Assembly (NCBI GenBank): GCA_012295275.1
Contig: CM022674.1
Span: 11,346,001 to 11,410,000 of the forward strand
Direction: 5' to 3'
Length of the DNA: 64,000 nt
Source: Chrysomallon squamiferum
Taxonomy: Eukaryota > Animalia > Mollusca
The position numbers and the translations under genes are program-made. The notes under the pieces were generated by a model. It had not been told where the DNA came from and made no database searches. It saw nothing but the letters and a program-made list of their open reading frames with translations. The number at the start of each line of letters is the position of its first letter. Within the stretch, counting starts at the first letter, position 1. Below, piece by piece: positions 1-64,000 of the stretch.

Positions 1-503
1 TCATGTTAAACATTGTGAGATATATTTTCATTTTAAAAGTTTGCCATTTATTTAATAAAATGTTGGTTTTCTAGAATTAAATAATTATCTGTACGTTAGT
101 CTGTCTCTTGTTTTTGTATGTTAACGCGATGCAATAAACGGAATTATTAGGTTTTAGTTTTGTAAACATTTTATTCTACAGCTTCTTTTTCTTTTTGTTT
201 TATCTTCAGTAATTTATATTAAACTTTTACTTAATAAATCGTTTGATTTTCGTTTGTGAATATTTATCTTAATAAACTTTGTCTTTTCAGTAGACAAATG
301 TTCAGATTACAAAATAACATTCTATATAATAACAATAATATATATAAATATAGACAAACACGCAGGTGTCTTGTGTGTATTTGAATGAAAGAGACAACGA
401 GATAAAGAGAGCAAGATAGACAGAGAGAGAGAGGACCGTACTAAATAATTCAATTTTTTTTAAAAATAATTTTGCTTATTTCTTTATTTTAATTTATTTT
501 CAG

Positions 504-669
504 TACTTCGAACCTATAGAAGATACAATTTATCGATGCTGTTTCAGGGGAGAGAATACTGGATGGGGGTGAACGACCCCCAGTCAGTAACAGGGGAGTA
601 TCCAGAACTGCAGGTTTTCGTCCCCAGCTTTTACATAGACCAATACCCTGTAACCAACGTCTTGTACTG
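504..669 (+). CDS. SUMF2: SUMF2/pFGE-like gene, first coding exon visible in the window (gene is 5'-partial)
   Basis: Acceptor ttttcag| at 503 and donor |gtatgt at 670. Translation LRTYRRYNLSMLFQGREYWMGVNDPQSVTGEYPELQVFVPSFYIDQYPVTNVLY(W) matches the start of the FGE-sulfatase domain (MG...GE.P......F.ID..PVTN). Confidence 0.85.
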
Positions 670-841
670 GTATGTTGATAAGACTTATCAGTTAAAATAA
701 TATCTATCTATATGTCTGTCTGTCTGTCTGTCTGTCTATCTCTCTATCTATCTATCTACCTCTCTGTCTGCCTGTCTGTCTGGCTGTCTGATTATCTATC
801 TATCTAATTCTGTAGGTGTTTTGTCATTGTTTTTATTTAAG

Positions 842-998
842 GGAGTTTTTGAGGAAGAAAAGAATGTACGTACCTGACTCTATGAAAAGTGGTTGGAGCT
901 GGGTGTTCGAAAAATTCGTTTCTAATCAGACTCGAGAGAGGTTGTCTGCCCCTGGAACTGGATTTTGGCTTGCAGTGAAACGAGCGAACTGGGAACAT
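842..998 (+). CDS. SUMF2: SUMF2-like coding exon
   Basis: Acceptor tttaag| and donor |gtttgt; phase matches the previous exon (TG|G = Trp). Encodes EFLRKKRMYVPDSMKSGWSWVFEKFVSNQTRERLSAPGTGFWLAVKRANWEH (FGE-family GWS.VF...W..V..A.W). Confidence 0.9.
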
Positions 999-1026
999 GT
1001 TTGTATTGTTCTTGTTTGCTTGTCTT

Positions 1027-1084
1027 ATTTATTTATCTATTTATTTATTTATTTATTTATTTATTCATTCAAACAGTCAGTTAG

Positions 1085-1115
<31 letters not shown>

Positions 1116-1268
1116 TCTATTTATTTATTTATTTATCTATTTATTCATTCAAACAGTCAGTTATTTATTTATTTATTTATTTATTTATCTATTTATTTAT
1201 TCAAACAGTCATTTATTTATTTATTTATCTATTTATTTATTTATCTATTTATTCATTCAAACAGTCAG

Positions 1269-1299
<31 letters not shown>

Positions 1300-1390
1300 T
1301 TCATTCAAACAGTCAGTTATTTATTTATTTATTTATTTATCTATTTATTTATTCAAACAGTCAGTCAGTTATTTATTTATTTATTTTTTT
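1027..1390. repeat. Compound (ATTT)n microsatellite with an interspersed ATTCAAACAGTC unit
   Basis: ttcaaacagtc recurs six times within (ATTT)n; this is the source of the spurious YLFI/IYLF ORFs. Confidence 0.9.
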
Positions 1391-2037
1391 AGTTTATATG
1401 TCTGTTTATAGATTTATTTGTATTAATATTTCATTCAGTCGTTTATTTTATTTATTTATTGGTGTATTTTGTTTGTTTATTTATCGACATATTTATTGTT
1501 TCTGTCGTGAACACTGTATTTAACTCAGGAACCAAAACAAAGATTATACAGATACACCTGATATTATGAATACAATTAATTGTCCAATCATATCTTCTCA
1601 GTAATTGTTTTATTTCTTCTCAGTTCTCAACCTTTGCTAATGATAAAGTCTGACAATAAAATAAAATAAATAAGTATGTACGGATTCTGTCATAATTATG
1701 ACGTAATTTGGTACTGATAAAAGAAGAGCTTTGATAGAACGTAATAAAATACTCAGTCTGTTATGATTTTTTTAAACCACATATTTTCCTCTTCTTTTTT
1801 TTTCTGTATTGTTTTTCTTTTTTCTTTTAGGAAAAGAAATTTAAAAAAAAAATTATAATGTATTTATTTATCTTTTAAACTGAAATTAGCTTTATTTCAA
1901 TAAACAATTGCTGATCCGGTATTTAGTATTGTAATATTTGAAACGAAGCGTTGTTATTAACGTATTAATTTACATATCGTCACATCAAAATCCTTAAATC
2001 TTTAATATTTCTTATTAGTACAATGTTTTGTGTTTAG

Positions 2038-2191
2038 CCCGAGGGCCCAGATACTGACATAAACAAGCGCTGGACACACCCGGTTACTCACGTGAGCTGG
2101 CGTGATGCTCAAATCTACTGCGGTTACTATGGGAAACGTCTACCCACTGAGCAGGAGTGGGAACTGGCAGCCCGAGGAACAAAGCTTGTGA
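2038..2191 (+). CDS. SUMF2: SUMF2-like coding exon (donor GT at 2192; alternative donor at 2188)
   Basis: Acceptor tgtttag|. Encodes [51 protein letters not shown], containing the FGE hallmark HPV.HVSW.DA..YC...GKRLPTE.EWE.AARG. Confidence 0.93.
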
Positions 2192-2779
2192 GTAAGTACA
2201 CGAAGAGTAGACGAAGAGTAGACAAAGTGTAGACGGAGAGCAGACGAAGCTTAGTAACTAAGAAATACAAGAAAATAGCATAAAGAAGACTCTTCACAAA
2301 ATACTCTCAGAATTTTTGGTAAATATGATGATGACGTTGATGTAATGATGAGGATGATGTTGATGATGATGATAATAATAATCATAATAATATTACTGCA
2401 ACGTCAACGACAACAACTACTTCTACCATTTCGACTACCACTGTTACCATTGCCGCTGTTACAATTACGTTTACTGCCACAGTTACTACTACTGCTACTA
2501 TTTCTACTATTACCACTACCACTACTACCACTACTACTACTACTCTACTACCTCTACTACTATTACTATTACTGCTGCTATTACTGCTACAGTTGTTACT
2601 ATTATAAGTACTGCAACTACAGTAATTATTACAACGTAATCATCATCATCATCAGCTACAAAAACGACAGCAGCAGCTACTTCTGTTACCACTACAACCA
2701 CCAAGACTATAACCACTGCTGCTATAATTATTATTAATACTAGGACCACTGTTATTACTACTGTTTTTGTTTCTTGCAG

Positions 2780-2841
2780 ACGAACATGTACAGTATCCCT
2801 GGGGAGATCTCTGGGTGAAGAACAGAATGAATACATGGCAG
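2780..2841 (+). CDS. SUMF2: SUMF2-like coding exon
   Basis: Acceptor ttcttgcag| and donor CAG|gtatag. Encodes (N)EHVQYPWGDLWVKNRMNTWQ (YPWG...N.WQG motif). Confidence 0.9.
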
Positions 2842-2867
2842 GTATAGTGTTTATTTGTGTTTCACTT

Positions 2868-3680
<813 letters not shown>

Positions 3681-3797
3681 ATAATGAAGTCATAAAAGAT
3701 AGAGACACACACAGAAAGAGACAAATGGGCAGAGGTATGGAGATATAGAAAGAATGGGACAGAGAATTTTTCGTTCAAAGATATAAATCTGTTTCAG

Positions 3798-3882
3798 GGG
3801 AAATTTCCGTTTGTAAATAAAAAATCTGACGGATATGAAGGAACATCACCAGTAGATGCGTATCCTAGGCAAAACACAGATG
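3798..3882 (+). CDS. SUMF2: SUMF2-like coding exon
   Basis: Acceptor gtttcag| and donor G|gtaagt. Encodes GKFPFVNKKSDGYEGTSPVDAYPRQNTD(G) (G.FP......DG..G.SPV.A.P.QN..G). Confidence 0.93.
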
Positions 3883-4129
3883 GTAAGTATATTTATATAC
3901 ATCCTTTATGGTATTTCATTAATTTAACAAAGACATAGTCTGTTACAGCTAAAAATTAATCTACAGAAGACATCATTGTTTTCGAACCATGAGTGCTAAA
4001 CTCTGACATGGATATAAGAAAAGTTATTTATTTATTTATTTGTTTGTTTGTTTATTTATTTATTTATTTATTTATTTATTTTTGTGAATTTGTTTATCCA
4101 TTTATTATTGTTATTTTGTTGCCGTTGAT

Positions 4130-4154
4130 GATGCTGCTACTACTACTACTACTG

Positions 4155-4243
<89 letters not shown>

Positions 4244-4325
4244 GCTACTACTACTACTGCTACTGCTACTACTACTACTACTGCTACTACTACTACTGAT
4301 ACTAGTACTACTACTACTACTGCTG
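4130..4325. repeat. (CTA)n microsatellite just upstream of a SUMF2 exon
   Basis: Seen directly; gives poly-L/S/V ORFs. Confidence 0.95.
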
Positions 4326-4341
4326 TACATTGATGTTGCAG

Positions 4342-4504
4342 GTATGTATGACATGCTGGGTAACGTGTGGGAGTGGACGTCGTCGAGGTATGAACAACTC
4401 GGAGTTCATCCCAAACATCAGGAAAATCTCTTAGTGCTGAAAGGCGGGTCACACCTCGACAGCGTCAGGGGCGACTTCGGCTACACCGTCCGAATTTCTA
4501 ACAG
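4342..4504 (+). CDS. SUMF2: SUMF2-like coding exon (active-site region without catalytic Cys)
   Basis: Acceptor gttgcag| and donor AG|gtattg. Encodes GMYDMLGNVWEWTSSRYEQLGVHPKHQENLLVLKGGSHLDSVRGDFGYTVRISNR. The GNVWEW motif is present, but the SUMF1 GGSYMCHRSYC cysteines are absent, as in SUMF2. Confidence 0.93.
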
Positions 4505-4849
4505 GTATTGTTGTTGTTGTTGTTGTTGTTGCTGTTGTTGTGGTTGTTGTTACTCAACCGTGAAATCATACTTTCATATGAGGTAACCGATTTGTCTAAC
4601 GTTTCTTCTACTGTTGTCAGGGGAAACAAAACTTTCAGTTCGTAATGACGTCATAACTCCGGTTGTAAATGTTTTATTACGATTAGTGATAAGTTGTTGC
4701 CCAAAACAATAAAATAATAATTTGGAAGTGCAAATAATTTTATTTGTATTGTGATTAAATACATTTTAATGATTTTTTTTTATCAATATTATATTGTCAA
4801 AATAAGCCTTTCATTTATTTATTTATTTATTTATTTATTTATTTTTCAG

Positions 4850-4997
4850 AATGCCACAGGCGCCAGATTATACGGCCAGTAACGTAGGATTCCGATGTGC
4901 TAAAAGTGCGCCCGATGTTGAGCCGATCGGAGGACATCGGCCATTACCGCAAGAATGGGTCGAAAAAAATCGGAAATTTGGAAGAGTCGAGTTATAA
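4850..4997 (+). CDS. SUMF2: SUMF2-like terminal coding exon, ending in KDEL-like RVEL*
   Basis: Acceptor tttttcag|. Encodes (R)MPQAPDYTASNVGFRCAKSAPDVEPIGGHRPLPQEWVEKNRKFGRVEL*, with the N.GFRC motif and TAA at 4995-4997. Confidence 0.92.
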
Positions 4998-5372
4998 GAA
5001 TAGTATAGACATAGAATAATTAGCGACTTTCATTTGGTAGTTTGAATTATTCAAAACCAAAGACATCGAATTATAAAGTATTTCATTCAACCAAAAAGAT
5101 CATTTTTATTTAATATTTGCTTCTAACTATTTAATTTTTCTTATTTATATATTTTTTTTAAATGGCGTGACAGCTACTAATATCATCTCGCGGATTCACG
5201 TTGTGTATGAGAACTCGATTTCTAAAATTCAGAAAAGGTGCTACAACTTCCATTAGACCATGAATTATAATGTGTTTTATTTATTTATTTATTTGTTGGC
5301 AGAAGTACTTAGTGTTCATTATTTTGTGAGAAAGCAGTTTATATGTCATTCGTGAATGTTTAAGAGAATATT

Positions 5373-5378
5373 AATAAA
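5373..5378 (+). terminator. Probable polyadenylation signal of the SUMF2-like gene
   Basis: AATAAA ~375 nt after the stop codon, followed ~25 nt later by a GT/T-rich tract (cttcgttatcttgttttc). Confidence 0.5.
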
Positions 5379-6497
5379 AACTTTAATTAACTGACAAATG
5401 CTTCGTTATCTTGTTTTCTAAAATTAAAAATACATTCTACATTTTCTAGACTGTCGGTGACAATATTTAGAATTAATTATTCAAACCATATTATGATAAA
5501 ATCAGTTAATTCTTTATAGAGAATTGTGTATTTGCTATAAGGTACAGTTTTATTTATATATTTTGAGAGTGAATGAAGAGGAAGAAATAAATTAAAAAGA
5601 AAACAAATGTTTCAGATAATAATATATAATAATTTTATATTCAGCGATCAGTTCTTTAAAGATGGTTGAATTATCTCCCTTCCACCGTTATTTTGCATAG
5701 GAAATTTTCTGATTTTCTATACGAAAAATTGAAAGTCATTTTGAATATTACTTAAATATTTATTTAATTATTAATCATAGCATGTCACCTTGTTACGTTC
5801 ATTTACAGACATATTCTATTTGTTTATTAATTTTTTTTTAAATGTTAATTATATTTATTTATCTTTTATTTTACTTTATCATGTTTTAAATTTTTATTTT
5901 ATTTTACAAACTCGTATTACTTACTATCGCTTTTTCATTTATTTATCGCGTTTATTTATTTAAATTAATTTAATTTTATTGTATTTCACAAACACCACAA
6001 AGCAGATTATCATTTTCAGCACATTTTCGTTCCTCCATCATTTGAACTTTTCAATGAACCCGACGCCATTCATTTTTATTATTGTTTAACTGGCAAGTGA
6101 CTTCAGACGTCTACTTAGAGTTGTCAGCCGTTCTTTTAAAAAACGTTATTAATTCACCTACCATCTGTGATGGTTTTTCAAACACGAGTCATCCTTCAGC
6201 CTGCGTAGTAAACTAAAGTACTTTAAGACAGTTCTAAACTTTAACAATTCTGTGATAGGGTCAACGAACCGATATTATGATTATTAATTTTTAATATATA
6301 TAAAAAGAAAGAAGAAGACAATCTGTGTAGCAATGAAAATACAATAATTATTAATATTATATTAGCGGGGAAATTATAATAAATAAAGAAGTTTGAATTC
6401 CTTTTTACAATTAATTTGTTAATATTGTTAATAGTGAAATGGAATTTCGTTTAAATTTTGGGCTTAATTTTGTATCATTTAATTATTGGTTTCACAG

Positions 6498-6572
<75 letters not shown>

Positions 6573-7067
6573 CCATTTCAAAATCTTTTTAAACTCAATT
6601 TTTCTTTGTTTTCCTTTTTTTTCCTTCTTAAATAATAAATCCTGAACATTTGAAACTGTTTTAACTCTTCAGCATGGATGAACTGTAACTGGCCTCTCGT
6701 TAACAAATCAAGAAATGAATAATGTTTTTAATTCCCATTTGTTAAAAAAATACGAAAACGTTATTAGAATAATAGCTTAGGCGTTATGCATTTAATTCTC
6801 AATGACATATTCAAGTACTGGCGACTTCAAAGGAAAAAAAAGGTTTTGTTGTGTGTTACTAACGGTGTGTTAGAAAACAGTTTTGTAATGTTCTTTTAAC
6901 CTTAGTCGACAGTCACAGTTCTGAAACAGTTGTGAAAGATGGAATACGTTTAGTGAACAGGGAATATTATAATATATTTCATTTATAGTAAGTAACCTGT
7001 AAATATATTAGTTTTGACGGTATTTCTTCTTCTTCTTCTTCTTCCTTTTCTTCTTCTTCTTCTTCTT

Positions 7068-7127
<60 letters not shown>

Positions 7128-7519
7128 ACTACTACCGCTGGTGCTACCTCTACTATTACTATTATTAAAAGTAATGTCACTATTAGTATTACTATAACTA
7201 CTACTACTGTTACTACTATTATCTCAAATATTACTACTATTACTACTGCTGCTGCCACAGTTGTGAGAAAATTAATGCAAATTAAGAAAGTGTTAGTTAA
7301 ACTTTGAATAAGTCTAATCGTTCTTTTTATGTGTTATTTTTCTTTAATCATTTGATTTATAAATTTATACATAAAATTATGTTGCATCAATATAGTAATC
7401 AAATAATGGGTAAAAATGTAATCCTTACAAGAAGAAGATAAATATATAAAATAAAATACATTAAACTAAAATTAAATAGAATAAAATAATAAAATAAAAT
7501 AAAATAAAATAAAATAAAA

Positions 7520-7566
<47 letters not shown>

Positions 7567-7960
7567 CCATATTATTTTGTAAAGTTGTGCTGACGGTAGT
7601 ATTCATGTGCTGTAAATAATATCTTTGAAACTTATCTGTTTAACAGTTTGTTTAAAAAGATTTCTTTCATTTATAATTTTTGTATTTATAATCAGAGATC
7701 GATCAGAGACACAGATTAATCATTTAAGTTTGGGTTTTTTTATTCTCTTTTTTAATCTTCCTTTATCACTCTCTTTGTGTCTGTTTGTCTGTCTATCTTC
7801 ATAATCGTAAATAATTTAAGGCAAATCAAAATCACGTCAATGCGAAATATAGCTTTATAATAAATCTCTTCATTTTTTCCCCCCTCTCTCTCTCTCTTTA
7901 TTTCATGTCATGTATTAATTGCCTTCACCGAGAACAAATCGACTGTTACACAGATCTGTT

Positions 7961-8101
7961 TTCCCAGGACACTGGCTAACCTCTGGTGTGCAGTGCAGTG
8001 GCGAGGTCTAATGGACGGATGAACCCCAGAATGCGCATGTCATGTCGGCTATTATCTCCTCGTTAGATTGGGATGAACCTGGAAAAGATCTTGATGACCC
8101 T
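7961..8101 (+). repeat. Dispersed module, copy 1 (TTCCCAGGACACTGG...GGATGAACC...)
   Basis: TTCCCAGGACACTGGCTAACCT at 7961, GGATGAACCC ~8017, GGATGAACCT ~8071, GATGACCCT ~8093. Confidence 0.6.
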
Positions 8102-10602
8102 GTCTTCTTTTGTCCCCATGACAACAAGATGGTTGTTTCGTGGTTTTCTGGGGTCCATCAGTATGTCACGGTAAAGAGGTATTCCTGCTATGTCTCCCTT
8201 TCCCATGCTCCGCGGCCATATTCTGTTTGTCGTGGGGTAGTTTCCTCCTTTAGTGCCCGATGACCCCGTGCGCTATGGATAATCTCTCTTGTCGTGAACG
8301 GGTAAACATTCCTCTTAATGGTCAGTCAGTGTTGTCCCTTATTGTCCAGTGTGTTAATGTTTATTAATCCGACGCGTCACTATCTCGCTAAACTGTTGTG
8401 ACGGGTGGTAACACAGCCAGAACGCCCTTTTTAACTTCGCTTCAGAATGATCTTCAAATCGTATTCGTTCTGTAGTTCGTAGCTTTATTTTATTTTATTT
8501 TATTTTATTTTATTTATTTATTTATTTATCAGTTTATTAACTTTTTTAAATTTATTTATTTTCAATACTCTAGCGAACAATTACATATTATAATACTACT
8601 GCAAGGCTTAATTAATACATTGGCTTCTTTTTTCAGTGATTTTCTGATATTTTATTTCCAAAATAGTTTTAAAAAAAGAACATTTCTTACCTTTATTTCA
8701 TTAACTGATATTACAAGTTAATTTTCTAAGACAGTAAAACAGTTTTGACTTTTCCAGTAAGATTTTTCTAATATTATTTTGATATAACTTTTGTAAGGTT
8801 ATTCTACCACTTTTCACCTTCCTTAATTTTACCTGAGTGCACAGAACGTCAGATCTCCGTTTCTCGTTTTCGCTCTGTCAACAACACATACACACATACA
8901 AACATACACATAAACACACGCACAAGCACTCACAAAGAAACACATACAAACATACACATAAACACACGCACAGGCGCGCACACACACACATAAAAAACAT
9001 ACAAAGAAAAGTATATAAAGTATGGACAGAGACATCGTTTCACAAATAACTGACATATGCGTTGTATTTTATAATTTATGATCATGTATTAAAATTAAAT
9101 TGAACTAAGACAGCACGTACATACGAACAGAAGGCGTTTGACACCAGATTTTAAATTTAAAAAAAAAATTAAAAAAATTAAAAAAAGAAAGAAAAGATGA
9201 CAAAGAAGGATTTTGATAAATCGTTCTGAAGAAGGTTAATTAACGCAGCCATTGTTTTCTTTCTTCGTACCTCCCTCCTTTTTTCACGCTTCATTTTTCC
9301 AGGTCACGCGTCGGCCTCACTCAAAAATAATTTTAGTGTTGAAAAAACTGAACATGCTACAGGCGTTTTGAAAGAAAAGATAGCTCAGGAATAAAATGAT
9401 ATGTTAAATGAATGGACACAAGGGCGTTAGAATAATTGTCCCATTCACGGGAAGATATACGCGGGACAGCGCTGTTGTCAGTCACGAGTATGAAAAATTG
9501 GTCCGCTGTTTCAGCCTTTCATCATTTTCTCGTATTGCGACTGCAGTCTGCGGTCACTTCGCTCTCCGTAACCTCTGAGTCCGGGTCAGTCATTATTTTA
9601 AGAGTTGTCAAATCTGGGAAGAAATATCTTTTATAAAAGGAAGACAAAGAAATAAAGAAGAAGAAGAAAAATATGAAGAGGACAGATGGGGGAATTTTTA
9701 AACAGAAGAATATTTTTTGATTTTTTTTTCTTTTTCTTTTGGTGATTTATTTTTGTTTGCGTGTAGAATCAGCGAGATTTGCAGTAATCGTGATACCAAC
9801 GACGTGGTGATTTGCAAGAATATGCAGCATCATCGATTCAGACATCAACGTCATGTATAATCAATATATCGAATTTCGTTCTTAAGAAAAAAAAAAGAAT
9901 GAATAGTTAAAAACCTTGAAGTGCCGCAATAACTATAAATCTGACATCGCAGTCTTGTTCAAATGTAATTTATATTAATGTTCTCGTTTGTGAAACATAA
10001 AATGCTTGTACTGTAAAAGAATAAAAAGAATTGATGAGAGAGAAAATGAGAGAAGGAAGAACCAACTCTATTTCTTTATTTGTCATGTTAAAAGTTTCAT
10101 TAGAGATGAGTTTCAGTCAGATAATTCTGTTTCTTTCTTTCTAATTTTTTATTTTTTTTTGCTTTCTTCTTCTTCTTTTCATACATTTCCTTTTTTTGTC
10201 TTGAAATCTTTTTACTTTTTCATTCTTTATTATGTCTTTCGTTTCTTTCTTTATTCTTTCTTTCTTCATTCTTTGTGTTTTCATTTGAATGTGTTTTTTC
10301 CTGCACGTGATCTGAATGGAGCGAAAAAGAAAAAGAAACGAAAAGGGACTATATAAAATTATAACAAATATATAAATAAAAAGTATTTCAAACAATAAAC
10401 TTAATGTTCTTATTTGTTTAAAAATTATTGATTAATGCATGTTTTAATGTATATATTAATTTTAATTCTTAAATTTAGTCTCATTCACAATAATTTAATT
10501 ATCAAGAGTGTGCATGGGAAAGACATATACGAAGATATTTTTTTTATTTTAATTTTTAATTTTTGTTTGACATTAGAACAATGTCATCTATGAGAAAAAA
10601 GA

Positions 10603-11097
<495 letters not shown>

Positions 11098-11135
11098 CTC
11101 CTTAAAAGTATAAAGTTCACGGTAACTTGGTCCAA

Positions 11136-11250
11136 TTCCCAGGACACTGGTCAACCTTTGATGACCACCTTCTTGTACAGGATGAACTGAGGAGATAGTT
11201 TCTCGTGTGTGTAATTACGATGTCTTCAATGGGATGACCCTAGAAGACAC
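11136..11250 (+). repeat. Dispersed module, copy 2
   Basis: TTCCCAGGACACTGGTCAACCT at 11136, TGACCACC at 11162, GGATGAACTGAGGA ~11180, GGATGACCCTAGAAGAC ~11232. Confidence 0.65.
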
Positions 11251-11522
11251 TCCTCCTCCTTTGTGAGGGAGATTTGAAAGCAGCCGATGCTGAAAAGATT
11301 CTGAAGTTTCGTTTTGTTGCGGACATTGTCTGTTTACTGGTCAAAGTTTTCTCATGATCCCAGATTTGTTGTTTTGTGTGTAAAAAGGTTAACCTTGCTT
11401 TGGTTGAAAATACATCATCATTCATTCTCGTTAACTCTTCCACGGGTGTCGAAGATTTTATCAAATTGAGGGTGGGGTTTGAGTGATAGTAGGGCGATGA
11501 CATCCGGTGGGTATGTGTTTTT

Positions 11523-11628
<106 letters not shown>

Positions 11629-12731
11629 ATTTTGTTAGTACAAATACATTTCAAAAATCAGCATTATCAAAAATATATATATTTAAGACCGAACAGAAGA
11701 ATGAATAAAAATCAATTTACCTGGAGGGACATAAAGTATTTAACAGGACAGCGTGACTAACAGACAGACAGACACAGACAATACACGACTATGATAATTT
11801 GGGGAGTTTGAATAACAACATTTTGTTGTGGTACGTAAATCACAAGAGAAAAAGAAGAAAAAGAACAGAGTGAAATATCCAGAGGACCGGACAAACGGAC
11901 ACAGACACAAGGATTGTATGAATTACAGTGTTGCTATCTTTTTTCTTTTTTTAATATTATTTATTTATTTGTTCATGTATTTATTTATTTGAAACTTTCA
12001 GTGAAGATTGGTTACTTAATAATAATTAATACATCAACAACAACAACCACTGCTACTGCTGTTATTATTAGCAGTACTAGTAGAATATTACTACTGCTAC
12101 ATACTTATTATTATCATCATCATCATCATTATCATCATCATTATCATCAACATTATCATCAACATTATCATCAACATTATCATCATCATAAGCATCATTA
12201 CAAAATTTCCGGCGAATAAATGCAGTCATATGGCGACTTATCATTTGGCTCAGCGCTTCTAATCGGCGATAAAAAAGCGAATTGTTACAGTTTGGTCTGC
12301 TGACACCCGATGCAGACGATCAAATTAACGCGACACACCCACCAATTTACGCACGCGCTTCTGCCGTTCACGAGGCGCAGACGACAGAGGCGAGAAAGAA
12401 AGGAAAGAGAAAAGAGATGTGTGCGTTGAAAAAAGAAGACGAAGAAGATAAAGAGAAAGAAAAAAAACTAGGTTAAAATGGGTCGACACGATTATCATCT
12501 GTCACCTGCTGGTCTTTATTTCATCGCGTAGTAAGAACTGAGTGAAGAGGCTGTCCGTCCTCTGCTTCTGCCTGTCACTGCTTTGAGGTATTGCTCGGAC
12601 ATGCGCATTGTCCAGTTTGCACGTTGCAAAGCAGTGGGGGAGGGCAGGTCAGAGCAGTGGACCGGTCAAGCTGCCCTAACCTGCAAATTTTAGGTCAAAA
12701 CGAAGAAAGGGGGGGGGAAAAAAAAAATGTT

Positions 12732-12762
<31 letters not shown>

Positions 12763-12854
12763 TGATAATAATAATAATAAAAAAAAGACTGAAAAAAGAA
12801 TATTATTCTCCAAGCGTAACTATAGTAATTTGTATAATTTATTTTTTTACTTCT

Positions 12855-12893
<39 letters not shown>

Positions 12894-13679
12894 TCAATAA
12901 TTTGTGATCGAAGGACCGTCTGGTTCAAAACTCCTATCTACAGGTAAGTAATTTAACTGAGTCCTTCTGTTAATAGGTAGGTATATAATGATGTCTACTT
13001 GCCGCTATAGATTATATTACTTTTACGAAAATCACTGACAAATATTGTTTTATAAAAATATAATCAAAATTGGGGAAGGGGAGGTCGCTGGACAAATATT
13101 AATCAGTTCATTGTTACTATTAATTTGAAATACATTATAGATTTGTAAATAGCTTTCATTTATATGTTAGGTAAACAAAGATAATGCTAAATAAATATAG
13201 AAACAGTAATTAAAATATTGAATTATATATATATATATATACACATATTAAAATATATATATACCTATATACATTCATGATAATAGACATATACAATATA
13301 TTAAATACAGCACAGTAAATTGAAAACATGTTGAACAAGCGATTCAAGTACATTACATCATTGAATATGTAAGTAAGTATGTAAATAAATAAATAAATTA
13401 AATTAAATAAATTAAATTTTTAAAATAAGTATTCATTTCTTCCACTTTGAAATATAAATTAATCATCTGTTATAAAATTACACTTTCTTTAAAAAAAATC
13501 TAAGATTTTGAAAAACAGTTGAAAAATATTTTAGGCTATAATATTGTTATTGTTTTTAAAATTATATTTCAAAATTTCTATTTTATTAAAATTACAATTT
13601 CATCTTTAAAAACAAATATACTGGTCTTTGCAATACAATATCAAATTTATTTTGTAATTTTTTTCTTTTTAATTCTCTT

Positions 13680-13710
<31 letters not shown>

Positions 13711-14000
13711 GTTTCGGGGTGTATAATCATTTTGTATTTAAATTACACTTTTAAAATTTTCACACCCTCAAACTGAACTCCACCCGAACTTTCCCCTGGC
13801 AGGAACGACCCTGAAAGGCCAAAAGTGAATTAAAATCTTTTGAAGATGTCTTTTAGTCAGATCTAACAAAAGAGTCTGCCGAGATCCACATCCTGGGACG
13901 ATTGTACATCTGTGTGTGTGTCACTTCATTCATATCTCAAACAGATGTCCTTTGTCGTTCAATAATACAGAAATTATCATTATTATTATCATCATCATCA

Positions 14001-14078
<78 letters not shown>

Positions 14079-14258
14079 ATAGTATTGTTGTTGTTGTTGT
14101 TATTAAAATTATAATAATTATTGTTTTTTATCATAATGATGATGATAACGAGGACGATGATAATGATGATGATGATAATAATAATAATAATAATAATAAT
14201 AGTAGTAGAAGTAGTACTAGCAGTATTAGTAATATTAAAAGTAGATATTCTTCTTCTT

Positions 14259-14289
<31 letters not shown>

Positions 14290-14335
14290 TTATTATACTT
14301 GATATCCGCGTACCACAACTTTTTAATCATCTATT

Positions 14336-14368
<33 letters not shown>

Positions 14369-14609
14369 TTTTTCTTCCTCTTCTTCTTTTTTTCTTGTTG
14401 TTGTTGTTTTGTTGTTATTATTATTAATATTATTATTATTTTAATGTTTTTTTAATTCAAATTTATTAAAGATCTGTTCAAGATATATTCCTAAAGTAAG
14501 AGTTAAATTTTTTCACATTAAAGTTGTTTTTGCTGTTGTTGTAGTAGAGTCAGTCGTCGTCGTTGTTGTTCATCATAATCATCATCGTATACTATCATGT
14601 TATTATTAA

Positions 14610-14663
<54 letters not shown>

Positions 14664-15071
14664 CGTATAGCTTCGAACTGTATTTTTCTTCTTCTTCTTC
14701 TTGTTTTTTAATTATTATTATGATTGTTGTTGTTGATATTGTTTATATTGCAACCATTCCTAGTATTACTATATAATTTTCTATTTTGTGTTAGATCTAA
14801 AATGTAGGTACACTTGTATGTATAAATAATAATACGATAAGTAACAGTCACTTTTTATACAGTGGCCTGAAAAAATACTTCTACTACTACTACTAAAATT
14901 ACTGCTGCACTACTACCTTTACTACCTACTAATAACAACAACAGCAATCACAACAACAACACTGATGCTAATAATAACAATAATAATGACTAGAATAACA
15001 ATAGCAATAACAACAACAACAACAACAACAACAATAATAATAATAATAATAATAATAACAATAATAATCTC

Positions 15072-15143
<72 letters not shown>

Positions 15144-15285
15144 GTCTCACTTTGTCAGTAATACAAACAGCTTCTGTGTTTGCTGAATATTTTTAATCTC
15201 ACAGGATCAGAGCTCGGTTCGTCCCTAACACATGGAGGAGATAAAGGTGAGAAGAAGAATGACAATAAACTGGACATCTTCACCT

Positions 15286-15418
15286 TTCCCAGGACATCAG
15301 ATGACCTTTCTTGACCACCGACTTGACCAGTGGTTTGAATAGATGGACCGAGGAAACACCGTTGAGATAGAAACGACCAGTGTTACGTCCATTTCTAAAG
15401 GATGACCCTAAAGGACGG
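15286..15418 (+). repeat. Dispersed module, copy 3
   Basis: TTCCCAGGACATCAGATGACCT at 15286, TGACCACC at 15312, GATGGACCGAGGA ~15342, GGATGACCCTAAAGGAC ~15400; colinear with copy 2. Confidence 0.65.
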
Positions 15419-16913
15419 ATAACAGTTCTCAGTTGACCCAGAAAGCTTCAGGTTGTCAGAGGACCTTTTAGTTACTCGTCATTTGTCGTTGTCGCCGTTG
15501 TTATTGTTAATGTTGTTGTTTTAATTATTTGTAACAGTCACCGTCTATTTATTATCATCATTACCGTCATCATCATCGAAGTCATCATTATTATAATCAT
15601 CTACATTTAAGTATTAGAGGCCTAACAATAATAACAGCATCAAAATATTACTGCGCTGCTACTACTACTACCACAACTGCTACTATTACTGCTACTACTA
15701 CTACTAATAATAATAACAATAGTAGTAGTAGTAATAATAGTAATAACTGTAGTAATAATAGTAGTAGTAATTGTAGTAGTAGTAGTAGTAGCAGTAGTAG
15801 TATTAGTAACAATAACTACAACAACAATAGCAACAACAGCAACAACAATAACAACAACAGTAATAATAATAACAATAATACTAATACAAACATTATTACC
15901 GAACAGACAAGACAGTTGAATGATTTGTTCGTCTAAAGCACAGAAAGAAGCTGTAACTCTTTCACTGTACTGAAAAACAGTGAATCACTTGTAGACGAAT
16001 TATTGTCAAATTAGACTCATCTGGGAGATTGCTTTAATAACACTGGATGAGTCAAACAAACAAAAAACAGTTTTAATTGTTTTTAATGTACAAGATAAAA
16101 AGACTGGAAAGATTACTGTACCCATTAACAAGCTGAAATATCAGATTGGTGACCTGAATATATTGTTATAATAAGATATTATCTGACTGTTTATCTGTCT
16201 GTCTGTGTGTGCCTCGCTATTTTTCACACTCACAAACACACTCAATCACCAAAGCGATATTTCTTTGTCATCTGTCCTGTGTTATTTCTCAGTTTTACTT
16301 TGTCTCTTTTTCTGTTTTTCCTTTTTCTTGTTTTGTATCCATTCGATGTTTTCTTTTTTCTTTCTTTCTCTGTCTCATTATCTCTCTCTCTTTCTCTCTG
16401 AATATATGTATGTGTGTCTGTCTGTGTATGCATCATTATTATTATTGTTATTGTCATTGTTTTATATCAGTCTCATCATTATAACGTTCGGCAACGTCAT
16501 TATTTTTAAAATTATCTCTGTAAATACCTATAATTTCATCATCATCATCATTATCATCATCATCACAATCGCTTTCTTCTTCTTTACTTCGTCTTTTTGT
16601 CCTATACATTTTCTATATAAATTCAGCGATTAAAAAAAAAAATCTCAAAGATCATTTTTCTTTTTGTGTTTTTTATATCATTTTTCAGCCTTTCTCCACT
16701 GCCTGCCTTTCATCGGTCATTCAACAACAACGACACAAAATGTACTCCTGAGAGATTACAAAGATTAAGAAATTCTACAGCATCATCTTCTCTTTGCGAA
16801 TCTGGGTTCATCGCCCACATCAAGGATGCCATTACTCACGGGATTATGGAGACTGGATTGCAAACTGCTATGTTTTCGACCAGACCGTCTTCTCGTCAAT
16901 GGTGTCGCCGTTG

Positions 16914-16972
16914 TTCCCATGACACGTTCGGCCCCGTCAGCGACCACGCGACTCGCACACAATGGGATGGGA
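16914..16972 (+). repeat. Dispersed module, degenerate copy
   Basis: TTCCCATGACAC (one mismatch) at 16914, with CGACCAC at +27 (TGACCAC lies at +26 in copies 2 and 3). Confidence 0.35.
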
Positions 16973-17365
16973 GACAAGTAGCCACTTCCACAGCGACGTC
17001 ACACACCAGGTTCGAGTGGGTCTGAATCGTCGAGGGCAACGCTTGAGAAAACACTGTCATTATGTTTCCACAGTTTTTGCTCGTTCACGCCATTTCTCAT
17101 TTTTGTCTTTGACTTTTAAAAAAAAAAAAAAAAATTATTTGTTTAGTTTTTTCATTTCGTTTTTATTCATTGATTTTATTTCTTTTCTTTTCTTTCTTTC
17201 TTTCGTTTTCTTTTCTTTCTATGTTGTGGTGCTTTTTTTTTCTCTGTCTTTCTTACTTTCTTTAGCTGGATTGTCTAATATTAATGATTTTTTAAATTAT
17301 TTTTATTTCGATTCTTTATTTTAAAAATAAAGATAAAGATTCCGCTGTTATATAAATTTACAGTC

Positions 17366-17422
<57 letters not shown>

Positions 17423-18057
17423 TGGCAATAAAAATTAAACGAATACTCAACAAAATGATCTTAAGCAAACCAGCTATTTCAAAAAATTAAAAAAAAAAAA
17501 AAAAAAAAAAAGAATTAAAAAAAAAACAAATGATAATAATAAAAAAAACTGACGGGGTAAAAAACTCTTTGTTTTTGCTTGTGGTAATAGTTATCTTAAT
17601 AAAACAGAGACATATTTTAAAAACGACAGACAAAGGTAATAAAATTACCTCTGACGAAACAGGCAGGTGTGTTTTTTACCTGGAGCCGCGATTATCTAAG
17701 ATGTCTTTTTAATGCGACATCCTGCATCCCTTCATCCGTGAAGACGTAATGACTTTGTGGGGGGAGACGCGTAGAGGAGGGGGCTGGGGAAGAGAGACAC
17801 TTAGAGTTAAAAAAGTAATCAGGATGTACCCTGAAAATGAAAGATAGCATTGGGAAAATTAATACTTTAAATACATTTGAAAATGAAACCAAAATATTTT
17901 AATTACAAAGATAAAGATATTATTCAAAGAACATTTAAAGAATAATGATGTGAGTGATATCAATTATGAAATAAATAAATAAATAAATAGTAGTAGTAGT
18001 AGTAATAATAATAATAAATATAATAAATATATAATAATAATAACAATAATATTAATC

Positions 18058-18110
<53 letters not shown>

Positions 18111-18255
18111 TATTATTATTATTATTATTATTATTATGGTTATTATTATTTAAATTTTTCAGTCGACTGACACTGATGTGCTATCTGTCTATTAAAAGAT
18201 AATTGTTATTTTTTTCGGAGCAGTCAGTCAGCTGTCAGTCTAATGATTTCACCTG

Positions 18256-18438
18256 CAGGGGGTAACAAAAAAAAAAAAAACGGTTCTAAGGGGGTGCATT
18301 GGCCCCAAACATCAAATTTTTGCTGACCGATTTTTTTCAGTTACATTTTTAATATCAAACTCACATTCTCTATAAGTTTTATTGTCTGTATTTCATGTTG
18401 TAAACCCACCTTTTTTTTAAGTCTTGGATCCGCCCCTG
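18256..18438. mobile_element. MITE-like remnant
   Basis: Right terminus GGATCCGCCCCTG shared with 54100-54111; decayed left terminus CAGGGGG. Confidence 0.45.
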
Positions 18439-21400
18439 GGCAGGATGGCTTGGAGGGACTCGGACTAGAACTGACACCTGTCTGGAGAGATATAATAAAA
18501 ATAATTATTGTGTTATGTCGACTGGGGATTTTCTGTCCACGCTTGTTTTTCTTAGAGATTTAGAGAAGTGATTACAACCGTCATGTGATGAATCTTAGAC
18601 TAATGATAACAGAGAACAAAGGCGGGGGAGGGAGGAAAAGTGAAACTAAAATACGGAGAAGAAAGAATAAATGGAAGGCAGAAGGAAGAAACAAAAGATA
18701 AAATAGGAAAATTTATGAAATGAAAGAAAAAATGTAAATAATAATAATTTAAAAAAATTAATAAAAAAATTAATAATAGATAACTAAATAAAAATTAAGA
18801 AAATGAATGAAAAGATGAAGAAAAGACGAAAAATGAACGAAGAAAGAATGAAGAAAAAGAGAAATTTACAAATATGAGGAGAAAAAGGAAACACAAAAAT
18901 GAATAAAAACGAAAAGAAAAAAGATTAAGAGCAAAAGAAAAACGAAAGAATAAATAAATAAATAAATAAATAAATAAAATTTATTAAAGAATATTAAAGA
19001 ATAAAACGATAAGAAAAAAAAACAAAACAAACAAAGATGTCAACGTCGGTCAAACTACTCTGACATTGCGATCACGTGGAGGTCACGTGTCACAACAGTG
19101 TCACAAGCAGTTTTGTGTCTTCGGCGCTAAAGAGCTCTCGCTCACAAAGACACCGTTTCGCAGTTTTTGTCATTTTTGAAGACGTAAAAAGATAACTCTT
19201 TGTTGCGAACGTCTATTTTGGTACCTGGATTTTTTCCTCTTTATTTTCTGTGACTTTCATTGTCTAGTCAGCGCGGGGGCAGATGGCTTCTTTTTTTTTT
19301 CTTTTTTTTTCATCTTTGTTCTTTACCTGCAGCTGCGATCTTGTAATATGTATTACCGATGGTAGCTTAATGTCGGGTGAATTTTTTTTTTTTAAATTAA
19401 ATTCTCTTTGTTATCATTATCAGTCTGACAGAATTATTTTATGTTTTGTTTTGGGTTTTTCAAGGTTATGCACTAATTTTATTTATTTATTTATTTATTT
19501 ATTTATTCATTAATTTATTTATTAATTTACATATTAGTTGTTGACTTTCAAAAATTTCATTTATAATGTAAAGATTCATAAAAGTAAATCAGAAAGTGTG
19601 ACCTAAATATGCAAGATGTATATCAAAGGTAATAGAAACTATTTATGTAATTAAATTATAGAACGGTTCAGTATGGAACGAAATAACAACCATAACATTG
19701 ATGATGATGATGATGAACAACAGCAGCAGCAACAACAACATCTGTAATAAACAGCAATGTTTACTTTTATTGTAATAATTACTACTACTAACTCCACAAC
19801 TATTACTACTGCTGTTGTTGCTGCTGCTGCTGTTATTGCTGCTGCTGCTAGTACAGCTACTATTTGTTATGATTACAACTAATTAACACTGCGTCTAATA
19901 ATAATACAAATATATTACTACTAGCTACAACTACGAACAACAACTACCACTGATAATAATAATAACGTATATATTACTACTACTACTACTACTTCTACTA
20001 CTACTAATAATAATAATAATAAAGCGATGATGATGATGATGATGATGATGTCAATAAAGATAAAACTATTTCAACAATAACCTTAAGTGACCTTCCTCCC
20101 ACTTGTAAAAAGATGAACAAAAGGATGTTTAGAGTTTATTCTTTTTATTATTGTCGCTCAGTTTTTTTTTTCTCCTGTCACAATACAGATAAGTCGGCGT
20201 CATCAGCAGCATCCTTCAAGCAAAAACATGTTTTCCGCATCGCCACGTTTGTTTTCGTTGCAGATTTCGTAAATTCCTCCATTGTGATGCCTGTCCACTT
20301 GGCCGCTTGCACAGATAAGAGCATGGGGATTGTAACAGCGTAATCGCTACTCATCTCCACCCCGAGACAGCGGCATTTGTGTAGCATTATCTTCATTATC
20401 TCCCTTGAAAGGGGAGACAAGTGCTGGAGAGATGAGTAGGCGAAGACAAGGTTGTTTTTGTTGTAGATGATTCGTTTGTTTTTGTTGGAGGATTAGAAGA
20501 CGGGGCCTATTCGCATCAGTGTCGGGTTTACGGCTGCGTCGCAAGACAGAAAACAGTTCCTTACTGGGAATAAGTTAATACTGAAGACGTTCTGTGCAGA
20601 TCTTTTGTGAATAAATAGTCAATGAATAATAATTATATACGAAATTATACCTAAAACGTTATCGGTATATGGTTTCTTAGTGAATAAAGAGCCAGTGAAT
20701 AAATTAATGAATAATTTAGATATGTAGGTCGTTTTTATAAACAAACTGAACATGATCTAGAGATTTTTATGAATGAAGTAATTAATAATTAAGTTGCTCA
20801 TGTATAAGGGGGAAAAAAATAAAAAATTAAAAAGTTTATTAAATTCCAAATGTATCCATTAGTTTTTATGTGAATAGAGATTTTATTTATCTCTTTTCTA
20901 TGAATAAACAATGAATAACTTGTACGTTGTTCGGCAGCTCTTGCGAGTAAAGAACATGAATAAATAAATGAATAGATTAGACACATATGAAATATAAGTC
21001 GCTGAATCTGTAAAATCAGTAAAATATGAATAATTTAATTTTTAATTTGTTTTGGACTTCTGTGAGTAAAGTGCAAATAAATATTGCAAATTTTCTTAAT
21101 ACATTTTCTTAATTTTCATTTGTTAATAATAATAGATGAATGTCTACTGAAAATATTACTGATTGTTTGTGAATAATTAATTTTCAATTAACAAAATTAT
21201 TTTGATACTGACGAATTCTGTTGGTTTTTTTTTTTTTTGTTTGTTTTGTTTTATTATTATTATTATTAATCACGGATCACATTTAATGCAGACAACGATC
21301 TATAGCTCTTTATTATTGCCATCATCATCATCATTATCATCATCATCATCATCAACATCATTAGTATTAATCTTATATGTCATCTTGCTATGACCAGAAA

Positions 21401-22050
21401 TGTAAGAAAATTAACAAATAAATTACTAAATGACTTAATTCCTATTTAACTAATAAATGCAAAATCTCACAATTACATACAAAAATATATTTCACTTTCG
21501 TTTAACATTCTTTGTTTTATCAAAATTAAACGTGAGCAGTTCTGAAAGCGTCTCTCATTGTTCACGCAACCTCAAACCAGCCAATCAAATTAGCCGTAAC
21601 AACGACGTGTAGAGTAAAACTGTTTATTATTATTTTGACTGGCAGTCTGGAGTTAAAATGTCAGTGTATTTATGTGTAATGATAGATAAGAGTGTAGATG
21701 TGTGACAACACTGCCAGATGACGTATTTTGCTCACCAAGGGATGGTAATTTGAAAAATGAATCATGACAATTATGGGATGAGTCAGCTTGGTGTTGTGTT
21801 TGTAATATTATAGAGAACATTTTGTCAAATTGTTTTAAGTTGGTTTAGAGTGAGTTTATTGTGTGTGCGTTTGACCTCACCTTACAGTACGTTCAGCTAA
21901 TAGCTGGTTTTTTTTTTCAGTTTTTTTTTCTATACTGTTCTGTCTGTGAGGTTCTTTCTTTTTGTTTCATCTCTCTCTCTCTCTCTCTCTCTCTCTTCTA
22001 TACATCTCTCTCTCGAACAGACATATATTTCTATCTCTGTCTCTCTCTAT

Positions 22051-22126
<76 letters not shown>

Positions 22127-22280
22127 CTCTCTTCTGTACGTATGTGTCTCTTTCTCAGTATTTCTTCATTCTCCTATAACAAATTTAACAGTGTTAAAGA
22201 TCTGCAATAAACGAAATACTAATGTTTACAGGTGTCTGCAGACACAGGTTTCGCTCATGTCGCATGCACAGAGGTCAGGC

Positions 22281-22346
22281 TTCCCAGGACACTGGCTGAA
22301 CTGTGACCACTGGACAGTAATGAAACGGACAGAAGCAATGACCCAT
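22281..22346 (+). repeat. Dispersed module, copy 4
   Basis: TTCCCAGGACACTGGCTGAACT at 22281 (first 17 nt identical to copy 1), TGACCAC at 22304, ATGACCC ~22338. Confidence 0.6.
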
Positions 22347-22763
22347 CTACACACTTGTCCAGACTGCAGTGGCTCGAAATAAAACAGGTGTGAATGTTAA
22401 TGCATTGGAATCAATTTGTTTGAGTAAAATCTTAACGAGTTGGAGTAAGGAATATTTTAACACATTCAGACTGACGCTAAATCAGATGTACCCTATACAA
22501 CAGTTAAATTAATATCACAGAAGGAGATGAATGTAAATAAGACACACAACAAAAAATCCACATCTGGACGCTAATTAATGAAATTGTTTAATTTATATTT
22601 CGTTTGGTGGGTTGCTTTAACACAGATATTTATTTAATTGAAAATACATGTGTTCAGATTAATGGAACTAGATTTAAGCAGGAAGTTTCAAACATTTTAA
22701 AAATTAAAATGCTTCTGTTTGCAAATGTGAACATATGCTAAAAAAAAAAAAAAAAAAAAATAA

Positions 22764-22794
<31 letters not shown>

Positions 22795-23934
22795 TTTAAT
22801 TAAATTTTATAAATTCAAAACTGTATAATTCAGAAGTTAATTGGACGGTTAAATGGAAAAGTTTCAATAAAGTTTATTTTTCCAGCCGATTTATTTATTT
22901 TGTATACTGTATTTTTGTTTTTGGTTTGTTGTTCTGTATGTCTCTGTATTACATTTCGTATTAATTAGAAATAATAATAATAATTATTAATACTTTATTT
23001 TTATTTTATTTGGATGTAAGATGTATGATAACAACACTTATTACATAATTTAATAATAATAACAACAACAACAACAACAACAACTATAGTAAGAAGAACA
23101 GTAGTATTAATAGGTTTTAATAAGTATGCACAAAAAAACAATAGATCAAACAAATAAATAAATAAACAAACGAATAAATAAAAAAATAAAAAATTGAGCA
23201 AACAAATAGACAAATAAATGAGTAAATAAACAAACAATGAATGAAAAAATAAATAAATGAATGAATAAATAAATAAATATACGAGAAATAAATAAATCTC
23301 TGCCAACAGATATGGTTTCATCATCTTATTTCTTCAGCAGTATGACCATTACATCTTTCGTTAATCATTGTAATTACTATAAGATTGATACAAAAACAAT
23401 AGCTAATCACTGACTGTTTTATGAGGGTAAGTACACAGATTACAGAATTCACGTTCAAACACATACCCGTAGTCGAATCTGTCAGAATGAAAAAGGTTAC
23501 TTTTATTACGTCTAACACAAAGAAAAGGAAACAGGATGCGATAACATTATGTCTAAATTAGAAAACGTTTTTCAGAGATCTCTTGACAAAATGGTATTTA
23601 ATATTTCACTTTCTCCTTTTATCAAACGGATTCTTCTGACACAGCAAGTTTTAGTTCTTAATAAACGAGAGAGGGTGACAGTAAGAGAGAGAGAGAGAGT
23701 AAATGAATGGATACACTTTTAAACAAAACTATAACAAATTTCCTTAGGTGAACCTTTCTGCTATATTATTTTACTGTTTGGTTTCACTTTATTTTCAAAC
23801 ACTAAGATTATTCATTTTATTTTATTCGTTTCTATGTTATTATTTTCATAATTACTTTCATAATTAAGTTAATTGTGTTCGTTCTGTTCTGAATTTCATT
23901 TTCTTTTGTAATTATTTTAAAAATAACTTTTAAC

Positions 23935-23966
<32 letters not shown>

Positions 23967-25369
23967 ATTATTAATAATCTCTGTGTGTATATATATATAT
24001 ATATATCGTTTTGAATTGAACAATTATTCAAAGTTGAAGCTTCGCTTAAAGATAAAACATAATTAACAAAGAAGTCGTTGATTAAATCAATGTAGATGAA
24101 ATGTGAACATCCTTGCTCATGAAAACCAAAATTAATGTTTCACCAATTTTTAATACCCTAATTTCATGTCAAAAAAAAAAAAATAAAAGAAAAAAAAACT
24201 GAGGATTCGAAGATCTGGATTTTATTTATTTATTTATTTATTTATTTGTTTATTTATTTATTTATTTATTTATATTCCTGCAATCATTTCACTCCTTTAT
24301 CAGAAGAAATGCACTCTCTCCCCTCTTTTGATTAAAACAATTTTCTGGATTCGCGCTTGTTTCACTTTACCGGACTTGACGAAACGAGTTCGGTTTTTAC
24401 CTGCTTTTTCATTTTGCTTGGAGACATTTCCGAACCACCGTCCTAGCATCAAAGTCTGATACGATTCATGTCCATTTCTTTTATTATCTTAAACATCTTG
24501 TATTCCTCGCCCGTCTCTTTATAAATCCTTTTTCTATGTGCGCGGCGCCATTCACGGTTTGTATAAAAACAAAACTCGTCAAACACACGGATAGGGATTT
24601 GAAATGGAAATTGTCATTAATTGTACTGCTGGGATACGAATGTCACGTGAATACGAAACTTATCAGACAGTGTCTGGCGGTGAAATAGACATCGCACGTG
24701 CGATTCCTGGTCGTGTCTGTTGCTTGTCTACTATCTGCAGTGGACGACAGGCAAGTCGGAATTAAAACAGAATATATAACTGATAGAGAGAAACAGAGGA
24801 CAGAGCAATTGTTTTCAAATGTCCTGCGTTTTGTGTATTGTAGACAGCTGTATGTAGTACAGTTTGATATATAGCTAGCATTTACTATTCTATTTTTAAC
24901 ACATGTAAATAATGATTATGCTAACTTACATACAAAGAGTTCAGAGCGTACACGCATATACATACAAACACACACATATATATATGTGTATCCATACGTA
25001 CATAGAAATATGTATATTTATTATTTATATTTTCAAAATACATTTTACTCTTTTCTCCTTCTTTATTTATTTATTTGTTGTTTTGTTTTCATTTGTTGCT
25101 TTTTTCTTTTTTCTTTTTAGCATTACTTCTTACTAAATTGTTAATATATTTAATAATAACACAATCAGAACATTTTAAAACGATATACAGACTTAACTAT
25201 AATAACTGTTATAGATAACTGTGTATATCGTTTTGAAACGTTCTGATTTACCTTTTTATTTTTATTTTTTTTTTTTTTCTTCGTCTTTCCAAAAATGTCA
25301 GAAAAATTGCCTAACTGTACTTCTTCAAAAACCAAGTTATTTCTTTTGTGTATTGTTTTAAACCTACGT

Positions 25370-25680
25370 AACAGACGCATGACGTCATCACCTTTGTTTG
25401 ACGTAGACACCTCGGGAATTTCGACTGATTTCATCTACAATAATATTTATTATCTTCGAAACATCTCGTCATTGAGCCTCAGAAGAAGACGTCAGCTAAC
25501 AGTCGAAAGAAGCGTTACATCTTTGTGAATCCTTGTCTACCAGCCACGCAGCCAATCGCTGTCACTGTTACGTCGTAACCAATAACAGCAAAGCTTTGAT
25601 GAATGGGCGCGATCCTGTTACGTCATAGTGGACAAAAGAACGGTCCAAGGGGCCGACTGACAAGATTTTGGCTATTGTCG
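25370..25680. promoter_or_regulatory. CRE/CCAAT-rich CpG-containing island (candidate enhancer or promoter)
   Basis: TGACGTCA at 25380-25387, further ACGTC/GACGT cores at ~25399, ~25488, ~25570 and ~25620, and CCAAT at 25552 and 25579. Confidence 0.35.
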
Positions 25681-26046
25681 AATCTCCTGTCTTAATAAGG
25701 ATACTGTCGCGGTATGTGACAACAACCACCCTCTCGTAAATTCCTCCTTTTGTGCGAATACCTCCAGCTATTTTCTTTTTTGATCACTTCAAGAATAGGC
25801 ACAAAATGCTTCATTATTAAACGGGAAAAAAGAAGGTAAATTAACACAATGGTCTTTATTTGTGTGTTTATCGTATAACTAGGCAGATTAAACCATAAAA
25901 TCCCGTTTGGAATGCATCTTGAACCTTGTGGCAGAAGACATTTTGAATTCCAGTAATTAAGAATGAAGACAAAATGTTTCTGTCGTTAATTTTGTTTTGT
26001 TTTCAGGAGGTTCGGATTATTTATTATTTATTTATTTATTTATTTA

Positions 26047-26077
<31 letters not shown>

Positions 26078-27229
26078 TCGTGAAAGCCTGCTTATTAACA
26101 TACTTATCAGTTTATTTAACAAATATTTTTTTTAGCATTATTTTGTTTTATTTTATTTTGTGTTATTTTGTTTTATTTTTATTTTGTTTTATTTGATTTT
26201 GTTTTATTTTATTTTTTATTTATTTATTCGTAAGCAATATAAAGAAAGTTCACTCGTGTTATTTAAGTTTTTCTTTTTTTTTTTTTTTTTTTTTATCGCT
26301 GTAATGAACATTTTTTACATTAATGCTTCATTTATTTTTTTTTTAAATTCTTTTTTTCTTATTCCCTCGGCTTTCTTAACAGATTCAAGTCTGAAGTTTC
26401 TACATGTTTGTACTTGTTTTAAAAGTAATCAGCGGGTTTTATCTGAAGTACAGAGAATAAGAAAGGAGAAGCAAACAGAATAAAATGTAAATGTGTTTTT
26501 TCCCCGTAGTTTTCTTACAATTTTCTCTTTATGTGCTTTTATATTACTGCTTTTTACTTTTGTTTGTGTATGTGTGTGTATGTGTATGTATGTATGTGTG
26601 TTGGTATGTATGCATATATGTATGTATGAGTATATATATGTGTGTGTGTGTGCGTACGTTTTGAATCCTTGCGTATGTGTTTATAAGTGTCTGTGTTTAT
26701 TGGTTTGTATGTATGTATGTTCGGCTATACGTATGTATTTTTGTCTATCTTTATGTGTGCATGTCTGTGTATGTTCTCGTATGTACGTATGTACGTATGT
26801 ACGTATATAATTATGTACGCATGAAAATTTGTTATACAGCAGTTATCTACATTCACCCGCTCATGAAGATACTCTTGTCAAATGACAGCAACGTGTCTTT
26901 TTTGTACAGTTTCCCATACATATTCATGGATATACACATATAAACAGATATACGCAGATATACTCACAAAAAAAAGGAAAAAAACAAAAACAACATATCA
27001 ACTTCATTTTTTAAATACATGCAAAAAGGAAGACTTCATTAATATCAGTTTTAATTTTTTAAAGTAATAATAATAATAGTAAATTGCTCTGATCTACACC
27101 CCTTCCCCAGTCTTATAATTATCACACCTATGTGACATATTGCTTCAAGTCACAAAAGTCATGCATGTGATTCTAAACGTAAATATTTTGTCACTTCAAT
27201 TCTCTGGTTCTCCATTCATCTCCAGAATC

Positions 27230-27320
27230 GTTTAGTCTCGATTACGTAACATGGTCTCGCGGTAGTCTCGATCACACAATACGAACTCGTCTTAGTCTTG
27301 ATAACAGAAGTCGTCTTGAA
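27230..27320. repeat. Short degenerate tandem repeat (~30 bp)
   Basis: tagtctcgat at ~27233, ~27263 and (tagtcttgat) ~27292. Confidence 0.55.
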
Positions 27321-27852
27321 AAACATCAATGAGTTAGATATTTGTTCAGGTAAGTCAACAGCGAACACAGGTAAAAGTGAAAAGTTCAGACAAATCAACA
27401 AAGGTGTAAGTGAAATGCCCAGGTGCAAATGAAACAAACATCGAGTTACGAGCTGGAAACCAATTAGAATGACGGACACAAAAGAGTTCGCCAAACAAGG
27501 ACGATCCACTTTTAGTGAGATGAGAAGTACCACGATATGTCGTGACGTAATCGCTTTTTGTGCTCGCTGTTTGCTTACGTCGGTGACGGATAAAAATGTG
27601 TGTGTTTAAGTTTCATCCGCCAGTCTTCTTTTCTCGTCTGTATTTGGTCATTATTAGAGCGAAAAGTGACCAGTGTATTCCGATAAAAATTAAATAAGAT
27701 CGTTTTAGTTATATCACTGGACAAATGTGACCACCAGTGTGGATATCGTAATTAATTTTATTTATTTACTTACAGCTGAACTGACAGACTTTGATGTGTT
27801 TCTGTCTGTTGAATGTTAGGTTAGTTTTATCAGTTTCTCCCTTCTCAATCCC

Positions 27853-27964
<112 letters not shown>

Positions 27965-28152
27965 CTGTGTGTCGCTCTGCCTGTCTGTCTGTTAGTGTAA
28001 CTTACATCTGAAGCTGTGTATGTCAGACTTTCTGACTCTTTCTCTGCCTCAGTCTTGTTCTATTTCGTAAGGAGTAGCTTTAATGGTTCATGAAATAAGA
28101 CAAAAAAAAAAAAAAAAAATGTTACTTAATTCATGAAAGTCTTTATTATTAC

Positions 28153-28221
<69 letters not shown>

Positions 28222-29347
28222 TATAGTTGACGGTGTTTTTTTGGATAAACAAACAATCTCACAGACGGATGGCCTTGCAATGACAAAGTGACCACACAAC
28301 TAATCAATCAAAGTAAAAATCCATCAGACAGAGAAAAATCTCTTAAAAGCGACTCTAAAAATACTTTCCGAAATAATGCCATACCTGAGTTTGAAATTAG
28401 CATTGTGTTGAGATATGAAAGGATATTAGCAATTAGCATCAAACATTTGCATGCGTATTTCCCGTGGAACGTCGCTATGAAAACCGGCTCACAAAATTCC
28501 CACGACTTTCGTGATCGCGAGCGCGAGAGATTCAAAACAGACTAAAGTCATATCAATCTTACCCGCTAAAAGATACATCAATACCCATCTGACCTTATGA
28601 TGGGAAACTCATCGGCTCCATCGCTTAATTGAGGTGATCCGTCATTTAATGGAGGAGACCAGAACAGCGCGCTGGTGGTGTTTCTAATGGACATTTCTAG
28701 TTCCACTATCTTTTGAAGTCTTTTAATTCAGTTACCTGTTGGTTGGCGGTAATCAAGGCATCGTTATGAGAAACAGGAGCTGACAGCTTTTCAATAAATC
28801 TCGGCTTTCTGGGTATTAAAAACACCAAATAACTTCTACCTGGGCAACAGAAATCATTGTCTCTTCAGCGATATCGTTCATATTACCTTTTGAAACGATT
28901 CACCTTGGCGGGAAGACAATTCCGGAAGCCGTCTGCTATGAAACCGGAAGTCTACCTAGCGCGCTCGCGAGAATTGGCGTTAGGCGCGCAGACAATAACT
29001 CCATTGAAGATTTTTACCACGAGCGCGAGATTATATTTCTTCATTAATGATGCGGAAACTTAATCGGATGAATTTATTCGTTTGTGTCCAATCTGGTGCC
29101 TTAATTAAGATGGATCAATAAGAACTCGTCTATACAAAGGATGCTCGGCGATTCAGCGTGTTAGATGGAGTATCAATACATTAGTTAACGCTTAACAGAG
29201 AATGAAAGAAGAAGACAGAAAAAAAAGACATGATATTTGCCGCACTAGGATTAGAATAAAAATACAGAATCATTACTCCGCTATTTATATGCGTGAATAT
29301 GTGTCTGTTTTTAGTTTATCTGTCTGTATATCTGTATGCCCGAATTG

Positions 29348-29449
<102 letters not shown>

Positions 29450-29533
29450 CTTTGTGTATCCTCATTCATTCATTACACGTTTGTCTCATATTCTTCAACC
29501 CTCTAACACTTTATCTTTTTGTTGAAAAAAAAA

Positions 29534-29599
<66 letters not shown>

Positions 29600-31570
29600 A
29601 AAAAAACAATCACAAATTTAATGACTAAACAGCACTCCGTACAAACCACCATTCGCGATACCACGTGAAAATTAACAAAACAATTAGAAACGTAATTGAA
29701 AAACGGCGCTTCGTACGAAACGCCAATCACGTTACTAAAGTTACGCGATTTTGTCTCATTCATCTTGCGTCATGTCGTACAGCTTATTACGAAATGCCAA
29801 ACTGCCACAATTACTGAAATAACGCACAGCGAGGTTAGACAACACAGAGACAATATTGTCTGTTGCGATGAGGCTAATTGGACGTTTTGTGGCTATTATT
29901 ACCGCAGCCGTTGACGAGTGTTTAACGCGGGTGATGTGTCCACGTTGTTTCAAATTACACTGTTGTGAATGATCAGTGATAATTCTGAAATGTTGATGTC
30001 AGAGGAGGAATAACTGAGATTCATTTTTTTACAATTTTGTTCTGTGTGTTTGATTTTGTTTTGTTGTTATTGTTATTGGTGTTGTTGTTGTCGTGGGGAT
30101 TTTTTCCTTCTAATTGATTCTTTTTAAATTTATGTATTTGTTCTTTCACTTGTTAGTGTTTATTTTTCTATTATAGTTATTTTTCATATTAACAATTAAT
30201 TTATTCACATATTTACTTACTTACAAACTGACTTAGTTATTTACTTCTTAATTTAATATTAATTTATTTATTTTCACTTTTTATATTTTTTAGCTGTAAT
30301 TTGTTTCTTATTTATTTATTTCTAAAAAAAGTCGTCATCATCATCATCATCACTATTACAACTGTTTCTTACACTGATTTACTTGTTGCAGTTGTCGCTG
30401 ATGTTACTCTGTTTTCTTTCTTTTTTTATGGTTCTTGACTGAGAGTGTTTTCTGTTCACTATCATTCTGAAATAAATTAAAATAATTAAAATAGATGTTT
30501 ATTTCAAATGTTAAAGAAAGAAAGAAAGAAGAAGAAGAAGAAGAAACAGAGATATCCTAACAAACTAGAAAAGAAAGAACGAACGAGTGAATTGTGTAAG
30601 CTATGGAATTAGAAAGAAAATAGTAAGAAACAAATAAAGATAGAAAGAAACTAATGAGGATAGAAAGAAAAGAGAGATAAACAAGAAAGAATGAAAGAAA
30701 AAAGGAAATAGAGATGAACAACGAAAGAAGGAAAATAATTATACCAGTAAAGCAAAAGATAAAAAAAATAAAAATAAAAATAAAAACACAACAGCGAGAG
30801 AGCATTAAGAAAAAATCCGCTATCTCCGTTTTCTATTACGCTTTGCTTCACATCACGTCAGTCGAGCAGCGCAGTCGAATTGAACACTGGACGAACAACG
30901 CCGATAATCAGAAGATAATTTATTATTCAATATCGTGGCGATGGCTTGTTTGATTCCGCGCCAGGTAACCAAATAACAGATTGAGAATTTTTCCATTGTC
31001 TTTTTGTGAAAGGAATCAACTTCAGGTGAAATAAGCATCACTTCCCGAGGAATTCATAAATCTGATCGCAAGCGTTCATCAAATTGTAAAGATCTACATG
31101 AAGATGGCGGAAATTGGAGAGTCCCGGGTGATGAGCGGAAGTGCGCGAAAGACTGGCGCCGAGTTCGCACTTCCGGTTATTGATTAAAGGATATCACGGT
31201 GACTGGTCAGATGATGCTAAATACGTGACTGTCGTTGCTGATTTTTATCTTTATCTCTTTTTTCTTTTCTCTCTTTCTCTGTTTCTCTTTATATTTCTGT
31301 TTCTTTCTCTCTTAATTTGTATTTGTTTATTTCAGAGTGTCTCTGTTTCATTCTGTTTCCATGATTTCTGTCTTTATGTTTCTCTCTGTCTTTTTTATTT
31401 CTAGTCTTATCTTTTTTACTTTGATATTCTTTCTTTCAGTCTCTGTTTACAAATCTCTCTTGGTCTTTCTCTTTCTTTGGTTATATCTTTCTTTCTGTAT
31501 CTCTCTCTCTTTTTTTTCCTCTCTTATCTTTTTGTCTTTCTCTCTTCCTTTATCTGCTTTTCATTCTCTC

Positions 31571-31695
<125 letters not shown>

Positions 31696-32633
31696 CATAC
31701 ATACATGCATAACACACATACACACACACATATATATACACATTTATTATCACAGTATATTCTCCAGACACCCTCACCCGTAACAACCCCTAAATACCGC
31801 ACCGCCAGTGACGTCATCACTGGCCGCGGGAAGGTAAGTGTCATCTTTACCTATCTGTTGTAGAAATCTAATAATTTAACTGCTTAACCTCCTGAAGACA
31901 TACGCCAGTAAACAAACATAAATGATACAGACGTAATTACACGTCTGTGAAATACGCAAGTTATTTCTACACGCGGATCCCCCGATCCGACATGGGATAA
32001 CTCTGTTTATCAATGTTTAACGCCATCTATGATTAATAGGAGACGGGCAGCGCGAGACGCGAAGTTGACGTGTTTCTTTGTTCGACGGTTGACAAGACAA
32101 GTCGGAGAATCCCGTTATTAGCGCGTGGGGTTGATCTGAAGAGCGGTGACAGCCGACTCACAGAGATCGGTTTTCTTCGGTGTCAGTCGCGAAACGAGGC
32201 TGTTAAAGAGAACGTAATTGTCGTAAGATTCACGCTTGTAAATTTCATTATTCAAAGGACGCGAAGGTCAGAGTAATGGGGGGGAAAAAGGGGAAGAAAA
32301 AGTGAATGAAAGAGAGGAGAGATTAAGGGATAATATGGAGGATTTTTTTTTTTTCTTTTATTTAGTTTTTTTATTATTATTATTATTATTTATTATTATT
32401 TTTGTTTCATTATTATAAATCTATTTATTAAATTGTTTTAAGTATCTTTTCTTTCTTTTTTTCTTTCTTTCTTTCATTCTTTTAATTGCTTTTCTTTTAT
32501 TTTCGTTCTTTGTGTGCATTTTTTCCTGTGCATTTTTTTAGAACAAAGTTAGAAATATTTAGTATCAAGGAAGATGTATAACAAACAATTACCTAGACTT
32601 GTTAATGATTGGAGTACACACACACACACGTGC

Positions 32634-32755
<122 letters not shown>

Positions 32756-33095
32756 GATTATTATCCTTTTATAATTTGTATTTCTTCAGTGTTTATCTCT
32801 ATTTTACATTCTGTAGTTTGCTGTCACTTTAAATTCTTGCATCTAATAAAAATAAAATCGAGGAAACCAAAGCAGACTAAATTCAGTGTGAAACTGATAC
32901 TGCTGATGTTATTGACGTGTTATTGGACAGGTATTTATTTATATACTTTACACTTTTGTTATGAGTTTCTTAAAAATCCAGTTATTAAGAAACCACGTAT
33001 TTAATTTTAATTTGATTTAATTTAATTTAATTTAATTTTTTATCTATTCATTCGTTTATTCTTTTGAATTTTTCCCTGTTGTTGCTTTATTGTTA

Positions 33096-33182
<87 letters not shown>

Positions 33183-33784
33183 CTGTCCCATTATCATCAA
33201 CATCATCATTGTAATTGTTACAGAAATTCGTTAAAATTATGACGTTCGGTACGAAAAATAGGCGACCACAGTATATATATATATCATAAAATGGCACTTA
33301 AAGGTATATACAGTATCGTATGAAGGCACATTAAAATAATTTTAAAATTTATATATTACAACTCCAGACACCTCACCAGGGTCCGTCCCGGCATTCCAGT
33401 AAAAACACCAAGCATCGAGTTTCTTTTCTCCAGAGTCTCAAACTGCCTTTGTGTGACGTTTAAGTTGGGAATTATCGTTTTAATCTTTAAACGGAGGATT
33501 AAAGAAAAAGTTTTTTCTTCAGCGAATAATGACCGCAGAGGTATCATGTTTTTAAATAGGCGTCATAAGGTACATTTATCTTTATGGTCTTGTGTTCGAA
33601 TCCAGCTGTTTGTTAAACGACGCACTACTGGGTCGGGTCAGGTCGGGTCACGGAAGTTCAAGGTTGAATTAACAGAGGATGAAGAAAAAGAAGTTTCCCA
33701 TGCTGTGTCGTGTTGCTGTAAGTTTTGAGAAGTTCTGTTAGGCCAAAGCATTTAAACATTATTTAAACTGGTTTCTCTAATTCA

Positions 33785-34210
33785 TTATACAAACATAACT
33801 CTATTGTTTAACCAGTAACAGTAACAGTAACAATATTTAAAGTGGAATTTATTATGAAAATGTAATCAGATAGTAACTGCCTTTTACAGCTTAACCATAA
33901 ACTTTAACAGTATTTATATTGGTTACATTACTTCATTACGAACCCATAACCAGATAATTACAGCATTTATAACAGTAACCATAAAATTAACAATATTTAA
34001 ATTGGATTCATTATGAAAACGTAACCAAATAGTAACTGCATTTTACAACTGTAACCACACACTTTATCGATATTTAAATTGGATTAATTATGAAAATGCT
34101 AACTGTAACTGCATTTTACAACTGTAACCACACACTTTATCGATATTTTAAATTGTCGTGCTAAGCTCACAGAATTTTACTGTCGTAGCCACAAACATTA
34201 ACAACATTTA
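33785..34210. repeat. Minisatellite, ~70-bp degenerate unit
   Basis: atatttaaattggatt.attatgaaaa...gtaactgcattttacaactgtaaccacacactttatcg recurs about five times with decay. Confidence 0.8.
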
Positions 34211-35252
34211 GGTTAATTACTTAATTCATTAACCAGAACGTGATTTCTAACACGGAACATCTTTTCTGAATAAAATAAATATAAATTAGAAGAAGAAGAA
34301 GAAAAAAAGAAAGAAAGCTGAAAAAGAATAATCTTCTTCATTTCTGTCTGAGCGTTCCTCGGGGACCAATCAGCGTTAATCACTCGATAGAACCCGTATG
34401 TGAATCAGGTCACGTGTTACGTGCGCGCTAATGCGCGACTAACTGGAATGGCGAGATTTGTTTACACCTAATTTGATCAGAGATTTCCATCAATTACCTC
34501 TCCCTTTGGGGGAAAAAAAAGAAAAGAAAAAAGAACAAAAAAAACAAAAAAACGAAATACACTGGGCTGGCGAGCTGTCGATAAAGTGAACTCGTGTTGT
34601 AGCTCTTCGAGAGGATGACTTGGTAGTAGAAATTAGAGTTCGTGAATCGCACGCGAGTTTCTGACGCTAGGTGGCGTCGTTGTATTGATCGTCAGAGACC
34701 ATCGTCACACGTCTGTTGCAGAGACGTCCTTCGTAAAGCGAAACGCGATGCCGTTTTGAAAAACAACACCGTGCGCTTTAGTTCATCCCACGTGGTGTCA
34801 AGGTTCGCAAATGTCTATATGCAAATAGTTTACGATGTCTTAAACAAAGAAGACCAGCAAATGGATTTCAAAAAATAAATAAATGAAAAAAAGAAAGAAA
34901 TGAAAAAAAAGTACAAAGAAAAGAAAATTAGTGATAAAAAAAAAATGTCTAGTAGTAAATTAATATTTGAAAAATAAATAAAGACGACAGATTTCAAGTA
35001 CTTTTTGATAAAAATAAATAAATAATGAATGTTATAAATAAACTATGTAACGCTATACAATAAGGAAAAAAACAACAGCAATATATTAAATGAGACATGT
35101 ATACTACATACATTCATACAGTCGTGAAAATGTGCATATGCACCCATACACAGGCAATAATAATTAAAATATATTAAAAACATACATTTTAAAATTTATA
35201 TAAAGAAAACAAATCTTTAATATATCCAAGAACAACAACAACAACAACAACA

Positions 35253-35295
<43 letters not shown>

Positions 35296-35377
35296 GTAAT
35301 AAAAACAGAGAAAATTAAAAAAATAATAATAAATAAATAAACAAACAACGTATCAATGAAAATATTAATTATTAATT

Positions 35378-35418
<41 letters not shown>

Positions 35419-36361
35419 TAGCTACTGGTGGTACTATTGCTATAACTACATCAACTCTTTCTATTACTACTACTACAGTCACTATCAGAAATTATCATCA
35501 TTGTCATCACCATCATTATCATTATAATTATTGTTATTCTTTTTTGTTATTATCATCAAAACGATGACATCATTATCATTATAATTATTGTTATTCTTTT
35601 TATTACCACCATTATTTTCAACAGAATCAACACTGTTGTCACCATTATCTTCAAATAGTTACACCCGTTCTTACTTATTTATTTACTTACTTATTTATTT
35701 TCTTACTTATTTATGTACTTACTTATTTATTTTCTTACTTATTTATGTACTTACTTATTTTTTATTTATCCCCAAAGTTTATGAAACCATCTAACTGATT
35801 TTATGAGAACAAAAAACATGAGAGGTTTGACTTACACAAATTGGTATTAATAAACATTATGTATGAAGAAACGTTTAGTATACAGCACTGGTATTTAATA
35901 GTTGTACATACTCAAACATATACTCTCTGATGATGTTCATATAGTAAGGTTGTTGCCTCTAGAGCTTTGGATACTAGGATCAAGTGCGTATGTTAGGTAT
36001 AGTCCGTTCTAACACGTGCCTGTCAACTGAGTTACAAAGCGTGTAGTTTTGTAGCTGTTGTTTTTTCTGTCTATGGGAATGTGCGAATAGAAAATAACTT
36101 ACTGCTAAGAGGCATGGGAAAAACAGGTTTTTTTCTTGTTTGTTCTCTGAACACATGTTTGATAATTAATTAATGTTAGTATTTAAACAGTGTTGACTTA
36201 TGTTTCAGCACGGAATCATCATATGCAGTAGTTTATAGAAAATAGGTGTTAATTTGTGTATTTGTAATTTCCCATGACGGTGATTATGGTTTTTGATAGT
36301 TAGATAAATAGATAGATGGATAGATAAATAGATAGATGGATAGATAAATAGATAGATAGAT

Positions 36362-36463
<102 letters not shown>

Positions 36464-37828
36464 GCAGGGAGACAGAGAGAGAGATATACAGATAGATAGA
36501 CAGACAGACGGACATACAGACAGAGAGACAGATCGGTAGATGGATAGATAGACAGATGGATGGATGAATGAACTGGACGAATGGACGGGTAGTCAGATAG
36601 ATTAGCCCAGTTAAACATAGTTCACGTGGTAACCGGCCAGTGCAGGGTGATTAAAAGATACAAACTCAGGTGTAAAGCGAAGCGACACGAGTCATTATCG
36701 TATTGTTCAAGGTGCTCGCGTGACGCGAACTAGGATATGGCCAGCTAGCATGTCTTAGACATATTCACGAAACTATGGCTTTAAAAAGACGGGACAATTG
36801 AAAAAAAAGCCTTGGCCGGTACGTGACGGCGATAGTGGATGAGCAAGTCGTATGGATAATAGTATTTCCGAAGAGATACGAATGTCACCGAGTGCGAGGC
36901 GTTCGTGTGTTCGTTACATTACGACTGGATGGTGTTTTCTACACGCTAATGCGACAATTAAAAGACGAACGAAAAGCCACAAGTGTCGTTATGAAGAATC
37001 GTGGGAAACTTGAAGTTACAGCAATATCTGAACAAACGTTGTTCAGTATTAACACCTTGCTGTTTTATCTGTCAGGCAAAAGCAGAATATAGTGAGAAAT
37101 TAATAAAAAGAACGTGAGAAAGAAGACAAGAATCATAGAAAAAAAAAAAAAAGGAAAAGAAAAGAAATAAGAAAATAAAACGAAAGAAAAGTAAGAATAA
37201 AAATCAAAGGAAATAAAGTAAAGAAAATGAAATAAGATTGAACGAAACAGATGTAAATAAAAGGGAAAAAAGAATGAATGAAAGCAAAATTGTAGAAGCA
37301 AAGAAAAAACTGGTTAAATAAAAATCTTATATTGTTTTTATTTTAATTCTTGTCTCTTCTGAACTTTGTTTCTTTGTTTCTTATATATATTATTTTTGAA
37401 TAAAAGTAAAATCCAAGAAACCACAGACCCGAATAAAATAGAAAAAGGAAAAAGAAAAGAAAAGGCTATTTACGTTATCTTGGGTGCATCGAGTTAAGGT
37501 AATACACGAAAACAGTGCAATAACTATTTTCTCAGGAGATACCAGAGTGATCGGCCTTGAAATGCCAAGTTCGGTAATTCGTCACCTTTCAGAGGTGTCC
37601 CATAAACGTCATTTTGAAATTGGTCACTTAACAAGAGCAGAAGGTCATAATATTGTTATCAATGGTTTGTTTTCAGTACGATTTGAGATAACACTTTTTC
37701 TGGTTAATGAATATTCTCGCACGCATTAACCGCCATTGTCCGATCATTTAGTGCACAGTCTTAGATATAATTATTTTCAGACATTTTAAGCCGGTATTTA
37801 TTTTAAATTTGGTCTTCCAGTATAATGG

Positions 37829-37930
<102 letters not shown>

Positions 37931-40900
37931 CTGAATTTTAACTTTTTTATCTCTTTTTTTAAAATTAATGAGTTACCAGAAACCGCAAACAGACAAACAT
38001 CTTGTTGACATCGAGTCAATTGGACAGAACTGCGCGGAATTCAAACAAGACAACGAGTTTTCAATTGGCCGCGCTAACTCGTCTTCAAAACCCAATTTGA
38101 CAACGGTCCACAAATCAAACGGACGGTTTTGTTCCCGGGCAAGCCGTCAAGACCCGTCAGTTAATTCCTGACTGCGGTAACGGAAACCAACGAAGTCGGC
38201 GTTAATAGCGTTTTGTCTGCGTCCCGCTCAATTCCTGTTGAATGTTTTAATTAGTCGATGCATCACATTGTTATCTGAGTGAGACAATAAGCAAATAAAT
38301 ACACACCAGATCGATGGCTATTGATTTTAGGGGCACTCTTCAGTATTAAAGGATGCTTCACGAAACAGAATCATCGCGTCTGCTTTAAAAAATAAAACAG
38401 TTTAGTTTCTTGTTCCTTATTTGTTCTTGTTGTTTGTGAAGTTGTAATTATTAACATAATCAACATCATCATCATCGTCAACATTTTCATTATCATCATT
38501 ATAATTTTTCATCTCCATCATCATCATTTTCTTTCCCATTTCATTGTTTTATATGTATTTTTACATTTCTGGTACGTATTTTAACTTGTGTAGTTACTAT
38601 TACAGGGGCATATTCGAGGCTGCCTGGTTGTTAGGGAATTCCAGTTACCTGAGTGACGGTATTTTACAAATGATAGTATCACTGGTTAGATTATCGTGAT
38701 TATGATAATAACTGTAACGATAATAATAATTATTATTATAAGTAACAGGAGTTGTAGTACTAGCAGTAGTTGTGTTGGTAATTAGTAGCAATAGTAGTAG
38801 TGGATTTGAAGATAGAATAGTAATAGTAGCAGTAATAGTGGGTCTAATGGTATATCTCAAGACAGCAGAGTAGCAGTAGTAGTAATTATTACAACAACAA
38901 TGTAGTAAGTAACAGCAGAAGTTATTACAGTAGCTGAATAGTCGTTTTTGTAGTAGCTTGTAGTGTTGTTGTTGTAATAGTTGTTGTTGTGGTGTATTTC
39001 TTTTTTAACTGTTCACGTTTTGCATGATTTAGGAAATAAAGTCACTGAGCTATAACGGATAATTCAAAATACTTAAAATCAGAAAAGCCTAAGATTATTT
39101 TCAACTATAGTAACCACGCAATATATTGTTGGACTTTTTTATTTTTCATTCTTATTTGTTTGTTTTTTTCTCTTTTTTATAACTTTTTTCTTTGATATTT
39201 TAGAACGATTCAAGACAATGTCCTTGAATAATATTAGAAACATAATAAAACGAAACCAAGTCTCTAACTGTCTGCACGCTAGGAAAATAACTGTGCCGTT
39301 CTGTGGTATATTTTTTTTATTTTTTTTTTTTAAATTTATTTTTTTATCAGAACCTACAGCATAATAACCGCGAGCTGTACAGGAAAATACTACTAAACTG
39401 TAATCTAATGAAGAAATTTTATTTTTCTAGCAATAATATCTTTGTTTTCTACAATGTTTAGAGTTTTACGACATGATCAGGATAAAACACGTGTAAACCA
39501 GGAAGACAGTACTGCTGCTTTGATCACTGCAGATTGTTAAATAACGTTAATACAGGAACATCACAATAAATATACTTCTGTAATTTATATCAATCTCTTT
39601 CTCCACATACACACAATACATAAAACAAATATATATACATCAATATATGTATGTGTATGAGTATGTGTATGTGTGTGTGTGTATGTGTCTATATATGCAT
39701 GTACGTTTGTATGTATGTGTGTGTATATCTATCTATCTATCTATCTATCTATATATAAACAGAAACACCTACTTAGCCATAAATACCCGTATACAACATA
39801 TATATTAAATATACCCTTATCTTCATTGTTTCTCAAAATGTCCAGGGAAGCGTGTTTGAATCTCTGACTGCGAGTTAAAAAGAACAGCCCCAGATTACAT
39901 ACATAAGTTAAACTATCATTAAACACAGAGATTCTTTCTTTCATTGTGTCTTTTATTTATTTCTTCTCTAGCATCTCTTTCTTCTTCTCACCCCTACCTT
40001 ATCCTCCTGTCTGCAGTTAGAGCACCACCCGTATTTTCTCTTTGCTTTTCTGTTGTGTCTTCTTACGTAATGCCGGCTGACAACTCTCTCAGTGTACGTC
40101 ACTTTTGTTCTGCTTTGCTTAGATCACCCGGCCCACCTGCGAGCTCGACATTACAGACCCATCTTGTCATTGTGCGCAGTCTTTGACAGAGAGACCCTCT
40201 GACACCAGCGCTAACCTTGTAATGGTTTTTAAATACCTACAATTTCCATCTAAAACCCATCTTTCAGGGCGGAGTCTTTCAGCAACGTTTTGCTCTGAGG
40301 GGTTTAGTATAAAAAGAAGAAGATGAAGAAGAAATAAAAAGAAAGAAAGAAACAAACAAAAGAAAAAAGTCTTTAGGATTATCTCGCTTATAAATGCTGA
40401 TTATTTAAAGACCCCGCATTTCTAAGCGCTGTAAATAAATTTGTAAATGAAGCTTGACGTTTTCAAGTGGTTTCGTCTTTATTTTCTGGTCTTTGTGAAG
40501 TATTCTGTATTCTTTCTTAATATCTTCTGCTCTTCAAGTCGACATTTCTTTATAGAGTGTAAATATACATTAAAGAATGAATTCTTCCATTTACATTATT
40601 ATTATTTTTATTAGCATTGTTATTATTATTATGACTGTTGTTGCTGTTTGTGTTGTTGTTAATATTATTACTGTTATTATTATTATGGTTGTTGGGTTCT
40701 TGTTGTTGTTGTTATTTTATCTTTGATCTCTATATTTATCTTCTCTATTTTTATTATTCAAAATTCTTCTATTTTACAAAAGGTACTGCGTTCGACTGTC
40801 TCTTTGTCTGTATTCTGTCTGTAATTATTTCTATCACTCTCTCTACCTTTCTGTTTGCATATGTATTGCTTTTAGTGTATCTGTATATATGTGAGCATCT

Positions 40901-41091
40901 GTTTATGTGTGACATATACACACACGTACATACAAACAAATATACATACATACATACATATGTGTATATATATATATATATATACACTTGAGTGTATGTA
41001 AGATGTTGGGTACATTCAAACACGCGAACACCTATCCTAGTGGGCAGAGTGACGTACATGTGTTCCTTGTCAATGTTTTTATTAAAATAAA

Positions 41092-41122
<31 letters not shown>

Positions 41123-41364
41123 GTTTAGTTAAAAGTTTACAAGTTGTCGTTAAAGTGTTTAGTCATTTTCCTATAACATCTGACAAAAAGAAGAAGAAGA
41201 AAAAAAAAAAAGATATATGTTTAAATATATATCTGCATGATGATTAAACAAATAGCTGTGTTTATTTTATTCCAGTTGACTCTACAGAATAAAATAAAAT
41301 AATTTCGATCTAGAAATCCACACAGTAAGATTGTTATACATTTTTGTTGTATTTTTATTTTATT

Positions 41365-41395
<31 letters not shown>

Positions 41396-43879
41396 TTAAT
41401 ATATGTTTGTCTAGCATTTTATTATTATTTATTTTTCTTATTGTGTGATTAGTTGAAATGCTGATTGGTTGGTTGTTTGGTTTATTGATCGTTGATTGAA
41501 AATCCTTGGTTTGTTGATAGTGACTGGTAGGTTTTAGTTTATTTGCTGTTGTTTATTTATTTATTTATTTATTTATTTAATTTCGCTAATTTAGTTTGGT
41601 TTGGAGGGTTGCTGGCATGAATCACTGAATAAAACTACAACTCACTGAATGAAGGGAAAAAACAACAAACAACAGAAGTAGCAGAAGAAGACGAAGAAAA
41701 GAAACTGTGAAAACAAGCTAATCAAATTAAATTAAAGTATTTTAATAGAATCTTAACGAGTTTCATCATTCTTCCGTTCCTCTCGCTGAGAATAAATTAA
41801 CAGACGACTCACGCTAACCGCTAGTTCTCGTGCACGGCCCCTCCTCGCCACCGCCATGTTGAACAACAAGCAACACGCCTAATTTAATTGATGCCGATAA
41901 AGAGAATATTAAAAACAAGCGCTGTCGAATACCGCCATAACTAGCCTGATCGCTGATAGCCATAAAGACCTCACTAATCCATCACTTACTTTAATTTTAT
42001 GGCAACAGCAGATGTCACGAGAGATGTCCCATTGTAAAAGGCTCGACTGATCGATAAAAGCATCACGGGGATGTGTTCCTTGCACATTTATTTCCACCAC
42101 ATGTTCAGGAGTGTCCTTAGCCAGGCCGCAATATGTTACAGAGCGTCGATAGTCTTTCTTTTGTGTTTCAAGGATGTTACGTCCCTTTTGATAAGACACT
42201 AGTCACGTTTGACACTCAATTTTTCCCCCCACCACTGTCACCTTCCCGCCATCGCTGTACCCGTCCCCCACCACTCTCACCGTCCCCCACCGCCCACTGC
42301 GGAAGAAGCTAGCGCTGTTCATGAAATGTGCAGTATGATTATGATATCTATTAATATTAATGAAATGATGATGATGGTGTTGAAACTGATAATGATATCG
42401 ATAAGGATGATAATGATTTTAATACAGATGGTCGTAATGATGATGATGACGATTCTAGTACAATGATGATGATAATACTGATGAGAAGATGAGAAAGAAA
42501 ACTATAATAAAAATAATTGTTACTGAATGAATACAAGTACGTGTTAAGAAAGAGATTAAACAGCTAGATACATGTACTGATCATCAGTGTAGGTTTAGAT
42601 AAAACTTAAACATAAGATTTCAGCCACATCTTTCAAAATGAATATTAGAATTATGTGTGTTTATTTATTTACTAACAATTGTGTGTATTTATTTGTTTCT
42701 AATAATTCAAATATAATATATGTCTCTTTTTATTCTTTTTGTGTTTGTCCGTTTTACACTACGTCTGTCTGTCGTCTTATCGCTAACATATCTGTATCTA
42801 TATGCCTGTACATCAATACATATATCTGTCTCTGTGTGCCTGTCTCTCTCTGCCTGTCTGTATCTCTATATGTTTCTATCTATTTCTCTTTCTCTCACTG
42901 TTAATTTGCTATGTCATTTCTTTCTACACACATTTGTGTTTTTGTGATATACAGTTATAACGTAAACATTTTTTATTTCACCTGATGTAGTAATCGCAAT
43001 ACTATGTCATATGAGAATAAATAAATATAAGTCATATTTTAACATGTATATCACAGTGTTTTTTATTCAGGGCTTGTGGACTGGCTGTACACGACAGACG
43101 TACACGAACCTTCACTGGACGTAAGCATATTTCAAAATAGTTAACTGACAATTTAATTGCTGTAACGTACTACGCAACAGGAGGTCACCAACAAACCAAA
43201 CTAGTCTGTTCGCCAGTGTCCATAATAACGTTGACTATGTCAGAACCATCTGTTGTTATCCGCTTTATGTTGAGAACATCGGAGCAGATTGCTGCTTCAT
43301 TTAAAGGCTTCTCAACAGCGCTGTGGTTAAGACGTGGCAATGTTATTAGCATGAACTGGGTTCGACGCCTGGTGCAGACTGTTACTACCAATAACATATA
43401 ATATAACATATTCTTCTTCTTCTTTTTCTTGTCTCTCTCTATTTTTTTTTTTTTAATTCTAATTAATCTTCAAATATACTAAAAACATAAGCTATTCTAT
43501 TCTCTTGCCCATAGCATACTTGCTTCAGCATTAATTTTTTTCAGATGATTATTTACCTGAAATTATTATTTTTGAATTAAATCTAATAGTTATTATTATT
43601 GCTATTGTTTTCTTCTTCTTCTTTTTCTTCTTCTTATTATTCTTCGTCTTCTTTTTCCTCTTCTTTTTCTTCTTACTGCTGTTTTTGTAGTTGTTGTTGG
43701 TGGTGGTGATGTCTTATTACTATCGTCGTTGTTATTGTTGTCGTCATTATTACATTAATTTGTATGTCTAAGAGGAGTCAAAACGTACATATTTAAAAAG
43801 GTTTTTATATTTAAACATTTTATTCTTCTCAAATGAGCATTCACCGAAATAAAAAGTTGTCCACATCTGATTTATAAAC

Positions 43880-44150
43880 AGCGAGTTTTAGCTCAGTGAA
43901 AGATCTGTGTGAAAAATGATAGGATATAGGTTCAATCCTTCTCTGTGATCCAATTTTACATTTCTCGTTCCAAACTTTGCTGTATATACATCGTGGAATG
44001 TGTTGTCATGTTTTTAAGAAAAATCATATAAACATATCTACTGTTGCTATTTAATAACCAATGCCTCTTACTATTTCTTGTGATCGTTATGCAATCTGAT
44101 TCGCGTCAAATATATGTGTTGTAGTCCTTTTAAATTCTTGTTCATTTATT
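43880..44150 (+). mobile_element. Degenerate tRNA-derived SINE
   Basis: Pol III A-box-like TAGCTCAGTG (43889-43898) and B-box GGTTCAATCC (43929-43938), then tttctcgttcca...cgtggaatgtg...catataaa...tgttgcta. This resembles, from memory, the Nin/Deu-core SINEs of gastropods; a Dfam/Repbase search is needed. Confidence 0.6.
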
Positions 44151-44287
44151 CATGTTTCAATCACGTGTATGGATTTGGTGATATTAAATGTTGAAAAATT
44201 TGTTTTTTTCTTTGCAGTTTTTCTTTAAAAATTTACTAAAATTAATATTATACTGAAAATACACACCTTTAATATCTTCTCAGTATA

Positions 44288-44411
<124 letters not shown>

Positions 44412-44516
44412 CAGAGAAAACCTACACGTGTCTATAATATACACAAAACAAAAGATTATTTGCATACGTTCAGATTCGCACTATAAAAACGACAACAATG
44501 AAGGACAATAAATTAA

Positions 44517-44522
44517 TTTATT
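44517..44522 (-). terminator. Candidate polyadenylation signal of PRDM3/16
   Basis: AATAAA on the - strand followed by ttattgtccttcattgttgtcgttttt (GU/U-rich downstream element). Confidence 0.4.
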
Positions 44523-45922
44523 TTATAATGCTGACTTGACCAATACATGAGATTCATGGTCAGAAAAGAAAGAAATACAAATACAAAATACCAAATTCAT
44601 GATTTCATGTTATACAGACAAGGTCACGTGCATCAATTCACTTCAATTTTGGCCAATCATAATACAGTGTGAAATAATGAGATGCGAGAGATAGAAAAAA
44701 GAAAAAAAAAAAAAAAAAAAAATATATAAAAAAAAAAAATAGTTTAAAACAGTCAATAAATACTGTTATTTTAATACTATTACCATTTCAGTCTAATAGA
44801 AACGAAATTTTTAATCTTTTGTATTTCGTAAATAAAATTAAACATGATTATATATATATTTCTCAAGCGGACTGTTTATTTTATTTTTTAAGAAATAATG
44901 AAGGTGATGGTATTCATAATAATAATAAATAATAATAATAATAATAATAATGCATTTTAAAAAATTATAGCGATAAGTAATAAAATAAAAGTTCACTCTT
45001 TCGATACGCTCGGACACACAAACATTAATTTCTGGGACTTCAGTTAATTGAGAAAAAATTTCACATATAATCATATTTAAATTTTCAAATACCTCTTATA
45101 TCAAAATTCAAAATGAAAAAATGGAGAATAGTTTTAACGATACTAGTAGATATAATGAATGGATTTCAAAGAATAATAAATAAATCTATATTTAGTTGCT
45201 TCCACTAAATATAGTTATAATCTATGAATACAAATCATTCGGTGGCAAGGATTAATATAAATTGTGCCATAAAGAAAACATTAATGAAATTTCGTCCGCA
45301 ACGATATAAGAAAAATTAAAATATAATTTAAAAAACAATTTATAATAATATGTAAGATGAGACAGCTCAGTTAGTCCAATTGATTAAATAATAATACTGA
45401 TTGAATACTGATGGGAGAAGGAAAAAAATCAATCAATAATGTTAACAAATTAACCATAAAAAAAATAAAAAAATAAATAAAACAAAAAATAATTTTTGTT
45501 TTAAAAATTAAAATGTGAAAAAAATAAAGAAAATGCCATCTTATTCAAGACAGGTCAAACAAAAAGTTTTTTTCCAAAAAATAAATAACATCAGTTGTCG
45601 GGTAAATAGTTTCATGACGTCATAATTACAAGGGTGATTAACTCTAATTACAATTTGTCGGCGGTACACGTTCTAGTCTACCAGTCTATACAAACTGACT
45701 TCGTCCATGCTGGAAGCTTGTTAATTATATGGAGATCAGTATAACTTTATCATGCATATAAGACTATCAGCCGATGTTATCTACACAGAATATTACCAGT
45801 GTTCTTCATGCACATCGTCTGTTTGTGATATATATCAGTCTGTAATAACGAATAGATGATTGCATTGCTTAGCAAATTCCCTAAGAGATCTTAAAATTAT
45901 TTAAAATGTGCCATTTAACATA

Positions 45923-45986
<64 letters not shown>

Positions 45987-46622
45987 CTTATTTTTCGTTT
46001 ATTTTATTTAACGTTATGTGTAATGGTTAAGTGTTAATAAAAGAAATTGCCCTATAATTTTATCCATTTCTCAATACTAGCCAAAAATAAAATAAGAAAA
46101 GAAAAGAAAAGAAACTGAATATTCTATTATTCTCAAACCAGCCACAAATTTAAAAAATAATAATAATAATAACAATAGAAATAAATAAATGCTAAACTCC
46201 AGATAACAACAGAGAAGAAACTTAAATAGTCGTGGTCACTGTACAGAAAATACACCACCGGTCATCTACAGTTCAGGATAAATAGACAATGCTTAGAGGG
46301 GGTTCAATGTATATAATTATATATATATATATATATCTATTACCTCAAGCTGCTGACTGTTACACATCAGTCAATATATTTATCTAGACATTTAATACAA
46401 TGAGGAATATAATCGTTATTCCACATGCGGTAAAACCTTGAAAAATTGATATCTTAAAATATATAAAAATCTCCCACATACACTTTTTTTTTTCTTTTTT
46501 TTTTTTTTGTGTGTTTTTTTGTAGTTAAATCTAAGGCATAACAATCACAGCTGATTAAGAAGAAGAAGAAAAAAAGAAGAAGCACACTATATACAGAACA
46601 AAGTTTTAAAATTCCCATGATT

Positions 46623-46668
<46 letters not shown>

Positions 46669-47547
46669 GAACAACAATAAATTGACTATTAATACCTACT
46701 AGGTATAAACAGTTTCAAAACCAAACAAAACTCTTTCTGAAGATCGGTAATAATAATAATGGTAATAATAAATGAAATCAACATAAATAATAATAATATA
46801 CATAATGATTCCTATGAATCTAGACAGTATCTCCCTCAAAAACAAACAAATGCACGTACATTTCACGTCAGGTGAAAAACATAACGGTTTCTCTGTTTTC
46901 AGAAACTTTGTACAAAAGCTATCGTCTTGACTAGGCTGTGTTCAAGTGAACGACTAACGTCTGTACATTCAAATAAACAGTTCTGTATTAAGCGTTCGCT
47001 GTACAGTGATGTTCAGATGTACACACAGTTAAACACACAGTCGACACGTTTATCTAGTACAATAATTAATATTAACATCTCTTTATTACAAGCCAAGGCC
47101 CCCGAGTTTACTTCGATAACTTCATGTAAAACTGTTTCTGAAGATGACAGTTTCAATTTAATCACATTTTAATTTAAATGTTCTGCATTTTTGGACGTTT
47201 TAATTACGTAGAATAACTGTTAACGTTTTACTGTTATTATAATTAACAATGACGTCACAATTACTGTTGTTACCATATCATTGTATTTTGATCATTACAA
47301 GACGATAATGGTAACAATAAATGAATTCTAAGTATTTTCACACAGATATGAACAAGGAATGCAGTAAATAATTAATAACTATTCTTGATATTACATTACA
47401 TCTTTGTATCATGAATTACTAACAGTGGTGACATCTCAATGAATTTCAGTGTTGGTAATTAATGTTTATAACGTAAATAGCAAATATGGCTATGGCTTGC
47501 AACAAAGAGTTCAGTCTTTGTAAAGTAACATTTTCACGAGTTGAAAA

Positions 47548-47568
47548 TTGGTCCCAACAACTAGCTGT
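47548..47568 (-). promoter_or_regulatory. miR-133 target site with seed plus extensive 3' pairing
   Basis: mRNA 5'-ACAGCUAGUUGUUGGGACCAA-3' against miR-133 UUGGUCCCCUUCAACCAGCUGU (recalled canonical sequence): nt 1-8 complementary, 3-vs-2 nt internal loop, 10 of 11 3' pairs. Confidence 0.75.
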
Positions 47569-47660
47569 AACTGGTGGCTATATTTCCATCAGTTTTAAGA
47601 GGAAAAAAAAAAATATATATATATATTTGTACACAATAATAGTCTCTTATTCAACTGTCT

Positions 47661-49676
47661 TTATGTTAGGCAAGCCAGTGGCGCGTAACTCGTCTTCATT
47701 TCATATCCAGGCTTGTTAATGGCAGCTTCGTCTCTATGGAAACCGTTAGGCAAAAACGCTGTGGGAGACTTTTGGTCGTCTTTGTTATTGTTATCATGAA
47801 ACTTGGCCTCACCTTTCACCTCCGCATCACGGTCGTCAGAACACGCGGCTGACACTTCAGCATCAGCCTCCTCGTCGTCGATTTCTGCATCATCCACTGC
47901 AACATCTTCTTCTTCGACGGGCGACGAATGCACGTTGCACTCACTTAGATCCATCTTATTGTCTTCACACACTGCCTCACTGTCGCCCTCCTTTGAAGAC
48001 GTTTTGCCCAAGAAATTCCGAATCTCGGCGAAATACGCCTCGTCCTTTTCCTCCAGGTCGTTCACGGGGGAGTCGATGACGTTGGAGCCTTCGGACTCGT
48101 GTTTCTTCAAGTGCCGGTCCAAGTTGGTTTGCTGGCCGAAACACCGGTCGCAGAGCGGACACTTGAAGGGTTTCTCCTTGTTGTGAATGTTTCTCACGTG
48201 GCGCTGCAGGTTGGACGAGATGCTGAAGGAACGCTCGCAGTATTTACACTTGTACGGCTGCTCGCCCGTGTGCGTCCTCAGATGACGAGTCAGGTTCGCC
48301 GACCTGGGAAAGATCTTGCCGCAGAACTTGCAGGCGTATCTCTCCTTCATCTTGTTCCCTCCCGCCGTGAACGGGTACTGGTCCGGCAGCTTCTCTATCT
48401 TGTTCATGGGCGACATCGTCTTGTCCATGTCTGACTGCATCATGCCGAAGGGACTCATCCCTGGGAAAACCGGACCGCCGATTGGAAACCGCGGGATCGG
48501 CATGAACTTGTTCAGATCGTGAAACGCCTGCAGCTTCTCTTTGTCCATTCTGAACATGGACTCCATGAGGAACGGGTTGGGAAACGGGTAAGCCAGATGG
48601 AATGGTGTTTTTGGTTCTGGTGCTGCTGCTGCTGGAGGTGATGACGAAACGACCTCGCCGTAGATGTGGGTCTTACGCGGCGTCTCCACTGGAGTGACGA
48701 CGACTCTCTTCTTGCTCAGGTCCAGCGGCAGGTCTTCCACGGGACTGGCGTCGGGCTGAGGCGACGGCGTTTTCTTGGAGAGGTCAAAGGGCACTTCTTG
48801 TCTGTGAGACAGAGGTGGAGTTATTGGAGAAGTTTCTTCGGTGCTCTTAGAAATACTGTTGTGCATGACGGGCGACATCCTCGGAAACGTTGGGCGAATT
48901 TCGCCCGGTTCCAGAGAGTCGCGTCTCATTTTCAGAGCGCCGCAGTCGCTCTCCATGTCAGACGTGGAGCTGACGTCGAGGTCGCTGCCAGTACTCATCT
49001 CTGACATGTCGCCGTCAGAGCCGTCCGGCAGCACGACGTCGTGCCTCTTCTCGTCTTTCTCGGAAGAACTGACACTCGGTGAATTGGGCGACAACTTCTT
49101 CTCGGGGGTCATCATGTTGGGCAGTGGAAGTCCAGCCAGGGGCGATCCGTGCAGTCCGGGGAACGGGGACCCGAAGGCCGGGTAAAATGGAAACGGAGGA
49201 CGAGATCCGTACAGTCCCACAAGACTCGAGTTCAGAGAGGACGGCTGACCTCCCGGCGACAACGACATTGGCGTCATCTTCTCGGCGCTGTAGCACATCC
49301 GCATTCCGTTTCTCAGCGCCCCCTCGCAGAACCGTTTGTGCTTGCTAAGGGAGGTCACTGTGGAGAAGGCCTGTCCGCAGTCCTTGCACTTGATCTGCTG
49401 TCGGCAGTCGGCGTGCATGCGCTTGTGTCTGCACAGGTTGGAGAACTGCGTGTACGACTTGAGGCACACCTCGCACTGGAACGGCTTCACCGTGCTGTGG
49501 ATGTGCTGGTGCTGCTTGAGGCCGCTCGACGTGGCGAACGTCTTGCCGCAGTCGGAGCAGGCGTGGCAGCGCGCGCCCACGTGCTGGGACCGGATGTGAC
49601 GCTGCAGGTTGCTGGGGTCGGTGAAAATCTTGTCACAGTTTTCACAGGGAAACCGCTTTCCAATGTTGTGTGCGAT
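47661..49676 (-). CDS. PRDM16: PRDM3/16 (MECOM/EVI1-PRDM16-Hamlet orthologue) terminal coding exon: 4 N-cluster fingers, CtBP motifs, 3 C-cluster fingers, acidic tail
   Basis: Acceptor tttcag|ATC; 672 codons including the stop. Contains [98 protein letters not shown] (48777-48791), PLDLS (48714-48728) and [32 protein letters not shown]...[14 protein letters not shown], all diagnostic of EVI1/PRDM16. The first 50 aa of the supplied ORF are intronic microsatellite. Confidence 0.97.
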
Positions 49677-49681
49677 CTGAA

Positions 49682-49712
49682 ATAATAGCAATAATAACAA
49701 TAATAATATAAT

Positions 49713-49748
<36 letters not shown>

Positions 49749-50018
49749 AATAATAGCAACAACTATAATAACAATAGCAACAACTACAACAACAATAATA
49801 ACAATTATCATCATCATCATAACCATAATAGCAATACAACAAAAGAAGAATGAAGATGATTATGATAATACGATGACGATGATGATAACAACAACAACAC
49901 CACTGACAACAATAATAATAATAATAATACGATAATAAAAGACAAATGAAGATGATGATTATGATAATATAATAATGATGACAATGACAATAATAATAAC
50001 AATGATGATGATGATGAT
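49682..50018. repeat. (AAC/AAT/GAT)n compound microsatellite abutting the PRDM3/16 last-exon acceptor
   Basis: Seen directly; explains the poly-V/I/L start of the 721-aa ORF. Confidence 0.9.
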
Positions 50019-50343
50019 GGAAACCATCATAAAGGAGAAAAAGATGAAATAGAAGAAAATCATCACAGTGAATATAGAGATGATGATGAACACATTCCTG
50101 AGTTGAAAATGATGGTGATGATAACTAATGTCATTATCTGCAGCCATAGCTAACATTAGTATTACTTGCTGTTGGGCAAACAAGACAGTGAGAACGGAAA
50201 AAAAAACAGAGTAGAAGGGGAGAAAAGAAAGTTTATAGAAAGAAAGACTGATATAAGCATACAAAGAGAAAGTCAGTAAATCAATAGCTAGACAATAAGG
50301 TTTAGATTATTATTAATGTTTTAATTATTGTTATTGTACATAC

Positions 50344-50446
50344 CTGGTGGCGTATGAGATTCGATTTCCACTGAAAAGACTTTGGGCATTCGTCACATTT
50401 GAATTCACCTTCTAAACCCTCACTCTCTCTCGGGAAATCCTTATCA
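50344..50446 (-). CDS. PRDM16: PRDM3/16 coding exon (finger equivalent to EVI1 ZF3)
   Basis: Acceptor ctttcag| and donor CAG|gtatgt. Encodes (S)[34 protein letters not shown] and joins in frame to IAH (cf. EVI1 [23 protein letters not shown]). Confidence 0.95.
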
Positions 50447-51002
50447 CTGAAAGTATCAATAAAAATAGAAATATAGTAACAGCATTCTATTTAACATGTA
50501 TTAATAACAATGAACAAACACGGAAAAAAATTAAACAAATATATACAGGCGAGAATATAAATAAACATGATAGGCGTCACCATCATATTTCATATTTAGA
50601 TTATGACAGAGACGCTGGAGTAAGAAATCAAATACTTCGGATGTTTGTTTCCGAACTACAGTTTTGTTCGTTAAATTATTTTTAATTTATATTATTATTA
50701 GCAGTAAACGGAGATTATAAGCTTAGCAATATAAGCTCTAGCCTTTAGTACAAATATGGCTGTATTTGGAAGTTAATATTATTTTTAGGCAGGACCCATA
50801 ATTAAATAAAGACATCAGTATAAAGTATCTGCTTTTATAAAGTTAGTAAAACGAGACAATAAAACAAGATAATAAGGTTTTATAACAATATATTTTGTCA
50901 AAAACAACCTAGATAGGTATATCTCTTAATATGTATAAAATACTTAGTGTTGACATATAAAAAGAGATACGCAGAAAACTAAAGATAAATAATAACAATA
51001 AC

Positions 51003-51081
<79 letters not shown>

Positions 51082-52022
51082 GTAATAATAAAACAAATAA
51101 ACAAATGAATAAATAAACAAACAAATAAATAAAACAAATAAACACACTAAACATCATTTCCCAAACACACAATGGAAAACGTCTAACTGTATTTCACAAA
51201 CACGCACACCGAGACGTGATTTTCAGTACGTAAGCAAAACTACGACGTAATGAAGCGTGACGTAGTTCAGTGTTGACAGTAGGAATCACTCCAATTCATT
51301 TACGTCTGGATCAGTGAGTAAAACCTTTTACCCATGTGAGAAATCGCCAACAACAGCCGAACACGAGAAAGAAGAGAGAAGAAAAATACTAAGTGTTTAT
51401 ATGGAGAATAAATTGACTCGCAAAGTGAGTCACACTGGTGGTATTTTCGTTGACAATTACAAAGATACAAGCAAGCCCACTTTACTAACAAAAGGTTGGA
51501 CAGAAACGGTCTTGAAAATGTCAGGCAGATAATAATTTCGTGATTTTCTTTTTTTATTATTTGAAGTTTATTAATCTATTTACTTATAACGAGATAAACA
51601 TAAATTACTTTCAGTGGGATGGTGTATTATGTTACAGTAAATAGACCGACTGTATCTTCGTGCTATAATTACATTTTATCTGTATTATAAATATTTCTTA
51701 ATATGGTGTATTATATATAGTACATTATAAACATGTTTCATTATTTATTATTCACACATTATATTATAAATCAGTTTTATTATTTAGTATAATCAATATT
51801 AAAATGTATATAATATAAAATAAATCTATTTCTTATTCATAATAACAGTTTATCGTAATTTCATATTAAAATGTATGTAATATAAAATAAATCTATTTCT
51901 AATTCATAATAATATACTATATTATAATTTAATATTAAAATCAGTATATAAATTTATTTTATTGATGTTTATAATTAAAATGAAATGCTGATGCTGATGC
52001 TAATGCTGATAATTATGAGAAC

Positions 52023-52068
<46 letters not shown>

Positions 52069-52814
52069 GTAATGATGACAGTATGATAATAAACAAAGTT
52101 AGGATTTTCTTTTTCAAAGTTATGTATCCATAGTTTAAATAGGTGATCGTATGAATATTAAAAATAAACTCTGAATTAGTTTTTTGAATTTTCACATTTC
52201 CACAGAGATACCATTTGGTAAAACTGTATAGCAAAATTTCCGGAAAAAAAAGAGAAAAATTAAAGTGAAAAAGATATTTATATTTTTTTCAAATAATATC
52301 GAATTCAGCTATACAAAGAAAGATAGAAAGAAAGAAAGAAAGAAAAAAAATATATATCAGATAGTAAAAATTTCAAATTATTTTTTACTTTATTCGGTAA
52401 AAACAGAAAAATATTAGAAATAACATGAATGTGAGCAGTTATTTCTACCTTTTTTTTTCTTTTTTTTTCAAAAACACTATGAACACTGAAAAAACACAAA
52501 CCATTCCAACAAAATTATATTAAAACAATAAAATAAAGAATACAACGAAAAATAATTCAGCTAATTTCAAACTCCGCAACAAACACAGATCAAATAAATA
52601 ATTCAAAACGAAGCCAAATGACTGAATATTCAAAAAAGAAAGATAAATTTTACGCACATATACACACAAAATACACATAAGCACTGTATAATTAAGCATG
52701 AATATATTTTTTCAGTATTGATTTTATCACTTCAGTTTCAATTATTATATAATGTTTTATTTAATTTATTATTCTAATAATTCAAATGTAGAATTGTTTT
52801 ATTATCTCTATTTT

Positions 52815-52891
52815 AGTGCTTATTTAATACTTCAATTTCAGTGCTTATTTAATACTTCAATTTCAGTGCTTATTTAATACTTCAATTTCAG
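52815..52891. repeat. 25-bp tandem repeat x3 inside a larger decayed array (~52710-53520)
   Basis: Three exact copies of AGTGCTTATTTAATACTTCAATTTC; degenerate tacttca/ttcag units on the flanks. Confidence 0.85.
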
Positions 52892-53550
52892 TTAGTTTAT
52901 AATTTCAGTTTCAGTTTTCATTTAATACTTCAGTTCAAGTCCTAATTTCAAAATATCTCTTTTAGTTTTTATTTTATAGCTTCAGTTTAGGCTGACATAT
53001 TTATCAATTAATTACAGGTCCTGTATTAATATTAACAATTTTTATTATTTTTATTTAATATTTAATAGTTAAAAAAGCAAGCGCCTTTTAACATACAGCT
53101 ACTATTTATAATTTTCCTCTTCTTTTTTTTCTTTTTTCTTTGTCGTTATACTGATTATTTTACATAATTATTACAGTTCAGTTTTCACTTGTATCAATAT
53201 TAAAATTCAACGTTTAATGTTATTTATGAAATGATTATAATAGTTTCAATTCAGATCTTGCTTATCTTAGTACTTCAAATTCAGCTGCTAATTTATATAT
53301 TATTAGGCTAACTGTATTTTTAATTCACCTTAATATTTAAAAGTCAGTTCCAGTCATTTAATGAACTTTTTAATGATTTATTACTACTTCAAATCAAGTT
53401 CTTAATTGTTGTAATTCATCAAACCTTGTTCTTTCAATACTTAAAATGTTTCAGGATTGTAAATTTCTTCAATATTTTTTAAATATTCCCTATACAATAA
53501 TTTTGATACTTCAAACTAGACAGTTATTACGCACCTATCATAACCAATGA

Positions 53551-53820
53551 ACCTGGAAGAAGTATTGAAATCAATTTTCACCTTGATAGTGTACCTGAAG
53601 TTAATTTAAACCTATAAAGCGTACCTTACGTGTTCACACCTTGATCGGACACCTGTACAGGTATTTTCCGTAGACCCCGACTGCAGTACAGTCGAGGTGG
53701 AAACTTACATATAGTTCTAGCGATCGCTTTCTAACCCGTGCGTCTTATTGAGTTACCTGTCTCTACCTGGATTACAGGTGTGACAGATTCATGTGACATA
53801 CCTGTCAATCAACACCTGTG
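53551..53820. promoter_or_regulatory. Homotypic ACCTG/CAGGT cluster in a PRDM3/16 intron
   Basis: Nine ACCTG/CAGGT pentamers in ~270 bp, including the palindrome ACCTGTACAGGT (53651-53662). Confidence 0.4.
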
Positions 53821-53966
53821 TTCTGCGCCCCAGCGCTTAAACGAAGATTCACACGTATTATAAAACTGACAGTCGCGCACATAGCCCGCTGCTTTACGAT
53901 ACAACTTTTAACAGAATGTTTCAAAGCCGATTGCCGTGTGAAGGCGCGGGTACAGGGGGAGAATAA

Positions 53967-54111
53967 CAGGGGGCGAACGTAGGGGGGGACAGGTTCTCGA
54001 GTACATTTCTACCAATTTTGAAAAATATGTAAATAATTATAACTAAACTTGCACGCTGTGTAATAATGGTGACTGTAGTCCCCTCGATTTATAAATATTG
54101 ATCCGCCCCTG
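53967..54111. mobile_element. MITE-like DNA transposon remnant with imperfect CAGGGGCG terminal inverted repeats
   Basis: Left end CAGGGGGCGAACGTAGGGGGGGAC and right end GTCCCCTC...GATCCGCCCCTG. The same right terminus recurs at 18426-18438. Confidence 0.55.
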
Positions 54112-55170
54112 GTTTTACCTGTGGCGTATGTAAGACCAAGTTAGCTATTACTTCATAGAAATGAGATATCAGTATAGTCAATTATTGGCCGATAATTGTC
54201 AATAGTAATAATTTCCCAGTTGACCTGAGGTCAAAGGATTAAGGATTAAAGTCAGTGGTTTTTATAGCTACGTCATCTATTTGAAGATTTGAAATAAACG
54301 AATACTACGATCTGATCTGGTTAATCCGGGCGTGTATTCTGTTATCACATTGCCTGGAGACTGAGAACAAATTAAATTCAATCGTAAGAAAGAAAAATAG
54401 AAACAGGATTTTTTAGTTTTATTATTTCAGTTATCATTCTAAAAAGAGAAAAGAAATAAAGATTTCTGTTGACGTTTGTTCGTTGTAGGATTTGAATTTT
54501 TTTATTTATTTATTTTAAAATGAAATCGAAAATTCATCTTATCCTGAATTATCTATTTTATAAAGAATAAATTTAATGTTAAAAAATAATTTAAAAAAAA
54601 AATAAAAAAGGATTAAACTTTCAAATTCAGCTTCATAACAATACACTACAAATCATTTCGTGTAAAAACGCCTTAAGAATCAGGTTTTCAATTTAAAATA
54701 GTGTATTAGAAGAAAGACACTCATTTTTAGCCATACACAGTAAATTAACTGTAATCTTCAGCGCTGTACTAGCACGAGGTGACTGGAGGTAAGTCACACA
54801 TATATTTCATGGATTATCCCAGAACGAGGTTGGCAAAGACGTGGAGTCAACAGGTGTGAATCAGTACGTGCGTTCTACTCACTCACCAGACTGCACTGCC
54901 TGGTACACGACAGGCGTGCTTAACTTAGTCATGTGCATTCAAGTACGTTAGCAACAGTTCGGTGAAAACGTATATTCTCATCGTTTTGTCATTTATTTAA
55001 TTTATTTAACTTTTTAATTATTTAATTAATTAATTTTTCTTTCTTTCTTTCTTTTATTATTTATTTATTTATTCTTACCTATTTATTATTATTATTATTA
55101 TGAAAATTATTATTGTTATGAAAATTATTATTATTATTATTAAAAAATTATTATTATTATTATTATTAAA

Positions 55171-55203
<33 letters not shown>

Positions 55204-56098
55204 AATGAACAAAAAGTTTAAAATTCGATTCTACAAAATATTTCACTATGGTTCAGGAACCTTGAGTAGAGGCTCGAACCACTCAGCTCAAGAAAAACTT
55301 GATTTCATTTTAACGAGGCTTTTGTGTATGGGTGACCAGGTTATATTTGTTCTCGTGTAAAATGCAATCAATAATTCCATAACAGTTATTTCAACTGATC
55401 AGATACGTTCGAGTCTATAAATAAACAAAAAAACCAACAACCATGCCATGCCACAAGTTAAAATAAAACGACACAGAAATTCCAAACAACAAACCAGCAA
55501 AAATAAAAATATCAGCAAATAATAAAACACAACTTTAAAAATAAATTAAATACTAATAATAATCAAATCAAAATATTTTTTATAAAAAAAAGATTGTAAA
55601 AAAAAAAGTAAAAAATCAAAATCAACACACATCAAAACGCAAAATATTAAATTCGTCTGGATTCGATATATATATGATTAACAATTTTTAATAGTAATAT
55701 TTTATTTTTAAAAGTGTATGTCATTTGCGAGTAGATGCTATTAACTGTAAAAATTTAATTATTTTCATTACATTTTCTACTTTAAATGACATTTTTTGAA
55801 GTATTTTAAAAATTAATATTTTAAGATACTAACTTTACTTTTTTAAATTCATATGTAATAATATATTTTATTATCATTATTTTATAATATCTAACTAATT
55901 TAAATATTTAAATAATATCGCTGGTGCTAGTTTTTATAATCGATATAATCGAAAGACGTAGTTTTCGTAATTAGTATTTCAGCCATGTTAGTTAAACAAC
56001 TTTCGGTTCATGCGAACTTACAAATTGTTTTGTGTCAACTTAAGTCAAGACTGAAAGGGTAGAGAAACCTTTAGCATTAATAGAAGTAATTAATTATA

Positions 56099-56184
<86 letters not shown>

Positions 56185-56404
56185 AGTAACAATTATTTTA
56201 TTCTACAAATAGCATCTGCGTAACGAATTTTTAAATAACAATAAAGAAGAACACTAGTAATTAAACCTGCGTTATTATCATAATGAAAAAAAAATTCGCA
56301 AATAAAAAAGTAATAAAAAATAAATAACTTCAAAGATTTTATTAAATATAAATATATATAAATAAATACATAAATAAATAAATATAAAATAAATAAATAA
56401 ATAA

Positions 56405-56446
<42 letters not shown>

Positions 56447-56519
56447 ATAAGTATAACTATTTAAATAAATAAACAAACAAACAAATAGACAAACAAATAG
56501 ACAGATAAACAAGACTAAC

Positions 56520-56676
56520 CTTTTGTTGTCTTGCTCTGTTTTGTCGCTCAGTTCATACGTCATGGCGTTGTACGACGACTGGGAAGTTTTGCCACAAACA
56601 TACGTCTCGTGACGTCGCAGGGCGACCTTTGACCTGAACACTTCGCCACACTGTGAACACGGGTAAGCTCGATCAT
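56520..56676 (-). CDS. PRDM16: PRDM3/16 coding exon (first, C2HC-type finger); upstream PR-domain exons not seen in the window
   Basis: Acceptor ttttgtag| and donor AAG|gttagt. Encodes DRAYPCSQCGEVFRSKVALRRHETYVCGKTSQSSYNAMTYELSDKTEQDNK(S); its phase-2 end matches the next exon. Confidence 0.9.
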
Positions 56677-57319
56677 CTACAAAACAAACTCACAGTTAAA
56701 CGAAGGAATCGCAACTATCTGAAACACGTGTAAATGATATCATCACACGAAAGTTATAGAGACAAAACATGCAATATAACATGATGCCACCAGATATGAT
56801 AATGATATGATGTCATACGATGTCATATGATATAGATAATTTGCTATGATATTGTCATAGATATGTTCTGTATAATATTAAATACTTAATGTTTTTAAAT
56901 CTATATTCTCTCTCTCTCTCTCTCTTTCTGTCTCTGTCTCTGTCTCTATCTCTCTCTATCTGTCTCTCTCTTCCTCCCTCTCTCTGTTTTTCTGTTACCC
57001 TACCCACCCCCTTTTTCTTCATTTTACTGTCTGTCATCTCATTCCCTCTCCAAACTACGACTTTAACATTCTATTCTCATCTACAAAATCCTCTCCTTCA
57101 CAAGATACGAGCCATAGCAACCGATGTTAGGACAGACCGTTAACCGTGAGCGATGGTAAAGATTTTTTCGATCCGAAAACGACACAAAAAGACGAGGCAT
57201 TGTGCGCGGGTATTAACTCGATGGCTGACACCGAGAGAAAAGTGATTTACTGTAACTAACATTTGCTCTTCTTATCAAATCTCAAGACGGGATTTCAAGA
57301 GTGGTTATTTCCTGGCTTT

Positions 57320-57612
57320 TATATAATATAAATTGATATCACATCCATGAGTATATTTATTAGTGTTCCTTTATGTAACAGCAAGAAATATGATATCCCT
57401 GTATACATTAGTTTTTTTTTTTATTATTAATTTTATAATATAAATTGAAATTACATCTTTGTATATATATTAGTTTTTCATTTATTTCACATAAACTGAT
57501 AATCACATCCCTTTGTACATTTATTAGTTTTCGTTTATATAATACAAATAATTATCACATCCCTGTATAGATTAGTTTTAATTTATGCAGTATAAGTTAA
57601 TATCACATCTCT
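57320..57612. repeat. Minisatellite, ~50-55-bp degenerate unit
   Basis: About six recurrences of atatcacatccc.tgtata.attagtttt. Confidence 0.7.
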
Positions 57613-57620
57613 CTGATGAG

Positions 57621-57775
57621 GAGGGATGTGTATAAAAAGGCCACTCATTGCTAATTCCAAGCAAAAAGTTCTAGAGTGAGTTTTATATATTATGAATGAT
57701 CCAGTAGCAGAAACCAGTAACTTAATAACAGATAACAGAAAATATGTTGTTTTATGTCATTAATAAAAATGTAAA
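57621..57775 (+). mobile_element. SINE core/3' fragment
   Basis: gggatgtgtataaaaaggccactcattgctaat...aatatgttgttttatgtcattaataaaa resembles the core and tail of the same SINE family; heavily decayed. Confidence 0.4.
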
Positions 57776-57874
57776 TAGTCGAACAGACAATTAAACACAC
57801 ATATACGCACAAACGCACACACACATATGCAAATGTACTAGTTTAAAAATGTGTTATATATTTAATAGAAACAA

Positions 57875-57913
<39 letters not shown>

Positions 57914-58140
57914 GTAAATAAATATATAAATTTTAATACAGTATGTTTTAGCTTTTAAGATTTGAAGAATTAAAGAGATCTTTAAAAATCTGATACGAGG
58001 GAAATAGATATACTGATACGTGTATTTTAGATAAAGTAGACAGACAGACAGAGAGACAGATATACAGACAGATAGCTACATAAACAAATAGATATATAGG
58101 TAGATTTGATTAATTAAGATAATCAAGAAATAAATTTGAC

Positions 58141-58187
<47 letters not shown>

Positions 58188-61100
58188 CAATAATAACATA
58201 CATAACATAATCAGCGAAAAATTAAATTCATTTTTATATAAAAATATATATAAATGAACAACAAAAAATGTTTAAAATCTTGTTTTTTTTGTGGGTTTTT
58301 TAAATGATAAGCATAATGTAAAACATTCAAATTTTAAAATGTTAACAAATCTGGAGAAAAAAAAATACTTATAAAAATAAAAAATAAAATAATAAAAAAA
58401 GAAATAAAAAAAGAATAAAAAGATAAAAAATGAAAAATATATTTACTTTATTTTTTTTTTGTATTATTATTATTGTTGTTATTTATATGTGTTAACATTT
58501 TCTGATTATAAATTAAATATATGAAGTTTTTTTAGATCTCTAAACTTATTGGCACTTCAGTTTACGTGTGTGATTCAACAGTTGTCAGCTACGTGTTTGA
58601 GTTAACGCAGTTTTAATGAAACAGACTCCAGATCACTTGTAGACAACGGTTCAGAGGCGACAGTTTCGTGTCGTGCACAATCCTGCACTCAAACTAACCC
58701 CATATGAATATTCATAAATATCTTTCTTTTTCTTAACCCCACTCCTTTTTTTTTATCTTATCTTTTATTTATTTTTTTTTATTTTTTTAATAAATGGCAT
58801 GGGTATTTGTAAAATGGTCTCTACTGTAATAAACTTATGAAGAAAATACAGATAGAATAGTTTTTAAAAATCAATAAAGGTTAATGAATAATAAAATAAT
58901 CTTCTGTAATAAAATGACGTTATTTCATTATCAGTCCCATCTTTACCGATTATGAATTGCGTCATGAATATTAATTAGTTTTCTTCTGTCATTCAGAGCA
59001 TTTAAATTGTGGAGATTTAAAAGTCGCAAACTCACTAGGTGATTTTAAAAAAAACAAATTAAATTTTTATTTTTTATTTTTTTTTATGACGCTGAAATTT
59101 GATCGGATTACTGCATAAAAAGCCAAAAAAAAAGTAGTTCCTTGTTTTCTCTCTCTCTATATAATTACTTTAAGATTATACCGTTACATTTTATATATTT
59201 AAATAATACTTTTTAATTATTATTTTAATAAATTTGTTTAAATTCTGAGTCAAACTGATAATGCAGCTTTACCTAGTAACAGTTTTTAAAATATTTAACT
59301 AAAGAATCAACTTAGTGAATGGACGATATTCAAAATAAACGAAACAAGATCAAATAAAATAAATAAACAAAATGAACGAACACAAATAAACAAAAATTCA
59401 TTATATAAATATAAATAAACAAAAGTTATTTATCTGCATGCTCTACAAAATAACATCATTAAATAAATAAGTAAATAAATAATATTACGTAAATTATAAA
59501 TAAACTTTAAAAACTTCAGACAAAAAAGTTGAAGTACTCCATAACACAGCATTAAAAAAAAAAAAATAATAAAAAAATATAAAAAATAAAAACTGTTAGA
59601 AGAAAAAGAGTTAACTCACATATCAAAGCGGTAATTTCTCCGAATTTTAGAGAATATATTCCGTGTGCACTAAATTCCCAACACAGAAATAAAAATAATA
59701 AACAACAATATCAAAGTCTACAGTGTCTCAACAAAACTTTTTTTTTCTTACACACCTGCAGTGGACAGTGTCATATCTCCACACCTTTATCCCAGGTACG
59801 TTTCAGGTGAGAAAGTATCGCTTCATCCACAGACCCACCGACAAAATGAAACTCTTAACGAGTGAGGCGAGGTGCTGTTTAAACAAGCCTACTTTCCACT
59901 GACAACCACCTGCTTCTAAATGTCGCTACACCAAATAATAAAAAAGACACCGCTACCCTGTCAATCAAATCCAGCAAACAGTCAAATTCGACCAGCTACA
60001 AAACGCCAGTCAGAACGACCATTGAGAAGTTAGCTCCGCCTACGCCAGTAAACCCTTCCCACCAACGATAGCTCCTCCCACGTTTTATTGACCATTATTA
60101 TCGCAAAGAGAAGAAGACGAGAGAGAGGGGAAAAAGACAGTTTTGCATAAATCTAACAGGATCGAAATTGGCACAAACGCTGCGACAGAGTTAAGTGGTG
60201 GGTTTCATATCTAGAATCGCTGGTACTTCTTCCCAGCGTTTTCTACAAAGAGAAGTTCACGTTTTTCAACTTGAACCACTCGAGACGGCAACACCGTGTG
60301 TTATCGATAGCAACTATTTTTACTTTTACACTCGGATGATACGCTATTAGGCAGTATTTACACCTACTAGATAGATACAGGGAATACCTCACTTTCTTAT
60401 TACTTTCATAAATTTTGATTTCGAGTGGCGGGGATGAGGTAGGGATGACGCGGAACATGCCGTTCAGAGACAAGATATCACGAATACTGTCGTATACCTG
60501 TCATACTTTACCCCGCGCCGTAAATTACTGGTAACTTTTCATAACCGGGAGAAGTGTGTGGATTTAAGAGGATTTTAAAGTCATATTTTTTTTTCGTTAT
60601 ATATATTTTTTTTAAAAGGTCAGTGATAACATAGTGAAGGTATACAACGCTTATGTAAAGAGGGAATTAATGATTAAAATTACGATATTATAACAGATGT
60701 CTGTATGTTTTTATATCAAATGCAAGAAGTACATATGTAGGTTGCATTTTTTTTTTTATGTGTTGGTGTATGTGCGTTTAATATATGTGTGTGTGTCTCT
60801 GTTTATATATATGGATTTATACAGTTTGCATGTAGACATAAATACACTGAAATTTCATATCTCATGCTCATAATATTATATGTCATTATTTAAGACACGA
60901 AACTTATGTACTCGCAGTTTTATAACATTAAATAATAATAAAGAAAAGAAGAGTTATTTTTACCACAGTAATAATCTACGAGTGTTGACCCTTGAACTAA
61001 AATAAACGATGTCAATCAAAAATCAATCACTGACAGTGACAACGTAAAAACGAGTGACGGCTGTTCACCATTCGATCTGTCAGTGACACGCGCTAACTGG

Positions 61101-61406
61101 AAATAAAATAAATTATTAAACTAATTAAGAACAGAGATATCAGGGCAGAGACTGCATGGATGCATTAATTAGGTAAAACGACCACGCCCTCTGCCACAGT
61201 TTTTTATACGTCATTCATAAAATGGAGGATAAAAGAAAAGAAAAGAAAAAGACGCAGAAACCGTTTTTAATTGTAAAACGGTAACAGAAAAAAATAAATA
61301 AATAATTTAAAAACATAAAAAATAAAAATGAAAATAGAAAGTAAATAAATAAATAATGATAGATAAATAAAAAGATAAACATATACATTTAATGATGATG
61401 TTGATG

Positions 61407-61473
<67 letters not shown>

Positions 61474-61507
61474 TATCTAATAATAATAATATTAACAAAC
61501 AAACAAA

Positions 61508-61542
<35 letters not shown>

Positions 61543-61544
61543 AA

Positions 61545-61580
<36 letters not shown>

Positions 61581-62119
61581 ATCTTAACAGGAACAAGAAG
61601 AACGCAAAACACAAAAAAAAAAAAAAAATTTTTTTTTTTAGATATTCAATAAGCATTATCACTTTGTCTAATTCACCTTTCCCATCTGCTTCGTTCAAAC
61701 GTCACAACAGCACGTGTGTGTAAAAACACTAACATCTTTTCTTTCTTACACAAAAACACACCCACAGAAAACACATCGCCCCACCACCGCCGAGCAGGGC
61801 GGGATGCTTGCAGCCAGACAATGGCGGCTTCCACAGACTACAGAAACAGACATCGCTGTCATGGAAACCCCTGGGTCATCTGTCACGAGCCCAGGTGAGG
61901 GACAGCTACCTGAGTCACGTGACTGATAATAATCTTTTATCTCGTTTTCATTATTATCATATTCAAAGAATGGAGAAAGAACGAAAAAAAAAAAAATTGA
62001 ATATTAAATAAATTTTCTTTTATGAAAAGAGAGGATTTCTTTTTTTTTGTTTTTTTTTTCTTTCGAGATTTGTATATTTTTATTTTATTTTTCTTATTTA
62101 TTTTATTTATTTGTTTGAT

Positions 62120-62178
<59 letters not shown>

Positions 62179-62186
62179 TTATTTGT

Positions 62187-62233
<47 letters not shown>

Positions 62234-63691
62234 TTTTTCCAAACAGAATATCAATTTTTAATTAATAATATCTGAGAGATGATTTTCTAACTGTCTGTCT
62301 GAGTGTCTGTGTGTGTTTCACAAACATACATAATGTATAAAACGATACACTTATAAAAATATAATGAGGTATTAATTTTAAGGTACCGCTTTTTAAAAAG
62401 ATTTTCAATCGTTTAATTAAATTTTTCTTACATTATAATTATTTAACTAGTGATAATTAGAGCTTTCAAAATAATAACAATAACAATAATAATAATGATA
62501 ACAATAATAACAATAATAATAATAATAAAAATAGTTTTCTTATTATGCAACTTTATGCTTTTTCATTATAAACGAAAATTAAATTAAGAATTTATATTTT
62601 TAATTTCTTTCTGCTGATCTGAGATCTATTCATGAGAGTGATTATAATAATAAAAAAGAAAAGTTCAGCACATCTGCCAGCGCCAAACAAAGCTTCAACA
62701 GAATAAAACAAGAAGATCAGCGAAAAGCTTTTTCTTCAAATGAAATATCACGGTTCAACAAACACATCGATTTTAAAAACCAAATACAAAATTAGTTTAA
62801 AAAGATATCAGAAATCAAGAAGTTCAGCGAATAAGCAGAAAACGCTTGACTAATAATAATAATAATAATAAAACACGATGACATCAACGACGTCATCGGT
62901 GACACCATCATCAGATGCATCGACAACAATCAGCTGGCTGGGTGTGGTCTTTATAAAAGACAAAATGCAAAAAATATTTTTTGTTTTTTTTAAATCTTGA
63001 AGAAGAGAAAAAAGAGATGGGCAGATGCTACAAGACAGCTGCGACATCGTCGCCACATTCTCCCCCCACACCCACACCATCACCCCGGCCCCACCCCCAG
63101 GTCTGCCTGTGTTTGTTGACCCGCCTGTCAGTTCGGATCTCACCTGACAACGTAATTGTGTTGTCAATGTGCCGTAATTCATCTAATTGTTTACACGTTA
63201 GCGGCGCTGAAAGACGCCCGCGTTGGAAGCCGTCGTGGACGCTGCGGCAGCTGTTGTGGCTGAGTGAGCACGAGAAGAAAACAAAACAAAACAGACAACG
63301 TGGCAGAGCACACAACGAGACAAAAAACATCGCGAAATGAACGCGCGATTATTATTAAAACTTAATGATTTATTTTATTATACTGTTGTTGTTTTTTTTT
63401 TTTTCTTTTTCTTTCTTTCTTTTCTGTTTTAATTTTCTTATTTAAAAAAAATAATAATAATAATAAAAATAAAAAAACAAATTCTGTTAGAATCGATAAT
63501 TTAATTTAACTGAGATTTAAAAATAAATAATAAATAAATAAAAAAGTTGTGTCAACGTTTAGGATAAAGTAAAAATTGTCTGGTGAGCATTTAGTATCAT
63601 ATTTACATAATTTTGCTCTATCAAGGCCTTTCTCACTCAATAAAACGAGAAAAAAGAAAAGAGAAAAGAAGAGAGAGAGAGTGTGTGTGTA

Positions 63692-63734
<43 letters not shown>

Positions 63735-64000
63735 CAGAGAGAGAGACAGAGAAATCGCATATGCGACCCATTCACCTGTAATTACTATTCGATTATCAAT
63801 AATAAAATCTGCACTTAACATTATTAATAAAACTCAAACAACTTTCCTCCATTTCCCCTCTCCAAGGACATCACTTTAATATCATTTACATACAGTTAAT
63901 AAAAACACGGTAAAAAGCCAACTGAAAACACACAAACACTTAACATTATAATGTCAACGCTGAGGACAAGCGAAACTGCAGAGTGGGACCCATCTATATC

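Follow-up and report, generated by a model that had tools for sequence, protein, structure and literature searches.

The minus strand of the 64,000-nucleotide stretch of DNA analysed here, referred to below as the window, contains the 3′ end of a PRDM3/16 gene. A minus-strand open reading frame encodes 673 residues up to its TAA codon (47661-47663), and its product is closest to the MECOM/PRDM16-like protein of Gigantopelta aegis, a peltospirid (82% identity), followed by a protein from ENA (81%) and that of Haliotis asinina (65%). The final residues of the frame are identical to those of the two closest relatives, and for this reason the TAA is taken as the real stop codon. A quickly built tree with 34 rows joins the snail protein to Gigantopelta (support 100), Haliotis being their sister (95), which marks the host as a gastropod near Gigantopelta. 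The presence of two zinc-finger clusters together with the grouping among lophotrochozoan PRDM3/16 proteins places the protein in the PRDM3/16 (MECOM/hamlet) subfamily, such that closest proteins, C-terminus and tree all agree with the gene identity given in the initial annotation. The last coding exon (47661-49676, minus strand) encodes a zinc-finger cluster, three C-terminal zinc fingers and an acidic tail ending at the TAA stop, along with motifs that we take to be of the PxDLS type. Further upstream lie a zinc-finger exon at 50344-50446 (minus strand), with AG...GT borders read from the sequence, and a more distant one at 56522-56677 (minus strand), with limits as given by tblastn. A tblastn search with four full-length relatives found no PR/SET-domain exon in the window, including the part beyond 56677, and this exon may sit outside it. 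Elsewhere in the window an exon-like frame containing GMYDMLGNVWEW was seen on the plus strand at about 4330-4510, resembling the formylglycine-generating-enzyme (SUMF) family, and a second coding-looking piece lies at 8012-8263.

Downstream of the stop codon the plus strand at 47548-47568 reads TTGGTCCCAACAACTAGCTGT, giving on the minus strand a bipartite miR-133-3p site with the mRNA sequence 5′-ACAGCUAGUUG-UU-GGGACCAA-3′. With 92 nt between the TAA and the site the 21-mer begins at 3′UTR nt 93, in keeping with the distance of about 93 nt first given for it. Five sequencing runs contain the stretch, four of them recorded as RNA and all four from one study. The 3′UTR is covered by RNA-library contigs over 46831-47660 (minus strand), where contigs from three runs stop close together (46831-46837), faintly suggesting a UTR of 830 nt. 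The poly(A)-signal hexamers are found only downstream of the site, with ATTAAA at UTR nt 457, 488 and 499 and AATAAA at nt 574. In two of the four RNA runs a contig (X1, 47347-47835; X3, 47430-47730) bridges the coding sequence and the site with no joint, and when these contigs were compared over 46810-48090 there were no differing letters within the site. In the other two runs (X2, X4) the site is uncovered by contigs, a kind of gap that is uninformative. The site therefore lies in a transcribed 3′UTR, as the initial annotation had supposed, on the evidence of contigs that do not give strand and may include DNA.

Pairing was scored against the miR-133-3p sequence of the pearl oyster and not the snail's own miR-133. 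The miR-133 sequence given for this site in the initial annotation proved to be that of the pearl oyster miR-133-3p primer (PMC12560909 Table 1), mature miR-133 of two mosquitoes has the identical sequence (PMC2834634) and a clam form is one base longer at both ends (PMC10740791). In the duplex, g2-8 are paired with an A opposite g1, forming an 8mer seed match with A/U flanks at 47548-47555 (minus strand) and a canonical miR-133 target seed. A 2-nt target loop, UU at 47556-47557 (minus strand), faces miRNA g9-g11 in a 3x2 loop whose target side falls 1 nt short of the miRNA side (offset -1). The 3′-pairing block at 47558-47568 (minus strand) pairs g12-15 and g17-22 around a C-A mismatch opposite g16 at 47562, so that the 10 of 11 pairs to the miRNA 3′ end described at the outset, along with the 8mer and the CUU/UU central loop, were recovered as 4+6 pairs with a longest contiguous 3′ helix of 6 bp. 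Folding with ViennaRNA yields -12.0 kcal/mol for the 3′ part by itself and -26.1 kcal/mol for the whole duplex, with an MFE ratio to an ideal trigger of 0.78. An isoform of miR-133 extended by a 3′ A would gain a seventh contiguous pair at 47569 (-13.3 kcal/mol), while a 5′-shifted isoform still has a 7mer-m8 at the site (-27.0 kcal/mol).

Nowhere else in the 64 kb does the minus strand contain a 7mer-m8 or 8mer miR-133 seed match. The site scores 18 of 19, a value equalled in none of 40,000 dinucleotide shuffles of the UTR (best score 16), and the analytic chance of such a site is about 1e-7 for this one miRNA in an 830-nt UTR. These figures support pairing of the snail site to miR-133 beyond chance. 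A chance match or a neutral relic without function would gain some plausibility from the breadth of the possible search, as with some 250,000 windows to cover, roughly a hundred conserved miRNAs and a chance near 1e-7 for each UTR and miRNA, a few such sites would be expected by estimate. The miR-133 and PRDM3/16 pair was however already known in mammals (PMC3708806, PMC4709720), a similar site is present in a clam orthologue, and we judge this explanation improbable. The plus strand directly resembles mature miR-133, raising the alternative that it is a degenerate miR-133 gene copy antisense to the UTR. This was rejected because no pre-miRNA hairpin forms (z-scores of -0.3 to -1.1 for three plus-strand stretches); in addition Rfam gave no miRNA match at E<=10, with 0 matches at gathering score across the 64 kb and two chance matches near the site. 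A gene copy is as such extremely improbable.

Homologous UTRs were collected by scanning metagenome contigs with the C-terminal zinc fingers, which gave 289 confirmed stretches of which 80 were listed. Of the 80, three were discarded for want of a stop codon. The other 77 supplied downstream regions, each cut where the first in-frame stop occurs; some are short, and at loci with introns the stop used could differ from the genuine one. Judged by best match, four of the 77 regions from the matches listed are bivalve and none is recognisably gastropod. In the tree two of these loci (L004 and L005) fall within heterodont-clam PRDM3/16, L005 being placed next to Mya with an SH-aLRT of 95, while L016 and L038 fall in a second bivalve PRDM3/16 paralogue clade. 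This second clade is fast-evolving with support of 98-100, and comprises L016, L038 and the named proteins P0061, P0076, P0082 and P0086.

The Mya-like clam locus L005 carries AAGCTGGTATGATGGGAACAA at 1714-1734 (UTR nt 181-201), in which there is one seed mismatch (g4), the same 2-nt loop, pairing of g12-13, one bulged base and pairing of g14-20, the 3′ part having 7 contiguous pairs at -13.4 kcal/mol. A 7mer-A1 follows the site at UTR nt 240. The L005 site scores 16, which was reached in 5 of 40,000 shuffles of the L005 UTR. Of 600 shuffled miRNAs, 1 attained it on the L005 UTR and 9 somewhere among the 77 listed-match UTRs. These figures flatter the site because the score, which tolerates a seed mismatch and a bulge, was devised post hoc once the L005 site had been noticed. 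A tight 32-nt alignment aligns the snail and L005 sites while MAFFT on wider stretches does not, so that the two are at most candidates for positional homology. Within the 547 nt examined for L004, the second heterodont clam orthologue, no miR-133 site was found, and neither bivalve paralogue UTR (L016, L038) has one (0/2). A degenerate site with a 7mer-A1 is therefore found in one of two bivalve orthologue UTRs, the comparison being among bivalves. The 3′-pairing half, whose conservation the initial annotation had made the measure of its proposal, is partly kept in clam L005 and absent from the 547 nt of L004. Among the matches listed, 7-8mer miR-133 seeds occur in 2 of 55 non-redundant UTRs (73 kb, <=2 kb each) against 4.2 +/- 1.9 in shuffled sequence, and a perfect seed with strong 3′ pairing in 0 of 77. 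On these comparisons conservation is hinted at within molluscs and is not seen among the arthropod-like and other homologues of the matches listed.

Other features were noted among the loci collected. Short-word blastn of the snail UTR against the 80 listed loci returned AT repeats only. At UTR nt 517 of an unplaced long-branch locus (L023) there is an 8mer that lacks 3′ pairing, a result matched in 36 of 1000 shuffles. Strong duplexes in the GC-richer UTRs of L058 (-28.2 kcal/mol), L043 (-27.2 kcal/mol), L006 (-26.6 kcal/mol) and L053 (-25.1 kcal/mol) were rejected as candidates, having no g2-8 match. In three of these loci (L043 at nt ~265, L053 at ~208 and L058 at ~377) 8 nt matching the 3′ end of miR-133 are followed by a G-rich imperfect seed, at -25 to -28 kcal/mol. 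A scan of viral contigs gave no homologous loci, and a scan of genome contigs gave only bacterial zinc-finger loci, 24 in number with 36-51% identity to the PRDM3/16 fingers. These eukaryote-like C2H2 arrays (L081-L104) lie in bacterial MAGs of Sansalvadorimonas sp., Kistimonas sp., Endozoicomonadaceae and Ca. Dependentiae/Babeliaceae, 15 of the 24 coming from one Sansalvadorimonas MAG, and could be host-directed proteins or host contamination.

The repression of mammalian Prdm16 by miR-133 through its 3′UTR, cited as precedent in the initial annotation, is confirmed by a mouse Prdm16 3′UTR reporter that is repressed by miR-133a (PMC3708806), and a human EVI1 3′UTR reporter is likewise repressed by miR-133 (PMC4709720). 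The Prdm16 and EVI1/MECOM sites have in common with the snail site the miRNA family, the gene subfamily and a 3′UTR seed match (PMC3708806, PMC4709720), GGACCAA being the motif that was mutated in the mouse Prdm16 reporter (PMC3708806). In their descriptions the mammalian sites figure as ordinary repressive sites, and they lie outside the TDMDfinder pairs checked. A further proposal, that of the initial annotation in full, is that a single site would at once repress PRDM3/16 and destroy miR-133, as an inheritance from the common ancestor of protostomes and deuterostomes. In keeping with such descent both vertebrate paralogues are reported miR-133 targets (PMC3708806, PMC4709720), they arose by gnathostome duplication of one Prdm3/16 gene (PMC4760075), with Prdm16 and EVI1 deriving from that single ancestor (PMC4760075, PMC4843880), and miR-133 sites are present in one snail and one clam. 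Against it, no detectable repression of the host RNA was seen for trigger sites studied in mouse, fly and worm (PMC13041716), and because validated triggers behave in this way the mutual-antagonism switch is not supported. Bilaterian ancestry of the link is not supported either, since the homologue UTRs among the matches listed show no excess of miR-133 seeds and the only pair of human PRDM16 in the TDMDfinder tables is with miR-429, MECOM being absent from them, in material covering 9 of 16 PRDM16 places (PMC8887481). An ancestral switch with trigger layout is as such largely contradicted and very improbable.

The alternative of a TDMD trigger without such ancestry deserves more weight. According to this the PRDM3/16 mRNA would extract the miR-133 3′ end from AGO and, by recruiting ZSWIM8, rid PRDM3/16-positive cells, for example neural ones, of miR-133, the mRNA itself being little repressed. 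The site has the layout of a trigger in its seed pairing, central unpaired loop and non-coding position, and combines an 8mer with A/U flanks and a 3′UTR location with 6 contiguous pairs reaching the last miRNA base. At least 6 contiguous 3′ pairs are present in 12 of 13 validated triggers, at -9.6 to -17.1 kcal/mol (PMC10899785), and the snail site with 6 bp and -12.0 kcal/mol falls within these ranges, albeit as computed with a different folding program. Its MFE ratio exceeds the TDMDfinder cut-off of 0.7 (PMC8887481), and a 3′-A-extended isoform would bring contiguous pairing to 7. Among validated triggers there are moreover some in transcription-factor mRNAs and some that are lowly expressed or lineage-restricted (PMC10102002, PMC13041716).

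Three contiguity filters are failed by a helix of 6, namely those of TDMDfinder (at least 7 contiguous pairs; PMC8887481), Sheng 2023 (either more than 7 pairs among the last 8 positions or an unbroken run of 9; PMC10102002) and CLASHub (at least 8 contiguous; PMC13369745), although these are screening rules and not a definition. The trigger architecture originally proposed thus stands as regards the ranges of validated triggers and falls short at the contiguity filters (6 against 7-8). The ratio of 0.78 is also below the 0.8 that TDMDfinder takes as high confidence, and predictions passing its filters were confirmed in only 17 of 37 tests (PMC8887481). Compared with the validated 3′UTR triggers of Drosophila (zfh1/miR-12, h/miR-7, Kah/miR-9b, AGO1/miR-999 and wgn/miR-190; PMC10102002) and mouse (Plagl1/miR-322, Lrrc58/miR-503, and Lpar4 and Atp6v1g1/miR-335-3p; PMC13041716), the snail site is a sequence-based candidate in which the g16 mismatch interrupts the 3′ helix (4+6) and the offset is -1, whereas let-7a 3′ sites from g12 bind best at 0 or +1 (PMC8940178). 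The clam L005 version is without the perfect seed that has been called universal among triggers (PMC10899785).

In mouse embryos miR-133 is not among the ZSWIM8-sensitive lists of Shi 2023, the first of its five entries in Table S1 being in the all-miRNA sheet and not in the sensitive lists (PMC10620050). The paired miR-133 values given there, in either genotype order, are about level in heart (51,043/46,327 CPM) and muscle (24,997/27,297 CPM) and about twofold apart in skin (PMC10620050). In the eight supplementary files of Sheng 2023 there is no miR-133, which may simply reflect low expression in S2 cells (PMC10102002). A literature search of titles and abstracts found no miR-133 trigger, no invertebrate miR-133/PRDM3/16 site and no mollusc TDMD paper. 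The trigger reading stays open because triggers can be lineage-restricted and lowly expressed (PMC13041716); we consider it unlikely, and the fuller version in which the PRDM3/16 mRNA is a gastropod TDMD trigger built on a site already present in the snail-clam ancestor is likewise unlikely.

On balance we lean towards the site being a selected and high-affinity repressive miR-133 site and not a miRNA-destroying trigger. AGO-miR-133 would dock on the PRDM3/16 mRNA via the seed with the g12-15 and g17-22 helices delaying its release, such that PRDM3/16 output would be reduced in miR-133-rich cells, which by analogy may be muscle, while the extended pairing would keep the site usable for the 5′-shifted miR-133 isoform. 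Affinity derived from 3′ pairing is likewise a property of 3′-supplementary and 3′-compensatory sites of the lin-41/let-7 type (PMC8940178). Like the 3′-compensatory sites, clam L005 makes up for a mismatched seed with a 7-bp 3′ helix, and with its nearby 7mer-A1 the L005 version reads, as far as its sequence goes, as a repression layout. Unlike typical supplementary pairing of 3-5 bp (PMC10899785) the snail site is a perfect 8mer paired to the last miRNA base. In favour of a repressive site we count the non-chance match, the RNA contigs over the site, the same-layout L005 site, the mammalian Prdm16/EVI1 reporters, the limit of 6 contiguous pairs and the position of miR-133 outside the ZSWIM8-sensitive lists. 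Counting against it are the g17-22 pairing, which exceeds the need of repression and is a hallmark of triggers (PMC10899785), a predicted poor accessibility of the seed, with 79% of UTR 8-mers equally or more open, the L004 stretch without a site, the post hoc clam score and the possibility that the RNA contigs include DNA.

Deeply conserved miRNA-target pairs are rare. If the snail site is a strong repressive site the finding is a modest addition, and if a trigger it would be the first in lophotrochozoans and the first for miR-133, a muscle microRNA that would be cleared from PRDM3/16-positive cells with the direction of the mammalian miR-133/Prdm16 link reversed. The locus offers a precise TDMD candidate outside vertebrates, flies and nematodes, and the mollusc site suggests that the miR-133/PRDM3/16 link of mammalian muscle and brown fat also operates in molluscs, by descent or by convergence.
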